NCBI GenBank assembly: GCA_963770895.1
Contig: CAVYRF010000003.1
Span: 24,110 to 88,109 of the forward strand
From: an uncultured Acidobacteriota bacterium
GTDB lineage: Bacteria > Acidobacteriota > Thermoanaerobaculia > Multivoradales > UBA5704
Direction: 5' to 3'
DNA: 64,000 nt
Part shown: in pieces, positions 1-64,000 of the stretch
How positions within the stretch are numbered: position 1 is the stretch's first letter
How the letters are laid out: every line of letters begins with the position of its first letter
Notes under the pieces: model-generated
Seen by the model: the letters and a program-made list of their open reading frames with translations, nothing else
The model's database searches: none
Told to the model about the DNA's origin: nothing
Translations under genes and position numbers: made by a program

Positions 1-754
1 GCCCGCCCAGGCCGCGGCCCTGCGCCGCGGCGGCGACCGCGAACAGACCGATCTGGCCGCCGCGGTGCCCATCGTCGCCCAGCCCGGCCTGCATTGCCAC
101 GGTGATGTAGCCGGCCGGTCCGTCCACGTTCGCCCCCGGCGCCGGGGGCGCGCCGTCCGCCACCAGCACGGCGCCGGCGGGGTCGGCGCAGCAGCGCTCG
201 ATCCAGGCGGCGTACAGCGCGTCGCAGCGCTCGCGGGCAAAGTGGGGATCGCTGTAAAAGCGCGAGTCGCGATGGCTGGCGGCGGCCAGGCGCCGCAGCA
301 GCGGCAGATCGGCCGCGGTCGCCGCGCGCACCGGCGGCGTCGGTGGCGGCTGGGTCGGGGACACCGGCAGGTCGGGCGGCCGCAACGGCGCCTGGGCAGG
401 GCGCTGCACGGGCTCCACGGCTTCCATCGGGGCGTCCAGGCGTCGCTCCAGAGTGACGCGGATGTCCACCAGCTGGAAGCCGGCGCTTGCGGCGAGACCC
501 GGCGCCGCCGGGTCGCCCGCGCCGGCCAGCCAGTAGAGGCAGTCGACATCCTGGCGGTCCGCCCACTCGACCGCCGCCGCCAGCGCCGCTGGCGTGAGGA
601 CGTCGCCCCGCACCCTGCCGATGCGCCGCCCGAAGTGGCGGCTGTCCCAATCCAGCAGCTCGCAGGGGGGCGCCGGCGGGAGGGCGGCCGGCGCGTTGTT
701 TTGCGGGTCACGCGGGTCGCGCCGGTCGCGCTGAGCGGGCGGCACGGCGGTCAC
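1..754 (-). CDS. GNAT acetyltransferase, WecD/RffC (dTDP-fucosamine acetyltransferase)-like; truncated by the window edge
   Basis: Manual translation from GTG 754, which overlaps the upstream TGA: ELLDWDSRHFGRRIGRV...DCLYWL...SHRDSRFYSDPHF...LYAAWIE...GQIGLFAVAAAAQGRGLG. Not in the ORF track. Confidence 0.75.
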   Translation of the reverse strand, partial: MTAVPPAQRDRRDPRDPQNNAPAALPPAPPCELLDWDSRHFGRRIGRVRGDVLTPAALAAAVEWADRQDVDCLYWLAGAGDPAAPGLAASAGFQLVDIRVTLERRLDAPMEAVEPVQRPAQAPLRPPDLPVSPTQPPPTPPVRAATAADLPLLRRLAAASHRDSRFYSDPHFARERCDALYAAWIERCCADPAGAVLVADGAPPAPGANVDGPAGYITVAMQAGLGDDGHRGGQIGLFAVAAAAQGRGLGG

Positions 755-1815
755 CGTGCGTCGTCCGGCGCGGTGACCCGGCGCACGCTGTAGATGGGGC
801 GGGACATCAGGCGGGTGTGCATGCGCGCCAGGTATTCGCCCAGGATGCCCAGGGTGAACAGCTGAGCGCCCGAAAAGATCGCGATCACCGAGGCCAGAAA
901 CGGGAAGCCGGGGACGCTGGTGCCCTGGATCAGGTAGCGGCCGACGACGTAGGCCAGCACCGCCAGGCCCAGCAGCGTCGAGGCGAAGCCGACGAAGCTG
1001 GCCAGCTTGAGCGGTCCGACGCTGAAGCCGGTCACCATGTTGAGCGCGTGGCGCACCAGCATGGCGACGGTGTAGTTGGAGGCGCCGGCCTGGCGCACGT
1101 CGTGGCGCACCGGCACGGCGGCAAAGCGGGTGGTCGCCCAGGTGAGCAGCACGTCGATCGAAACGTAGGGGTTGCCGTAGTGGTCGAACGCCGGCCGCAG
1201 CTCGGCGCGCAGGGCGCGAAAGGCGCTGACGTTGCGGGCGATGGTGGCGCCCATGGCGCCTTGCAGCACCAGCTTGGTGGCCTGCGAGGCGAGGTCGCGC
1301 AGCGGGCCGTGCTGCTGGGCGAGCGGCGTGCCGTACACCACGTCCACGCCGGCGGTCAGCGCGTCGAGCAGCTTGGGCAGCTCTTCGGGGGGGTGCTGCA
1401 GGTCGTCGTCCATGGTGACGATGACCTGGCCGGCGGCCGCCCGGATGCCGCACAGCAGGGCGTTGTGCTGCCCGTAGTTGCGCATCAGGTCGATGCCGCG
1501 CACCCGCGGCTGGCGCGCCGCGATCTGGCCGATGACCTGCCAGCTGTCGTCGGCGCTGCCGTCGTTGACCAGCAGGATCTCCGCCTGGGGGTCGCGGGCG
1601 GCGAGCACCGGCGCCAGGCGGGCGACCAGCGCCGGCAGGGTCGCCGCGCCGTTGTAGACCGGCACCACCACCGACAGCAGCGGGCCGGCGTCCGGTGTGA
1701 GCGGCCCTGGCGGTGGTGGCGGCGCTGGCTGCTCCACCGGAGGTGGCTGCCCTGGCCGCACCGTGGGCGGCACCGCCGTTGGTTCCAGGCGGTCGATTGG
1801 CGTCGGCGGGCACAT
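751..1815 (-). CDS. Glycosyltransferase family 2, ArnC/GtrB-like
   Basis: LSVVVPVYN, VNDGSADDS, RNYGQHNALLCG, TMDDDLQHPPEE motifs and two C-terminal TM segments. Confidence 0.9.
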   Translation of the reverse strand: MCPPTPIDRLEPTAVPPTVRPGQPPPVEQPAPPPPPGPLTPDAGPLLSVVVPVYNGAATLPALVARLAPVLAARDPQAEILLVNDGSADDSWQVIGQIAARQPRVRGIDLMRNYGQHNALLCGIRAAAGQVIVTMDDDLQHPPEELPKLLDALTAGVDVVYGTPLAQQHGPLRDLASQATKLVLQGAMGATIARNVSAFRALRAELRPAFDHYGNPYVSIDVLLTWATTRFAAVPVRHDVRQAGASNYTVAMLVRHALNMVTGFSVGPLKLASFVGFASTLLGLAVLAYVVGRYLIQGTSVPGFPFLASVIAIFSGAQLFTLGILGEYLARMHTRLMSRPIYSVRRVTAPDDAR

Positions 1816-2018
1816 GGCGGGCGGATTTTATCCGGTTTTGCGCCGCCGCCCCGCGCCGCGGTGGAGAGCCGGGGCGGCCCCCGCCGCGCTGCGGGAACCC
1901 GCCCGGCCGGGGGAGCGTTTCGTCCTGGGGCCGCCGTGCGAACGTGCTATACAGATAAGCGCACGCAAGTGCGGGCCGCGCCCGGACCGCCGGGCTTCCC
2001 CCAGACCGCCGACCGCCG

Positions 2019-3653
2019 ATGAAACCCCAACCGCCATTCCAGGATTCGCCGGCGCCGCCGGCGGGCGCGTCGCTCGACCGGCGCCAGCTGCTCAAGGGCA
2101 TGGCGGCCGCCGGGGCGGGATCGCTGGCGCCGCTGGCCCCCTTGATGCCCGCCGCCGGCGCGACGGCCACGGCCGTATCGGCGGCATCGACGCTGGGGCT
2201 TGCCGGGTGCAGCCGCCCGCCGGCCGTGGCGCGTCCTGACCTGATCGCCAGCGAAAACGAGAAGCCGGGGACCACCGACTGGCTGCTCGCCGCGACGCGC
2301 GTCGACCCGTCGACCCGCTTTCGCTGTCCGTGGATCGAGGGCTACTGCTCGCACACCAGCCTGCGCGCCGGCGACCGCCTGGCGTTCATGGTCAGCACCA
2401 ACCCGCCGTCGCCGTTCGTCATCGACCTGTACCGCATGGGCTGGTACGGCGGCAAGGGCGGCAGGCACCTGGAACGGCTGGGGCCGTTCCAGGGCAAGGT
2501 CCAGCCCAACCCCGAGGTCGGCGTCGAGCGGGTGCGCGACTGCCGCTGGGAGCCGGCGGCCCAGATCACGATCCCCGACGGCCCGGGCGGCTGGCCGAGC
2601 GGCGTCTACCTGGGCAAGCTGACCGCCCAACGCGGCGGCCTGCAGAGCTACGTGGTGTTCGTGGTGCGCGACGACCGCCCTTGCGACGTGCTGTTCCAGT
2701 GCAGCACCAATACCTGGGCCGCCTATAACCGCTGGCCCCACCGCTTTTCGTTGTACGACGACGGCATCAAGAACTGGTATTGGGGGCCCGGCGTGCGGGT
2801 CAGCTGGAACCGGCCGTACGGCAAGTATTGCCAGCTGCTCGACGCGCCGCTGTCGCAGGGCTCGGGGGAGTTCCTGCTGTGGGAGTTCCCGGCGGCGTTC
2901 TGGCTGGAACAGCACGGTTTCGACGTGTCCTACACCGCCAACATCGATACCCACGAGGACGGTGCCGGGCTGCGGCGCGGCAAGCTGTGGCTGTCGGTGG
3001 GCCACGACGAATATTGGACGCTCGCCATGCACGACAACGTGGCCGCGGCGCGCGACGCCGGGGTGAACCTGGCCTTCCTGTCCGGCAACGCCTGCTACGG
3101 CGTGATCGACCTCCATGCCGACGCCGGCGGCCGCGAGCGGCGGGCAATGCGCCGCATCGGCCAGTACGGCCCGATCGAGCCGCGCAACGTCGCCGACGGC
3201 TTTCCCGAGCTGCTGCGGCTGCCCAGCAACGGGCCGGACGAATCGCAGCTGATCGGCGCGCGCAGCGGCTATCCGCTGACCGGCACCGCGCCGTGGACCT
3301 GCACCAACGCGCGGCATTGGATCTTCGAGCACACGCGGATGGCCGACGGCGACGGCATTCCGGGCCTGGTCGGCTGGGAGTTTCACGGCAACGCCGCCGC
3401 CATCCCCGGCCTGGAGGTGGTGGCGCAGGGGCCGATCGGGCCGCCGGGCGCCGCCGGCGCGTACGCGGCGACGGTCTATCCGGGACCGAAAGGCAACTTT
3501 GTCTTCAACGGCGCCACCTGCTGGTGGTGCGACGGCCTGAGCGCGCCGCCCGGATATCAGCATCCGGGGCTGCGCGGGTCCGGCCCGCGCGGCCCCGATC
3601 CGCGGGTGCAGCGCATCACCGCCAACCTGATCCGGCGTGCCGCGCGTGCTTGA
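2019..3653 (+). CDS. Tat-exported N,N-dimethylformamidase beta-subunit family protein
   Basis: DRRQLLKG Tat motif; ENEKPGTTDW, DLYRMGWYGGKGGR, TWAAYNRW, SVGHDEYWT, GVNLAFLSGN. Confidence 0.75.
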   Translation: MKPQPPFQDSPAPPAGASLDRRQLLKGMAAAGAGSLAPLAPLMPAAGATATAVSAASTLGLAGCSRPPAVARPDLIASENEKPGTTDWLLAATRVDPSTRFRCPWIEGYCSHTSLRAGDRLAFMVSTNPPSPFVIDLYRMGWYGGKGGRHLERLGPFQGKVQPNPEVGVERVRDCRWEPAAQITIPDGPGGWPSGVYLGKLTAQRGGLQSYVVFVVRDDRPCDVLFQCSTNTWAAYNRWPHRFSLYDDGIKNWYWGPGVRVSWNRPYGKYCQLLDAPLSQGSGEFLLWEFPAAFWLEQHGFDVSYTANIDTHEDGAGLRRGKLWLSVGHDEYWTLAMHDNVAAARDAGVNLAFLSGNACYGVIDLHADAGGRERRAMRRIGQYGPIEPRNVADGFPELLRLPSNGPDESQLIGARSGYPLTGTAPWTCTNARHWIFEHTRMADGDGIPGLVGWEFHGNAAAIPGLEVVAQGPIGPPGAAGAYAATVYPGPKGNFVFNGATCWWCDGLSAPPGYQHPGLRGSGPRGPDPRVQRITANLIRRAARA

Positions 3654-3770
3654 GGCGGCGGCTCCGGCTTGGCGGTCGGTGCCGGACGTGAGAACCTTGA
3701 ACGTTGGACACGGGCCGCGTGGGCGTGCTCATGCGGCCGGCGCGCGAGAACCAAGAGGAGGTTTCAGGGG

Positions 3771-6518
3771 ATGAGCAACGGGTATGTGGCGCCGCTCAAC
3801 TGGTATGTCGGCGGCGAGCGCGATAACGACGTCGAAGAGACGCAAGAGTGGCTGACCGCCTTCAATGACGTGGTGGATGCCGCCGGGCGCAACCGGGCGC
3901 AGTTCCTGCTGCAGAAGCTGCTCGAACAGGGCTATCAGCGCGACGTGCACCTGCCGTTCACCGGCAACACGCCGTACATCAACACCATCCCGGTGGCCGA
4001 GCAGCCGCCCTACGCCGGCGACCGCAAGATCGAGCGGCGCATCAAGAGCATCATCCGCTGGAACGCCATGGCGATGGTGGTGCGGGCCAACAAGAAGTTC
4101 GGCGGTCTGGGCGGCCACATCTCCACCTTCGCATCGTCGGCGACGCTCTACCAGGTGGGCCTGCACCACTTCTTCCGCGGCCGCGGCGAAGACGGGTTCG
4201 GCGGCGACGCCATCTACATCCAGGGGCACGGTTCGCCGGGCATCTACGCCCACGCGTTCCTGGAAGGGCGGATCACGCTCGAGCAGATGGAGCACTTCCG
4301 CCGCGAGGTGGAGCGCCCCGGCGGCCTGTCGTCGTACCCGCACCCCTGGCTGATGCCCGATTTCTGGGAGTTCCCCACGGTTTCGATGGGGCTGGCGCCG
4401 ATCAGCGCCATCTATCAGGCCAAGTTCAACCGCTACATGCGCGACCGCGGGCTGCGTCCGCACCAGGGGCGGCGGGTGTGGGCGTTCCTGGGCGACGGCG
4501 AAACGGACGAGCCGGAAAGCCTGGGCGCCATCACGCTGGCGGCGCGCGAAGGGCTGGACAACCTGATCTTCGTCATCAACTGCAACCTGCAGCGCCTGGA
4601 CGGTCCGGTGCGCGGCAACGGCAAGATCATCCAGGAGCTGGAAACCACCTTCCGCGGCGCCGGCTGGAACGTCATCAAGGTCATCTGGGGGAGCGAGTGG
4701 GATCCGCTGCTCGCCGCCGATCCGACGGGGCTGCTGATCCAGCGCATGAACGAAGTGGTCGACGGCCAATATCAAAAGTACGTGGTCGAGCCGGGCTCCT
4801 ACGTGCGGCAGGACTTCTTCGGCAAATATCCCGAGCTGGCGGCGATGGTCAGGGCCTATTCCGACGAGCAGCTCAAGGGGTTGCGCCGCGGCGGGCACGA
4901 CCCGATGAAGGTCTACGCCGCCTTCCGCGCGGCCACCAAGCATCGCGGCTCGCCGACGGTCATCCTGGCCAAGACCGTCAAGGGCTACGGGCTGGGCGAA
5001 GCGGGTGAGGGCAAGAACGTCAGCCACCAGCAGAAAAAGCTCAACGACGACGAGCTGCGCCTGTTCCGCGACCGCTTCGACATCCCGGTGCGCGACGCCG
5101 ACCTGCACGACACGCCCTTCTACCGGCCGGCGGAGAACAGCGAGGAGATCGAATACCTCAAGGAGCGGCGCCGCGCCCTGGGCGGGCCGCTGCCGCGCCG
5201 GCGCGTGCGCACCGAGGCGCTGGCGCTGCCCAAGGACGACATGTGGAAGACCTTCTACGAGGGGGTCAACCGCGACGTCTCGACCACCATGGTGTTCGTC
5301 CAGATGCTCACCCTCCTGATGAAGGACAAGGAGATCGGCAAGTTCGTGGTGCCGATCGTGCCGGACGAAGCGCGCACCTTCGGCATGGAATCGCTGTTTC
5401 GCCAGTTCGGCATCCACTGCCACGTCGGCCAGAACTACGAGCCGGTGGACGCCGGCATGCTGCTGTACTACCGCGAGGCGCAGGACGGGCAGATCCTCGA
5501 AGAGGGCATCACCGAGGCGGGCTCGATGGCATCGTTCATCGCCGCCGGCACCGCCTACGCCACCCACGGCAAGGACATGATTCCGTTCTTCGTGTTCTAT
5601 TCGATGTTCGGGTTCCAGCGCATCGGCGACCTGATCTGGGCGGCGGCCGACCAGCAGACGCGCGGCTTCCTGCTGGGCGCCACCTCGGGGCGCACGACGC
5701 TCAACGGCGAAGGGCTGCAGCACGAGGACGGCCACAGCCACGTGCTGGCGTCGACGGTGCCCAACCTGCTGTGCTACGACCCGTCCTACGCCTACGAGCT
5801 GGCGGTGATCATCCGCGACGGCTTGCGGCGGATGTACCAGGAGCGGGAAAACATTTTCTATTACATCACCCTGTACAACGAGAACTACCCGATGGCGCCC
5901 AAACCCGAAGGTTCGGACGAGGGCATCCTGAAGGGGCTGTACAAGCTGCGCCCGGCGCCGGAAGCGGACGCCGCGGCGGCCGCCGAGCCGGTCAAGAAGG
6001 GCAAGGCGCGGCGCGACGCGCGGCCGCGGGCGCACCTGCTGGGCAGCGGTTCGCTGCTGCGCGAGGCGCTGCGGGCCCAGGAGATCCTGTCGGCGCGCTA
6101 CGGCGTGGCGGCGGACGTGTGGAGCGCCACCAGCTACAAGGAGCTGCGGCGCGACGCCCTGGATGCCGAGCGCTGGAACATGCTGCATCCGGAAGCGGAG
6201 CCGCAGCAGCCGTACGTGGTGTCGCTGTTCGCGGGCGAAGACACGCCGATCGTCGCGGTGTCCGACTTCATGAAGGCGGTGCCGGACCAGATCGCTCGCT
6301 GGCTGCCGGGAAGGCTGTTTTCGCTCGGCACCGACGGCTTCGGCCGCAGCGACACGCGCGCGACGCTGCGGCGTTTCTTCGAGATCGACGCCGAGTGCAT
6401 CGTGGTGGCGACGCTCTACCAGCTCGCCCTGCACGGCACGGTCGAACGGAGCGTCGTGCAGCAGGCGATTCAGGACCTGGGGATCGACGCCGACAAGGCG
6501 AACCCGCTGTACACCTGA
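3771..6518 (+). CDS. aceE: Pyruvate dehydrogenase E1 component (homodimeric type)
   Basis: TPYINTIP, GGHISTFASSATL, SSYPHPWLMPDFWEFPTVSMGL, FLGDGETDEPES, NCNLQRLDGPVRGNGKIIQELE, LGTDGFGRSDTR. Confidence 0.97.
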   Translation: MSNGYVAPLNWYVGGERDNDVEETQEWLTAFNDVVDAAGRNRAQFLLQKLLEQGYQRDVHLPFTGNTPYINTIPVAEQPPYAGDRKIERRIKSIIRWNAMAMVVRANKKFGGLGGHISTFASSATLYQVGLHHFFRGRGEDGFGGDAIYIQGHGSPGIYAHAFLEGRITLEQMEHFRREVERPGGLSSYPHPWLMPDFWEFPTVSMGLAPISAIYQAKFNRYMRDRGLRPHQGRRVWAFLGDGETDEPESLGAITLAAREGLDNLIFVINCNLQRLDGPVRGNGKIIQELETTFRGAGWNVIKVIWGSEWDPLLAADPTGLLIQRMNEVVDGQYQKYVVEPGSYVRQDFFGKYPELAAMVRAYSDEQLKGLRRGGHDPMKVYAAFRAATKHRGSPTVILAKTVKGYGLGEAGEGKNVSHQQKKLNDDELRLFRDRFDIPVRDADLHDTPFYRPAENSEEIEYLKERRRALGGPLPRRRVRTEALALPKDDMWKTFYEGVNRDVSTTMVFVQMLTLLMKDKEIGKFVVPIVPDEARTFGMESLFRQFGIHCHVGQNYEPVDAGMLLYYREAQDGQILEEGITEAGSMASFIAAGTAYATHGKDMIPFFVFYSMFGFQRIGDLIWAAADQQTRGFLLGATSGRTTLNGEGLQHEDGHSHVLASTVPNLLCYDPSYAYELAVIIRDGLRRMYQERENIFYYITLYNENYPMAPKPEGSDEGILKGLYKLRPAPEADAAAAAEPVKKGKARRDARPRAHLLGSGSLLREALRAQEILSARYGVAADVWSATSYKELRRDALDAERWNMLHPEAEPQQPYVVSLFAGEDTPIVAVSDFMKAVPDQIARWLPGRLFSLGTDGFGRSDTRATLRRFFEIDAECIVVATLYQLALHGTVERSVVQQAIQDLGIDADKANPLYT

Positions 6519-6640
6519 TCTTTCGCCGGGTCGATGAACCTTCCGCCGGCCGGCGCGGACCTACAGCGGGGTCCGCCGCCGGCTGGTGGCGGCAGGATCG
6601 GACAACCTGGTTTTGGTGACCCAATAGAGGAGAGAGCTCA

Positions 6641-7246
6641 ATGCGAATCAAGACCGCAGTGCAGACGCTTGGCGTGATGCTGTTGCTACCCGTGATGGCT
6701 GCCGCGCAGCCGATCAGCTACAAGGTGGACCCAGCGCATTCCAGCGTCGGATTCAGCATCCGCCACTTTGTCAGCGACGTCGCCGGACGCTTCAAGGACT
6801 TCACCGGCTCGGTCGTCTACGATACCAAGAACCCGGCCGCGTCCAGCGTGCAGTTCACCATCCAGGCGGCGTCGATCGACACCGACAACGACGCCCGCAA
6901 CAACCACCTCAAGTCGCCCGACTTTTTCGACGTCGCCAAGTTCCCCACCCTCAGCTTCACCAGCAGCAAGGTCGACACGAGCGGCGGCTCGACGCTGTCG
7001 GTGACCGGCGCCCTGACCATCAAGGGCGTCACCAAGACGGTCACCATCCCGGTCAAGGTGGGCGGCGTGATGAAGACCGCCGACGGCTGGAAGGCCGGGT
7101 TCTCGTCCACCTTCACCATCAACCGCATGGACTACGGGGTGTCGTGGAACCGCGCCGCCGAAGGCGGCGGCTCGATCCTGGGCGACGACGTGGAGATCAC
7201 CATCCGCGTCGAAGCCAATACGCCGAAGCCGGCAGCGGCCAAGTAG
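6641..7246 (+). CDS. YceI family lipid/polyisoprenoid-binding protein
   Basis: Signal peptide; DPAHSSVGFSIRH, SIDTDNDARNNHLKSPDFFDV, GALTIKGVTK; RBS GAGGAG. Confidence 0.93.
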   Translation: MRIKTAVQTLGVMLLLPVMAAAQPISYKVDPAHSSVGFSIRHFVSDVAGRFKDFTGSVVYDTKNPAASSVQFTIQAASIDTDNDARNNHLKSPDFFDVAKFPTLSFTSSKVDTSGGSTLSVTGALTIKGVTKTVTIPVKVGGVMKTADGWKAGFSSTFTINRMDYGVSWNRAAEGGGSILGDDVEITIRVEANTPKPAAAK

Positions 7247-7283
7247 GCCAAGTACTCTGGCCGGCGCCGGGATTGCAAACCGG

Positions 7284-7310
7284 CCCCGGATCGGCTTCCG
7301 GGGTTTGATT
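7284..7310 (+). terminator. Putative intrinsic terminator between convergent genes
   Basis: CCCCGGA-tcggct-TCCGGGG hairpin followed by TTTGATT. Confidence 0.5.
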
Positions 7311-7375
7311 GGTTTGCTGTGGCGGGCGGCCGGCGCGGAGGGGACCCCCGCGCCGGCGCGCCTGGCCGGTTTTGG

Positions 7376-9211
7376 CTAGCGGCTGGAGCCGGCAGGGGCC
7401 GCGGCCGGGGCTGCTGCTGCTGCCAGGGCTTTTTTGCGTGCGGCTTCGAACTCGTCGCCCTTGTTCCAGGCGGGCATGGCGTTTTGCTGCGCCAGGGCGA
7501 TGCCGGTGTAGAAGCCCAGCTGCGCGTCTTCGATCATGCCGTCGAAGTTCCAATCCGCGGTCAGCTTGTCGCTCGGCTGGTGGTACTGCGTCGCCACCCA
7601 CTTTTCGATCGTCTCCTTGCCCCAGCCGGCGGGCCGGCCGCGCACCTGGGTGCCGGCATTGAGGTACATCGCGGGCACGCCGATCTTGGCAAAGTTGAAC
7701 TGGTCGGAGCGGTAGAAGTAGCCGCGGTCGGGGAAGGGATCGCTCTCGACAGTGCGGCCCTGGCGCGCGGCGACGGCGGCTATGACGCGGTCGACGGCGG
7801 CGGACTTGCCGAGCGCCACCGAGGTCAGGTCCGTGGTGCGCCCCCAGATGCTGCCGCCGTCGTAGTTGATGTCGACCGCGATGCGGCCGGGCGGGAAGGT
7901 GGGGTGCTTGGCGTAGTACTCCGAGCCGAGCAGGCCCTGCTCCTCGACGCCGACAAAGAGAAAGAGCACCGAGCGGCGCGGCCGTTCGGGCAGCGCCGCG
8001 TAGGCGCGGGCGATGGCCAGCACCTGCGCGCAGCCGGCGGCGTTGTCGTTGGCGCCGTGGTAGATGCGGTCGCCGGTCTGGTCCGGGATGCCGATGCCCA
8101 GATGGTCGTGGTGGGCGCTGTAGATGACCACCTGGTCGCGCAGCCGCGGATCGCTGCCGCGCAGCAGGCCCAGGACGTTGGCGGTCTGCGCGTGCGACAC
8201 CTTGTTGGTCAGCGTCAGCGACGTGGTGATGCCGAGCGGCACCGGCTGGAAGTCGCGGCTGCGCGCCTTGGCGACCAGCTGGTCCAGGTTGTGGCCGGCG
8301 GCGGTGAGCAGGCGCCGCACCGCGTCTTCGGTGGCCCAGGCGGCGACCTGGATGTGCGGCTCGCCGGGGGCGGCCGGCAGGGTGAACTTTTCGCCGCTCC
8401 AGGAGGTCTGCACGACCTGCCAGGGGTATCCTGCCGACGGCGTGGTGTGGATGATGATGGCGCCGGCGGCGCCCTGGCGGGCGGCGCTTTCGTACTTGTA
8501 CGGCCAGCGGCCGTAGTACAGGCGGCGCTTGCCGGCGAACAGGTTGGGGTCCCAGTCCGGATCGTTGTTCATCATCACCAGGACCTTGCCCTTGAGGTCC
8601 GCGTGCTTGAAGTCGTCCCACTGGTATTCGGGCGCCTGGATGCCGTAGCCGACAAACACCAGCTCGGCGTTGTCGAGCGTCGCCTGGTCGCTCGCGACGC
8701 CCGAGGTGGCGACGTATTCGTCGTGGCGCTTCCATTCGACGCCGGCCGCGCCGGCGCCCGACGGCTTGAAGGACCAGGTCTCGGGCAGGGTGGCGGCGAC
8801 GCCGACGATGTCGAACGGCTGTTCCCACGAGCCGCCGGGGGCGCCGGGCTCCAGGCCCAGCGATTCCAGGCTGCTCGCCAGGTAGAGGCGCGCCAGGCGG
8901 TCGGCGCGGGTGGCGGGCCCGCGCCCTTCCAGCAGATCGTCCGAGAGGAAGCGGATGGGCGCCGCGAGCGTGCCGCGGTCGATCTGGCGGGCGGCGCGCT
9001 CGGCACCCGGCAGCGTCGGCACGACCGACCTGGCGCCCGCGGTGCCCCCGGCCTGGGCGCCGCCGCGGGTGACGGCGGGTGCGGATTGGACAGCAGGCGC
9101 GGCGGCGGCGGGCGCCGCGGCGGCGTCGGGAGCGGCGCCGGCGGGTGCGGTGGCAGCCGGTACGGTGGCGGCCAGGATCAGGAGGAGGGCTGCTACGGCG
9201 GCGATGCGCAT
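7376..9211 (-). CDS. Secreted M28 family metallopeptidase with PA domain
   Basis: SDDLLEGRGP, VFVGYGIQAPEYQWDDF, YSAHHDHLG, GANDNAAG, VEEQGLLGS, YRSDQFNFA, YHQPSD. Confidence 0.92.
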   Translation of the reverse strand: MRIAAVAALLLILAATVPAATAPAGAAPDAAAAPAAAAPAVQSAPAVTRGGAQAGGTAGARSVVPTLPGAERAARQIDRGTLAAPIRFLSDDLLEGRGPATRADRLARLYLASSLESLGLEPGAPGGSWEQPFDIVGVAATLPETWSFKPSGAGAAGVEWKRHDEYVATSGVASDQATLDNAELVFVGYGIQAPEYQWDDFKHADLKGKVLVMMNNDPDWDPNLFAGKRRLYYGRWPYKYESAARQGAAGAIIIHTTPSAGYPWQVVQTSWSGEKFTLPAAPGEPHIQVAAWATEDAVRRLLTAAGHNLDQLVAKARSRDFQPVPLGITTSLTLTNKVSHAQTANVLGLLRGSDPRLRDQVVIYSAHHDHLGIGIPDQTGDRIYHGANDNAAGCAQVLAIARAYAALPERPRRSVLFLFVGVEEQGLLGSEYYAKHPTFPPGRIAVDINYDGGSIWGRTTDLTSVALGKSAAVDRVIAAVAARQGRTVESDPFPDRGYFYRSDQFNFAKIGVPAMYLNAGTQVRGRPAGWGKETIEKWVATQYHQPSDKLTADWNFDGMIEDAQLGFYTGIALAQQNAMPAWNKGDEFEAARKKALAAAAAPAAAPAGSSR

Positions 9212-9426
9212 CGTCGGGCGTCTCCTTTGTTGTAATCTGCGGTGGCCGAGCCAATGGCTCCCCGGCTCCCAGGTCAGGTCGCCACAGTCGCGAGGCCGCC
9301 AGCGGTCACTGGCGCAAGTATATAGAGCCGTTGCGTGAACCGGTCCGGCTGCCGACGGTCGCGCGGGAACGTCGGGCAGGGCGCACGCCGGACGCGCGCG
9401 CCGGCTGGTCCAACAGGGGAGGGACG

Positions 9427-10473
9427 ATGAAGCTGCGGACGGTGGTGCGAGACTGTCTCTTCTTGAATTGGGCGCTGCCGGCCGCGTCCCTGCCGGCGCC
9501 GCCGGCGCCGCTGCGCTACCAGCTGCACGACTGGCAGGGCGTTGAGCACGTGTTCGCCTCGGCGCTGCTGTTCCACCACGACGCGGTGCGCTGGCAGGCC
9601 CTGCCGCTGGTGCGCATCGGCTATCCCCAGCTCAACGTGCGGCTCTACGTGCTGGACGGCGACGGGGTGCCGGCGGTGCTGTTCCTGCGCGAGCTGATGC
9701 CGGGGTGGGTGGCGCCGGGGGTGCGCCTGATCTCGCGCCATCCGGCAGCCAGCGCGCGGCTGGACTTTCCGCGCCCGTCGCGGCATCCGGGGGACGGCAG
9801 CTGGCTGTGGCGGGTGCGGCGCGGCGACAGCATGACGGTGCGCGCCGCGCTGCACAGCCCGACGGTGGGCCAGGGGCCGCAGGTGGGCGGCTGGGACGAA
9901 ACCGTCCGCTACTTCCAGGACCGCCCGCGCGGCTACGCGCAGCACGCCGGCTCCCTCCACCGCACCTATGCCGCGCACCCGCCGGCGCAGGCGGTGTGGC
10001 CGCTGGCCGCGGCGGTGGAGCAGGGGGATGCGCTGCTGCGCCGGCTGCTGCCGATCGCTGCGGATGCGGCGATGCCGGCGCTGCATTCCAGCTGGCTCTG
10101 TCCGGAGATGCCCTTCGCCATCGCCTTGGACCTGATGCCCAGGGTGCAGCCGGTGGTCAACGGCCTGCCGCACCCGGCGGCCGGCCGGGTCACGGTCGGC
10201 GCCTTGCGGGCGCGCGCGGCAGGGCGGCGAGCGGCGCAGGGGGAGGCGGCGGCGGGCGGCGCGGCGGCGGCGGTTGCGGCGGCGCTGTCGTGCGCGGCCC
10301 AGGGCGGCGCGGACGATGGCGCGCCGGCCGGGCGTGCGGCGCGCCTGCAGGGCGGGGTTGGCGGGAGCGGCGGGGTTGGCGGGATCGGCGGTGGTGGCGG
10401 GGTCGGCGCGATGGGTGGCGGCGGCGTGGCGGGGGCTGCCGGCGCGGGCGCCGTGTTAGCATCCGCGGCATGA
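9427..10473 (+). CDS. DUF2071/YqjF-like protein with Ala/Gly-rich tail
   Basis: RBS GGGAGG, ATG 9427; DCLFLNWAL, YPQLNVRLYV, VLFL. Stop overlaps the next ATG. Confidence 0.6.
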   Translation: MKLRTVVRDCLFLNWALPAASLPAPPAPLRYQLHDWQGVEHVFASALLFHHDAVRWQALPLVRIGYPQLNVRLYVLDGDGVPAVLFLRELMPGWVAPGVRLISRHPAASARLDFPRPSRHPGDGSWLWRVRRGDSMTVRAALHSPTVGQGPQVGGWDETVRYFQDRPRGYAQHAGSLHRTYAAHPPAQAVWPLAAAVEQGDALLRRLLPIAADAAMPALHSSWLCPEMPFAIALDLMPRVQPVVNGLPHPAAGRVTVGALRARAAGRRAAQGEAAAGGAAAAVAAALSCAAQGGADDGAPAGRAARLQGGVGGSGGVGGIGGGGGVGAMGGGGVAGAAGAGAVLASAA

Positions 10474-11564
10474 ATTTGACCGACCCGCGGGACCGCCGGC
10501 CGCAACGCATCGCGGTGCTGCCCGGCGATGGCATCGGCAAGGACGTCACGGTCGAGGCGGTCAAGGTGCTGAGCGCGGCGGCGGAGGTGTTCGACCTGCC
10601 GCTGCAGCTGGAACACCTGCCGTGGGACGCCGACCGCTACCTGGCGACCGGCGAGACCCTGCCGGCGGGAGCGCTGGAGGATTTCCGCGACAACTGGTCG
10701 GCCATTTTCATCGGCGCCTTTGGCGATCCGCGCGTGCCGGACATGAAGCACGCCGCCGACATCCTGCTCGGCATCCGCTTCGGCCTGGACCTGTACATCA
10801 ACCTGCGGCCGATCAAGCTCTACGACGCGCGCCACTGCCCGCTCAAGGGCAGGAGCGAACGCGACGTCGACATCGTCGTCTTCCGCGAGAACACCGAAGG
10901 CGCCTACGTCAACATGGGCGGCAACTTCAAGCGCGGCACCGCCGACGAAGTGGCGGTGCAGGACGAGATCCACACCCGCAAAGGGGTGGAGCGCATCGTC
11001 CGCGCGGCGTTCGACTACGCGGTGGCCCACGGCCGGCGCCAGGTGCTGATGAGCGACAAGTCGAACGTCATGCGCTACGGCCACGACCTGTGGCAGCGCT
11101 GCTTCCGGGAGGTGGCGGCGGACTATCCCGGCATCGAGGCGACCCACATGTTCGTCGACTCCCTGGCGATGCAGATGGTGCTGCAGCCGCAGACCCTGGA
11201 CGTCATCGTCAGCAACAACATGTTCGGCGACATCCTGACCGACCTGGGCGCTGCGCTGCAGGGCGGCCTGGGGGTTGCCGCCTCGGCCAACGTCCACCCC
11301 GGCCGCACCTCGATGTTCGAGCCGGTGCACGGCTCGGCGCCCAAGTTCGCCGGCACCGGCCGCGCCAACCCGGTCGGCGCCGTGCTGTCCTGTGCCCTCA
11401 TGCTGGACACGCTCGGCCACGCCGCCGCGGCGCGGGCCATCGAAGAGGAAGTCGCCAAGAGCCTGCGCGCCGGCGACACCACCGCCGACCTGGGCGGCAG
11501 CCTGAACACCTCGCAGGTCGGGGACCTGCTGGCCAAGGCCGTGGGCGCTCGCCCGCGTTCCTGA
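10470..11564 (+). CDS. Isocitrate/isopropylmalate dehydrogenase family (LeuB-like)
   Basis: VLPGDGIGKDV, INLRPIKL, FRENTEGAY, DKSNV, NMFGDILTDL, MFEPVHGSAP. Confidence 0.92.
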   Translation: MNLTDPRDRRPQRIAVLPGDGIGKDVTVEAVKVLSAAAEVFDLPLQLEHLPWDADRYLATGETLPAGALEDFRDNWSAIFIGAFGDPRVPDMKHAADILLGIRFGLDLYINLRPIKLYDARHCPLKGRSERDVDIVVFRENTEGAYVNMGGNFKRGTADEVAVQDEIHTRKGVERIVRAAFDYAVAHGRRQVLMSDKSNVMRYGHDLWQRCFREVAADYPGIEATHMFVDSLAMQMVLQPQTLDVIVSNNMFGDILTDLGAALQGGLGVAASANVHPGRTSMFEPVHGSAPKFAGTGRANPVGAVLSCALMLDTLGHAAAARAIEEEVAKSLRAGDTTADLGGSLNTSQVGDLLAKAVGARPRS

Positions 11565-11833
11565 GCCCCGCACCCGCTTACCGCGCCGAGCGCTCGCATC
11601 TGGACGCCGAGCGCTCGCGCCAGCGCGCTTGCATCTGCGTGCCGCGCACTCGCGCCAGCGCGCCGTGCGCTCGGTCCTGCCGCGGCGGCGGATTGTTGTT
11701 CAGTGCTATCAGCGGCGCTGCGCGACGGTCCGGCGGGGACGCGCTGTAGTAATATTTACGCTGGTTTGCGACGCCACGCCCCTTGGCGCACGACGACGAT
11801 CGGGCCGACCCCCGTGAGGAGCAGCAACAGGCA

Positions 11834-13075
11834 ATGACCACCGCGAACGTGGACAGACCGCTGATCTATGACTGGAACCTGGCGGGCGGCGAGCTGCAGC
11901 CCGCGCGCGGACGGGTGGAGCTGGACGACGAAACGCTGCGCGACGGCTTGCAATCGCCGTCGGTGCGCACGCCTTCGATCGACGACAAGCTGCGCATTCT
12001 GCACGGCATGGTGGGGCTGGGCATCGAATCGGTCGACCTCGGGCTGCCGGGCGCCGGCCCGCACGTGGTGCGCGACGTCGAGCGGCTGGCGCGGGAGATC
12101 GCCGACCAGCGGCTGCCGATCTTCCCCAACTGCGCCGCCCGCACGCTGGTGACCGATCTGCGGCCGATCGCCGAGATCGCGCAGCGCACCGGTCTGGCCA
12201 TCGAGGCGTCGTGCTTCATCGGCTCGTCGCCGATCCGCCAGTACACCGAAGGGTGGACCCTGGACCGCATGCTCAAGCTGACCCGCGAAGCCGTGCAGTT
12301 CGCGGCGGGCGAAGGGCTGCCGGTCATGTACGTCACCGAGGACACCACGCGCGCCGATCCCGAGGATCTGCGCCGCCTCTATACCGCGGCGGTCGAAGCG
12401 GGCGCTCGCCGCGTCTGCATCGCCGACACGGTGGGCCATGCGACGCCCGCCGGCGCCGCCAACGTCACCCGTTTCGTGCGCCAGGTGGTGGATGCCACCG
12501 GCGAAGACGTCAAGGTGGACTGGCACGGCCACCGCGATCGCGACCTGGCGGTGATCAACGCGCTCGCCGCCGCGGCCGGCGGCGCCGATCGCCTGCACGG
12601 CACGGCGCTGGGCATCGGCGAGCGGGTGGGCAACTGCCCCATCGACATGCTGCTGGTCAACATGCAACTGCTGGGCTGGATCGACCGCGACCTGGCCGGG
12701 CTGCCCGATCACTGCCGGCTGGTCGCCGCGACGACCGGCGTGGCGCTGCCCGACAACTATCCGGTGGTCGGGCGCGACGCCTTCCGCACCGCGACGGGCG
12801 TCCACGCTTCGGCGATTCTCAAGGCGCGCGCCCGCGGGCAGGACTGGCTGGCCGACCGCGTCTACTCCGGCGTTCCGGCAAGCCTCATCGGCTGCCGCCA
12901 GGTGGTCGACGTCGGTCCGATGAGCGGCGAATCCAACGTCGTCTGCTGGCTGCAGGATCACGACATCGAGGCCGAGCCGGCCCTGGTCAAGGAGATCTTC
13001 CAGCGCGCCAAGGAATCCAGCCAGGTCCTGGTGGACGCCGAGATCCTGGAGATCTGCCACGCCGCAAATCACTAG
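11834..13075 (+). CDS. 2-isopropylmalate/homocitrate synthase family (DRE-TIM), no C-terminal regulatory domain
   Basis: DETLRDGLQ, CIADTVG, HGHRDRDLA, GIGERVGN, GVHASAILK. Confidence 0.88.
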   Translation: MTTANVDRPLIYDWNLAGGELQPARGRVELDDETLRDGLQSPSVRTPSIDDKLRILHGMVGLGIESVDLGLPGAGPHVVRDVERLAREIADQRLPIFPNCAARTLVTDLRPIAEIAQRTGLAIEASCFIGSSPIRQYTEGWTLDRMLKLTREAVQFAAGEGLPVMYVTEDTTRADPEDLRRLYTAAVEAGARRVCIADTVGHATPAGAANVTRFVRQVVDATGEDVKVDWHGHRDRDLAVINALAAAAGGADRLHGTALGIGERVGNCPIDMLLVNMQLLGWIDRDLAGLPDHCRLVAATTGVALPDNYPVVGRDAFRTATGVHASAILKARARGQDWLADRVYSGVPASLIGCRQVVDVGPMSGESNVVCWLQDHDIEAEPALVKEIFQRAKESSQVLVDAEILEICHAANH

Positions 13076-13086
13076 GCCGCGCACCA

Positions 13087-13254
13087 CTAGTGGCCTGTAT
13101 CAGGCAAATCGCTAGTGCCTGGCTTGCCCTCGACGCCCGGAGCGGCGTTGCGCCTCCTCGACATAGTCCCCCGCTATGCCTGCGTCGGCGCGCCTGGCTC
13201 CAGGCGCCGATTGCGGCGCCATCCACTAGCGATTCACCTGATACAGGCCACTAG
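13087..13254. mobile_element. MITE/ERIC-like hairpin element, copy 1
   Basis: 31-bp inverted repeats at 13087-13117 and 13224-13254 (2 mismatches), CTAG at both ends; core homologous to that of 20931-21095. Confidence 0.8.
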
Positions 13255-13271
13255 CTAGCGCGGGGTAAGCG

Positions 13272-14375
<1,104 letters not shown>

Positions 14376-14631
14376 GAAGGGCGGCCCGCAGGTTGGCTCC
14401 GCCGCCTGGAGCCGATCGGCGGAGCGGGCGCTCGCTTGCGAGCCTGCGCCGGCCGCAGCTCCTTGTTCATCGCAGGCTCCTTGCACGAGAGTGTTCGACA
14501 GGAAGTATGCGATGTAATTTTGCGGGTTCGGCGAGCGCACCCCTGGCGGTTAAATTCTTACAATACTGGGTGAGTCCGCCGCGCTAGGCTTGGTTCATGA
14601 GCAGCTCGCCCGACCGCGAAGGAGGCAGGCG

Positions 14632-15966
14632 ATGATCCACGATCCGGGTGCCATGCCGCCGCCGGCCCGCAAGGCCGCGCTGGCGTATATCTTCGTCACC
14701 GTCGCTCTGGACATGCTGGCGTTCGGCATCGCCTTCCCGGTGCTGCCCAGGCTGGTGCTGCAGTTCAGCGGCGGCAACACCGCCAAGGCGGCGCTGGCCT
14801 ACGGCGCGTTCGGCACCACCTTTGCCGCCATGCAGTTTGTCTTTTCGCCGCTGCTCGGCGCGCTGTCCGACCGGTTCGGGCGGCGGCCGGTCGTGCTGCT
14901 GTCGAACCTGGGCCTGGGTGTGGACTACGTGGTGATGGCGCTGGCGCCGTCGCTCACCTGGCTGTTCGTGGGCCGGGTCACGTCGGGGATTTGCGGCGCG
15001 AGCTACGCCACCGCGGGCGCCTACATCGCCGACGTGACGCCGCCCGAAAAGCGCGCCGCCAGCTTCGGTCTGCTGAGCGCCGCCTTCGGGTTCGGCTTCG
15101 TGGTCGGCCCCGCGGTGGGCGGCCTGGCAGGCCGCATGGACCCGCGCCTGCCCTTCTGGATCGCCGCGGTGCTCTGCCTGCTCAACGCCGTCTACGGGCT
15201 CTTCGTCCTTCCCGAGTCGCTGCCGCCCGAGCGCCGCGGCAAGGTGCACTGGCACCTGGCCAACCCGATCAGCGCCCTGCTCATGCTGCGCCGCGAGCCG
15301 CGCCTGCTGGCGCTGACGGCGGTGATGTTCCTGCACTACGTGGCGCACGAATCCAATCCCAGCACCTTTGTCCTCTACACCGACTACCGCTACCACTGGG
15401 ACGTGCGCACCGTGGGACTCAGCCTGGCGGCGGTCGGCATCACCAGCACCCTGGTGGGCGTCGGCCTGGTGCGCCCGGTCGTGGCGCGCCTGGGCGAGCG
15501 CCGCACCCTCTTCGCCGGCCTCGCCTTTGGCGTCCTGGGTTTTGTCCTCTGCGCCGCCGCCCCCACCGGTACGGTGTTCTTCATCGCCATCCCGGTGCTC
15601 GCCCTGTGGGGCCTCACCTCGCCCGCCGCCCAGGCGCTCCTCACCCAGCAAGCCGATCCCGCCGCCCAGGGCCGCCTGCAAGGCGCCCTGTCAGGCCTGC
15701 AAGGCATCGCCCTCATGCTCGGCCCAGCCCTCTTCACCGCCCTCTTCGCCGCCGTCGTCCGCCCGCCGCATGCCGCTGGGGGCACTGGCGGCGCCGCAGC
15801 GGCAGCCGGCGCCGCAGTGGCCGGCGCCAGCGCCGTCCCCGCCCTGTCCGCCGCCGCCCACCCCTGGCTGGCCGGCGCCCCCTACTACCTGGCCGCCATC
15901 CTGATGGCCATCGCCCTGGTCGTCGCCCTGCGCACCGTCCGCGCTCCTGCTGCGCTGGAGGGGTGA
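14632..15966 (+). CDS. MFS transporter, TCR/TetA (DHA1) family
   Basis: AAMQFVFSPLLGALSDRFGRRPV, AYIADVTPPEKRA, GFVVGPAVGG; about 12 hydrophobic segments. Confidence 0.9.
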   Translation: MIHDPGAMPPPARKAALAYIFVTVALDMLAFGIAFPVLPRLVLQFSGGNTAKAALAYGAFGTTFAAMQFVFSPLLGALSDRFGRRPVVLLSNLGLGVDYVVMALAPSLTWLFVGRVTSGICGASYATAGAYIADVTPPEKRAASFGLLSAAFGFGFVVGPAVGGLAGRMDPRLPFWIAAVLCLLNAVYGLFVLPESLPPERRGKVHWHLANPISALLMLRREPRLLALTAVMFLHYVAHESNPSTFVLYTDYRYHWDVRTVGLSLAAVGITSTLVGVGLVRPVVARLGERRTLFAGLAFGVLGFVLCAAAPTGTVFFIAIPVLALWGLTSPAAQALLTQQADPAAQGRLQGALSGLQGIALMLGPALFTALFAAVVRPPHAAGGTGGAAAAAGAAVAGASAVPALSAAAHPWLAGAPYYLAAILMAIALVVALRTVRAPAALEG

Positions 15967-16241
15967 GGCGGAGGCGGCTGGGACAGCCGCTCGCAAATAG
16001 GTTTCCCGGTCGATCCCGTGGCGCAGCATCGGTCGCCCGAAGAGATCGATGGGACCTGCGCGCCGTTCGCCGATGCGCTCGGCCACCCGCGCACGGTGGC
16101 AGCTGGTTCCATGAGCTGCCGTGGTCGACTGGCTGGTTAAATTCCTCGCCGGATGCGGGGGTGCTGCGGGCCGCGAAGAGCTGGAGCGGGAGCCTCTAGC
16201 CAATGCGCTGGATCGAGATCAGGCCCTGGGCGGTGTGCCGC

Positions 16242-18125
16242 TTACTCGGAAGGCGGCTGCGCCGGAGGCAGTGTGACGAGAAACTCTGCGATCTCTTGAG
16301 CCTTGGCTTCGTGGCCAAGCTGGCGAAAGCCGGCAAGGGACCTGTCCAAGACCGCCCGACCTTCAGCGATCTCCCCCGAGGCGCAGAGTAGCCGGCCAAG
16401 GTCCAAGCCGACGACGCAGATGGCATCGAGCCTGACCACCGGCGTCGCCTAGAGACTCGAACACCCGCAGCCTCTTCTGGTGCAGCGCGAGCGCCGGCTC
16501 CACTTCACCGCGAGTGGCCTGGATCCGGGCGATGTCCCCCAGCGTCACGGCACGCTCCCGCGCGTCGCCCAGAGACTCGAACACCCGCAGCCTCTCCTGG
16601 TGCAGCGCCAGCGCCAACTCCACTTCCCCGCGAGACGCCTTGATCCGGGCGATCTCCCCTAGCGTTATTGCTACCTCGCGGGTCCGACCGGCGCGAGCGA
16701 GAAGCTCGCGTGCCCGCTCGAACCCCTCCTGTGCATCCGCGATCCGGCCGTCTTGCGCCATAAGGCGTGAATGGGAGATCAGGACCGCCGCATGATCGTC
16801 GCTTTCGACTTGCTCCCCGGCGTTGAGTTTGGCAAGAATCGCCTGGTTGGCGCGGCCGTACAGCTGCCTGGCAGTCACCGTGTCGCCGGTCAGGCGGCAC
16901 AGGTCTGCAACCCTGCGCAGCAAATCAAGCGGAGCGGAGACCTTGCCCTCATCCACCAGTGTGATCGCCGCGAGGCCAAGCGCCACCGCCTCCCGGTTGC
17001 GCCCCGAGCGTGCCTCCGCATCGACAGCATCCCCTGCACAGGCAGCGACGACCTGGGCGGCGCCGCAGAGCAGAGCAAGACGGGTCAGCTCCAGATCCTG
17101 GAGCAGGGACCGCTGCCACCGGCCCTCACCTCCGCCGCCCCACGCCTCGAAGAGGGGGGCTACGGCGCGCGCCGCAAGGTCGCGCTCCTCCGCGGCGGTC
17201 AGCGTGCCCGCGTGGAGCCGCGCCAGGCCGCTCACCAGGAGGCTTGCCGTAGCGTCGGGGGCATGCACCTCCCACAGGCCGAGGCCCACCAGGCGGGCGC
17301 CCACCGGTTGGCCGGGCTGGACCAGCGAGAGAGCGACAGCAAGGGGCGCCATGACCGCCTCGGGAATCGGCATCGAGAACAGCGTCGAGACGCGGAGCAG
17401 CTCGCGCTCGTCCGGGGTCAGTAACGTGAGCAGGGTGCCGAGAGCCAGGTTGGAGAGGAACGCGACCAGCCGCTCGTCCGCGACCTCACCCTCACCGGCC
17501 AGGCTGGCCTCCATCTCGGACAGCGCCCGCCCGGCCTGCTCCGGGGCTTCGACCAGGAGGCGTGTGAGCAGATCCTGGAGACCGGGATTGCCTTGGGCGA
17601 CGGCCAGCAGACGTGGCACCTGCGCCGGCTCGGCGACGCGGGCGCCCAGCAGGCGTAGCTTGGTACGCAGCTGCTTGCGGCGGTCGGTGTCGCTCATCGC
17701 CGGCAGGGGATGCCAGAAGAAAACCTGGGCGAGCTCGCGCTGCTGCCAGGGCAGGGTGAAGGTGTACCGGCTGGTGATCAGGAGCCTGGATTCCGTCTCG
17801 GCCCGCCCCAGGGCTCGGACGAGCGCCCGCACGGGTTCGACGAAGTGGGCGATGATTCGCTTGGGAGCCGCGTCGTCCGGCTCCAGCAGCTGCTCGAAAT
17901 CGTCGAGCACGAAGAGGATCGGCCGGCGGCGCTCCTCCGGCTGTGCACAGTAGGTTTCGAGCAGCTGGACAAGGACGTCGACGAGCGTCCCTTCGTCCGT
18001 GGCCCGCTCCCGGTGCTGGCGCACCAGCTCGCGGGCGGCCGGCTCGGCGACGACCTCGGCAACGGCGTCGAGCAGCGCGCTGCCGTCGAAGGGGCCGAAC
18101 AGGACCAGCGAGAAGCCGCGGTGGA
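16242..18125 (-). pseudogene. Fragment of a STAND (NB-ARC/NACHT-like) NTPase-TPR protein; 5'-truncated and frameshifted near 16440
   Basis: Walker B ILFVLDDFE, sensor LLITSR, GNP motif and 40-aa TPRs. The C-terminus (RLDAICVVGLDLGRLLC...) lies in another frame at 16242-16439. No Walker A. Confidence 0.7.
16441..16680. repeat. Two tandem 120-bp repeats encoding TPR units
   Basis: 16441-16560 and 16561-16680 align (agagactcgaacacccgcagcctct...gatccgggcgat). Confidence 0.85.
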
Positions 18126-18235
18126 TCGCCGTCGCCGGACGCCTGGCCGTGGATTGTGGTCGGACCCGACCGCATGGACCGCTGGCTTCAACGGACCACA
18201 AATTCCGAGGGATCGAGCCTCGGGTCGCCTTATTG

Positions 18236-18422
18236 TCGGTGGGTATAGCTCGGCAGTGGTTCGGCTTGCAGGGCAAGACGGATAACTGCCAGGCGGCGGT
18301 CTTCGCCGCTCTGGCGCTAGACAAGTGGGCCAGCTTGATCGACGCAGAGCTGTACCTGCCGCGGGAATGGGAGGAGGATCCGAGGCGATGCGCCGCGGCA
18401 GGAGTGCCCCCCGCGGAATTGC
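18236..18422 (+). mobile_element. IS701-family transposase remnant
   Basis: SVGIARQWFGLQGKTDNCQAAVF...IDAELYLPREWEEDPRRCAAAGVP matches the IS701 motif SVGVARQYxGxxGKxxNCQ...LYLPxxW...AGVP. Confidence 0.8.
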
Positions 18423-18428
18423 GATCCC

Positions 18429-18510
18429 TGCGGGTCCGAAGGTCAGGGCTTGCTGGATGCGATCGTAGCGGAAGGGTTCGTCGTCGGCGTCGACGCCCTC
18501 GAAGAGGCCG
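18429..18510. repeat. 82-bp direct-repeat copy of PP2C gene segment 22180-22261
   Basis: Manual alignment, 4 mismatches in 82 bp. Confidence 0.9.
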
Positions 18511-18591
18511 ACGCCGCGCCATCGCGGCCGCGGCCGGCGGCCTCCTAGCGAGCGGGCGGCGGTAGCGGAAGGGAGGCCGCGGGGTCCAGAA

Positions 18592-19797
18592 TCAGGGGCA
18601 GTCGAAGGCGGCGGTGTCGAAGAAGGTCTGGAAGAGCTGGTTTTTGGCGCTGGAGTAGGTCTTGACCTTGCCGGTCTGGGTGTCGGTGACGGTGATTGCC
18701 ACGCCGACGTTGGTGAGGCCGCCGGCGGACACCCACCACTTGTTGTAGGGGGCCACGCAGGCGTTGAGGATCTTAAGGATGAGCTCGATGTTGCCGGGAT
18801 CGAAGAAGCTGAATTTGACGCTCTGCTGGCTTTCCAGCAGCACCGTCGCCGGCCCCTTGCCGCTGGCCGGGGTGGCGTCGTAGTTGACCGTGACCTTGAA
18901 GCGGTTGTACAGGCAGGCGGTGGTGGCGGAGGGGACGCATGCAGGCTCTACGGGCATCAGGCCGAAGATTGGCGCGGAGGCGCTGAACGACACGGTCCAG
19001 TAGGCCGCACCGCTGGTGAGCTCTCCGTCTCCCGACACGTCGACGGCGACAAAACCGGCGCCCGGACCGAGCTGGGTGAGCATCGTCGACAACCACAGCG
19101 TGCCTTGGGCGAACGTCGCGGCGATGGGCAGCACGGGGGAGATGAAGAGCGCGTTGGTGTACAGCAGCGTTGGCACCAGGAGGGAGTCCATGCGGTCGAC
19201 GAACAGCGTGCCGCCGGCGTCGATGGAAGCGAAGTACAGCACGTCGGTGGATGGGTCGATGGCGATCGTCCCACCAATGTTGAGGCCGGAGGTGCACGGC
19301 GCCACCCGGCCGGAATCGAGGCTGCCGAGCAGTCCGATGATGTTGCCGCCGGTCGGGTCCAGCTGAAACAGCTCGTTGCTGTAGGTGCTGTCGCATAGCG
19401 CAAAGCCGTACAGTTGGCCCTTGCTGTCGAAGGCGAGGCTGCTGAGGGCCACGGTCAGCGGCGGCCCGAAGGGTGTGATCGTGGCGGTTTGCACATCGAC
19501 GTGCACCAGCGTCCCGCTGCCGTTGATGCCCGCGATTGCAACCACGTCGCCGGTGAGCGGATTGCGTGCCAAGCTGCGCATGACCACCTGGCCGCTGCCG
19601 GAAACGAAGGTGGGAGCGGTGAGGAGCTGCAACCCATCTGTCATAACCAGCGCCGCCGTGTTTTGGGCGGTACTGGTCGGGGAGGCGGCGGTCACCGCTT
19701 CGAACAGCTGGGCCGTCGCCGTGCGACCGGTAAGGCCGAGCAAGGCGATCAGCACGACACCGCGGAAGATCCCGGTCCGGCATTGATGTACACGCAT
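18592..19797 (-). CDS. Secreted beta-propeller-like protein with Cys-flanked C-terminal domain
   Basis: Signal peptide (VVLIALLGLTGRTATAQ); LAFDSKGQLYG and IAIDPSTDVLY blades; C-terminus CLYNRFKV...FSFFDPGNIELILKILNAC...WWVSAGGLTNV...VTDTQTG...DTAAFDCP. Confidence 0.75.
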   Translation of the reverse strand: MRVHQCRTGIFRGVVLIALLGLTGRTATAQLFEAVTAASPTSTAQNTAALVMTDGLQLLTAPTFVSGSGQVVMRSLARNPLTGDVVAIAGINGSGTLVHVDVQTATITPFGPPLTVALSSLAFDSKGQLYGFALCDSTYSNELFQLDPTGGNIIGLLGSLDSGRVAPCTSGLNIGGTIAIDPSTDVLYFASIDAGGTLFVDRMDSLLVPTLLYTNALFISPVLPIAATFAQGTLWLSTMLTQLGPGAGFVAVDVSGDGELTSGAAYWTVSFSASAPIFGLMPVEPACVPSATTACLYNRFKVTVNYDATPASGKGPATVLLESQQSVKFSFFDPGNIELILKILNACVAPYNKWWVSAGGLTNVGVAITVTDTQTGKVKTYSSAKNQLFQTFFDTAAFDCP

Positions 19798-19820
19798 GGC
19801 TTTACCCCCTTGTTTCTTCA

Positions 19821-19865
19821 CTTCCGCCGCGGATGAATGTACGTCGCAGTATAAACTTCCCTGGC
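19821..19865 (-). promoter_or_regulatory. Putative promoter (TATACT -10) of the secreted-protein gene, duplicated at 21799-21843
   Basis: cttccg-cgcgg--gaatgtacg-cgcagtataaac--ccctggc is conserved upstream of both paralogs. Confidence 0.5.
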
Positions 19866-20138
19866 CGAATGGGGGCGGCGCCTCGGCGCCGGCACTCCCT
19901 GTACCACGGCGGATCGCGGACCAACAGCCTCCGGCTCCCAAGCGGCTTCGCCGCGTGGGCTGAGTGGTCGTGGGCCGAAAGGCCGCGGACAACCGGCGGC
20001 CGTGGCCCTTGGTGGGCTCGTAGGTGTCCGGGCGGCCGACTAGGCGTTTTGGCTGGCTGGCACGTAAGATAGCGTGAACGGACATTCTTGGGCGGCGGGT
20101 GCGTTGGGGTACCTGTCGCTGGAGTCGAGGGAATCAGG

Positions 20139-20933
20139 ATGCAGCAGAGAGCTTTTCGCGCGCTGGGTTTTGCCGGTCTGGGTCTGGTGGCAGGTCTTGC
20201 AATGGCGGCGGAGGCGCGCGCCGACCTGGTGATCCTTGCCAATGGCGAGGTGGTCAAGGTCAAGGCGTATGAGCTGGACGGCGAGCAGGCGCGCCTGACG
20301 CTGCCGTCGGGCGGCCGGATGACGCTGCCGCTGATGCGCGTGGAGCGGGTGGTGGACGACGAGGTGGCGCCCGACCCCGATCCGCCGCCGCCGAGCGCGG
20401 CGGGTGCGGGCGCGGCCGGGGCGCCGATGCCGCAGGTGCCGCTGCGTTTTGCCGCCGAGCAGGCGGTTCCCGGCGGCCCCTGGGGGGCGCTGATCTACGA
20501 GGTGGCGCGCCGTAACTCACTAAATCCAATGGTGGTTGCGGCGGTGATCGGGGCTGAGTCGGGGGGCAACCCGATGGCGGTCTCGCGGGTCGGGGCGCGC
20601 GGCCTGATGCAGCTGATGCCGGCCACCGCGGAACGTTTCGGGGTGCACCACGAAGACCTCTTCGACCCGACCCAGAACCTGGAGGCGGGCAGCCGCTACC
20701 TGTCCTGGCTGGTCGACCAGTTCCCCAACGATCTGGCCAAGATCCTGGCCGCCTACAACGCCGGCGAAAACGCCGTCAGCCGCTACAACGGCGTGCCCCC
20801 GTACCGCGAAACCCGCGGCTACGTCCGGCGCATCTTCAGCAGCCTGGGCCTGGCCCTGGTCCCCGGCTGGATGGGCGAGCGGCCGGCAACCTCCCGCATG
20901 GCCTCGGCCGCGCGCAGCGCCGGCTCCCGCTAG
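20139..20933 (+). CDS. Lytic transglycosylase (SLT domain)
   Basis: AVIGAESGGNP, GARGLMQLMPATA, NLEAGSRYL, LAAYNAGE, PPYRETRGYV; signal peptide. Confidence 0.93.
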   Translation: MQQRAFRALGFAGLGLVAGLAMAAEARADLVILANGEVVKVKAYELDGEQARLTLPSGGRMTLPLMRVERVVDDEVAPDPDPPPPSAAGAGAAGAPMPQVPLRFAAEQAVPGGPWGALIYEVARRNSLNPMVVAAVIGAESGGNPMAVSRVGARGLMQLMPATAERFGVHHEDLFDPTQNLEAGSRYLSWLVDQFPNDLAKILAAYNAGENAVSRYNGVPPYRETRGYVRRIFSSLGLALVPGWMGERPATSRMASAARSAGSR

Positions 20934-21095
20934 TGTCCCGAGTCAGAAATTCGCGGCATAAGTCGGCGAGTCATCCGCGCTCCTGGCCAGGCGCGCCGCC
21001 GCAGGCATAGTCGAACCTATGTCGAGGAGGCGCAACGCCGCCAGGGGCGTGGAGGGCCGCCGAATTATGGTGTGAATTTCTGACTCGGGGCACTA
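20931..21095. mobile_element. MITE/ERIC-like hairpin element, copy 2
   Basis: 38-bp imperfect inverted repeats at 20931-20968 and 21058-21095 (5 mismatches, 3 of them G-T); begins with the TAG stop of the SLT gene. Confidence 0.8.
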
Positions 21096-21148
21096 CGCCC
21101 CCTGGCGGCGACCGCCAGCGCCCCCGCTTCGGGAAGACTGCCCCAGGA

Positions 21149-21800
21149 TCAGGGGCAGTCGAACGCCGCGGTGTCGAAGAAGGTCTGGAAGAGCTGGTTT
21201 TTGGCACTGGAGTAGGTTTTGACCTTGCCGGTCTGGGTGTCGGTGACGGTGATCGCCACGCCGACGTTGGTGAAGCCGCCGGCGGAGACCCACCACTTGT
21301 TGTAGGGGGCGACGCAGGCGTTGAGGATCTTGAGGATCAGCTCGATGTTGCCGGGATCGAAGAAGCTGAATTTGACGCTCTGCTGGCTTTCCAGCAGCAC
21401 CGTCGCCGGCCCCTTGCCGCTGGCCGGCGTGGCGTCGTAGTCGACCGTGACCTTGAAGCGGTTGTACAGGCAGGCGGTGGTGGCGGAGGGGGCGCAGGCA
21501 GGCTCGACGGGCAGCAGGCCGAAGATCGGCGCGGTGCCGTTGAACGAAAGGGTCCAGTAGGCCGGGCCGTTGGTGGGCTCTTCGTCGGTCCCGTGCAGCT
21601 GGTGCACGTCGACCTGCAAACCGCCTCGGCCACGCCCTTCGGCTCGCCGCTGAACGTGGCGATCACCAGCCTCGCCTTTGACAGCAACGGCCAACTGTAC
21701 GGCTTTGCGCTGTGCGACAACACCTACACCAACGAGCTGTTTTCGCTGGACCCGGCCAGCGGCAACATCACCGGAACGCTCGGCAGCCTCGATTCCGGCT
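21149..21800 (-). pseudogene. Rearranged paralog of 18592-19797: intact C-terminal domain (-) plus an inverted N-terminal fragment (+, about 21598-21799)
   Basis: 21149-21580 is near-identical to 18592-19024. The + strand LVHVDLQTASATPFGSPL...GSLDSG matches LVHVDVQTATITPFGPPL...GSLDSG of the intact copy. Confidence 0.85.
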
Positions 21801-21912
21801 TCCGTCGCGGTCGAATGTACGCGCAGTATAAACGGCCCTGGCGCCCCGCCCCGCTCCGATCGCGCCCGCGCCGCAGGCGCGCCGCGGTCGAGGCAACCCA
21901 TGGATCAGCGGA

Positions 21913-24096
21913 TCAGCGGACCGCTGCGGCGGCGGGTTCCGCGACCACGGCGGGGGTGGTGACGGCGCCCAGGTAGCGCATGACGACCAGGGTGCGGTCG
22001 TCGCTGGGGGGCTGGCTGCCGACGTGGGCGGCGACGGCGGCGAGCAGGCGGTCGCGGACCTGGGCGGCGGTGGGGCCGATGAAGGGCCTGGGAGGCGCGT
22101 TGCGGCTGGCGGACCCGCTGGTGGCCGCGGACCCCGCAGCCCCTGCGGCCCCAGCGAGCCCTGTCGCGGTCGCGGACCATGCGGGTCCGAAGGTCAGGGC
22201 TTGCTGGATGCGGTCGTAGCCGAACGGTTCGTCGTCGGCGTCGACGCCTTCGAAGAGGCCGTCGGAGAGCCAGACGACGATGTCGCCGCGCTCCAGGGTG
22301 AGCTCACGGTGGGCGTAGCGCTGGCCCAGGCCGCCCAGGGGGGAGCTGGGCAGGAGGATCTCTTCGACGGCGCCGCGGCGCAGCACGTAGGTGGGGGGGT
22401 GGCCGGCGTTGGTCAAGGTGAGGCGGCCGTCGCGCAGGTCGAGCTTGGCCAGGGTGGCGGTGACGAAGAAGCGGCTCTCCGCGTTGGCGCGCACGACGGT
22501 ATCGAGGCGGCGCAGGATCTCTTCGGGCGAGCGGGTCTCTTCGATCAGGATGAGCAGCGCGGCCTTGAGCATCGCCATGCGCAGGCCGGTCGACAGGCCG
22601 TGGCCGGAGACGTCGGCGACGATGACGGCCAGCTCGCGCTGCGACAGGCGCAGGACGTCGAAGTAGTCGCCGCCGATGGCCGCGGAAGGTTCGAAGAGGG
22701 TGGCGAATTCGATGCCTTCGTCGCCTGGCAGATCGTGCGGGATGAGGCTGTTTTGCAGATCGCGCGCCAGGGACAGCTCCTTTTCGAGCAGCTCCTTCTG
22801 GGTGGAGGCGGCGACCAGCATCTCCAGGTTGAGGGCCATCTCGTTGAAGCTGCGCTGCAGGACGCCGATCTGGTCGCGGCGGCGCACCGGGATGCGGGCG
22901 GCGAAGTCGCCGCGGCGCACGGCGTCGGTGGCGCGGCTCAGGCGGTTGACCGCGCGCGACAGGCCGACAATCATGAACATCGCCATAAAGGCGGCGATGG
23001 CATAGACGTTGGCGAGCAGGAAGGCGAGGGCGACCAGGACGCCCCACGAGGAGGCGTCGATCTCGCCGTTGGCGGCGAACAGGTGTTCCTTGAGGATGCG
23101 CGGCGTGCCGTTGAGCTGCACCAGGACGCTGTCGGCGATCTGGCGCCGGCTGGCCAGGTCGTAGAGGGGGCCGCTGGTCTGGCCCCACCAGAGGATCTCC
23201 CGGTCCCACAGGGCATCGCCCCGCGAGCGGCGCTTGAAGAACATCTGCGCCTGGCCCAGGTTGCGGGCGCGGTGGAAGGCGAGCATCGGCAGCTCGCGGC
23301 TGCCGAGCTTGACCTGCATGACTTCCACCGGGTCTTCGGGGCGGTTGCTTTCCACCCAGACGCCGCTGCGGCGCGACAGCTCCAGGTCGAGGTCGCCGGT
23401 GTAGATGCCGACGACGCCGCGGCCGCTGCCCCTGGTGGGGATGGCGGCGGCCAGGGTGGGGCTGTGGTCGGAGCGGGCGAAGAAGCGCGGCAGCTGGGCG
23501 GCCGATCCCCAGCTGCTGTCGGGGGAGTTGGTGGTCGCCACCTCTTCGGCGGCGACTTCGCCGGCCTTCGGCACTTCGGCGCAGCCGGGCCACAGGTCCG
23601 GGGTGCGCGGGTCGCCTGCCACCCGCCTGCCGTTGACGTAGTAGGCGAAGGCCATGTCCGGCAGCGCGCCGGTGAAGGGAGCGGCGAAGGCGGCATCGCC
23701 GGTGTGCTGGTAGAGGGCGGCGCGCTCGCGGGTGGCCGCCACGACGTCGCTGTCGAGCGAGCGCAGGGCGTCGCGGTAGAGGTGGCCGATGAAGAAGTTG
23801 GCGAGCAGGTAGGCGACGACCGACAGCAGCAGCAGGACCATCGGGATCGGCAGGCCGCCGAGCAGGAAATACGAAAACGCCAGCCGCCGCCCGACCTTGA
23901 ACAGGAACGCCGAGATCAGCTTCCAGATCAGCAGCAGCAGCACGATCAGGGCGGCGCAGCTGAGCCCGATCGCCAGCACCGGGTTGACGTAGCGCAGGTG
24001 GAGCCGCCACAGCGCGACGACCACGAAGCCGCCGAGGACGAGCATGGCTGTCCCCACCAGCAGGGCGGCGAGTCGGCGTTTGGTTGTGGTGGTCAC
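21913..24096 (-). CDS. Membrane HAMP + SpoIIE/RsbU-type PP2C phosphatase
   Basis: HAMP (LSRATDAVRRGDF...DQIGVLQRSFNEM); IGGDYFD, VADVSGHG, NAGHPP, LSDGLFE, SDDRTLV. Confidence 0.92.
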   Translation of the reverse strand: MTTTTKRRLAALLVGTAMLVLGGFVVVALWRLHLRYVNPVLAIGLSCAALIVLLLLIWKLISAFLFKVGRRLAFSYFLLGGLPIPMVLLLLSVVAYLLANFFIGHLYRDALRSLDSDVVAATRERAALYQHTGDAAFAAPFTGALPDMAFAYYVNGRRVAGDPRTPDLWPGCAEVPKAGEVAAEEVATTNSPDSSWGSAAQLPRFFARSDHSPTLAAAIPTRGSGRGVVGIYTGDLDLELSRRSGVWVESNRPEDPVEVMQVKLGSRELPMLAFHRARNLGQAQMFFKRRSRGDALWDREILWWGQTSGPLYDLASRRQIADSVLVQLNGTPRILKEHLFAANGEIDASSWGVLVALAFLLANVYAIAAFMAMFMIVGLSRAVNRLSRATDAVRRGDFAARIPVRRRDQIGVLQRSFNEMALNLEMLVAASTQKELLEKELSLARDLQNSLIPHDLPGDEGIEFATLFEPSAAIGGDYFDVLRLSQRELAVIVADVSGHGLSTGLRMAMLKAALLILIEETRSPEEILRRLDTVVRANAESRFFVTATLAKLDLRDGRLTLTNAGHPPTYVLRRGAVEEILLPSSPLGGLGQRYAHRELTLERGDIVVWLSDGLFEGVDADDEPFGYDRIQQALTFGPAWSATATGLAGAAGAAGSAATSGSASRNAPPRPFIGPTAAQVRDRLLAAVAAHVGSQPPSDDRTLVVMRYLGAVTTPAVVAEPAAAAVR

Positions 24097-24291
24097 GATC
24101 GCAGGGCGTCGATACGGGGAGGGCGGATCGGGCCAGACCCCTGACTGCTTACGCTCGGGCGGGCCTGGAGGTTTCGGTCATCGAGGCATCGCCGGTGGCG
24201 GCGCCTGGCATAGCATAGAATGCCGGCGGCTTCCGCGCGCTGCCGCCGGCTGGCGGGAGGACATCTTAGCCTGAATCGAAGGAGGGAGCAC

Positions 24292-24837
24292 GTGTCGAGG
24301 ATTCCGCGGTTTCAAGAGCATCTCAAGACCGGCTTCACCGCCGAAGCGGTGAGCGCCGCCCGCTTCCGGGCGTTGGCGGAGCGCGCCGATCGCGACGGGT
24401 CGCCGAACCTGGCGGCCCGCTGGCGGCGTCTGGCGGCGGCCAAGGACCGTCTGGCCATCCAGCTGCTGGCGGCGGCTGGCCAGGTGCGCGGCGGCGACGC
24501 CGACCTGGGGGCTGCCATCGCCGAAGAGCGCTACGAAAACGACGTGCTGTATCCCAAGATCGTGCGCGACCTGGGGGACGACGACGAAACGGTCGGGATC
24601 TTCCGCCAGCTGCTGGCGGCGCAGGTGGAGCAGCTGGGCCAGCTGGAAGCGCTGCGCCGCGACCTGCACGCCGCCCAGAAGGACGTGCCGCTGCCGCCGG
24701 AAGCGGCTGCCGCTGCTCCAGCCCCGGCGCACGCCGCGGCCCCTGCCCCCGCGCCGGCCACGCCGGCGACCGCCGCCGGCGGCCGCTCCGCGGGCGCCCA
24801 GGTGGAGCCTCCATCGGCACCGGCGCCGCCTGCGTAA
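24292..24837 (+). CDS. Rubrerythrin/ferritin-like protein with degenerate metal ligands
   Basis: HLKTGFTAEAVSAARFRALAERADRDG and AIAEERYENDVLYP resemble rubrerythrin helices; RBS GGAGGGAG. Confidence 0.6.
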   Translation: MSRIPRFQEHLKTGFTAEAVSAARFRALAERADRDGSPNLAARWRRLAAAKDRLAIQLLAAAGQVRGGDADLGAAIAEERYENDVLYPKIVRDLGDDDETVGIFRQLLAAQVEQLGQLEALRRDLHAAQKDVPLPPEAAAAAPAPAHAAAPAPAPATPATAAGGRSAGAQVEPPSAPAPPA

Positions 24838-24916
24838 GTAGCTGAAAAGGAGCGACTTGCGGTGCTTGTGACCGGCAGTCACAAGTGCTACACTGGCGCT
24901 GGGAGAGCTGACGATC

Positions 24917-25465
24917 ATGAAGACAGCGATGACCACGCAAGCCGGCGAAAGCTGGATCACCACGACCTTCGAAAACCTCGAGGATTGGGCGCAGCGGCAT
25001 TCGTTCTGGCCCTTTCCCTTCGGCACCGCCTGCTGCGCCATCGAATTCATGTCGACCATCTCCAGCCACTACGACCTGTCGCGCTTCGGCTCGGAGGTGG
25101 TGCGTTTCTCGCCGCGCCAGAGCGACGTGCTGCTGGTGGCGGGGACGATCAACGACAAGATGGGTCCGGTGCTCAAGCGGATCTATGACCAGATGGCGGA
25201 CCCCAAGTGGGTGATCTCGATGGGCGCCTGCGCCTGTTCGGGCGGCTTCTATCGCTCGTACCACGTGATGCAGGGCATCGACGAGATCATCCCGGTGGAC
25301 GTCTACGTGCCCGGCTGCCCGCCGACGCCCGAAGGCCTGATGTACGGCATCCTGCAGCTGCGCGAGCGGGTGGTGCGCGACCGCAAGCGGCTCGGCCGCG
25401 GCGCCGATCCCCAGGCACGGGAGCGGTCGAGCGAAGAAGAGAACCTGGGCGCCGGCAGAATCTGA
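24917..25465 (+). CDS. nuoB: NADH-quinone oxidoreductase subunit B
   Basis: FGTACCAIE, RFSPRQSDVL, KWVISMGACACSGG, VDVYVPGCPPTPE. Confidence 0.95.
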   Translation: MKTAMTTQAGESWITTTFENLEDWAQRHSFWPFPFGTACCAIEFMSTISSHYDLSRFGSEVVRFSPRQSDVLLVAGTINDKMGPVLKRIYDQMADPKWVISMGACACSGGFYRSYHVMQGIDEIIPVDVYVPGCPPTPEGLMYGILQLRERVVRDRKRLGRGADPQARERSSEEENLGAGRI

Positions 25466-25506
25466 CCCCGTTGCAAAGCGAGCCAGTCCCCAACGAGCGA
25501 GCGCCC

Positions 25507-27315
25507 ATGACCCCAACGACCGTCCAACCCGCCGCCGGCGCGGGCGCCGCGACGCCGGCCGCCCCCGCGATCCCGGCAACCCCGCACATCGCCGATAGCG
25601 ACGTCTATGCCGGCGTGCGCGCCAAGTTCCCGGCGGACAGCATCCAACCGGTGCCGGCCGGCGTGCCCGGTTCGCCCGCCGGGCTCGACCAGGCGACGTG
25701 GATCGTGCAGCGCGAAGTGCTGGCCGACCTGGCGCGCGAGCTGCGCGACAACCGGGAGAGCAAGTTCGACCTGCTGATGGACGTCGGCGGCGTCGACTAT
25801 CCCGACCGGGAGCAGCGCTTCGAAGCCGTGTATCACCTGTATTCGGTGCCGCGCAACGCGCGCCTGCGCCTGAAGGTGTCGGTGGCCGAAAGCGACCCGG
25901 TGCTGCCGTCGCTGGTGCCGGTGTGGAACGCCGCCAACTGGGCGGAACGCGAGGTGTACGACATGTTCGGGGTGCGCTTCACCGGCCACCCGAACCTGTC
26001 GCGCATCCTGTGCCACGAAGCGTTCCAGGGGCACCCGCTGCGCAAGGACTACGACGCCGCGCGGCGCTGGATCCTGACCGAAGACAAGTTCTACAAGCCG
26101 CATTTCGATCTGCCCGAAGCCGATCACCTGGCCGAGGGCGACGACATGTTCGAGCGCATGACGATCAACATCGGACCGTCGCACCCCGCGATGCACGGCA
26201 CGTTCCGGTTGATGGCCATGCTCGACGGCGAAACGATCGTCGCCTCCGACATCGAAATCGGCTACCTCCACCGCTGCTTCGAAAAGATGGCGGAGACGCA
26301 CACCTACCAGCAGGTGATCCCCTACACCGACAGGCTCAACTACTGCTCGGCGTTCATCAACAACGTCGCCTACTGCCGCACGGTCGAAAAGCTGCTCGGC
26401 GTCGAAGCGCCGCCGCGCGCCGTCTGGGCGCGCACCATCCTGTCCGAGCTGTCGCGGATCATGGATCACTGCGTGTGCAACGGCACGACGCTGGTGGACG
26501 CCGGCGCGCTGACCAACTTCTGGTACATGTTCCAGCCGCGCGAAGAGATCTACGGCCTGCTGGAAGCGTGCTGCGGCGCGCGGTTGACGGTTTCGTACTG
26601 CCGCGTCGGCGGGCTGTCGCAGGATCTGCCGCCCGACTTCACGGTGCGCTGCCGGCGGCTGCTGGAGATCATCCCGCCGTTTTTGTCGGACGTCGAAAAG
26701 CTGTGCGACAAGAACCGCATCTGGATCGACCGGACGGTGGGGACGGCCGCGATCTCGGGCGCCGAGGCGATCAATTGGGGGTGGACGGGGCCCTGCCTGC
26801 GCGCCAGCGGCGTGCCCTTCGACGTCCGCCGGTCCAACCCCTACGACCTGTATGACACGGTCGATTGGGACGTGCCGGTGCTGTACGGCGGCGACGTGTT
26901 CGATCGCTACCGCATCCGCAACCTGGAGATCCGGCAGTCGCTCAAGATCATCCGTCAGCTGCTCGACCGCGGCTGTCCGGAAGGGGACTGGATCGTCGAC
27001 GATCCGCACGTCGCCCTGCCGCCGAAAAAGAAGGCGTACAGCGAGATGGAAGCCATGATCTATCACTTCAAGCTGATCATGGACGGCATCATGGTGCCCG
27101 AAGGCGAAACCTACCTGCCGACCGAAGGCGCCAACGGCGAGCTGGGCTTTCACATCATCAGCGACGGCACCGGCAAGCCCTACCGCATCAAGGTGCGGCC
27201 GCCGTGCTTCCCGATCTTCTCGGCCTATTCGAAGCTGATTCTCGGCGGGTCGGTTTCCGACGCCGTGATCTCGCTCGGCGGCCTCAACGTCGTGGCCGGA
27301 GAGCTGGAGCGATGA
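25507..27315 (+). CDS. nuoCD: NADH-quinone oxidoreductase subunit C/D fusion
   Basis: NuoC: GVDYP, ANWAEREVYDMFG, GHPLRKDY. NuoD: IGPSHPAMHG, GYLHRCFEK, DRLNY, EGANGELG, GELER. Confidence 0.94.
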   Translation: MTPTTVQPAAGAGAATPAAPAIPATPHIADSDVYAGVRAKFPADSIQPVPAGVPGSPAGLDQATWIVQREVLADLARELRDNRESKFDLLMDVGGVDYPDREQRFEAVYHLYSVPRNARLRLKVSVAESDPVLPSLVPVWNAANWAEREVYDMFGVRFTGHPNLSRILCHEAFQGHPLRKDYDAARRWILTEDKFYKPHFDLPEADHLAEGDDMFERMTINIGPSHPAMHGTFRLMAMLDGETIVASDIEIGYLHRCFEKMAETHTYQQVIPYTDRLNYCSAFINNVAYCRTVEKLLGVEAPPRAVWARTILSELSRIMDHCVCNGTTLVDAGALTNFWYMFQPREEIYGLLEACCGARLTVSYCRVGGLSQDLPPDFTVRCRRLLEIIPPFLSDVEKLCDKNRIWIDRTVGTAAISGAEAINWGWTGPCLRASGVPFDVRRSNPYDLYDTVDWDVPVLYGGDVFDRYRIRNLEIRQSLKIIRQLLDRGCPEGDWIVDDPHVALPPKKKAYSEMEAMIYHFKLIMDGIMVPEGETYLPTEGANGELGFHIISDGTGKPYRIKVRPPCFPIFSAYSKLILGGSVSDAVISLGGLNVVAGELER

Positions 27316-27962
27316 GCGAACCCATCACCACAAGCAAGCCTTACGGCAACGAGCCGGCGCCGTATCCGACGACCACACGCCCGTACCGGTTGAGCCTGGC
27401 GGAGCGGATGTACCTGCCGTTGCTGGGCGGCCTGATGGTGACGATCCGTCACTTCCTGCAGAACCTGTTCAATCCGGGCCGCATGTACACCATCAACTAT
27501 CCCGAAGAGCGGCGCGACTACGGCCACCGCTTCCGCGGCCATCACATCCTGACCACGCGTTCGGACGGCTCGCTGCGCTGCGTCGCCTGCTTTCTGTGCG
27601 CTCAGGCGTGCCCGGCCGAATGCATCCACATCGAAGCGGGCGAGCATCCTGACGTCAACATCGAAAAGTACCCGGTCGTCTACGAGATCGACATGCTGCG
27701 CTGCGTATTCTGCGGCTACTGTGTCGACGCCTGTCCGGAAGAGGCCATCATCATGAGCAACAACTACGACATGGCCTACTTCAATCGCGATCAGACGGTG
27801 GTCGGCAAGATGGACCTGGCCAAGCCCTACACCTTCGACGAGACGCGCCTGGGCTACCGGCCGGTCTATCCCGAAGAAGAGCGCGCCCGGACGGCCATGC
27901 GGCAGGAGGCGTTTTCGCTGGTCGAGGCGACGCGGCGCTCGTCCAGGCCGGAAAAGGCATAG
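27312..27962 (+). CDS. nuoI: NADH-quinone oxidoreductase subunit I
   Basis: TINYPEE, RFRGHH, CVACFLCAQACP, RCVFCGYCVDACP; ATGA overlap with nuoCD. Confidence 0.93.
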   Translation: MSEPITTSKPYGNEPAPYPTTTRPYRLSLAERMYLPLLGGLMVTIRHFLQNLFNPGRMYTINYPEERRDYGHRFRGHHILTTRSDGSLRCVACFLCAQACPAECIHIEAGEHPDVNIEKYPVVYEIDMLRCVFCGYCVDACPEEAIIMSNNYDMAYFNRDQTVVGKMDLAKPYTFDETRLGYRPVYPEEERARTAMRQEAFSLVEATRRSSRPEKA

Positions 27963-27963
27963 C

Positions 27964-29847
27964 GTGACCACAACCACAGGTGTACCCAGCCCTCCCAGGC
28001 CGGTCATCGAGCCGGAAAGGCTCGACGACGTCGTCATCCGTTTTGCCGGCGACTCCGGCGACGGCATGCAGCTGACCGGCAGCCAGTTCACCACCACCTC
28101 GGCGCTGATCGGCAACGACCTGTCGACGCTGCCGGACTTCCCGGCCGAGATCCGCGCGCCGGCCGGCACGCTGCCGGGTGTTTCGGCGTTTCAGGTGCGC
28201 ATCGCCGACTACGACATCCACACCCCCGGCGACGCGCCCGACGTGCTGGTGGCGATGAACCCGGCGGCGCTCAAGAAGAACCTTCCCGACCTCAAGGCCA
28301 ACGGCGTCCTGATCGTCAACACCGACGAATTCAACGACCGCAACTTTGCCCGCGCCGGGTACACCAGCAATCCGCTGGATGGCGACGGCCTGGCGCGCTA
28401 CCGGGTGTTCAAGGCCGAGCTGGGGACGATGACCCGGCGCGCGCTCGACGGCACCGGCCTGGACGCCAAGACGATGGACCGCTGCAAGAACTTCTTTGCC
28501 CTGGGGATGGTGTACTGGCTGTTCAGCCGGCCGCTGGACAACACCGTCGCCTGGCTGCAGCGCAGCTTCGCCAAGAAGCCGGAGATCGCCGACGCCAACA
28601 TCGCGGTGCTGCGCGCCGGCTGGAACTTCTGCGACATCACCGAGCTGTTCCATCACCGCTACGAAGTGCAGCCGGCGCCGATGCCGCCGGGTCTGTACCG
28701 CAACATCCAGGGCAACACGGCGCTCGCTTTGGGCCTGATCGCCGCCAGCCGGCGCAGCGGGCTGCCGCTCTTTCTGGGCGCCTATCCGATCACCCCGGCG
28801 TCGGACGTGTTGCACGAGCTGGCCCGCCACAAGGCGTTCGGCGTCACCACCTTCCAGGCGGAGGATGAGATCGCCGCGGTCTGCGCCGCGATCGGCGCGG
28901 CGTTCGGCGGTTCGCTGGGCGTCACGGTGTCCAGCGGTCCCGGCATCGCGCTCAAGGCGGAGGCGATCAACCTGGCGCTGATGGTCGAGCTGCCGCTGCT
29001 GGTGTGCGACATCCAGCGCGGCGGACCGTCGACGGGCCTGCCCACCAAGACGGAGCAGGCCGACCTGCTGCAGGTGATGTTCGGCCGCAACAGCGAGTCG
29101 CCGGTGCCGGTGCTCGCCGCCAGCTCGCCCAAGGACTGCTTCGACACGGTGCTCGATGCGGCGCGCATCGCCGTCCGTCACATGCTGCCGGTGGTGATCC
29201 TGTCGGACGGCTATATCGCCAACGGCTCCGAACCGTGGAAGCTGCCCGACGTCGCCGGCCTGCCCGACCTGCGGGTGGAGTTTCGCACCGACCCCGCCGG
29301 CTTCACGCCGTACGTGCGCGACCCTGAAACGCTCGCCCGTCCCTGGGCGATCCCCGGCACTCCCGGCCTGGAGCACCGCGTCGGCGGCCTGGAAAAGGAA
29401 GACGTCACCGGCAACGTCTCCTACGACCCGGCCAACCACGAGCACATGGTCCACCTGCGGGCCGAAAAAGTGGCGCGCGTCGCGCGCGACATTCCGCCGG
29501 TCGCAGTGGACGGCCCGGCGACGGGGCGGCTGCTGGTGCTCGGCTGGGGGTCGACCGCGGGGTCGATCACCGGCGCCGTCAACCTTGCCCGCAAGCAGGG
29601 CCTGGACGTCAGCCGCGCCCACCTGCGCCATCTCAATCCGTTCCCTTCCAACCTGGGCGAAGTGCTGGCCGGGTTCGAGCGGGTGCTGGTGCCCGAGATG
29701 AACCTGGGCCAGCTGGCGCTGCTGCTGCGCGCCCGCTACCTGAAAGACGTCCAGACGCTCGCCAAGGTGCAGGGGCGCCCCTTCACCCGCAGCGACATCT
29801 TCGACCGCATCGTGCAGATGCTGGAGCCCGCCGCCCATGTCTCCTGA
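27964..29847 (+). CDS. korA: 2-oxoacid:ferredoxin oxidoreductase alpha subunit (KorA-like, gamma-alpha fusion)
   Basis: IRFAGDSGDGMQLTG, DFPAEIRAPAG, AYPITPASD, QAEDEIAA, QRGGPSTGLPTKTEQADL, PEMNLGQL. Confidence 0.92.
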   Translation: MTTTTGVPSPPRPVIEPERLDDVVIRFAGDSGDGMQLTGSQFTTTSALIGNDLSTLPDFPAEIRAPAGTLPGVSAFQVRIADYDIHTPGDAPDVLVAMNPAALKKNLPDLKANGVLIVNTDEFNDRNFARAGYTSNPLDGDGLARYRVFKAELGTMTRRALDGTGLDAKTMDRCKNFFALGMVYWLFSRPLDNTVAWLQRSFAKKPEIADANIAVLRAGWNFCDITELFHHRYEVQPAPMPPGLYRNIQGNTALALGLIAASRRSGLPLFLGAYPITPASDVLHELARHKAFGVTTFQAEDEIAAVCAAIGAAFGGSLGVTVSSGPGIALKAEAINLALMVELPLLVCDIQRGGPSTGLPTKTEQADLLQVMFGRNSESPVPVLAASSPKDCFDTVLDAARIAVRHMLPVVILSDGYIANGSEPWKLPDVAGLPDLRVEFRTDPAGFTPYVRDPETLARPWAIPGTPGLEHRVGGLEKEDVTGNVSYDPANHEHMVHLRAEKVARVARDIPPVAVDGPATGRLLVLGWGSTAGSITGAVNLARKQGLDVSRAHLRHLNPFPSNLGEVLAGFERVLVPEMNLGQLALLLRARYLKDVQTLAKVQGRPFTRSDIFDRIVQMLEPAAHVS

Positions 29848-30886
29848 AGCCTCCGCCACCCGCCCCGCCGGGCCGCTGTCCAAGAAGGATTTCCAGACCG
29901 ACCAGGAGGTGCGGTGGTGCCCCGGCTGCGGCGACTACGCGATCCTGTCGGCGGTGCAGCAGGTCTTCCCCGAGCTGGGGATCCCGCGGGAAAAGTTCGT
30001 GGTGGTGTCGGGGATCGGCTGTTCCAGCCGCTTCCCGTACTACATGAACACGTTCGGTTTCCATTCGATCCACGGCCGCGCGCCGGCGGTGGCGACCGGC
30101 TTGAAGCTGGCGCGGCCGGAGCTTGAAGTGTGGATCGCCACCGGCGACGGCGATTCGATGTCGATCGGCGGCAATCACCTCATCCACGTGCTGCGGCGCA
30201 ACGTCGGGGTCAAGATCCTGATGTTCAACAACCGCATCTACGGTCTCACCAAGGGGCAGTATTCGCCCACCAGCGAACCCGGCAAGCGCACCAAGTCGAC
30301 GCCGTTCGGCTCGATCGACACGCCGTTCAATCCGCTGGCCCTGGCGCTTGGCGCCGGCGCCACCTTCGTCGCCCGCAGCGTCGACATCTTCCAGCAGCAT
30401 CTCAAGGAGACGCTGCGGCGGGCGGCGCAGCACAAGGGCACCGCGTTCGTCGAGATCTATCAGAACTGCAACATTTACAATGATCGCGCGTTCACCTACA
30501 TCACGGATAAGGAAACTCGCGATCTGCAGACGGTACACCTGGAGCACGGCAAACCGTTGCTGTTCGGGCGCCAGCGCCAGCAGGGCCTGCGCCTGCGCGG
30601 CGCCGCGCTGGAAGCCTTCGACATCACCGCCGAGCACGGCGTCGATGAATGCCTGGTCTGGGACGAAGCCGCGGCCAGCCCGGCCCTGGCGTTTCTGGCG
30701 GCGCAGCTGCTGCCGCCGGCCCTGCCCACGGCGCTTGGCGTGCTGCGCGCCGTCGAGCGTCCGACCTATGAAACCGGCGTCATCGATCAGATCCATCGCG
30801 CCCAGGGCGATGCCGCGGCGGGACTGCCGAAGCTGGAAGACTTGCTGGCCACCGGCGACACCTGGACCGTGCACCACCCTTCGTAA
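29837..30886 (+). CDS. korB: 2-oxoacid:ferredoxin oxidoreductase beta subunit (KorB-like)
   Basis: WCPGCGDY, SGIGCSSR, HSIHGRA, TGDGD, NNRIYGLTKGQYSPT. Confidence 0.92.
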   Translation: MSPEASATRPAGPLSKKDFQTDQEVRWCPGCGDYAILSAVQQVFPELGIPREKFVVVSGIGCSSRFPYYMNTFGFHSIHGRAPAVATGLKLARPELEVWIATGDGDSMSIGGNHLIHVLRRNVGVKILMFNNRIYGLTKGQYSPTSEPGKRTKSTPFGSIDTPFNPLALALGAGATFVARSVDIFQQHLKETLRRAAQHKGTAFVEIYQNCNIYNDRAFTYITDKETRDLQTVHLEHGKPLLFGRQRQQGLRLRGAALEAFDITAEHGVDECLVWDEAAASPALAFLAAQLLPPALPTALGVLRAVERPTYETGVIDQIHRAQGDAAAGLPKLEDLLATGDTWTVHHPS

Positions 30887-30942
30887 CGATCGTCGCGGCG
30901 CCGCCCGGCGCTTTAGATAGAAAGGGCGGCACGGCTACGGTA

Positions 30943-30960
30943 AATAGCGGCACCGCTATT
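30943..30960. promoter_or_regulatory. Palindromic operator-like site
   Basis: AATAGCGG-CA-CCGCTATT, a perfect 8-bp inverted repeat in an AT-richer intergenic region. Confidence 0.4.
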
Positions 30961-31113
30961 GTGGGCGCGGGTGTGCGCAGTCGTTTTCCTGCCTGCAGTG
31001 ATACCCTTCTGCAAGTTCGACGTCCGATCGATTGCCAGCGGTGGTTGCAACCACGGCGGGCCTGCGGGCCGCGGTTTTCGGCTGGATCGTTCACATTTTC
31101 AGGAGGTGCGCGG

Positions 31114-32052
31114 GTGGCACGACACGTACTGACCATTGCCGACCTCGGCGCCGCGGACCTGCTGCGGCTGGTCGATTATTCCTTGTCGATCGCGGCAGGG
31201 CGCAATCACCAGCAGCCGCTGGCCGGCAAGGCCGTCGGCATCTATTTTCGCAAGAGCTCGACGCGCACCCGCACCTCCTTCACCGTCGGCGCCGCCAAGC
31301 TGGGGGCGCAGGTGATCACCTACGGTCCCGCCGATTTGCAGATTTCGACCGGCGAGACGCTGCGCGACACCGGCAACGTCCTGGCCAACTACCTGGACGC
31401 CCTGGTCGTCCGCACCAACGACCCGGTGGCGGAGATGCAGGAGCTGGCCGGTCAGGGGCGGATGGCGGTGATCAACGCGATGAGCGACAACGAGCATCCG
31501 ACCCAGGCCATCGCCGACCTGGTGGCGATGCGCGAAGCCTTGGGGCGCCTGTCCGGGGTGCACGTGCTGTACCTGGGCGAGGGCAACAACACGGCCGCCG
31601 CCCTGGCCCTGTCGTTTGCCAAGCTGCCCGACATGCGCCTGACCCTGGTGACGCCGCCGGGCTATGGGGTGGCGCCCGAGTTCCTGGAGGCGGCGCGCGC
31701 TTTGGCGGCGGCGGCCGGCCAGGGTTCGGCGATCGAACAGCACCACGACATGGAGCGGCTGCCGCTCGGCGTGGACGTGGTGTACACGACGCGGTGGCTG
31801 ACCATGGGCGTTCCCAAGCGGGATTCCGACTGGCTGTCGATCTTCCGGCAATACACCATCACGCCCGCGGTGATGGCCAGGGTTTCCAAGGCCGACGGCA
31901 GCACGATCTTCATGCACGACCTGCCGGCCATGCGCGGCTACGAAGTGGTCGACGCAGTGCTCGACGGCGCGCAGAGCATCGCCCTGCGGCAGGCCTACCA
32001 CAAGATGACCAGCGCGATGTCGGTGCTCGCCTGGGCCACCGAAGCCATCTGA
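31114..32052 (+). CDS. Ornithine carbamoyltransferase-family enzyme (divergent)
   Basis: KSSTRTRTSF, VINAMSDNEHPTQ, GEGNNT, DVVYTTRW, FMHDLPA. Confidence 0.85.
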   Translation: MARHVLTIADLGAADLLRLVDYSLSIAAGRNHQQPLAGKAVGIYFRKSSTRTRTSFTVGAAKLGAQVITYGPADLQISTGETLRDTGNVLANYLDALVVRTNDPVAEMQELAGQGRMAVINAMSDNEHPTQAIADLVAMREALGRLSGVHVLYLGEGNNTAAALALSFAKLPDMRLTLVTPPGYGVAPEFLEAARALAAAAGQGSAIEQHHDMERLPLGVDVVYTTRWLTMGVPKRDSDWLSIFRQYTITPAVMARVSKADGSTIFMHDLPAMRGYEVVDAVLDGAQSIALRQAYHKMTSAMSVLAWATEAI

Positions 32053-32150
32053 CCAGGGTGCGGGCCGGGGGCGCCGCGCCGCCGCCGGCGGGGCCGCCGG
32101 GGGACGGCCGAGTGATGGCGGGGGGCGGGCTCGATTAAACTCCTTGTTCT

Positions 32151-35100
32151 GTGTCGCAGAACGTTCTCGATCGCTGTCTGCTGCTCGACCTGGAAACCTC
32201 CTTCGATCAGCGCATCCTGAAGATCGGCGCGGTGTGGCGGGACCGCACGTTCGTCTATCCGCAGGGCGGATCGCTGGCCGAGGCGCTGGCGGAGCTGGAC
32301 CGCTTCGCCGCCGGCGCGGAGCTGGTGCTGGGACACAACGTCCTGGATCACGACCTGGCGATTCTGGCGCGGCAGGCGCCCGGTCTGGCGCTGCTGCGCA
32401 AGCCGGTGGTCGACACGCTGTACCTGTCGCCGCTCGCCTTCCCGGAGAACCCCTACCACCGGCTGGTCAAGGGCTACAAGCTGGTGCGCGACACGGTGAA
32501 CGATCCGGTCGCCGACGCGCGCCTGGCGGCGCGGCTGTTCGCGGATGCATGGCACAGCCTGGGCGCGGCGGCGCGCGCCGAGCCCGACCTGGCGGCGTTC
32601 TACGCCTTCTGCCTGCAGTCGTTGCCGGGCCTGTGCGGGGTGTTGACCGGCCTTGCCGGCCGGCCGCCGCTCGCGGTCGCAGAGGCGCGGGCGTTCGTGG
32701 CGCGGAGCTGTTGCGGCCAGGCGTGCGCCGCGGCGCTCGCCGAGCGGGCGGAGGGGGAGCTGGCGCATGCCGAGGCGCGGCCGGCCTGGGGGTTCGCGGT
32801 CGCCTGGCTGCGCGTCGCCGGCGGCAGGTCGGTGGTGCCGCACTGGGTTGCCGCGCGGCACCCTCACACCCTGGAGCTGCTCGACGCATTGCGGGGCCGG
32901 CCCTGCACCGGGGCGGCGTGCGCGTACTGCAGCGAGCATCACAGCCTGGAGGCGCAGCTGGCGCTCTACTTTGCGCCGTTCAGCAGCTTCCGGGAGCAGC
33001 CCGCGGCGCCCGGCGGCGGCAGCCTGCAACGCGCCGTGGCGGCGCGCTGTCTGGCCGGGGAGCCGCTGCTGGCGATGCTCCCGACCGGCAGCGGCAAGTC
33101 GCTGTGCTACCAGCTGCCGGCGCTGATCCGCCACCGCCGGCGCGGGCAGCTGACGATCGTGATCTCGCCGCTGCAGGCGCTGATGCAGGACCAGGTCGAG
33201 CGCCTGAACGACCGCACCGGCCTGGACTCTGCGGCGGCGATCAACGGCCTGCTGACGCCTCCCGAACGCGGCGCGGTGCTCGAAAAGGTGCGCCTGGGTG
33301 GGGTGGCCATCCTGTACGCCGCGCCCGAGCAGCTGCGCAACCGGTCCTTCCTGCAGGCGATCGAGCAGCGGGAGATCGCGGCCTGGGTGTTCGACGAGGC
33401 CCACTGCCTGTCCAAGTGGGGCCACGACTTTCGGCCGGACTACCTGTATGCCAGCCGCTGCATCCGCGAGCTGGCGCGGCGCCAGAAGCGTGCGCTGCCG
33501 GCGATCGCCTGCTTCACCGCCACCGCCAGGCCGGACGTGGCGAGCGAGATCCGCGAGCACTTTCGCGCCGAGCTGCACGTCGACCTGGCCGAGCTCGACA
33601 GCAACCTGCGGCGGCCCGAGCTGCGGTTTTCCGTCGAGGCGGTTGCCGCCGCGGCGAAGCTCGCCCGCGTCCACGCGCTGGCCGCCCAGGAGCTGGCGGC
33701 GGCGCCCGGCGCCGCGGTGGTGGCGTACTTTGCCACCCGCGACGGCGCCGAGCGCGCGGCCGCCTACCTTGCCGCCAGGGGCCTTGCCGCGGCGGCCTTC
33801 CACGCCGGCTTGCCGCCTCCCGACAAGCGGCGGGTCCAGCAGGCGTTCACCGCCGGCACGGTGCGCGTAGTGTGCGCCACCAACGCGTTCGGCATGGGCA
33901 TCGACAAGGCAAACGTGCGGCTGGTCGTGCACGGCGACCTGCCGGGGTCGCTGGAGAGCTACCTGCAGGAGGCCGGGCGGGCCGGCCGCGACGGGCAGGC
34001 GGCGCGCTGCATTTTGCTGTTCGCCGCCGCCGACGTCGAGCGCCAGTTCCGGCTCGCCGCCGCCAGCCGCCTGAGCCTGCGCGACATCGCCCAGGTGTTG
34101 CGCGGCGTGCGGCAGCTGGCGCGCAAACAGCGCGGCGGTGGCGCCGCCGGCGAGGTGGTGGTGACCAGCGGCGAGCTGCTCGGCAGCGGCGACGTCGAAA
34201 CCAGCTTTGCCGCCGGCGACCGCGACGCCGACACCAAGGTGAAAATTGCCGTGGCCTGGCTGGAGCGCGCCCAGCTGCTCGAGCGCAGTCACAACCGCAC
34301 GCGCGTCTTTCAGGGGCGCCCGCGCGTCGCCAGCCTGGAGCTGGCGGCGCGGCGGATCGACCAGCAGGCGCCGGAGCTGGCGGCCGCCGAGCGGCAGGCG
34401 TGGCTGGCGATCCTCGCGGCGCTGATCGACTGCCGCCCCGACGAGGGGCTGACCGCCGACCAGCTGGTGGAGCTTCCGGCGTTGGCGGCGATGGCGGTGC
34501 CGGCGACCGCTTCGGTCGGGGGAGGGGGCGGGCGCGAAACCGCGGGCGAGGCGGTGTTGCGGATTCTCGACCGGATGGTGGCGCTCGACCTGATCGAGAG
34601 CGGCATGCAGCTGACCGCGTACCTCAAACGGCGCGGTCCGGGGGCGGCCCGGGTGAGCTTCGCGGGGTTGTGCCAGGTGGAGAGCGCGATGTTGGAGGTG
34701 TTGGCGGCGCGGCCCCCGGCGGCGACGGCCGGGGTCTGGCAGGAGGTTTCGCTGCGCTGGCTGAGCCAGATGCTGCGCGATCGCGGCCTGCGCACCCACC
34801 CCGAAACGCTGCAGCGCCTGCTGGTGTGCCTGGCGCGCGAGGGCGCCGGCGAGCCTGGCCGCGGCAGCCTGCTGGCGTTGGTCTGGCGCTCGCGCGACCA
34901 GTGCGGTTTGCGGTTGCCGGCGGGAAGCTGGCAGGGCCTGATCGAGGTCGCGGCGCGGCGCCGCGCCGCCGCCGGGTGCGTGCTGGGCGCGCTGCTGGCG
35001 ATGACGCCGGTGGAGGGGCCGGCGGCGGCGACCGTGCAGGTGGCGTTTGCCGTCGCCGACCTGGTGGCGGCGCTGGGCGCCGACCCCGAAGTGGGCGCGG

Positions 35101-37598
35101 GCCTGGGAGAGCCGGCGGCGCTGGCGGAGCGGGCGCTGCTGCGGTTGCACGACCTGGAGGTGATCCAGCTGCAGCAGGGGCTGGCGGTGTTCCGCCAGGC
35201 GATGACCCTGCGGCTGCTGCCGCGCGGGCCCGCGGCGCGGTACAGCCGGGCCGACTACGAGCCGCTGCGCGCCCACTATCGCCAGCGCACCTTGCAGATC
35301 CACGTCATGGCGCGCTACGCCGAACTGGGACTGGAAGGCATCGACGGCGCGCTCGATTTCGTGGACGCGTACTTTTCCCTCCAGGGCGCGGTCTTCACGC
35401 GCCGCCACTTTCCCGGCGAAGCGGTGATGCTGGCGCGCGCCACCGGGCGGGAGTCCTATCGCCGCATCGTCGAGGACCTGGGCAACGCGGCGCAGACCGC
35501 CCTGGTGACGGCGCGCGCCGAGGCCAGCCTGCTGGTCCTGGCCGGGCCCGGTTCCGGCAAGACGCGGGCGGTGGTCCACCGCTGCGCCTACCTGTTGCGG
35601 GTGGAGCGGGTGCCGGCGAGCGCGATCCTTGTGGTGTGCTTCAATCGCAGCGCGGCGCGCGAGGTGTCGCGGCGCCTGCGCCAGCTGGTGGGCGACGATG
35701 CGCGCGGCGTGCTGGTGCAGACCTATCACGGCCTGGCGCTGCGGCTGACCGGCACCTCGCTCGCCGCCGCGGCCCAGGCGGGGGCCGGAGAGCCGGACTT
35801 CGCGCGCTTGATCGACGAGGCCAACGAGCTGCTGCGCCAGGGCGCGGCGCCGGTCGGGGCAGGCGCGGAGGCGGACGCCGAGGCGGCGGCGGTGCCGGCA
35901 GGCGGCGACGGGGTGATGCCGGCAGGGCCGGTGGCAGCCGGATCGGTGCCGGTGGCGCCGGAGCCGCTGGAGGCCGCGCCGGAGGGGCCGGCGGGTCTGC
36001 TGCGCGATCGCATCCTGGCGGGTTTCAGCCACATCCTGGTCGACGAGTACCAGGACATCAACGAGGCGCAGTACGAGCTGATCGGGCATCTTGCCGGCCG
36101 GCGCGAGAACGACGCCGAGCGCCGCCTGCCGATCCTGGCGGTGGGCGACGACGACCAGACGATCTACGGCTGGAACGGCGCCAGCATCGAGTTTCTGCGC
36201 CGCTTCCGCCAGGATCATCCCGACGCGGCGGCGCACTTCCTGGTCGAGAACTTCCGCTCCACCGCCCACATCGTCGCCTGCGCCGACCATCTCATCCGGC
36301 ACAACCGCCACCGCCTGAAGCAGGGGCAGGCGGCGCGTGTCGACAGCGCGCGGGCCGGGCAGCCGGCGGGCGGCAGCTGGGCGGCGGAGCACGACCCGGC
36401 GGGCGGCGGCCGCGTCCGCCTGCTGCGCGTGGCCGGCGCCGGGGCGCAGGCGGCGGTTGTGGTCGAGCACCTGCGCGCGCTGCGGCGGTTCGACCCCCAG
36501 GTGCAGTGGCGCCAGTGCGCCGTGCTCGCCCGCACCCGGCGCGAGCTCGAACCGATCCGCGCGCTGTGCGAAAGCGCCGGCCTGCCGGTCGTCTGGGCGG
36601 CGGACCGCGACAAGCTGCCGCCGCTCCACCGCGTGCGCGAGATCGCCAGCCTGCTGGGCGCGCTGGAAGCGCGGCGCGGCGAGCTGGTGCGCGCGTCGTG
36701 GCTGCTCGACCTGGCGGCGGCCGGTGCGGCGCAGGACGTGGGCTCCGTCAATCCGTGGCGGGCGACGTTGGGCGAGATCCTGCGCGAATGGCAGGACGAG
36801 ACCGCCGACGCGGAGGTCCCCGCGAGCGCGGCCAGCGAGTTCCTGTTCGATGCCCTGGCCGAACGGCGGCGGGAGCCGGTGCGCGGCCAGGGCATCTACC
36901 TCGGCACCGTGCACAGCGCCAAGGGGCTTGAGTTTGCGCACGTCGTGTTGGCGGACGGCGGCTGGGCGCCGGCTTCCCAGTTCGGCTCCGGCTCCGACTC
37001 CGACTCCGATGGCGACGCCGACGCGGTGGAGGCGGAGCGGCGCCTGTACTACGTCGGCATGACGCGCGCCTGCCACACCCTGGCGTTGCTGGCGCGGCGC
37101 GACCAGGACAACCCGCACGTGCGGCTGATCGAAGCGGATGCTGCGGCGGCCGGCAGCGCCATGGCAGCCGCCCTGGCGGTGAGCGAGCCGGCGGTCGTCG
37201 AGCCGCCGGAAGAGCTGCTGGAACGCCGTTTCGTGCTCCTGGGCCTGGGCGAGCTGTTTCTCGATTTCGCCGGCCGCCGGCTGCCCGGCGATCCGACCCA
37301 CGCGGCGCTCGACCGGCTGCGGCCGGACGACCTGCTGACCGCGCGCCTCAGCGCGGGATGGGTGGAGCTGCTCGATGCGGCCGGCATCGCGGTAGCATCG
37401 CTGTCGCTGCTCGGCCGCCAGGCCGTGGATCGCGCGGTGGCCTTTGAACCCTGCAGGGTCGTCGCGCTGGTCGAGCGGCGCGCCGCCGACTCGCAGGCTG
37501 AGTACCGGGCAAAGCTGCGTTGCGAGCGCTGGTGGGTACCGGTGGTGGAGGCGCGCTTTCGCGCCGCCGCAAGGCCGCAGGCAGAAAGGTGCGACTAG
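32151..37598 (+). CDS. Fusion: DEDD exonuclease-like domain + RecQ helicase + UvrD/Rep helicase
   Basis: Exonuclease: LDLET, GHNVLDHD, DTL. RecQ: PTGSGKSLCYQLP, DEAHCLSKWGHDFRPDY, ATNAFGMGIDK, QEAGRAGRDG. UvrD: AGPGSGKT, VDEYQD, VGDDDQTIY, ENFRS, TVHSAKGLEF, ERRLYYVGMTRA. Confidence 0.92.
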   Translation: MSQNVLDRCLLLDLETSFDQRILKIGAVWRDRTFVYPQGGSLAEALAELDRFAAGAELVLGHNVLDHDLAILARQAPGLALLRKPVVDTLYLSPLAFPENPYHRLVKGYKLVRDTVNDPVADARLAARLFADAWHSLGAAARAEPDLAAFYAFCLQSLPGLCGVLTGLAGRPPLAVAEARAFVARSCCGQACAAALAERAEGELAHAEARPAWGFAVAWLRVAGGRSVVPHWVAARHPHTLELLDALRGRPCTGAACAYCSEHHSLEAQLALYFAPFSSFREQPAAPGGGSLQRAVAARCLAGEPLLAMLPTGSGKSLCYQLPALIRHRRRGQLTIVISPLQALMQDQVERLNDRTGLDSAAAINGLLTPPERGAVLEKVRLGGVAILYAAPEQLRNRSFLQAIEQREIAAWVFDEAHCLSKWGHDFRPDYLYASRCIRELARRQKRALPAIACFTATARPDVASEIREHFRAELHVDLAELDSNLRRPELRFSVEAVAAAAKLARVHALAAQELAAAPGAAVVAYFATRDGAERAAAYLAARGLAAAAFHAGLPPPDKRRVQQAFTAGTVRVVCATNAFGMGIDKANVRLVVHGDLPGSLESYLQEAGRAGRDGQAARCILLFAAADVERQFRLAAASRLSLRDIAQVLRGVRQLARKQRGGGAAGEVVVTSGELLGSGDVETSFAAGDRDADTKVKIAVAWLERAQLLERSHNRTRVFQGRPRVASLELAARRIDQQAPELAAAERQAWLAILAALIDCRPDEGLTADQLVELPALAAMAVPATASVGGGGGRETAGEAVLRILDRMVALDLIESGMQLTAYLKRRGPGAARVSFAGLCQVESAMLEVLAARPPAATAGVWQEVSLRWLSQMLRDRGLRTHPETLQRLLVCLAREGAGEPGRGSLLALVWRSRDQCGLRLPAGSWQGLIEVAARRRAAAGCVLGALLAMTPVEGPAAATVQVAFAVADLVAALGADPEVGAGLGEPAALAERALLRLHDLEVIQLQQGLAVFRQAMTLRLLPRGPAARYSRADYEPLRAHYRQRTLQIHVMARYAELGLEGIDGALDFVDAYFSLQGAVFTRRHFPGEAVMLARATGRESYRRIVEDLGNAAQTALVTARAEASLLVLAGPGSGKTRAVVHRCAYLLRVERVPASAILVVCFNRSAAREVSRRLRQLVGDDARGVLVQTYHGLALRLTGTSLAAAAQAGAGEPDFARLIDEANELLRQGAAPVGAGAEADAEAAAVPAGGDGVMPAGPVAAGSVPVAPEPLEAAPEGPAGLLRDRILAGFSHILVDEYQDINEAQYELIGHLAGRRENDAERRLPILAVGDDDQTIYGWNGASIEFLRRFRQDHPDAAAHFLVENFRSTAHIVACADHLIRHNRHRLKQGQAARVDSARAGQPAGGSWAAEHDPAGGGRVRLLRVAGAGAQAAVVVEHLRALRRFDPQVQWRQCAVLARTRRELEPIRALCESAGLPVVWAADRDKLPPLHRVREIASLLGALEARRGELVRASWLLDLAAAGAAQDVGSVNPWRATLGEILREWQDETADAEVPASAASEFLFDALAERRREPVRGQGIYLGTVHSAKGLEFAHVVLADGGWAPASQFGSGSDSDSDGDADAVEAERRLYYVGMTRACHTLALLARRDQDNPHVRLIEADAAAAGSAMAAALAVSEPAVVEPPEELLERRFVLLGLGELFLDFAGRRLPGDPTHAALDRLRPDDLLTARLSAGWVELLDAAGIAVASLSLLGRQAVDRAVAFEPCRVVALVERRAADSQAEYRAKLRCERWWVPVVEARFRAAARPQAERCD

Positions 37599-37603
37599 CA
37601 GAA

Positions 37604-38146
37604 ATGACCGCCGCCCCGTTTCACATCGCCAGCGACCGCCTGCTGATCCGGCCGTGGCAAGCCACGGACCAGGCCGGTTTCCGGCAGATGGTGAGCGACC
37701 CCGAAATGATGCGCTACATCAGCAACGGTCTGCCCTGGAGCGACGAACGCATCGCCGAGTTCCAGGTCCGCCAGGGCCGCCAGCTGGAGTCCCACCGCTG
37801 CTGCATGGGCGCCCTGGAAGAGCGCTCGACCGGGCGCCTGGTCGGCGTCTGCGGGCTGCAGCCGCTGGGCACCACCTCCGACACCGAAATCGGCTGGTGG
37901 GTCGTCCGCGATCGCTGGGGAGAAGGCCTGGCAACCGAAGCCGCCGGCGCCGCCCTGCGGTACGCCTGGGACGCCCTGGCCCTGCACCGCGTGGTCGCCA
38001 TCGCCTTGCCGCAAAACCTCGCCTCGACCCGCATCATGGAAAAGCTGGGCATGCGCTGCGAGCGCCACACCACCACCCAGGACCTGGGCAAACCCGGCCC
38101 CCCCGTCGAAGTCGTGCTGTACGCCATCGAACGCGCCGCGCCCTAG
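37604..38146 (+). CDS. GNAT N-acetyltransferase, RimJ/RimL family
   Basis: SDRLLIRPW, EIGWW...WGEGLATEAA, NLASTRIMEKLGM. Confidence 0.88.
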   Translation: MTAAPFHIASDRLLIRPWQATDQAGFRQMVSDPEMMRYISNGLPWSDERIAEFQVRQGRQLESHRCCMGALEERSTGRLVGVCGLQPLGTTSDTEIGWWVVRDRWGEGLATEAAGAALRYAWDALALHRVVAIALPQNLASTRIMEKLGMRCERHTTTQDLGKPGPPVEVVLYAIERAAP

Positions 38147-38191
38147 CGCCGCGATCTGGCGCCGCGGCCGCCAGGGCGCGGCCGGCGTCAT

Positions 38192-38926
38192 CTATCCGGG
38201 ATGGTGGGTGGAGGGGCTTGGCGCCGGGGGTGCGGTGGGTGGGTCGCAGGGGCAGTGCTGGTCGCGGCGGCGCTCGAGGTCGGCGATGACGGCGCGTTTG
38301 AAGCCGGTGGTGCCGGATTGGGCTGGCAGCTGGGCGCGGTAGGTGGCGATGTCGACCAGCTGCAGGCGCATGCGGATGGTTTTCCAGAGGCGCGGGAAGC
38401 GTTCGCCGGGGACCTGGACGTGGTGCAGGCCGCCGCTGTAGGCCAGCAGCATGCGGCCGCTGCCGACGGATTCCAGGATGTCGGCGATGCCGCCGCGCAC
38501 GGTCATGGGCTGGCCGGCGGAGTCCAGGCCGTTGGCGCGCTTCATGCGGCCTTCGGGAAGGAGGGCCAGCATGGCGTCGGGATCGACGTGGGCCAGCACC
38601 TTGTCCCAGCTGTCGTCGCGCTCGCGGGTGATCGAGATGACGCGGTGGGCGATGAGCTTGTAGAACTGGCCGACCAGCGGCCGGCCGGTGGTCTTTTGCG
38701 CGATCGGCACCACGCCGTGGCGGGCGATGCGCCACAGGAACGAGAAGGGCACGCCGCCGGCGAAGAGCGGTTCGTAGAGGCTGGTGTGGTTGAGCACCGC
38801 CAGCAGGCGGACGTGGCGCCAGGGGTGGGGGCCGGGAGCGCCGATCCAGCTCATCTCGATGCGGTAGAAGGTGCGGGCGAACAGCTTGACCAGCACCAGC
38901 AGCAGGAAAACCAGGACCGAGCGCAC
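38192..38926 (-). CDS. PlsC-like glycerolipid acyltransferase
   Basis: LNHTSLYE (HX4D/E-like), LPEGRMKR. Confidence 0.7.
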   Translation of the reverse strand: MRSVLVFLLLVLVKLFARTFYRIEMSWIGAPGPHPWRHVRLLAVLNHTSLYEPLFAGGVPFSFLWRIARHGVVPIAQKTTGRPLVGQFYKLIAHRVISITRERDDSWDKVLAHVDPDAMLALLPEGRMKRANGLDSAGQPMTVRGGIADILESVGSGRMLLAYSGGLHHVQVPGERFPRLWKTIRMRLQLVDIATYRAQLPAQSGTTGFKRAVIADLERRRDQHCPCDPPTAPPAPSPSTHHPG

Positions 38927-38942
38927 AGGTGGGAGCCGCGCT

Positions 38943-39554
38943 TCAACCCCGCGGCAGGCCCGGCGTCAGGCCGCGGGCGCGCCGGATGTCGCGCACGATC
39001 TTCAGGTGATGGTGGCTGTGAATCCCCAGGAACCGCAGCCACTGCGGCCCGTCCAGGCTGCCGAAGCGCGGGTGCGCCAGGCGCAGGCGGCCCTGCCGCG
39101 GCCGCGCCAGCTCCGCCAGCCGCAGCCCCAGGGCGTCGATCCGCCGGTCCACCTCGATCAGCTGCGCCGCGGCGGCACTGGCCGCCGCCACCGCCTCCTC
39201 GCTCGGCAGCGCCGCGGCGGGCGCCTTGGCGACGCCGCGCGGCATGAAGCCGGTGAGCAGCACCGCGCGCCCCAGGGCGTTGATCCCCTGGACCGCGGTC
39301 AGCTCGGCGGGGTCCAGGATGCGGTGCAGCATCGCCAGCACCGACCGCTCCACCCGCAGGAGATGCTCCAGCTGCTGGGCCACGCTCCAGCCCGACACCG
39401 CTTCCGCCCGCGCCGTCAGCTGGCGGTCGCCGCCCCGCAGGAGGGCCCCGACGACCGCGCTCTGCTGCCGCACCCGGGCAAAATCCCGTTTGACCGCGCC
39501 AGGCGCCGGCATTGCGTGTCTCTCCAGTGCCGCGCGCTCCGACACTTCGGCCAT
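38943..39554 (-). CDS. DinB/DUF1569-like protein
   Basis: GWSVAQQLEHL, HPRFGSLDGPQWLRFLGIHSHHHL. Confidence 0.78.
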   Translation of the reverse strand: MAEVSERAALERHAMPAPGAVKRDFARVRQQSAVVGALLRGGDRQLTARAEAVSGWSVAQQLEHLLRVERSVLAMLHRILDPAELTAVQGINALGRAVLLTGFMPRGVAKAPAAALPSEEAVAAASAAAAQLIEVDRRIDALGLRLAELARPRQGRLRLAHPRFGSLDGPQWLRFLGIHSHHHLKIVRDIRRARGLTPGLPRG

Positions 39555-39782
39555 CGCACCTCCACCACGCGTTGGTTGCGTCCTGGATCGTATACCGGAA
39601 GGCTCGCCTCTGCGTCGGGCCGGGGCTGGATCCGCTGGATGCGCAGCGCCGCCCGGCGTGGCCCCTGGCGCGCGGAGACTGCAGGTTTTTCGGCAATACC
39701 GCTGTTGCGCGCGCTCTTTTGTGTGGCAAGCTCAACAAGGAGAGAGGTTTAGTGGCAATGGCGGGACCGCGGGGGGGCTTTT

Positions 39783-39798
39783 TGGCACCGTCTTCGCA
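39783..39798 (+). promoter_or_regulatory. Possible sigma54 -24/-12 promoter
   Basis: TGGCACCGTCTTCGCA has GG-N10-GC spacing, about 150 bp upstream of the GT2 gene; the -12 box is imperfect. Confidence 0.3.
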
Positions 39799-39949
39799 GC
39801 CTGTACCAGGGCGGGAGATACCGGCCAGGTGGCCGGTGAGGGGGCTGTGGGTAGTTTGGGTGGTGGGAAGGGGTCCCGAAGGTGGCGGGTGGTGGTAAAA
39901 TGACAACTTCCGGTAGGTGATGTAGAGAGAGCCGGGCCAAACGACTGCT

Positions 39950-41002
39950 ATGACAGCCACGCCGATCTCACCTCGTTCTTCGATACCCGCGATCACGGCA
40001 ATTGTCACGACTTTCAACGAAGAAGCGAATATCGCTGCTTGTTTGGAGTCGCTGCAATGGTGTGACCAGATCCTGGTGGTCGATTCGTTCTCGACCGACC
40101 GGACGGCGGACATCGCCCAGAGTTACCCCAAGGTGCGTTTCGAGAAGCGCACCTACTATGGCTCGGCGTCGCAAAAGAACTGGGCGATGGATCAGGTGGA
40201 CAGCGAATGGATCCTGATCTTCGACGCGGACGAGCGATGTACGCCGGCGTTGCAGGCTGAGATCATCGCCCTGCTGGCCACCAATCCCTCCGAGGACGCC
40301 TACACGGTCAAGCGGCGGGTGCACTTCCTGGACAAGGTGATCCGCTTCTCCGGCTGGCAGCACGATCGGGTGGTGCGGCTGGTGCGGCGCGGCTGCGCAC
40401 GCTACCCCAACCGGCGCGTGCACGCGGACATGATCACGCGCGGCCCGGCGCCGGTGCTGCAAAGCCCCATGGAGCACTACATGGCCGATACGCTGGACGA
40501 ATACATCCGGCGGATCGAGAAGTACAGCTTCTGGGGCGCTTCGCAGCAGTGGAAAGAAGGCAAGCAGGCGGGCTTCAACGAGGTGTTCGGCCGCACGGTG
40601 TGGCGGTTCCTGCGCACCTACATCTTCCAGCTCGGCTTCCTGGACGGGATGCATGGGCTGGTGTTCTGCATGCTGCAATCGTACGGCGCCTATCGCAAGT
40701 GGTCGCTGCTCTGGGGCTGGCACGCCAATGCCAGGCGCGGCCACATGCCGGCGCTGCCCATCTTCGACGAAGACGAAACGACCTGGCGCGGCCTCGAAGA
40801 GCCGCCGGCGCTGCGCTATGAGGCGCGCGAGGCCCGCGGATCGCTGCCGCAGATCACCCCGCGGGCGGCGCCGCCGCGCGCCAGCCAACCGCGGGCCGGC
40901 CAGGCGCGGTCGCCGCAGGCGCTGCCGTCGCAGCCCCTGGCGGCGCAACCGCTGTCGCCGGCCCAGCCGTCGCGGGCACAACAGCCGATCACGCGGCGGT
41001 AG
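39950..41002 (+). CDS. Glycosyltransferase family 2, WaaE/KdtX-like
   Basis: TFNEEANI, VVDSFSTDRT, QKNWA, WILIFDADE, YIFQLGFLDG. Confidence 0.9.
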   Translation: MTATPISPRSSIPAITAIVTTFNEEANIAACLESLQWCDQILVVDSFSTDRTADIAQSYPKVRFEKRTYYGSASQKNWAMDQVDSEWILIFDADERCTPALQAEIIALLATNPSEDAYTVKRRVHFLDKVIRFSGWQHDRVVRLVRRGCARYPNRRVHADMITRGPAPVLQSPMEHYMADTLDEYIRRIEKYSFWGASQQWKEGKQAGFNEVFGRTVWRFLRTYIFQLGFLDGMHGLVFCMLQSYGAYRKWSLLWGWHANARRGHMPALPIFDEDETTWRGLEEPPALRYEAREARGSLPQITPRAAPPRASQPRAGQARSPQALPSQPLAAQPLSPAQPSRAQQPITRR

Positions 41003-41027
41003 GGGCCCGCCCACGCCGCGAATCAGA

Positions 41028-41846
41028 ATGTCGAGAGCGAGCGCCCGGCGTCGCTGCAGCGAAGCCGCATCCGTCTACCTGCTGCTGATGCTGTCGGTTT
41101 TGCTGGCGCCGCTGTCGCCGGCCGCCGCGGCCGGCGCGGCGCGGGCGCGCGCCGGCGCCTCTGGCAACGCGGGGAGCGGCGGGCCGCTGTCGGCGGCGGA
41201 GATGAGCCAGGCGGCGCAGCGGCTGGCGGATCTGGGCTATTGGGGCGGCGCGGTCGGCGGCCGCTGGGACGCCAGCTGGCGGCAGGCGCTGGTCGCCTTC
41301 CAGAAGATGGAGTGGCGCAAGCCCACCGGCGTGCTGACGCGCGCCGAATGGAACGCGATCCAGCAGGCGCAGACGCCGGTGCCGCGCGAATCGGGGCCGG
41401 CCCACATCGAGGTGGACCTGGCTCGCCAGGTGTTCTGCATGGTGGACGATGCCGGCGCCGCGTCGCACATCCTGCCGGTGTCCTCCGGATCGGGCCGGCC
41501 GTTCCGCGCTCCCGCCGGTTGGCAGGCGACGGCGGACACGCCGTGTGGCCACTTCACGGTGTTCTCGCGCAGCTCCGGCTGGCACAAGAGCCCGCTGGGC
41601 ATGATGTACAACCCGCTCTACCTGGTGGGCGGCATCGCCATCCACGGCAGCGAGGACGTGCCCGCCAAGCCGGTGAGCCACGGCTGCATCCGCATCCCGA
41701 TGTACGCCTCGCGGCTGCTGCCGCGGCTGGTGGCGCGTGAGATGCCGGTGCTGGTCTACGGCTGCAAGGACGAAGCGCCGGCGCCCGCCCCCGCCGTGAC
41801 GGCTCCCGGCGCCACCGCGGGCGCCGCGTCCGCGCCGCACCCCTGA
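41028..41846 (+). CDS. L,D-transpeptidase (YkuD) with peptidoglycan-binding domain
   Basis: AQRLADLGY...ALVAFQK...PTG; IEVDLARQ; GGIAIHG; SHGCIRI. Confidence 0.88.
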   Translation: MSRASARRRCSEAASVYLLLMLSVLLAPLSPAAAAGAARARAGASGNAGSGGPLSAAEMSQAAQRLADLGYWGGAVGGRWDASWRQALVAFQKMEWRKPTGVLTRAEWNAIQQAQTPVPRESGPAHIEVDLARQVFCMVDDAGAASHILPVSSGSGRPFRAPAGWQATADTPCGHFTVFSRSSGWHKSPLGMMYNPLYLVGGIAIHGSEDVPAKPVSHGCIRIPMYASRLLPRLVAREMPVLVYGCKDEAPAPAPAVTAPGATAGAASAPHP

Positions 41847-41876
41847 CGCATCCCTGACCGGCCGCCGTCGCCCACC

Positions 41877-43031
41877 ATGAGGATCGTCCACACCAGCGAC
41901 TGGCACGTCGGCCGGCGATGGAAGGGGCTGCAGCGCATGGACGAGCTGGAGGCGGTGCTCGAACAGCTGGCGTCCTACGTCGAGAAGGAATCGATCGACC
42001 TGGTGCTGCACACCGGGGACGTGTTCGAAAGCCGCAACCCGCCGGCGGACGCGGAGCAGCTGGTGAACCGGTTCCTGGTGCGCATGGGGCGGGCCGGGGC
42101 GCGGATGCTGATCATCGCCGGCAACCACGATGACGCGGCGCGGCTGGACGCGCGGTCGCTGCTCACCGAGCTGGTCAACGTCCAGATCGTCGGCCGCCCG
42201 CGCTCCGCCGCGCGCGGGGGGAGCCGGATCGTGGAGACGCGCGGCGGCGAAAAGGCGGTGGTGGCGATGCTGCCGTTCGCCTCCCCCGGCGTCTGGGTGT
42301 CGGCGCTGGACATCGCCGGCGAAGAGGAGAGCGCGCGGCGAAAATATGCGCACATGTTCGAGCTGGCCGTGCGCGACCTGTGCGGCGCCTTCCGGCGGGA
42401 CGCGGTCAACCTGCTGATGGCGCATACCCACCTGGAAGGGTCGCTGTTCGGCGAATCGGAGCGCCGCGTGCACATCGCCGAGGATTGGGCCGCCTCGCCG
42501 CAGGCGCTGCCGTCGGCCGCCAGCTACGTGGCGCTGGGCCACCTGCACAAGCCGCAGAAGGTCGACGTGCGGGTGCCCGCCTACTATGCAGGGTCGCTGA
42601 TCCAGCTGGATTTCGGCGAAGCCGGGGAGCAGAAGACGTTCAATGTCGTCACCGCGTCGCCCGGCAAGCGCGGCAAGGTGGAGCAGGTGCCTTACGAGGG
42701 AGGGCTGCCGCTGGTCGACCTGCGGGCCACGCTGGCCGAGCTCGAGACCAGCGCGGACCAGTACCGCAAGGGCTGGCTGCGCGTCACGGTGCCGCTGACG
42801 GCAAAGGATCCCGATCTCAACCGCAAGGTCCGCGAGCTGCTGCCCAACGCGCTGGTCGTGCGCGCCGAGCTGCCCGAGCCCGAAGAACCGTCCGAAAGCC
42901 CGCTGGAGAGCGGCCTGCCGCCGGTGGGGAACTACGCCGCCTACCACTACCGGGAGCACGCGCAGGCGGCGGAGCTGGCGGTCCTGGACACGTTTCAGGA
43001 CCTGTACGACCGGGCCTTCGAGGAGGACTGA
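41877..43031 (+). CDS. sbcD: Exonuclease SbcCD subunit D
   Basis: MRIVHTSDWHVG, TGDVF, IAGNHD, MAH, YVALGHLH, YAGS. Confidence 0.93.
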   Translation: MRIVHTSDWHVGRRWKGLQRMDELEAVLEQLASYVEKESIDLVLHTGDVFESRNPPADAEQLVNRFLVRMGRAGARMLIIAGNHDDAARLDARSLLTELVNVQIVGRPRSAARGGSRIVETRGGEKAVVAMLPFASPGVWVSALDIAGEEESARRKYAHMFELAVRDLCGAFRRDAVNLLMAHTHLEGSLFGESERRVHIAEDWAASPQALPSAASYVALGHLHKPQKVDVRVPAYYAGSLIQLDFGEAGEQKTFNVVTASPGKRGKVEQVPYEGGLPLVDLRATLAELETSADQYRKGWLRVTVPLTAKDPDLNRKVRELLPNALVVRAELPEPEEPSESPLESGLPPVGNYAAYHYREHAQAAELAVLDTFQDLYDRAFEED

Positions 43032-43034
43032 GCG

Positions 43035-46000
43035 TTGCGGCCCGTCCACCTCGCCGTCGAAGGCCTGGCCTGCTTCAGGGACAAGCAGGAGATCGACTTC
43101 CGCCTGCTGGAGCTGTTCGCCATTTCGGGGCCGACGGGGGCGGGCAAGTCGACGCTGCTCGACGCGATCATCTTTGCGCTGTACGGCGAGATCCCGCGGG
43201 TCAACCTGCAAAGCCGCACGGAGATGATCTCGGCGTCGCGGGACCGGGTCACCGTGGTGCTGGATTTCGACGCCGGCCCCGGCCGCTATCGCATCACGCG
43301 CACGCTGCGGCGCAACGGCGTGCAGATGGTGCGCCTGGAGGAGCGGGACGCGAGCGGGTCCTTTCAGAGCCTGGCGGACCAGGTGCGCACCGCGGCCGAG
43401 CGCGTGGTGCAGATCCTGGGGCTCGAAGCCGCCGCCTTCATGCAAGCCGTGGTGCTGCCGCAGGGCGAGTTCGCCCGCTTCCTCAAGGCGCAGCCGCGGG
43501 ACCGGCGCGGCATGCTGCGCACGTTGCTGCGGCTCGACGTCTACGAGCGGATGCGGGAGCGGGCGCAGCGGCTGTCGATCGCCAAGCGCGGCACCGTCGA
43601 ATCGCTGCGCAAGGTTTTGACGGACGAATACGCGGGAATCGAGGAGGCCGCCGTGGCCGCGCTCGAGGCGGAACACGCCCTGGTCCTGGTGTCGCTGGAG
43701 GCGTCGCGGGAGCGGCGGGACGATACTCAGATGGCGCTCGCCCGCGTGCAGGCCCTGCACGCCAGGACCCAGGAGCTGCGCCAGGTCGAGAAACGGCGCG
43801 CCGCCTTGCAGAAGCAGGCGGAACAGGTGCTGCAGGAGCAGGCGCGGCTGGACGCGGCGATCCGGGCGGCGCCGCTGCTGCCGTTGCTGAACGAAGCGGC
43901 GCGCGCCTTCGGCGCCGCCCGGACGGCGGCCCAGGCGGCGGAACAGGCGCAGGCCCGCAACGCCCTCGCGCAGCAGGACTGGCAGACCAAGGCCGGCGCG
44001 CTCCAGGCGGCGGAGAGCGCCGCCCGGACGATCAAGAAGCTGCGGACCCAGGTGGCGCGGTTGCACCAGGTGGTCGGGCGGCTGCCCGAGCGCCAGCAGC
44101 TGCTGGGAGCGATCGAGCGGCAGACGCAGGGTCTGGCGGACCTGGCCGGCGAACGGTCGGCGCTCCAGGCGACGGTCGCGGCGGCGCTGGCGGCGCAGGC
44201 GCAGCAGCAGGCGGCGGTCGACGCGGCGCGGCGTGCCGCCATGGCCTCCGGCTACGACCCGGAGCTGGACGAGCTGTTGCAGGGCGAGCGCGACCGCGCC
44301 GTCGAGCTGGGCTCCGGCCGCAGGATCGCGGCGGAGCGCACGGCGGAGCTGGCGGGCAAGCGCAAGGAGGCGGCGGCGCACGAAAAGGAGGTCGGCCTGC
44401 TGACCCGGCGGACCGAGTCGGCCAGGAGGAGCGCGGAGCAGGCGCGGCGCGCCCTCGATGGGGCCGAGGAGGCGCTGCAGCGCGCGCTCAGCCTGGACGC
44501 GGCGCATCGGCTGCGCGCGCAGCTCGCGCCCGGCGAGCCTTGTCCGGTGTGCGAGCAGGTGGTGGACACGCCGCCGGCGATCCATGCGGCGCCCGCGGTC
44601 GAGGCGGCCAGGGAGGCGTTGCAGGGCGTACGGGAGAAGTTTGCGGAGGCCGAGGCGCTGGCGCGGCAGGTCGAGGCGGCGCTGGCGGGGGACCAGGCGA
44701 AGCTGCTCGCCGCTCAGCAGGGCGTCGCCGAGCTGGCGGCGCGCTGCGCCCAACTCCAAGCTGGCGTCGCGGCCGGCGAAGCGGCGATCGTGCAGGCGCT
44801 TGGGGGGCGCGCTCCGCAAGGTGGCGGCGCGATCGAGGTCTGGATCGAAAAGCAGATCGCGGCGCTGCTCAAGAGCCGCAAGGCGAACGCCGAAGCGCAG
44901 GCGCAGCAGGCCGCGGCCGAACGGGCGCTGGAGACGGCCAGGGCCGCGGAGGCCGGGGCGCGGGAGCGGCTGGGCGAGAAGGAAACGTCGCTGCAACGCC
45001 TGGAGGAGGAGCGCGGCGCGAGCCAGGAGCGGCTGGCGGCGCTGCAGGCCGAGATCCGCGCCGTCACCAAGGCTGCCGACCCGGCTGCCGAGGCCGCGGC
45101 GCTGGAAGAGCAGATCCACCGGATCGAAGGCGGCCTGAAGGTCGCGTCCGACGAAGCGGCGAGCGCCCAGAACCGGCTGGCGGCAGCTACGGAGGCGCAA
45201 CGGCTGACCGCCGAAGCCGCCCTGGAGGCGCTGGAGGCCGCCCTGCGCCGGACGGAGAGCCGCGACGCGGAGATCGCGCGCGCCGGTTTTGAAGACGAAG
45301 CCGCGGTGCGCAAGACCCTGCTCGACCCGGCTATCGCCGACCGCATCCGGGAGCAGGTGCAGCGGCACCTCCAGGAAAGCCATGCCGTCGATGAGCGTCT
45401 GGCCGCGCTGGGCGCCGAGCTGGGGGACGAGCGGGTGTCCGACCAGCAGCTGGCGACGGCCGAAAGGGTCGCGGCGGACGTCACCGTCAAGGTGGAAGCC
45501 GCGCTCGGCCGGGCAAAGCAGCTCGAAGAGCAGGTCGCCCGCATGAAGGAGCGGCTGGAAAGGCTGCAGGGGCTGCGCGAGAAGCTCGGCGTCGAGGTGG
45601 CGGCGCTGCGCGTGCACGAGCTGCTGGCCGGCGACCTGCGCAGCGACCGGTTCCAGGCGTACCTGCTGCACGAGGTGTTCACCGAGCTGGTGCGGGGCGC
45701 CTCGGAGCGGCTGCTGCGGTTGACCGGCGAGCGCTACTCGCTGCGCTTCGCCGACGAGGAGATCCGCGTCGTCGACCACGACAACGCCGACGAGATGCGG
45801 ATCAGCGACACGCTCAGCGGCGGCGAAACGTTTCTCACCTCGCTGGCCCTGGCCCTGGAGCTCAGCGACCAGGTGCAGCGCGCCGTCGGCGCGGTGAACC
45901 TCGACAGCCTGTTCATCGACGAGGGCTTTGGCACGCTCGACCCCGACACCCTGGCGCTGGTTTCCGAAACCCTGCAGACCCTGCAGGTCGGCGGCCGGAT

Positions 46001-46124
46001 GGTCGGCGTCATCACCCACATCCCGGAGCTGCGCGACGAGTTCGCCCAGCAGGTGATGGTGATCAAGCACCAGGGCTTTTCGACCGTCGAGCTGCGCGGC
46101 CTGCCCGAGCGGCGCCAGTCCTAG
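43035..46124 (+). CDS. sbcC: Exonuclease SbcCD subunit C (SMC-like ATPase)
   Basis: GPTGAGKST, VVLPQGEF, CPVC zinc hook, LSGGETF, LFIDEGFGTLD, ITH. Confidence 0.94.
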   Translation: MRPVHLAVEGLACFRDKQEIDFRLLELFAISGPTGAGKSTLLDAIIFALYGEIPRVNLQSRTEMISASRDRVTVVLDFDAGPGRYRITRTLRRNGVQMVRLEERDASGSFQSLADQVRTAAERVVQILGLEAAAFMQAVVLPQGEFARFLKAQPRDRRGMLRTLLRLDVYERMRERAQRLSIAKRGTVESLRKVLTDEYAGIEEAAVAALEAEHALVLVSLEASRERRDDTQMALARVQALHARTQELRQVEKRRAALQKQAEQVLQEQARLDAAIRAAPLLPLLNEAARAFGAARTAAQAAEQAQARNALAQQDWQTKAGALQAAESAARTIKKLRTQVARLHQVVGRLPERQQLLGAIERQTQGLADLAGERSALQATVAAALAAQAQQQAAVDAARRAAMASGYDPELDELLQGERDRAVELGSGRRIAAERTAELAGKRKEAAAHEKEVGLLTRRTESARRSAEQARRALDGAEEALQRALSLDAAHRLRAQLAPGEPCPVCEQVVDTPPAIHAAPAVEAAREALQGVREKFAEAEALARQVEAALAGDQAKLLAAQQGVAELAARCAQLQAGVAAGEAAIVQALGGRAPQGGGAIEVWIEKQIAALLKSRKANAEAQAQQAAAERALETARAAEAGARERLGEKETSLQRLEEERGASQERLAALQAEIRAVTKAADPAAEAAALEEQIHRIEGGLKVASDEAASAQNRLAAATEAQRLTAEAALEALEAALRRTESRDAEIARAGFEDEAAVRKTLLDPAIADRIREQVQRHLQESHAVDERLAALGAELGDERVSDQQLATAERVAADVTVKVEAALGRAKQLEEQVARMKERLERLQGLREKLGVEVAALRVHELLAGDLRSDRFQAYLLHEVFTELVRGASERLLRLTGERYSLRFADEEIRVVDHDNADEMRISDTLSGGETFLTSLALALELSDQVQRAVGAVNLDSLFIDEGFGTLDPDTLALVSETLQTLQVGGRMVGVITHIPELRDEFAQQVMVIKHQGFSTVELRGLPERRQS

Positions 46125-46178
46125 AGGAGCCAGTCCGAGCGGCGCTGGTCCGAGCGGCGCCGGTCCGAGCGGCGCCGG
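46103..46178. repeat. Degenerate 15-bp tandem repeat across the sbcC stop
   Basis: (GT)CCGAGCGGCGCC(A/G) unit, about 5 copies, between convergent genes. Confidence 0.7.
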
Positions 46179-46189
46179 CGGGCGGGACG

Positions 46190-48097
46190 CTAGCCCCGGA
46201 GCGCGAGGGCCAGGATGGCGGGCAGCCGGGCGGGGGAGGGCGCGGCTTCGAAGCGGGCCAGGCGGGGCATCAGGCGGGCGGCGGTGCGGTGGCTGGCAAA
46301 CCAGGCGGGCTTGGGACGGGCGTGAAACGGGGCGCGCACCACGGTCTTTTCGACGCGCGAAAACATCAGCGTGTTGTGGACGACGCCGGTTCCCGACTGG
46401 ATGTCCTGCGCGGTGTGGCCGGGGAAGGCGCCCCACGGCGTGACGCCCAGCCCATAGCCGATGGCGGCCCAGTGGTTGAGCGAGATGGTGCCGTAGCGCA
46501 GCGCGGCGATGCCGCGTTCCACGGCGGCCGCCACGTCGGGGTCGGCCAGCGCGGCGGGGGAGACCAGGAGCGTGACGTTGAGCGTGCCCCAGAGCGAGTC
46601 GTTGGCGAAGGCGACGGCGCGCTCGACGAACTGCGGCACGCTGTCGGCGGCGAGCGCCGTGGCGGCGAACAGCCCGCAGAACGCTTCGGTGGTAAAGCAG
46701 ATGTCGCCGCGCGCCGCCGGATCGACGCCGGCGATCAGCGTCCACGGCAGCACCGGGGCGCCGGCGGCGGCGCCGCCTGGACGATCGTCGCCGGCGCCGT
46801 CGCTGGCGACGCCGGCAGCGCTGGCAACGCCGCCGGTCGGGGCCGCGGGTTGCTGGGCGCGGCCCAGGCGCTCGGCTTCGGGATGGGCGGCGACGAACGC
46901 GCGGTAGCGATCGGCGGCGCCCGGATAGTAGGCGCGCCGCTCCGGCAGGCGGGCCAGCTGGCCGCGCAGGGCGGCGAGCAGGCGGTCGCGATCGGGTGAG
47001 GCGGCGTGCTGGACGATGACGCGCGTCGCGTTGCAGTTGAAACCGGCGTTGTTGGTCAAGCTGCTGGCCAGGCTCTCGGCGTGGTAGGCGACGGCGGCGT
47101 CGCTCCAGCGTCCCGGCTGGCCGCCGCGCCGCGGCGGGTCGGGTATGACGATGACCGGGCTGACGTTGCCCAGCTCGGAGGAGATCGGCTTGCTGAGCCG
47201 CGGCGTGTTGCTCGCCTTGCGGGCGCGCCCCTGGTCGCCGGGGCCGAAGACGATCGCTTCGTAGGTCTTGTCCGAGCCGGTGATGTGGATCTCGTCGATG
47301 CCGGGGTGGGCGCACAGGTAGGCGCCTTCGTCGGCGCCCCCGTAGACCAGCCGGAAATAGCCTTCGGCGGCGAGCGCGCGGAAGCCCTCCGCGAGCAGCG
47401 GCCCCAGGTAGTCGTTGACCGGGTGAGCTTTGTACAGCACCACGCGGTTGTCGACGAACAGCTTGTACAGCGCGTCCAGCGGACCGATCGAAGAGACGTT
47501 GCCGGCGCCCAGCACGAGCGCCACGCCGCCGCCGTCGTCCGCGCGCCGGTAGGCGACCGCCTGGGTCGCGGCCAGGCCCTGTGGGCTGACGCCGGGCTGC
47601 ATCCACGCCTCGGCCGTGACGCCGCCGTAGAAGATCCGGTCGTAGACGTCCTGCGGGAAGATGCGCGCCGTCACCCGCCCGTCGGCGCGCTGGCGCACCG
47701 GCCCCGGAATCCGCGGCGTGCCCCCCGCCGCGATGTCCGCCAGCGAACCGGCCAGCAGCCGCAGGTTGCGCAGCACGAAGTAAGGCCCGGTGAGCATCGT
47801 TTCGCCGCTGTCGGGCAGCCCCGCGGCAGCGCTCCCCGCCGCCGCCCAGCGCTCCGCCACCGCCAGAAAATCGCCCCGCAACCGCTCCAGCAGGTCGCGC
47901 CGCGCCGCCGCCGAAACCCCCACCCAAGCCGCCTTGCGCGCCTGCAATTCAGCCACGGCCCCATCCATCGCCGCCCGCGGCGTCGGCGGCACGGCGCCCT
48001 GGGCATCGCCATGCACCGGCGTGCCGGACGCAGCGGTGGCTGCGCCGTCACCAGGCGGCGGTTGCGGCGTGGAACGGTCTGGCATGCCGTCTTCCAT
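46190..48097 (-). CDS. Aldehyde dehydrogenase family protein
   Basis: LVLGAGNV, IHITGS, SELGNVSP (catalytic Glu), NAGFNCNA (catalytic Cys), EAFCG. Confidence 0.85.
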   Translation of the reverse strand: MEDGMPDRSTPQPPPGDGAATAASGTPVHGDAQGAVPPTPRAAMDGAVAELQARKAAWVGVSAAARRDLLERLRGDFLAVAERWAAAGSAAAGLPDSGETMLTGPYFVLRNLRLLAGSLADIAAGGTPRIPGPVRQRADGRVTARIFPQDVYDRIFYGGVTAEAWMQPGVSPQGLAATQAVAYRRADDGGGVALVLGAGNVSSIGPLDALYKLFVDNRVVLYKAHPVNDYLGPLLAEGFRALAAEGYFRLVYGGADEGAYLCAHPGIDEIHITGSDKTYEAIVFGPGDQGRARKASNTPRLSKPISSELGNVSPVIVIPDPPRRGGQPGRWSDAAVAYHAESLASSLTNNAGFNCNATRVIVQHAASPDRDRLLAALRGQLARLPERRAYYPGAADRYRAFVAAHPEAERLGRAQQPAAPTGGVASAAGVASDGAGDDRPGGAAAGAPVLPWTLIAGVDPAARGDICFTTEAFCGLFAATALAADSVPQFVERAVAFANDSLWGTLNVTLLVSPAALADPDVAAAVERGIAALRYGTISLNHWAAIGYGLGVTPWGAFPGHTAQDIQSGTGVVHNTLMFSRVEKTVVRAPFHARPKPAWFASHRTAARLMPRLARFEAAPSPARLPAILALALRG

Positions 48098-48248
48098 AGC
48101 GGTTTCTATCCGAGGCAGGCGAACGTGCGATCACCATACCATGAGGGCCTTGCCCCAAAAGGACCAAGGATCGAAATGGAGCGGAAGGAAAGGTCAGGCA
48201 AGCCAGCCGGCCCCCTTCGCTGAGAGGACCGGCCGCCAAGCCGGGGGT

Positions 48249-48413
48249 TCAGCAGAGGCAGCTGCCGTGGCCGCAGAGCGTGCCGTCGCAGTTCGAGCAG
48301 GTCCCGACCGTGGTACAGCCGCCCACCTGGGAGATGCCGCCGGCGGCCTTGGAGATGAGGTCCGCCTCCAGGTTGCGCAGGGTTTCGCGATGCAGCCGTA
48401 GTCTTTTCTTCAT
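48249..48413 (-). CDS. Putative RiPP (class I lanthipeptide-like) precursor peptide, 54 aa
   Basis: MKKRLRLHRETLRNLEADLISKAAGG|ISQVGGCTTVGTCSNCDGTLCGHGSCLC*; purine-rich GGGAAGG upstream; too short for the ORF track. Confidence 0.8.
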   Translation of the reverse strand: MKKRLRLHRETLRNLEADLISKAAGGISQVGGCTTVGTCSNCDGTLCGHGSCLC

Positions 48414-48604
48414 GGTTCACGCCTTCCCGCCGCCTGACGCGGCATCGGCCTTCGTTTGCCCAGGTCAACCGCATGCCGACATCCTTCTGAGGGGACGCCA
48501 GCCCACCTTGCAACCCTTGTTTAGCGAGTGTAAGTGAACCGCGTGAAGCTGAACATAGCAAGGTGCGGTATGTCCGGGCCGAGGGTGGCGGCGGCAAGGA
48601 ATCG

Positions 48605-48627
48605 GGGTCAGGCGCCGGTGAGGGCGG
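48605..48627. repeat. 23-bp direct repeat of the ampG 3' end (other copy 49773-49795)
   Basis: GGGTCAGGCGCCGGTGAGGGCGG is identical at both sites. Confidence 0.85.
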
Positions 48628-48762
48628 GGAGTGGTCGGTTTGCATCCTCAAAGAGCAATGGAGTCATAAGGTTGTGGTTCGTTGACGGGCGATCGTATGG
48701 TAGCGAAAACAAAGCAGCGCCATCCGGATGAGAACCGTGCGGTGGGCGCAAGGAGGGCAATC

Positions 48763-49764
48763 ATGGGTTGGCGCCGTGGGCTTCGATCCTTCGAAGCCGC
48801 CGTTCACAGAGCGGAAAGAAACTCCCAACGTCGCGCAAGGCAACATCAGCAGCATGTGCGGGCCGTCGCGAAGGTCCAGGCACATGCGCGTGCTGTAGGC
48901 GCAGTGCAAGATTTCAATGCACGCATTGCTCATCTAACCTCCCTCCACAAATCGAGTGCTGCAGAAATCGATTGGAATGGGCGCGCACGAGCCGCGGCGC
49001 CAGTTGCTGCGGAGCGGTTGGACTCGCGAACCGATGCCGCGCGGCACAAATTGGAAAGCTATGCGCCTTGGCGTCTGGCGGTGCTTCTCGGGCTGGCGGC
49101 ACGGCGCCGGGCAAGACTGGAACAGGAGGTTGCGGCGGCGGAGAAAGCGGATGAACAGGCCTACGTCGAGTCGACTCAGCGTTTTGAGGCGGCGCTACAG
49201 GAGCACGGTGTGCAAAAGGCGATGGCTGAACGTCTGTTGCGAGGCGACGGTCAGGCCATGATTGAAGTTTTTCGCTCGCTGCAACCGTTTGCGGCAATTT
49301 CCGATCTGGCCGCGAAGTTCACCGTTTCCGCCACTGGCGGGCGCAACATGTCGGCGGATATCAAAGTTCTTGGGCAAGAGATCGTTCCGAGGCAGGCCGT
49401 TACCATGCTGAAGACTGGCAATGTCAGCGTGCGGGAAATGTCGAAGACTTCTTATCAGAACGTGTACCGCGATTATGTCTGTGGCCTGGTGTTGCGAGTT
49501 GCGAGGGAGCTGTTCGCGATCCTGCCGCTGGATTCCGTGCTGGTCACCGCGGTGGAGGCGCTGCTCAACAAACAGACCGGGAACCTTGAGGATCAAGCGA
49601 TCGTTTCGGTTTTTATCCCGCGCCAATCGTGGGTGAAGCTCAATCTGGCGGCAGTCGATCCGTTCGAATGTTTGAGAAATTTCACCCACACGGTCGACTT
49701 TCGCTCCAACGCAGGTTTCAGTCCGGTACAGCGGGTGAAGTTGCAGCTGCCGAGTGGGAAATAG
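48763..49764 (+). CDS. Hypothetical protein with an N-terminal coiled-coil-like region, in a lower-GC islet
   Basis: Long ORF with atypical codon usage; MGWRRGLRS...; YRDYVCGLVLRVARELFAILP...NKQTGN. The start could be 48697. Confidence 0.7.
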   Translation: MGWRRGLRSFEAAVHRAERNSQRRARQHQQHVRAVAKVQAHARAVGAVQDFNARIAHLTSLHKSSAAEIDWNGRARAAAPVAAERLDSRTDAARHKLESYAPWRLAVLLGLAARRRARLEQEVAAAEKADEQAYVESTQRFEAALQEHGVQKAMAERLLRGDGQAMIEVFRSLQPFAAISDLAAKFTVSATGGRNMSADIKVLGQEIVPRQAVTMLKTGNVSVREMSKTSYQNVYRDYVCGLVLRVARELFAILPLDSVLVTAVEALLNKQTGNLEDQAIVSVFIPRQSWVKLNLAAVDPFECLRNFTHTVDFRSNAGFSPVQRVKLQLPSGK

Positions 49765-49775
49765 GCGGCTCTGGG

Positions 49776-51443
49776 TCAGGCGCCGGTGAGGGCGGCGGGT
49801 GGGTCGGCTTCGAGGGTGGCGGCGGCGCCGTGGCGGGCGGCGGCGATGGCGGCGGTGACCAGGGCGCAGAGCAGGGCGGTGCTGGCGATGCCGGCCAGGG
49901 TGAGCCAGGCGCCGGTGTCGGCGGGGGTGGCCAGGGCGGCGAGCGGGGTCAGCAGGTCGAAGGGGTGGGCGGGGTGGCCGGGGGTGGCGCGCATGGCTTT
50001 GAGGGCGGCGAGCAGGGCGGCGAGCAGGGCGGCTCCGGCGCCGCCGACGAGGGCGCCGGCGGCGGCACGGGCGGCCAGGGCGCGTGGGGGCAGGGGCTGG
50101 TCGCGGTGGGGGGCCAGCTCGACCTCGAAGGCGGGCTCGCGGGATCCCCAGGGGGCGAAGCGGGTCAGCAGCAGGATGCCTGGCAGGCCGGCGGCGATGG
50201 CGAACCAGAAGAAGCGGGTCCAGCCGACGGCGTCGACGATGAAGCCGCAGAGGGGGCCGGCGAGCAGGCGGGTGACGCCGAACAGGCTGGAGAAGAAGGC
50301 GTATTGGGTGGCCGAGAAGCGCTTCTGCGTCATGCGCAGGAGGAGCACCGAGAGGGCGCCCATGCCCAGGCCGGCAGACAGGGTTTCGAAGCCGATGGCG
50401 CCGTAGAGGAGCGGCCGGTTGACGCCGCCGGCCATGGAGAGAAAGACGTAGCCCAGGTTGGAGAAGGCTTGCAGGAAGCCGAAGATCCACAGCGCGCGGC
50501 CGAGGCCGAGCGGGGTGGTGGCGGCGCCGCCCAGGAAGATCCCGGTCAGGGTGCAGGCCAGGCCGATGGTGGACAGGGCGAAGCCGCGGTCGAAGTCGCT
50601 GTAGCCCTGCTCGACCAGGAACGGCCGCTGGAGCGACTGCGCCAGGTTGTCGGAGAGCTTGTAGAGCAGCACGAAGACCAGGATGCCGAGCGCCCGGCGG
50701 CGGGCGAGGAAGCCGACGAACGGCAGCCAGACGGCTTCGCGCAGGGTGCGCGGCGCCGGCGGCAGAGCGGCGGGCTCGGGCGCTTTCCAGGCGACCAGGA
50801 GCATCGGCAGGTAGAGCAGGGCGAGGAAGGCGTTGACGGCCGGCCAGCCGAACCTGCCGGCAAGGGTGATGGCGAGCCCGCCGGCGGCGAGCATGGCGGC
50901 GCGATAGACGGCGGCGCGCGCTCCCACCGCCACCGCCTGCTCTTCCGGCTCCAGGACGTCGACGGCGTAGGCGTCGATGGCGATGTCCTGGCTGGCGGAG
51001 GCGAAGGCGATGGCGAGCGCCAGGGCGGCGACGACCCAGGGGGTGTCGGGATGGTTGCCGACGCCGGCGAGCGCCAGGGTGAGCAGCAGCAGCAGCACCT
51101 GCGCCAGCGCCGCCCAGCCGCGGCGGCGGCCGAGCCAGGGCAGCTGGTAGCGGTCCATCAGCGGCGACCAGAGGAACTTGAACGTCCACGGCGCCTGCGC
51201 CAGGGTGATGAGGCCGACGACGCGGATGTCGACGCCGTTCTTGCGCATCCAGTCGGGGATGGCGATCCACACCAGGCCCAGGGGGAGGCCGGAGGAGAAC
51301 GAGAGCAGCACGACCGACGCCGTGCGCCAGGAGCGCATGGCCAGGGCCAGGCTGGCAAAGGTGCCCGGCCGGCGGGCGGCCGCCGGGGGCGGCGCGGGAG
51401 TGCCGGCGGGGCGGCGGTCGGCGGGCGGCGCGGGATCGGGCAC
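49776..51443 (-). CDS. ampG: AmpG-family muropeptide MFS transporter
   Basis: SFSSGLPL, PWTFKFLWSPLMDR, GRRRGW, SASQDIAIDAY, SATQYAFFSSL. Confidence 0.88.
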   Translation of the reverse strand: MPDPAPPADRRPAGTPAPPPAAARRPGTFASLALAMRSWRTASVVLLSFSSGLPLGLVWIAIPDWMRKNGVDIRVVGLITLAQAPWTFKFLWSPLMDRYQLPWLGRRRGWAALAQVLLLLLTLALAGVGNHPDTPWVVAALALAIAFASASQDIAIDAYAVDVLEPEEQAVAVGARAAVYRAAMLAAGGLAITLAGRFGWPAVNAFLALLYLPMLLVAWKAPEPAALPPAPRTLREAVWLPFVGFLARRRALGILVFVLLYKLSDNLAQSLQRPFLVEQGYSDFDRGFALSTIGLACTLTGIFLGGAATTPLGLGRALWIFGFLQAFSNLGYVFLSMAGGVNRPLLYGAIGFETLSAGLGMGALSVLLLRMTQKRFSATQYAFFSSLFGVTRLLAGPLCGFIVDAVGWTRFFWFAIAAGLPGILLLTRFAPWGSREPAFEVELAPHRDQPLPPRALAARAAAGALVGGAGAALLAALLAALKAMRATPGHPAHPFDLLTPLAALATPADTGAWLTLAGIASTALLCALVTAAIAAARHGAAATLEADPPAALTGA

Positions 51444-51551
51444 GGTGCGGTCGGCAGGCGCAGCTTACCGCGAAGCAGGCGGTCGCGCGCCGCAGCTGAT
51501 AGCATTTCCGCCGGCGGCAAGGTGGCGGCCGTCGATCCTGGGAGGGTACGG

Positions 51552-52517
51552 ATGGGTGTGTTCGAGGCGGTACCGATCCTCGACCTGTCGGATTACATCT
51601 CGTGTGACACGTCGCTGCGCTCGCCGTCGATCGACGTGCTGGGCGCGGCGCTGGTCGGTTGCGGCTTCGTGGTCGTCGAAGGGCACGGCGTCGAAGCGCG
51701 CCTGATCGAGGACGCCTACCGGTTGTGGCGGCAGTTCTTTGCGCTGGAGGACGCGGTCAAGCGGCGTTATGCCGGGACCGACGGCGGCGCGCGCGGCTTC
51801 ACGCCGTTCGGGGTCGAGCATGCCAGGGACAACCCGACGCCCGACCTCAAGGAGTTCTGGCACGTCGGCCAGGAGCCGTCCGCCGCCGGCGCGGCCGACT
51901 ACCCGCCGAACGTGTGGCCGGCCGAAGTCCCTGGGTTGCGGCAGGCGACGCTGCTGCTGTTCCACGAGCTGGAGCGGGTGGCGCAGCACGTGCTGCTGGC
52001 GCTGGCCGAGTTCTTCGGGCTGCCCGAGGAGACCTTCGCGTCGATGGCCCGCGGCGGCGCGAGCGTGCTGCGCATCCTGCACTATCCGCCGCTGGCCGCC
52101 GGCGGCCAGGGCGCGGCAGACGCGTTGCGCGCGGCGCCGCATGCCGACATCAACTTGATCACCTTGCTGTGCGAGGCGACGGGCGCGGGGCTCGAGGTGC
52201 AGCGCCACGACGGCAGCTGGATGCCGGTTGCGGCGCGCCCCGGCCAGATCGTGGTGGATGCCGGCGACATGCTGTCGCGCGTCACCAACCAGGTGGTGCC
52301 GGCGGCCATCCATCGCGTGGTCAATCCACAGCCGCGGCCGGGTGAGGCGGCGGCCGGCGAACGCTTTTCGATGCCCTTCTTCGTGCACCCGCGGCCGGCC
52401 TGCGATCTGGCGGTGCTGCCGCGGTTCGTGTCCGCGGAGCGTCCCTGCCGGTTCCCGCCGATCACCGCCGGCCAGCTGCTCGACCAGCGGCTGCGCGAGA
52501 TCGGCATGAAGCGCTGA
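51552..52517 (+). CDS. Isopenicillin N synthase-family 2OG-Fe(II) oxygenase
   Basis: DLKEFW, LRILHYPP, HADINLITLL, HRVVNP, RFSMPFF. Confidence 0.9.
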   Translation: MGVFEAVPILDLSDYISCDTSLRSPSIDVLGAALVGCGFVVVEGHGVEARLIEDAYRLWRQFFALEDAVKRRYAGTDGGARGFTPFGVEHARDNPTPDLKEFWHVGQEPSAAGAADYPPNVWPAEVPGLRQATLLLFHELERVAQHVLLALAEFFGLPEETFASMARGGASVLRILHYPPLAAGGQGAADALRAAPHADINLITLLCEATGAGLEVQRHDGSWMPVAARPGQIVVDAGDMLSRVTNQVVPAAIHRVVNPQPRPGEAAAGERFSMPFFVHPRPACDLAVLPRFVSAERPCRFPPITAGQLLDQRLREIGMKR

Positions 52518-52544
52518 GCGCGCGCCGATTGCGAGGGCACTGCC

Positions 52545-53309
52545 GTGGCCGGAACCCGCAAAGCAGGCAAAGGGACAAGCGCCGCCAGGACGGCCGGCGC
52601 CGCCACGGCGGCCAGGCCGGCGAGCGCCGCGCCGCTGATGGTGCAGATGGCGGGGCGCGAGCAGTGGCGCCGCTGGCTGGCCAGGCACCACGCCAGCAAG
52701 ACCGAGGTCTGGCTGGTCTACTTCAAGCTCCACACCGGCCGCCCGACGGTGGTCTACGAGGAAGCGGTGCAGGAAGCGCTCTGCTTCGGCTGGATCGACA
52801 GCCTCGTGCGTCGCATCGACGACCAGTGCTACGCGCAAAAGTTCACGCCGCGCAAGGCGCGCAGCCAGTGGTCGGCATCCAACCTGCGGCGCTTCGCCCA
52901 GCTGGTGCGGGACGGCCGCATGACCGCGGCGGGCCTGGCCAAGGGACCGCCGGCCGCCGGCGAGGCGCCGGCCGCGGGTGGCGCGGCCGGCGGGGCCGCC
53001 GCGGCAGACCGCTCAAATCTGCCCGGCACCGCGGGAGCGCCGGTGGACCCATCGGCTGGCAGCGCTGACGGCGACACACCTGCATCCGCCAGACGTCGTG
53101 CCGGGGAGGAGGTGGCGGTGCCGGCGTACATGGCAGCGGGGCTGCGCGCCCACCCCGGCGTCTGGCAGGCCTTTTCCCGCCTCGCACCTTCGCACCGCCG
53201 CAACTACGTGCGGTGGGTGGATTCCGCCAAACGCCAGGAAACCCGCGAGCGCCGCCTGGCCGAGGCCGTCGCACTGCTGGAAAAGAATCAAAAGCTGGGC
53301 ATGAAGTAG
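52545..53309 (+). CDS. YdeI/OmpD-associated family protein
   Basis: WRRWLARHH, EALCFGWIDS, FTPRKARSQWSASN, SAKRQETRERRL. Confidence 0.9.
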   Translation: MAGTRKAGKGTSAARTAGAATAARPASAAPLMVQMAGREQWRRWLARHHASKTEVWLVYFKLHTGRPTVVYEEAVQEALCFGWIDSLVRRIDDQCYAQKFTPRKARSQWSASNLRRFAQLVRDGRMTAAGLAKGPPAAGEAPAAGGAAGGAAAADRSNLPGTAGAPVDPSAGSADGDTPASARRRAGEEVAVPAYMAAGLRAHPGVWQAFSRLAPSHRRNYVRWVDSAKRQETRERRLAEAVALLEKNQKLGMK

Positions 53310-53319
53310 CGGCTGGCCG

Positions 53320-56300
53320 CTAGGGCGGTGTCGGGGCCGCAGGCTCCGGCGCTGCGATGGGCGGCAGCGCGCCGGCGGCGAGGCGGCGGTTGAGGACTGG
53401 CAGGACGTTGTGGCGCAACGCCTCTTCGGCTTGCAATTGGTGGTCGAGGCTGGCGCGCAGGGCGGCGAAGGCGGCTTTGGCCTGGGCGGTGGGTGGGCCG
53501 TCGCCAAGGCTGACACTGGTGGCGAGCCCGGTCAGCGTGTCGTGAACGGCGGCAAGACCGTCGCCGATGCCGTCGGCGGCTGCGGGATCGCCGTCGAGCA
53601 GGCGGGCGATCTGCGCGCGCAGGGCGGCGATGGCTCCGGCGGGGCTGGCGGCGCTCTGCGGCAGCGCGCCGGCGCGGTCGGCCAGCCGCTGGGAGAGGTC
53701 CTGCAGCCGGTGGATGGCGGCAAAGCTTTGCGCGAGCGCGGCGTCGAGGCGCAGGCTGAGGGCTACCTGCGCTTCGAGGTCCCCGGCCGGCACGGTGAGG
53801 CGGGGATCGGGGTCGACGCGCAGCGGGGCGGTGCAGGTGCTGCCGCCGGCGGTCAGGCGGACCTGGTAGGTGCCGGGCAGCACCAGGGGACCGCGCGGAT
53901 CGAAGGGGGTGTCCTGGCCGTAGACGGCGTCCATGCTGGCTTCGGCGTGGAGCGCCGGCGGCGGGGGCCAGGCGAGGTCCCAGACGAAGCGGTTGAGGCC
54001 CGCGTGCTTGGACGGCGGCGCGCCGGGGCGCAGCCACCAGGCGGGGAAGTTCTGCTCGGGATCGTGGCGGAGCGGCGGGTCGGCGCTGGTGAAGCGGCGC
54101 ACCCGCTGGCCGTGGGCGTCGAAGATTTCCAGGGTGATGTCGCCGGCCGGCTCGCGCGCCAGCCAATAGTCGAGCAGGGCTCCGGCGGGCGGGTTGGTGC
54201 CGTTGGGTGTTTCGGGCGGCAGCGGCGTTTCGCGGTTGACGCCGCGCAGCAGGCGGACGGCCGGCGCCGGCGTGAACAGGTGGGCCGGGGCGGAGAGCAC
54301 GGCGGGGGCGAGCTGGCGCAGCGGCGCCAGGCCGTCGAGGACCCAGAAGGAGCGGCCGTGGGTGGCGGCGATCAGGTCGTCGCCGTGGACCGCCAGGTCG
54401 CGCACCGACGCCGCCGGCAGGTTGCCTTGCAGCGACTGCCAGCGATCGCCGTCGTCGAAGGAGAAGTAGACGCCGGTCTCGGTGCCGGCGAAGAGCAGGC
54501 CGCGCCGCTCGTGGTCCTCGCGCACCGCGTGCACGTAGGCGCCGGCGGCGATGCCCGCGGCGATGGGGGTCCAGGTCTTGCCGAAGTCGCGGGTGCGCAG
54601 GACGTAGGGGCGCAGGTCGTCCACCTGGTGGCGGTCGATCGCCGCATAGGCGGTGCCGGCGTCGAAGCGCGAGGCCTCGATGAGGCTGACCAGGCTCCAC
54701 GGCGGCAGGCCGGGAGGGGTGACGTTTTGCCAGCTGCCGCCGTCGTCCAGGGTGACCTGGATGAGGCCGTTGTCGGTTCCCACCCAAAGCTGACCTGGAC
54801 GTACCGGGCTGGGCGCCAGGGTGTAGATCACCGCCTGGTCGTTGCCGTCGGCCGCCGCGGCGGCGCTGGTGGTGGCGGCGGCGCCGCGGGCGTGGTCGGC
54901 GGGGAGGCCGGCGGTCAGGTCGCCGCTGATGAAGGTCCAGCTCATGCCGTGGTCGGTTGAGCGGTGGACGTACTGCGAGGCCTGGTAGAGGGCGTGCGGC
55001 GGCAACGGCGACACGGCCAGGGCCGTCGTCCAGGGGTAGCGGAAGGGGCCGGCGGGGCCGGGCGGATCGGGGGTGGGCGAGATGTCCTGCACCGCGTTGG
55101 TGCGCCGCGAGAAACGGTACAGGTGGCCGCCGGTGTCGCCGCCGTAGACGAAGTCGGGGTCGTCGGGGTCGGGCAGCAGGTAGCCGCTCTCGCCGGTGCC
55201 GGTGGAAAACCAGTCGCGGTAGGTGATCTGGCCGGCGTCGCTGCGGCTGGCGATGGCGACGGTGCCGCTGTCCTGCTGCGAGCCGTAGATGGTGTAGGGG
55301 AAGCGGTCGTCGGTGGCGACGTGGTAGATCTGGGCGGTGGGCTGGTTGTACCAGCTGCTCCAGGTGGCGCCGCCGTTGACGGTGACCAGCGTCCCCTGGT
55401 CGACGCCCAGGACCATGCGGCGCGCGTCGGCGGGATCGATCCACAGCGAGTGGTAGTCGTCGCCGCCGGGGGCGCCGCGAAAGGCGGTGAAGGTGGTGCC
55501 GCCGTCGGTCGAGCGGTAGAGCGACACGTTGGGCAGGTACACCACGTCGGGGTCGAACGGGTCGGCGGTGACCTCGCCGAAATACCAGCCGCGGACGGTG
55601 ATCCGCGGGTCGGCGCCGACCCGGCGCCAGGTTTCGCCGGCGTCGTCCGAGCGGTAGAGGCCGGCGTCGGCGGGGGCGTCGATCAGGGCGTAGACGCGGC
55701 GGCCGCGCTGCCCCGGCCGGCCGCCGGCGACCGCCAGGCCGATGCGGCCGAGCGGCCCGGCGGGCAGGCCGTGGCCGGTGATCTCGCGCCAGGTGAGGCC
55801 GCCGTCGGTGGACTTGAACAGGCCGCTGCCGGGGCCGCCGAGCGGCGCGTAGACGCTCCAGGGCGGGCGATGGACGTCCCACAGGGCGGCGTACACCGTG
55901 GCCGGGTGGTCGGGGTCGGCGGCCAGGTCGATGGCGCCGGTGCGGTCGTCGCGGAACAGCACCCGCTGCCAGCTGCGGCCGCCGTCGGCGGAGCGGAAGA
56001 CGCCGCGCTCGGGGTTGGGGCCGAAGCCGTGGCCGAGCGCGGCCACCAGCACGACGTCAGGGTCGTGCGGGTCGACCAGGATGCGGCCGATCTGCCGGCT
56101 GTCGGCCAGACCGATGTGCTGGAAGGTGCGGCCGCCGTCGGTCGAGCGATACATGCCGTCGCCGTACGAGATATCGGAGCGCATGTCGGCTTCGCCGGTG
56201 CCGACGTAGACGACGTTGGGATTGGAGGGGGCGACCGCCAGGGCGCCGATCGAGCCGCTCGGCGGCCCGTCGAAGATCGGCGTCCACACGCGCCCGGCGT

Positions 56301-56688
56301 CGTCGGTGCGCCAGACCGCGCCGCCGACGCCGCCAAAATAGAACGTTTCGGGCTGGCCGGGCACGCCGCTGACCGCCAGCACGCGGCCGCCGCGGAAGGG
56401 TCCCACCAGGCGCCAGGACAGCGCCGAGCCGAGCGGTATTGGGGAGGCGGGCGGCGCGGGAGCCGCGGGAGCGGCCGCGGTGGCCGATGCGGCGCTGGCG
56501 ATGCCTGGGACGGCGACGGCGACGGCGGCGAGCGGGGCGGCCGCAGCCGGAGCGGTGACGGCAGCGAGCGCGGTGATCGTAGCTAGCGCGGTGACCGCAG
56601 CCTTGGCAAGGCCGTGACGGGGGGCCGTGGGGGCGGGGCGGGAAGGCCGGCGGTGCGATCGGCGGTGGCTGCTCATTGCCGGGGGCAT
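53320..56688 (-). CDS. Secreted BNR/Asp-box (VPS10/sortilin-like) glycosyl hydrolase
   Basis: WRLVGPFRGGR, multiple S/T-x-D-G-G-x-T/S-W boxes, VYVGTGEADMRSD, ATHGRSFWVLD, PGTYQVRL. Confidence 0.88.
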   Translation of the reverse strand: MPPAMSSHRRSHRRPSRPAPTAPRHGLAKAAVTALATITALAAVTAPAAAAPLAAVAVAVPGIASAASATAAAPAAPAPPASPIPLGSALSWRLVGPFRGGRVLAVSGVPGQPETFYFGGVGGAVWRTDDAGRVWTPIFDGPPSGSIGALAVAPSNPNVVYVGTGEADMRSDISYGDGMYRSTDGGRTFQHIGLADSRQIGRILVDPHDPDVVLVAALGHGFGPNPERGVFRSADGGRSWQRVLFRDDRTGAIDLAADPDHPATVYAALWDVHRPPWSVYAPLGGPGSGLFKSTDGGLTWREITGHGLPAGPLGRIGLAVAGGRPGQRGRRVYALIDAPADAGLYRSDDAGETWRRVGADPRITVRGWYFGEVTADPFDPDVVYLPNVSLYRSTDGGTTFTAFRGAPGGDDYHSLWIDPADARRMVLGVDQGTLVTVNGGATWSSWYNQPTAQIYHVATDDRFPYTIYGSQQDSGTVAIASRSDAGQITYRDWFSTGTGESGYLLPDPDDPDFVYGGDTGGHLYRFSRRTNAVQDISPTPDPPGPAGPFRYPWTTALAVSPLPPHALYQASQYVHRSTDHGMSWTFISGDLTAGLPADHARGAAATTSAAAAADGNDQAVIYTLAPSPVRPGQLWVGTDNGLIQVTLDDGGSWQNVTPPGLPPWSLVSLIEASRFDAGTAYAAIDRHQVDDLRPYVLRTRDFGKTWTPIAAGIAAGAYVHAVREDHERRGLLFAGTETGVYFSFDDGDRWQSLQGNLPAASVRDLAVHGDDLIAATHGRSFWVLDGLAPLRQLAPAVLSAPAHLFTPAPAVRLLRGVNRETPLPPETPNGTNPPAGALLDYWLAREPAGDITLEIFDAHGQRVRRFTSADPPLRHDPEQNFPAWWLRPGAPPSKHAGLNRFVWDLAWPPPPALHAEASMDAVYGQDTPFDPRGPLVLPGTYQVRLTAGGSTCTAPLRVDPDPRLTVPAGDLEAQVALSLRLDAALAQSFAAIHRLQDLSQRLADRAGALPQSAASPAGAIAALRAQIARLLDGDPAAADGIGDGLAAVHDTLTGLATSVSLGDGPPTAQAKAAFAALRASLDHQLQAEEALRHNVLPVLNRRLAAGALPPIAAPEPAAPTPP

Positions 56689-56701
56689 GGTCGGTGCCCG
56701 C

Positions 56702-57196
56702 TCAGGCGCCGGTGGCGGCCAGCTGTTTGGCGAAGATGAGCTTGTCGTCGTCGGGGCGGTAGAAGCCGGGGATGCGGGCGACCAGCGGGTAGCCGCTGCG
56801 CTCGTAGAAGCGGATGGTGTCGCCGTAGCTGTCCTGCGAGGAGGTCTCGATGAGCAGCAGGCGCCCCGCCGTGGCGCGCACGTCGCTTTCGGCAAAGGCG
56901 AGCAGGGCGCGGCCGACCCCCTGCCCCTGAAAGGCCGGATCGACGGCGATCCAGTAGAGATCGTAGGTGCCATCGGTGAGCGGCGTCGGGCCGTGGCATT
57001 CGTAGCCGGCGACGACGCCGTGCTGGTCCACGGCGACATAGGCGCGGTAGTCGCCGCGCGGCGCCAGGGGATCGGCCAGCGCCTCGTCGATCACTTCGAG
57101 CGCGGTGGCGATCTCGACCGGGGTGAAGTTGCCGGCGGCGGTGACGATTTCCAGGATGCGGCCGCGGTCGTGCGGTGCGAGCTGGCGGATGTGCAA
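56702..57196 (-). CDS. GNAT N-acetyltransferase
   Basis: RBS GAAGGAG with TTG start; TYDLYWIAVDPAFQGQGVG, LLIETSS, FYERSGY. Confidence 0.85.
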   Translation of the reverse strand: MHIRQLAPHDRGRILEIVTAAGNFTPVEIATALEVIDEALADPLAPRGDYRAYVAVDQHGVVAGYECHGPTPLTDGTYDLYWIAVDPAFQGQGVGRALLAFAESDVRATAGRLLLIETSSQDSYGDTIRFYERSGYPLVARIPGFYRPDDDKLIFAKQLAATGA

Positions 57197-57248
57197 GGTG
57201 AGCTCTCCTTCTGCCGGCGGCGCGGCGGTACGGGGGCAGCCCTGGGGG

Positions 57249-60200
57249 TCAGGTGCGGCGCGGCTGTGGATCGCCGGGGTCGCCGCTGTCGCCGGGGTCG
57301 CCGCTGTCGGCAGAGGCGCCGGTGTCGCCGGGGTCGCTGGCGGCCCTGGCCACGGCTTCGATGGCGATGGCGGCGACGGCGGCGCCGTAGTCCAGGTCGA
57401 TGTTTTCCAAGGTGTCCTGGCTGTCGTGATAGCCGTGACGGTTGATGTCGTAGTTCTCCATGAACAGCACCACCGGCACCCCCGCGTCCGAGAAGATCTG
57501 GCCGTCGGTGTTGTAGAGGGTGCTGTGCGGATCGCTCTGTGGCCGCACTTCGCCTTGCAGCAGCGGGTGGAGCGCCATGGCCGGCAGGGTCTTGCCGTCG
57601 GCGCTGCGGCGGCCGCGCCGGCAGCCGCGGCGCGAGCGCCGGTTCCAGCCCGGCGCCAGGTCGTTCCAGGCGCGGTTGGCAAGGTGGGCGTGAAGCGCCA
57701 GCCGCATCGCCGGGCCGCCGGCGCCCGGACAGAGCTGGAAGACGTCGCGCCGGCGGTCGTTGTTGTGGGCGATCATGTCGAGCACGTAGACGCCCGCGAC
57801 GCGCGTGCCGGCCAGGTCGATCCAGGCCGGCTCGCCGTCAGGCTGGCCCGCCGGCGCACCTGCGGGGGTCGCCGCGGCCGCCGGGGCCGCCGCGGTGGTT
57901 GCGGCCGGGGCGGCCGCCGTCACCGGCCGGCTGCGCAGGCGCAGGGTGCCGTCGACCAGCGACTGCGCCAGGTGGCGCGCGCCAAGGCAGTCGGACGGAA
58001 ACTCCTCGCCGGTCAGGTGCACCAGCCAGACGTCGCAGGCGAGCTGTCCGGCGCGGCTGAGCGCCATGAAGATGGGCGCCCCGAGCATCAGCGACGCGGT
58101 GGCGGAATGGTTGTCATCGGCACCGGCGGCGGCCAGGCGCGGCCCGTGGCCGCCATGCATGTAGCCGTAGCGGTCTTCCATGTAGGCGGTGTCGTAGTGA
58201 TCGGCCATGATGATGGCGCGGCTGCGGTCGCGGCCGGGGATGACCATCATCACGTTGCGCTCTTCGAGGTCGCCCTGGCTGTTGCCCAGCCAGCCGCCGG
58301 ACCAGGTGTAATCGAAGTCGGTCTGCCAGCGGAACGGCAGGTCGCCGACCAGCGCCTGGCCGCTCATGCCGCAGGCCGCGATCAGCCGGCGATAGTGATC
58401 GATCAGGTAGTCGGCCAGCGCGTCCAGGTCGCGCTGCGAGTGGCTGAGCATGCGCTGCGTCGCCGGATCGCGCACGCAGTCGGCGTTGTCCTTGTTGATG
58501 AAGCGCCCGGTGGCCAGAAAGGCGATGCGCCGCCAGTAGGCCACCTCGAAGCGGCGGTTGGCGGTATGGCGGAAGGTGAGAGGCGCGGCGTCGTCCATGG
58601 CTGCATCGCCATTCGCGCCCGCACCCGCTCCTGCAGCCGTCCCGGCGCCGCCGCCGATCGCCGCGCGGGCCGCCGCGGCGGCCTCGCCGGGGAGCCGGGC
58701 ATCCAGGTGGTCGAGCCAGCCGTCGAGCGTGGCGACCTTGGGCAGCCGCACCAGGGCGGCGGCGAAGCTCGGCACAAGCGGCGCGTCGCCGAGCAGGTGC
58801 CGGGCATCCAGCAGCTTGCGCACGCCGCTCGCATCGCGATGGTCGCTGGCCGCCGCCTTCGTGGCGGCCAGGGATGCGGCACCGGTGCCGGCGCTGCCGC
58901 CAGGCATCGCGGGCGAGCCGTCCGCCGTCGCGGTGAGGGGTGTGCCGGCGCTGGGGGGCGCGAGCGGCGGCGCTTCCGCGGCCGCCGGGTCGGCCGCTTC
59001 GCCGGTGCCAGCGTCTGTGCCGGCGTCGGTGCCTGCTTGGCTGGTGCGGTGGGCGACGCGCGCCAGGGCGGCGGCGGCGGCGCGGTAGCCCGGCCGATCG
59101 AGCAGCCGCGGCCACAGCTCGACCGGGTGCGACAGGTCGGCCCGTTGGGCGTCATAGGCGGTCAGGTAGCCGAGCGGCGCGCCCGGCACCATCGCCGGTG
59201 CGCCGCCGCCCGCTGCCGGCAGGGCGGCCAGCAGCCGGTGCCAGTACACTTCGTAGTCGCCCACCCGCATGGCGGGATAGAGAAACCGGTAGCCGAAGGT
59301 GCCGCCGGCGGCCAGGCGCTGCGCCGCGGCGGCCAGCTGGCCGCGCTGGGCGTGCGGGCCGTCGAGCAGCAGCGTGTAGTCGTCGTTCCAGATCTGGGCG
59401 TTGCGCGCCATCGGCTTGCCGTACAGACCCAGGTCGTCGGCGGCGGCGCTGAACAGCACGTGCGCCATGCGGTCCTCGCTGCCGCCCACCGCCAGCTCGT
59501 CGGCGGTGCGCTCGACGCGCGCCCAGCGGTGGGTGCGCCGGAAGGTATTGCGGATCGGCCCATGCTGGGTGGCGGGCGACGGGTGGTCGGGGTGCGGCTC
59601 GTGCAGCCAGCCCGACTGCGGCACGCGCAGGCGGTGCAGCGCCTCGCTGCGCGCGATCGGGTGCAGCAGCGGGATCTGCGTCGCGAGCGGCAGCTCGCGC
59701 GCCAGCTGCCGATACGGCGCGGCGCCCCAGAACAGCAGGCTGCCGGGGAAGGGCAGCAGGTGCAGCTGGCCGTCCAGGTAGGCCTGGCGCACCGCGGCGG
59801 GGAGCCGGCCGAAGGGGCGGAAGGTGAGCAGGAAGCGGACGCCCGCGATGGGCTTGCCGTCCGCCAGCCGCAGCGGCGCCGTCCAGCCGGGCAGCGGCCC
59901 GTCCGGCGCGCCCGCTTCGCCACCGTTCCCTCCGTTGCCATTCTCTCCACCATCGCCGCCATCGCCAGCAGTGCCGCCGGTCAGGATGCGGAAGCCGGCG
60001 GCGAGCAGGTCGCGCACGGCGTCGTCCTGGGCGCGCGGGGTCCCGCCGCCGCTGTCAGCGCGGCGATCGTCGTCGCCGCTGCCACCGACCGTGCCGGCCG
60101 CGCCGGCTTTGGCGCCGTTGGCAGCCGCATCGCCGTCGCCGACCATCGCCACCAGGCGCTGCAGGAAGGCGAGCCCTTGGGCGGCTGGGGCCTCCTGCCC

Positions 60201-60698
60201 CGGCGCGGTGAAGAAGCCCTGCCAGAACGGGCGTGCCGGGCCCTGCTCGCTGGCGCCGAACAGAGTCCACCGCACGCGCCCCTTGTCGTCCTGGGTGCGG
60301 GTGAGGGCGAGCGGCAGGAGAGCCAGGTACCGTTCGTGCGCCGGCGCGCCGGTGCCGGCCAGCGGCTCGGGCCAATAGGGATTGCCCGCCAGCTTCATCT
60401 GGCCGATGCCGTGACCGCCCTGGCGGCGCCCCAGCCGCTCGAGCGAGCCCAGCAGCTCGCCGGCAAGGTGGGCCAGACCGGGGCGCAGCTCCAGGGCCTC
60501 TTCATATTCGGTGACCTGCCAGCCCCAGGGATCGGCGGCGGCGAGCGGCGGCAGCCCGTCCAGACCGCTGTAAGGGCGCCAGCCGACGGGCGGCGCCGGC
60601 ATGAATTCGGAGTAGGCGGGGATGGGGCGGGGGCCGCGCCGCCCGGACCTGGCGCGCGGCGTCAGCAGCTGTTGCCATCCTGGGGACGGTGCGCTCAC
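57249..60698 (-). CDS. Large protein: unrecognised N-terminal region fused to an M28 peptidase domain
   Basis: C-terminal IMADHYDTAY, GADDNHSAT, LTGEEFP, VLDMIAH, YNTDG, GYHDSQD; the ~750-aa N-terminus has no motif I recognise. Confidence 0.78.
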   Translation of the reverse strand: MSAPSPGWQQLLTPRARSGRRGPRPIPAYSEFMPAPPVGWRPYSGLDGLPPLAAADPWGWQVTEYEEALELRPGLAHLAGELLGSLERLGRRQGGHGIGQMKLAGNPYWPEPLAGTGAPAHERYLALLPLALTRTQDDKGRVRWTLFGASEQGPARPFWQGFFTAPGQEAPAAQGLAFLQRLVAMVGDGDAAANGAKAGAAGTVGGSGDDDRRADSGGGTPRAQDDAVRDLLAAGFRILTGGTAGDGGDGGENGNGGNGGEAGAPDGPLPGWTAPLRLADGKPIAGVRFLLTFRPFGRLPAAVRQAYLDGQLHLLPFPGSLLFWGAAPYRQLARELPLATQIPLLHPIARSEALHRLRVPQSGWLHEPHPDHPSPATQHGPIRNTFRRTHRWARVERTADELAVGGSEDRMAHVLFSAAADDLGLYGKPMARNAQIWNDDYTLLLDGPHAQRGQLAAAAQRLAAGGTFGYRFLYPAMRVGDYEVYWHRLLAALPAAGGGAPAMVPGAPLGYLTAYDAQRADLSHPVELWPRLLDRPGYRAAAAALARVAHRTSQAGTDAGTDAGTGEAADPAAAEAPPLAPPSAGTPLTATADGSPAMPGGSAGTGAASLAATKAAASDHRDASGVRKLLDARHLLGDAPLVPSFAAALVRLPKVATLDGWLDHLDARLPGEAAAAARAAIGGGAGTAAGAGAGANGDAAMDDAAPLTFRHTANRRFEVAYWRRIAFLATGRFINKDNADCVRDPATQRMLSHSQRDLDALADYLIDHYRRLIAACGMSGQALVGDLPFRWQTDFDYTWSGGWLGNSQGDLEERNVMMVIPGRDRSRAIIMADHYDTAYMEDRYGYMHGGHGPRLAAAGADDNHSATASLMLGAPIFMALSRAGQLACDVWLVHLTGEEFPSDCLGARHLAQSLVDGTLRLRSRPVTAAAPAATTAAAPAAAATPAGAPAGQPDGEPAWIDLAGTRVAGVYVLDMIAHNNDRRRDVFQLCPGAGGPAMRLALHAHLANRAWNDLAPGWNRRSRRGCRRGRRSADGKTLPAMALHPLLQGEVRPQSDPHSTLYNTDGQIFSDAGVPVVLFMENYDINRHGYHDSQDTLENIDLDYGAAVAAIAIEAVARAASDPGDTGASADSGDPGDSGDPGDPQPRRT

Positions 60699-60919
60699 CG
60701 GCGGCAGCCTCCTGGCTCAGGGTTGCGTGGCGGGCGTGCGGCTTGCGCCCCTGTCAACCTGGCCGCCGCCGCGATTATATCGGCGCGCCGCCGCGCGCAC
60801 CGCAACGGCGACGACACGACGGCGCCGGCAGCGCCTTGACGACGGGGCGGGTATACTTGAGCCAACGAAAAAGACACCCTGCCGCCGCCGGCGGCAGCGC
60901 CATGGCAAGGGGAGGTCCG

Positions 60920-61462
60920 ATGGATCAGCCGCGGATGCAAAGGGGCGAGCGGCGCCCGCCGCGCCGTGGCGCGCGACGCGAGCTGCTGGTCGTGCTGCTG
61001 GTGGTTCTGGCCGGCGGCGCCGCGGCGGCGCGCGGGGCGACCCTGGCCGAGCGCTCGGCGGCGTGCCGCGCTCGCGCCGGCGCCGAGGCGCCGGCCGCCG
61101 CGCCGCAAAGCTCCACCGCCGGCGCGGCCCAGGACGCGTCCGCCGGCCAGCCCGATCCGCCGTTCGACATGGTGCAGGGCGACGGGATCGTCCATCCCAA
61201 GGGACTCTACGTTCCAGCGCCTCAATACTGTAAGGAGGCCAGGCACGACCGCACCCAGGGTGTGGTCGTCGTCGCGACCGTGATCGATCGCGACGGCTGC
61301 CTGGAGGATCTCCACATCCTCAAGAGCCTGACGCCCTGTCTGGACAAAGCCGCGCTGACCACGCTCGCGGGCTGGGTCTACCAGCCGGCGACCCGCGACG
61401 GCCAGCCGGTGGCGGTCCATTACAAGCTGACCGTCACCTTCAGCACGACCCCCGGCAGCTAG
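60920..61462 (+). CDS. TonB C-terminal domain protein
   Basis: TM segment; PQYCKEAR...QGVVVV...IDRDG...LDKAAL...WVYQPATRDGQPV...VTF. Confidence 0.82.
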   Translation: MDQPRMQRGERRPPRRGARRELLVVLLVVLAGGAAAARGATLAERSAACRARAGAEAPAAAPQSSTAGAAQDASAGQPDPPFDMVQGDGIVHPKGLYVPAPQYCKEARHDRTQGVVVVATVIDRDGCLEDLHILKSLTPCLDKAALTTLAGWVYQPATRDGQPVAVHYKLTVTFSTTPGS

Positions 61463-62706
61463 TGGCCAGCCCGTCCGCCGCTCCGCGCCAGGTGTCGAGA
61501 GGCGGCCTTGCGGCGGCTGTCGCGCTGTGCGTCGTCGCCGCGTCGTGGATGGTGGTGGGAGGGCTCTCCACGCCGGCTTGTGCGGCAGCCGCGGCGGCTG
61601 CCGTGGCGACGCAGCCGGCGGCGGCCGGGGGGGCCGCCTCCGCCGCGCGCTTTGGCCCGGCGCCCGGTCCGCGTGGCGTCGAGGTGATGGACCTGGACTG
61701 GCTGGATCAGGATCGCAACCGGCCGGTGCCGGTGCGGATCTTCTTCCCGCGGCGCGACGCCGGGCCTTTTCCGGTGGTGGTCATGACGGCGGGCCAGCGG
61801 CGCTCGCGAGACAGCTTCGACCAGCTGGGCCGCCACCTGGGGAGCCAGGGATTCATCGCGGTGTTCGTGCCGCACGTCGACGGCGACGGTGCCGACGATG
61901 CCGGTGCCGCGGGCGCTGCCGCAGCTGGCGGCGCTGCCGGCGGCCGTGGTGGAGCCGGCGCCGGCGGCAGCGCCGCAAAGGTGGCCCCCGCGACGCCTAA
62001 ACCAGCGCCGGCGCCAGAGCCGGCGCGGGATCCACACGCCGGCATGACGCGGCTGCTCGACCTGGTGTTCGCGCTGGACCAGCTGTTCGCCATGGAAGCC
62101 ACCTCGCCGGTGCTGCGCGGCCGCATCGACCGCAAGCAGGTGGCGATTCTGGGGGCCGGAGCCGGGGCGTGGACGGCGCTCCAGGCCGCCGGCCTGGCAA
62201 GCAGCGGCAGGGACGGCAGCGAAAACTCGCTGCCCGACCCGCGGGTCAAGGCGCTGGTCCTGATCGCGGCCACCGCCATCGACGACGCGCGGCGCGCGCG
62301 GCTGCGCTTCGAGCACATCCGCGTGCCGTGTCTGGAGATCACCGTCGCCGGCGACCGCACCAGCCCGCCTGTCGCCGCCACGGCCGGCGGCGCGGTGGGT
62401 GCGGCGTCAGCCGGCCGCGGCGCTCCCGCCTCTGGCGGCGACCGGGGTGCCTCGGGTGCCGTCGCGGCCGACCGGGGTGCGGCCGCCGCCAGGTCCGCCA
62501 CGCAGCGCTTCCTGTACGATCGGCTGCGGGCCGGCGATACGGTGTGGGTGACCCCTGGCGCCGTGCAGGCCAGGACGGTGGTGACGGCCTTCCTGATGGC
62601 TTCCCTGAACCGCGACGCGGCGGCCAGGGACTGGCTCTTCAAGGGCGGCCTGGCCGCGGCCGCCGGCGCCGCCGGCCGGGTCGCAGCGCGCCCGGCCGCT
62701 CATTAG
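61462..62706 (+). CDS. Alpha/beta-hydrolase-fold protein (PAF-AH/dienelactone-like), likely degenerate
   Basis: WLDQDRNRPVPVRIFFP, GPFPVVV, GRIDRKQVAILGAGAG, DPRVKA. Confidence 0.6.
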   Translation: MASPSAAPRQVSRGGLAAAVALCVVAASWMVVGGLSTPACAAAAAAAVATQPAAAGGAASAARFGPAPGPRGVEVMDLDWLDQDRNRPVPVRIFFPRRDAGPFPVVVMTAGQRRSRDSFDQLGRHLGSQGFIAVFVPHVDGDGADDAGAAGAAAAGGAAGGRGGAGAGGSAAKVAPATPKPAPAPEPARDPHAGMTRLLDLVFALDQLFAMEATSPVLRGRIDRKQVAILGAGAGAWTALQAAGLASSGRDGSENSLPDPRVKALVLIAATAIDDARRARLRFEHIRVPCLEITVAGDRTSPPVAATAGGAVGAASAGRGAPASGGDRGASGAVAADRGAAAARSATQRFLYDRLRAGDTVWVTPGAVQARTVVTAFLMASLNRDAAARDWLFKGGLAAAAGAAGRVAARPAAH

Positions 62707-62772
62707 TCTTGGCCGACTGGAACACTGGAATCGTTGCAAGCCGCGGCGGACTGTTCAAGCGAGGAAACCAGC

Positions 62773-63084
62773 ATGTTCGATCTGTGCGATGTGACCGCCG
62801 AGCACTTCCTGCCGCACAAGGGGGACACCTACGTGGTGAGCGCCGCGCCGGCCGCGGGGCTGCCCCAGGACGTCGCCCTGGAGCTGGTCGAAGTCAACCA
62901 CTATCCGCCCCAGCCGGGGCGAGCCCGGACGCCCTTCTCCCTGGTGTTCCGCGGCCCCAGCGGCTGCTACCTGCCGCAGCGGATCTACCACCTGGAGCAC
63001 CCGGCGATGGGAGGCATGGAGCTATTCCTGGTGCCGATCCAGCCCCAGGCGGACGGGGCGCGGTTCGAGGCCGTGTTCAACTGA
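62773..63084 (+). CDS. DUF6916-like small protein
   Basis: LELVEV, PFSLVFRGP, LPQRIYHLEHP, LFLVPI, FEAVFN. Confidence 0.75.
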   Translation: MFDLCDVTAEHFLPHKGDTYVVSAAPAAGLPQDVALELVEVNHYPPQPGRARTPFSLVFRGPSGCYLPQRIYHLEHPAMGGMELFLVPIQPQADGARFEAVFN

Positions 63085-63682
63085 TCTCTGGGGCTGCAGG
63101 TCCCGCCGGGGCTGCCGCGGGGGGCACCGGCTGCTGGTCCGGCCGGCATTCCATCTGGTAGTAGATGCCGTGCTCGGCGATCTGGCGAAAACCCAGCCGC
63201 TGGTACAGCCGTAGCGCCGGGTTGAAGCGCTCGACGAAGATCTGTGCCGGCTTGCCGGCGGCCGCCGCTTCTGCCAGCACGCCGCACAGCACCGCGGTGC
63301 CGATGCCGCCGCCGCGGTGGGCGGGCAGCAGGGCGATGTCGACGACCAGCAGGGCGTCCGGGCGGCGCTGCACGTAGAGGCGCCCGGCGGGAGCTTGTTC
63401 GACCAGCAGGATCGACCATTCGGTATCGGGGTAGTTGGCCCGGTAGTCGGCCGTCTGGGCGCGGAACTGCATGCGCAGGAAGCCTTCTTTTTGCGCTTCC
63501 GTCCACGGCACCTGCGCCAGCTCCTCGGTGCGCGTGCTGGCATAGATGGCGTACAGCAGCTCATCGTCGGCGGCGAAGTCGACCGGCCGCGAGCTGATGG
63601 CGGCGCCGGACGGAGCGGCGCCCAGCGCCGCGTGGGGCGGGTCGCTGGGCGGCGGAGCCGGCGGCTGCGCGGGCGGCGTCAT
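63077..63682 (-). CDS. GNAT N-acetyltransferase
   Basis: IYASTRTEEL, MQFRAQ, PAGRLYV, DIALLPAHRGGGIGT, NPALRLYQRLGF. Confidence 0.88.
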   Translation of the reverse strand: MTPPAQPPAPPPSDPPHAALGAAPSGAAISSRPVDFAADDELLYAIYASTRTEELAQVPWTEAQKEGFLRMQFRAQTADYRANYPDTEWSILLVEQAPAGRLYVQRRPDALLVVDIALLPAHRGGGIGTAVLCGVLAEAAAAGKPAQIFVERFNPALRLYQRLGFRQIAEHGIYYQMECRPDQQPVPPAAAPAGPAAPEIS

Positions 63683-63698
63683 GGCGTTGCCGGCGCGC

Positions 63699-64000
63699 TC
63701 AGTGGCCGTCGCTGGCCGGAGCGGGGTGGAAGCCCTGGCGGGCCAGCTCGTCGCGCACGTCGTCGCGGCTGGGCGGTTCGTCCGCCGCGGGCCACAGGTC
63801 GCCCCAGTGCAGGCAGGTCGTCTGCGCGCGCGTGGAGGTCCAGCGCGGGTCCTTGCCGGCGGTGTCGGTCAGGCTGATCTCTTCGCACAGGGCCGGCCAG
63901 GTTTCGGGCTGGCCGATGTGCGGCTGGGAGCTGACGTGGGTGCGGTTGTCCTGCGTCGCCTCGAGCGAGAGCGGGCCGCCGCGCCGCCGCACTTCGCAAT
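63699..64000 (-). CDS. Hypothetical protein, 3' part only (truncated by the window edge)
   Basis: Open frame to the edge, GC3-rich codons, stop just upstream of the GNAT start. Confidence 0.5.
   Translation of the reverse strand, partial: CEVRRRGGPLSLEATQDNRTHVSSQPHIGQPETWPALCEEISLTDTAGKDPRWTSTRAQTTCLHWGDLWPAADEPPSRDDVRDELARQGFHPAPASDGH

What the first reader, a model, noticed from the sequence alone, without database searches (positions are those of the whole stretch)
48249..48413. Unannotated orphan lanthipeptide-like RiPP precursor with 6 Cys and 7 Ser/Thr in the core
Seen: a 54-aa ORF missed by the ORF track. It has a basic leader LRLHRETLRNL (LxLx[K/R]x5L pattern), a double-glycine site AGG and a 28-aa core ISQVGGCTTVGTCSNCDGTLCGHGSCLC. 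Known: LxLxKx5L leaders occur in class I lanthipeptide precursors, and GG sites are cut by C39 peptidase-ABC exporters. No LanB/C/M, radical SAM enzyme or exporter is present in these 64 kb. Inference: it is a dispersed precursor matured in trans, possibly one of a genome-wide precursor library (prochlorosin-like logic) in an acidobacterial lineage.
Basis: partly seen in the sequence, partly recalled or inferred. Interest (0 to 1): 0.75.

Follow-up and report, generated by a model that had tools for sequence, protein, structure and literature searches.

The report
Scattered class I lanthipeptide precursor library
This tiny unannotated gene is one of about a hundred look-alike peptide genes scattered over one bacterial genome that most likely share a single distant enzyme to become ring-shaped (lanthipeptide) peptides, a natural peptide library that cluster-based genome mining would miss.

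Summary
The 54-aa ORF is real (minus strand). It is one of 98 intergenic short ORFs in this genome sharing an LxLx[R/K]ETLxxL...GG leader and hypervariable Cys/Thr/Ser cores. The genome has one full-length LanB, paired with a LanC and no adjacent precursor, and a separate LanC/C39-exporter locus. Across 80 genomes of the order, 18 of 18 with precursors carry this LanB and exporter; 60 of 60 without the LanB have none; 7 of 18 lack LanM. In low-copy genomes the precursor sits beside the LanB. Ser/Thr are enriched 5-6 residues before Cys. A complex model docks leader residues 3-16 on the LanB (0.61 vs control 0.01; possibly by likeness to solved complexes). Best reading: a class I lanthipeptide precursor matured in trans, prochlorosin-like logic with a different enzyme class, in a Thermoanaerobaculia-like lineage. 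Modification, expression and function are unshown; this copy has no close orthologue. The scan reported this family before from other DNA of this genome (e1-6815076, e1-6815086). I found no paper describing it in 10 searches.

The parts
48249..48413 (-). Precursor peptide gene, 54 aa (P0001)
   Evidence: leader profile 42.9 bits vs control maximum 12.6; overlaps no called gene
48336..48413 (-). Leader peptide, residues 1-26
   Evidence: shared with 97 siblings; boundary inferred from the double-glycine site
48369..48401 (-). LxLxRx5L recognition motif, residues 5-15
   Evidence: E10, T11, L15 conserved in at least 90% of 98 members; residues 3-16 form the modelled interface with LanB 211-218
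48336..48341 (-). Gly-Gly, presumed C39 cleavage site
   Evidence: sequence; GG/AG/GA at this place in 92 of 98 members by a rule that looks for these pairs; cleavage inferred
48252..48335 (-). Core peptide, 28 aa, 6 Cys and 7 Ser/Thr; Ser2/Cys7 and Thr8/Cys13 fit the family's favoured 5-residue spacing
   Evidence: spacing bias; rings are inference
48422..48427 (-). Shine-Dalgarno-like GGAAGG, 8 nt before the ATG
   Evidence: such a site precedes 86 of 98 members
48208..48235 (-). 11-bp G+C hairpin after the stop; no U tract, possibly a transcript boundary
   Evidence: z = -1.26, not significant; not found by the terminator scan

Best explanation
The ORF is the precursor of a class I lanthipeptide that is matured in trans. 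It is translated from its own ribosome-binding site (inferred). Its leader strand binds the leader-recognition region of the genome's single full-length LanB (G000 C2 about 5.18 Mb; modelled, not shown), which dehydrates core Ser/Thr by glutamylation and elimination (established class I chemistry, inferred here). A LanC, most likely the one paired with LanB or the one beside the exporter, adds Cys thiols to form (methyl)lanthionine rings; spare Cys may stay free or form disulfides. A C39 peptidase-ABC exporter (C2 about 2.97 Mb) cuts after Gly-Gly and secretes the core (inferred). It is one of about 98 such genes: the ancestral precursor-LanC-LanB-exporter cluster, still intact in low-copy relatives, has been broken up while precursor genes multiplied, diversified and moved into intergenic sites, giving a prochlorosin-like library run by a class I enzyme.
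For: 98 siblings with a clean score gap (26-52 bits; next 20; control max 12.6); cores 16% Cys and 15% Thr vs 0.8% and 5% in the proteome, Ser+Thr >= Cys in 96 of 98. One full-length LanB with both domains, homologous to solved MibB/NisB-type dehydratases, convergent with a LanC that keeps the WCYG and LCHG motifs; nearest sibling 18.8 kb away, only 6 of 98 within 5 kb of any Lan enzyme. In 80 order-level genomes: 18 of 18 precursor-positive have the LanB, 18 of 20 LanB-positive have precursors (the 2 exceptions are the weakest matches, 31-39% identity), 60 of 60 LanB-negative have none; 18 of 18 have the close C39 exporter homologue; three genomes of the same family, two of them in a genus where 4 of 6 are positive, lack all three. 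In 6 of the 7 low-copy genomes whose precursor place was listed it lies within 2 kb of LanB. 22 of 77 LanB-homologue loci hold this leader (>=20 bits) within the fetched flank, including records of Myxococcus, Archangium and Holophagaceae. Ser/Thr enriched at -5 (z 7.9) and -6 (z 3.6) before Cys, with no such excess after Cys. Complex model 0.61 vs best control 0.01 (mark reached by 116 of 157 solved and 2 of 215 mismatched pairs; runs agree in at least 53% of contacts; partner pLDDT 41-44). 25 of 98 members hit NF038153 class I leader at E<=0.01.
Against: No modification, expression or product is shown. This member scores 12 bits on NF038153 (cut-off 22). Its core has no close orthologue in the relatives examined, so selection on this copy cannot be measured. 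The complex pass may come from likeness to solved NisB-leader complexes and was not run against the rival enzymes. Genomes in the co-occurrence table are kin, not independent, and the LanB search used a stricter first look. The exporter homologue also occurs in 6 precursor-negative genomes. Which of 9 stand-alone LanC-like proteins acts on this core is unknown. The gene is on a different contig (C3) from LanB (C2), although 66 siblings share LanB's contig.
Confidence: 0.78

Rival explanations
1. The gene belongs to the class I family but this copy is silent or decaying: a recent passenger in a variable intergenic site, never or rarely expressed and of no selective value.
For: No precursor beside the aldehyde dehydrogenase gene in 14 of 14 relatives' loci (flanks up to 1.5 kb, several cut short); it sits in a 61% GC stretch with a single-copy low-GC ORF; no close orthologue; no sigma-70-like promoter found.
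Against: Intact ORF, ribosome-binding site and leader; family-wide 13 of 74 relatives' cores are >=53% identical to a core of this genome (1 of 222 shuffles), with Cys kept at 92%, Ser/Thr at 79%, other residues at 59%, so the family is under selection.
Confidence: 0.1
2. The core is exported by the C39 exporter but is not a lanthipeptide: its six Cys form three disulfides or bind metal.
For: Six Cys (even number), CxxC and terminal CxC spacing in this core.
Against: 72 of 170 cores have an odd Cys number; Thr is three-fold enriched and positioned 5-6 residues before Cys; strict co-occurrence with LanB.
Confidence: 0.06
3. Another maturase of the genome (one of 2 LanM, the class III LanKC, the kinase-cyclase protein, the split LanB pieces, the YcaO, or a radical SAM enzyme) modifies it.
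For: All these enzymes except radical SAM were located in the genome; one sibling lies about 3.5 kb from a LanM.
Against: Both LanM have their own mersacidin-type precursor above the TIGR03898 cut-off; 7 of 18 precursor-positive genomes lack LanM, three of them with 20-54 precursors, and 19 of 30 LanM-positive genomes have no precursor. Co-occurrence with LanKC, YcaO and radical SAM enzymes was not tested.
Confidence: 0.06

Closest known systems
Class I lanthipeptide precursors with the LxLxKx5L leader (Walker et al., 10.1101/2020.03.13.990614; NCBIfam NF038153; Pfam PF28317 in the ESM Atlas listing)
   Same: Same leader pattern, Gly-Gly end, LanB/LanC and C39 protease (passage seen); 25 of 98 members hit NF038153 at E<=0.01; nearest named Atlas clusters are class I lanthipeptide leaders at 0.87-0.88, lead level only.
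   Different: [quoted passage not shown] Here Arg usually replaces Lys (seen in the consensus), this member is under the family cut-off, and the genes are about 98 and mostly far from any enzyme.
Prochlorosins (ProcM) and SyncA peptides (SyncM, 79 precursors, one LanM; review PMC12328550, passages seen)
   Same: One synthetase, many precursors with a conserved leader and hypervariable cores, double-glycine-type processing.
   Different: Those use a class II LanM in marine cyanobacteria (with long Nif11-type leaders, recalled); here a class I LanB plus several LanC, a 20-35 aa leader, an acidobacterial lineage, and 98 precursors in one genome.
tha / the clusters of Thermoanaerobaculia (PMC13083261; section 9, passages and supplement hits seen)
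   Same: Same bacterial class as the best LanB matches; characterised lanthipeptides.
   Different: ThaA and TheA are mersacidin/lichenicidin-type class II precursors in clusters with LanM; they correspond to the two LanM-adjacent precursors of this genome, not to this family. The supplement mentions two small putative lanthipeptide ORFs that were disregarded; their sequence was not seen.

Membership tests
Class I lanthipeptide | Precursor with leader and Ser/Thr/Cys-rich core | tested here: met
Class I lanthipeptide | Full-length LanB with glutamylation and elimination domains available | tested here: met
   PF04738 553 bits and PF14028 241 bits in one 1177-aa frame; Y115, R118, R122, T124, D162, D372, R893, R947 invariant in 65 homologues; their match to NisB catalytic residues is recalled
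Class I lanthipeptide | Zinc-ligand LanC cyclase available | tested here: met
   LanC convergent with LanB keeps AHG, WCYG and LCHG; reading these as catalytic and zinc motifs is recalled
Class I lanthipeptide | Precursor and enzymes in one gene cluster | tested here: not met
   none in the window; LanB on another contig; met in low-copy relatives. Usual rather than strictly defining
Class I lanthipeptide | Leader recognised by the LanB | tested here: inconclusive
   model 0.61 vs control 0.01 and co-occurrence; no binding measured
Class I lanthipeptide | Dehydration and thioether rings in the product | not testable with these tools
   needs co-expression and MS; indirect support from Ser/Thr-to-Cys spacing
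NF038153 lant_leader_L1a | Score at or above 22 bits | tested here: not met
   12 bits for this ORF; one sibling 28.5 bits, another 21.8; 25 of 98 at E<=0.01
LxLxKx5L leader class (Walker 2020) | LxLxKx5L motif and Gly-Gly end | tested here: inconclusive
   spacing and GG present, Arg in place of Lys
Prochlorosin / cyanobacterial class II library | Matured by a single LanM | tested here: not met
   7 of 18 precursor-positive genomes lack LanM; both LanM have their own precursor
Prochlorosin / cyanobacterial class II library | Many precursors, conserved leader, hypervariable cores, one synthetase | tested here: met
   98 precursors, median best core identity 39%, one LanB
Radical SAM (ranthipeptide/sactipeptide) target | Linked or co-occurring SPASM maturase | not tested
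   none among the window's called genes; 1 of 98 members hits TIGR04117 weakly; no genome-wide search

The most novel reading that the evidence does not exclude
A single class I LanB dehydratase, with a small set of LanC cyclases, matures about 100 unrelated cores encoded all over the chromosome, and tens per genome across a family of uncultured Acidobacteriota: a class I counterpart of the prochlorosins, with more substrates than the 79 reported for SyncM, whose precursor genes turn over by insertion into intergenic sites. A sub-branch pairs Cys-free, His-containing cores with LanC-like proteins that lack the zinc ligands and may make a non-thioether cross-link.
Probability: 0.6. Interest if true: 0.8.

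Novelty: new variant of a known kind. Interest (0 to 1): 0.68.

Why it matters
If true, it shows that combinatorial lanthipeptide libraries evolved a second time, on the class I machinery, in an abundant uncultured lineage. It offers a LanB evolved for very broad core tolerance with a short leader (useful for macrocycle display), thousands of natural scaffolds that cluster-based mining misses, and a series of genomes from a one-precursor cluster to a 100-precursor library in which the open question of why bacteria keep such libraries can be tested.

Tried and rejected
Expression: only 2 runs were offered; the RNA run has no cover on the ORF and only a small share of the stretch, which is no evidence either way. 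One contig of the other run (kind unknown, depth 3.1) covers most of the ORF with, by my hand reading, two synonymous changes, one amino-acid change and one 3-base deletion; frame-preserving but a single low-depth contig, so not counted. Promoter: no sigma-70-like site, and no shared upstream word other than the ribosome-binding site, no sigma-54 pattern. Downstream hairpin not significant. Pfam has no hit for the ORF. Neighbours of siblings form no recurring maturase family except LanC (5 genes in one cluster among 523 neighbours); other repeats are large common families. The whole-core shuffle for 'Ser/Thr before Cys' (0.94 vs 0.69) is confounded by Cys lying late in cores; only the Cys-fixed shuffle is used. 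One of the >=60% core matches (L222) is an artefact of core splitting. Nine profile hits under 26 bits were dropped from the 107 listed; at least two look like real divergent members, so 98 is a floor. The flanking aldehyde dehydrogenase-like, MFS and 2OG-Fe(II) oxygenase genes were rejected as part of the system: relatives keep the dehydrogenase without a precursor. Literature: 10 searches found no description of a dispersed class I library in Acidobacteriota; the library lacks most subscription papers, and bioRxiv supplements (the Walker et al. precursor tables) could not be seen and may list members of this family. Look-ups of earlier findings near this place and by sequence gave nothing.

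Full report
Observation. Window 48249-48413 reads on the minus strand as a 54-aa ORF with the leader, AGG site and 28-aa core described. It lies between an aldehyde dehydrogenase-family gene and, beyond a low-GC 360-aa ORF, an MFS permease gene. A GGAAGG site lies 8 nt upstream. No Lan, radical SAM or C39 family was hit among the window's called genes. The window is G000:C3:24110-88109 of an 8.16-Mb, 71% GC genome in 3 contigs, 95% complete.

The family. A motif seed of 40 ORFs and an iterated leader profile gave 107 listed hits; 98 score 26-52 bits, the next 20, and the best hit in the reversed genome 12.6. The 98 (31 on C1, 66 on C2, this one on C3) overlap no gene of my crude gene caller; 86 of 98 have a Shine-Dalgarno-like word before the start, against 29% of 2447 background genes whose starts are less reliable. 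The consensus is MKKxxxKLxLxRETLxxL...AGG. Cores are 12-48 aa (median 25), 16% Cys, 15% Thr, 8% Ser against 0.8, 5 and 5% in the proteome; median best identity between cores is 39%. 17 of 98 lie within 1.5 kb of a sibling; only 6 of 98 within 5 kb of any Lan enzyme. NCBIfam's class I leader model NF038153 hits 25 of 98 at E<=0.01 but this ORF only at 12 bits, cut-off 22.

Candidate enzymes. The genome has one full-length LanB (1177 aa, both domains), a second weaker glutamylation domain and a separate elimination domain, two LanM, one class III LanKC, one kinase-cyclase protein, nine stand-alone LanC-like proteins, one YcaO and three strong C39 hits. Each LanM has its own mersacidin-type precursor, the kind characterised as ThaA/TheA in Thermoanaerobaculia (PMC13083261, section 9 and supplement passages). 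The LanB is convergent with a LanC that keeps the motifs I recall as catalytic and zinc-binding and has no precursor nearer than 18.8 kb. Another intact LanC sits directly after a C39 peptidase-ABC exporter and HlyD gene. The best LanB homologues (62-73% identity) come from records titled Thermoanaerobaculia or Acidobacteriota, which places the lineage by inference; the first six listed show the same convergent LanB/LanC pair with no precursor in the fetched flanks.

Which enzyme goes with the leader. In 80 genomes drawn from the order (at least 90% complete), 18 had precursors; all 18 had the LanB; of 20 LanB-positive genomes the two without precursors had the weakest matches (31-39% identity); 60 of 60 LanB-negative genomes had no precursor. 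All 18 had the close exporter homologue (58% identity or more), which also occurs in 6 precursor-negative genomes. LanM fits poorly: absent from 7 of the 18, three of which hold 20-54 precursors, and present in 19 genomes without precursors. These genomes are kin and the LanB search used a stricter first look, so this is not a formal test; but within family f1 three of ten genomes lack precursors, LanB and exporter together, two of them in a genus where four of six have all three. Ten genomes have 1-7 precursors; of the seven whose place was listed, six have it within 2 kb of LanB, often with the exporter. Eight have 20-54 (lower bounds, 82 candidates scored) and one LanB. All 9 same-genus genomes have precursors (1-70) and a LanB. 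Independently, 22 of 77 LanB-homologue loci carry this leader at 20 bits or more in up to 6 kb of flank, including records of Myxococcus, Archangium, Cystobacter and Holophagaceae.

Core chemistry and selection. With Cys positions fixed, Ser/Thr are enriched 5 (z 7.9) and 6 (z 3.6) residues before Cys and at no offset after it by more than z 1.6; 72 of 170 cores have an odd number of Cys. This suits thioether rings closed from an N-terminal dehydro residue to a later Cys better than disulfides; shared ancestry may inflate the z values. 13 of 74 relatives' cores are at least 53% identical to a core of this genome (1 of 222 shuffles), keeping Cys at 92%, Ser/Thr at 79% and other residues at 59%; most of these matches were not at syntenic sites. 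In this core Ser2/Cys7 and Thr8/Cys13 fit the favoured spacing (inference).

Structure model. LanB residues 10-800 with the precursor scored 0.61 against a best control of 0.01; the mark was reached by 116 of 157 solved and 2 of 215 mismatched pairs, counts that hold only roughly with my alignments; runs agree in at least 53% of contacts and the partner's pLDDT is 41-44. Leader residues 3-16 pair with LanB 211-218, where L214 is invariant and H213 and V215 nearly so. Solved NisB-type relatives exist, so the pass may reflect likeness; it supports, not shows, binding.

This copy. No leader hit lies near the dehydrogenase gene in 14 of 14 relatives' loci (flanks up to 1.5 kb, several cut short), and in two of them the MFS gene abuts it, so the precursor and the 59% GC single-copy ORF look like a lineage-specific insertion. 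Its best core match among 76 relatives' precursors is 43% (only the 30 best loci of two genomes and 9 others were read). Expression could not be judged.

Comparison. The leader belongs with the LxLxKx5L class I leaders reported from Bacteroidetes, which end in Gly-Gly with a C39 protease often in the cluster (10.1101/2020.03.13.990614, one passage seen). The one-enzyme-many-precursor layout is known from class II ProcM and SyncM, the latter with 79 precursors (PMC12328550, passages seen). The combination, class I enzyme with a dispersed library of about 100, was not found in 10 literature searches (listings only except for the three papers named). Two earlier AI reports on other DNA of this genome reached the same reading; I stated my reading before seeing them and count them as no support.

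Verdict. Real gene; class I lanthipeptide precursor matured in trans, confidence 0.78; new variant of a known kind; interest 0.68. Shown: the ORF, the family, the enzymes, their co-occurrence and the spacing bias. Inferred: translation, LanB binding, ring formation, cleavage, export and any ecological role.

Noticed in passing
L007:6907-8436 and L008:6050-7302: Two LanC-like proteins lack the zinc-ligand motifs (WAYAD and IG(F/Y)G in place of WCYG and LCHG) and lie next to the only two Cys-free, His-containing family members; these share a leader variant RIxxETLLPL with siblings in L019 and L020. Possible non-thioether cross-link chemistry.
   Followed up: partly
L011:7037-8464: A divergent LanC-like protein beside a sibling carries a CCG motif where others have CHG; the review read links a CCG motif to relaxed specificity in ProcM-type enzymes.
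   Followed up: no
L004:4225-9266: A 72-aa sibling with a Cys-every-3-to-4 repeat core is followed by two tandem LanC genes and an ADOP permease; ADOP-like permeases recur among sibling neighbours (cluster of 11).
   Followed up: no
window 48682-49764 (+): Single-copy 360-aa ORF at 59% GC, no Pfam, NCBIfam or PADLOC hit; ESM Atlas finds unnamed clusters at 0.94-0.96 and a weak DUF4236 lead. Looks horizontally acquired.
   Followed up: partly
G002: A 94% complete same-genus genome showed only 1 precursor, 3.5 kb from its LanB, while congeners show 18-70: library size changes fast within a genus (150 of 236 candidates scored).
   Followed up: no
L014:3674-3862 (+): A 62-aa ORF with a different double-glycine leader and a Gly/Thr/Cys repeat core near the stand-alone elimination domain.
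   Followed up: no
L266 (G015:C7) and L153/L155: Tandem arrays of 5-6 near-paralogous precursors beside LanB, a possible intermediate between single cluster and dispersed library; the Acidobacteriaceae-titled loci use a KKVTL leader variant.
   Followed up: no
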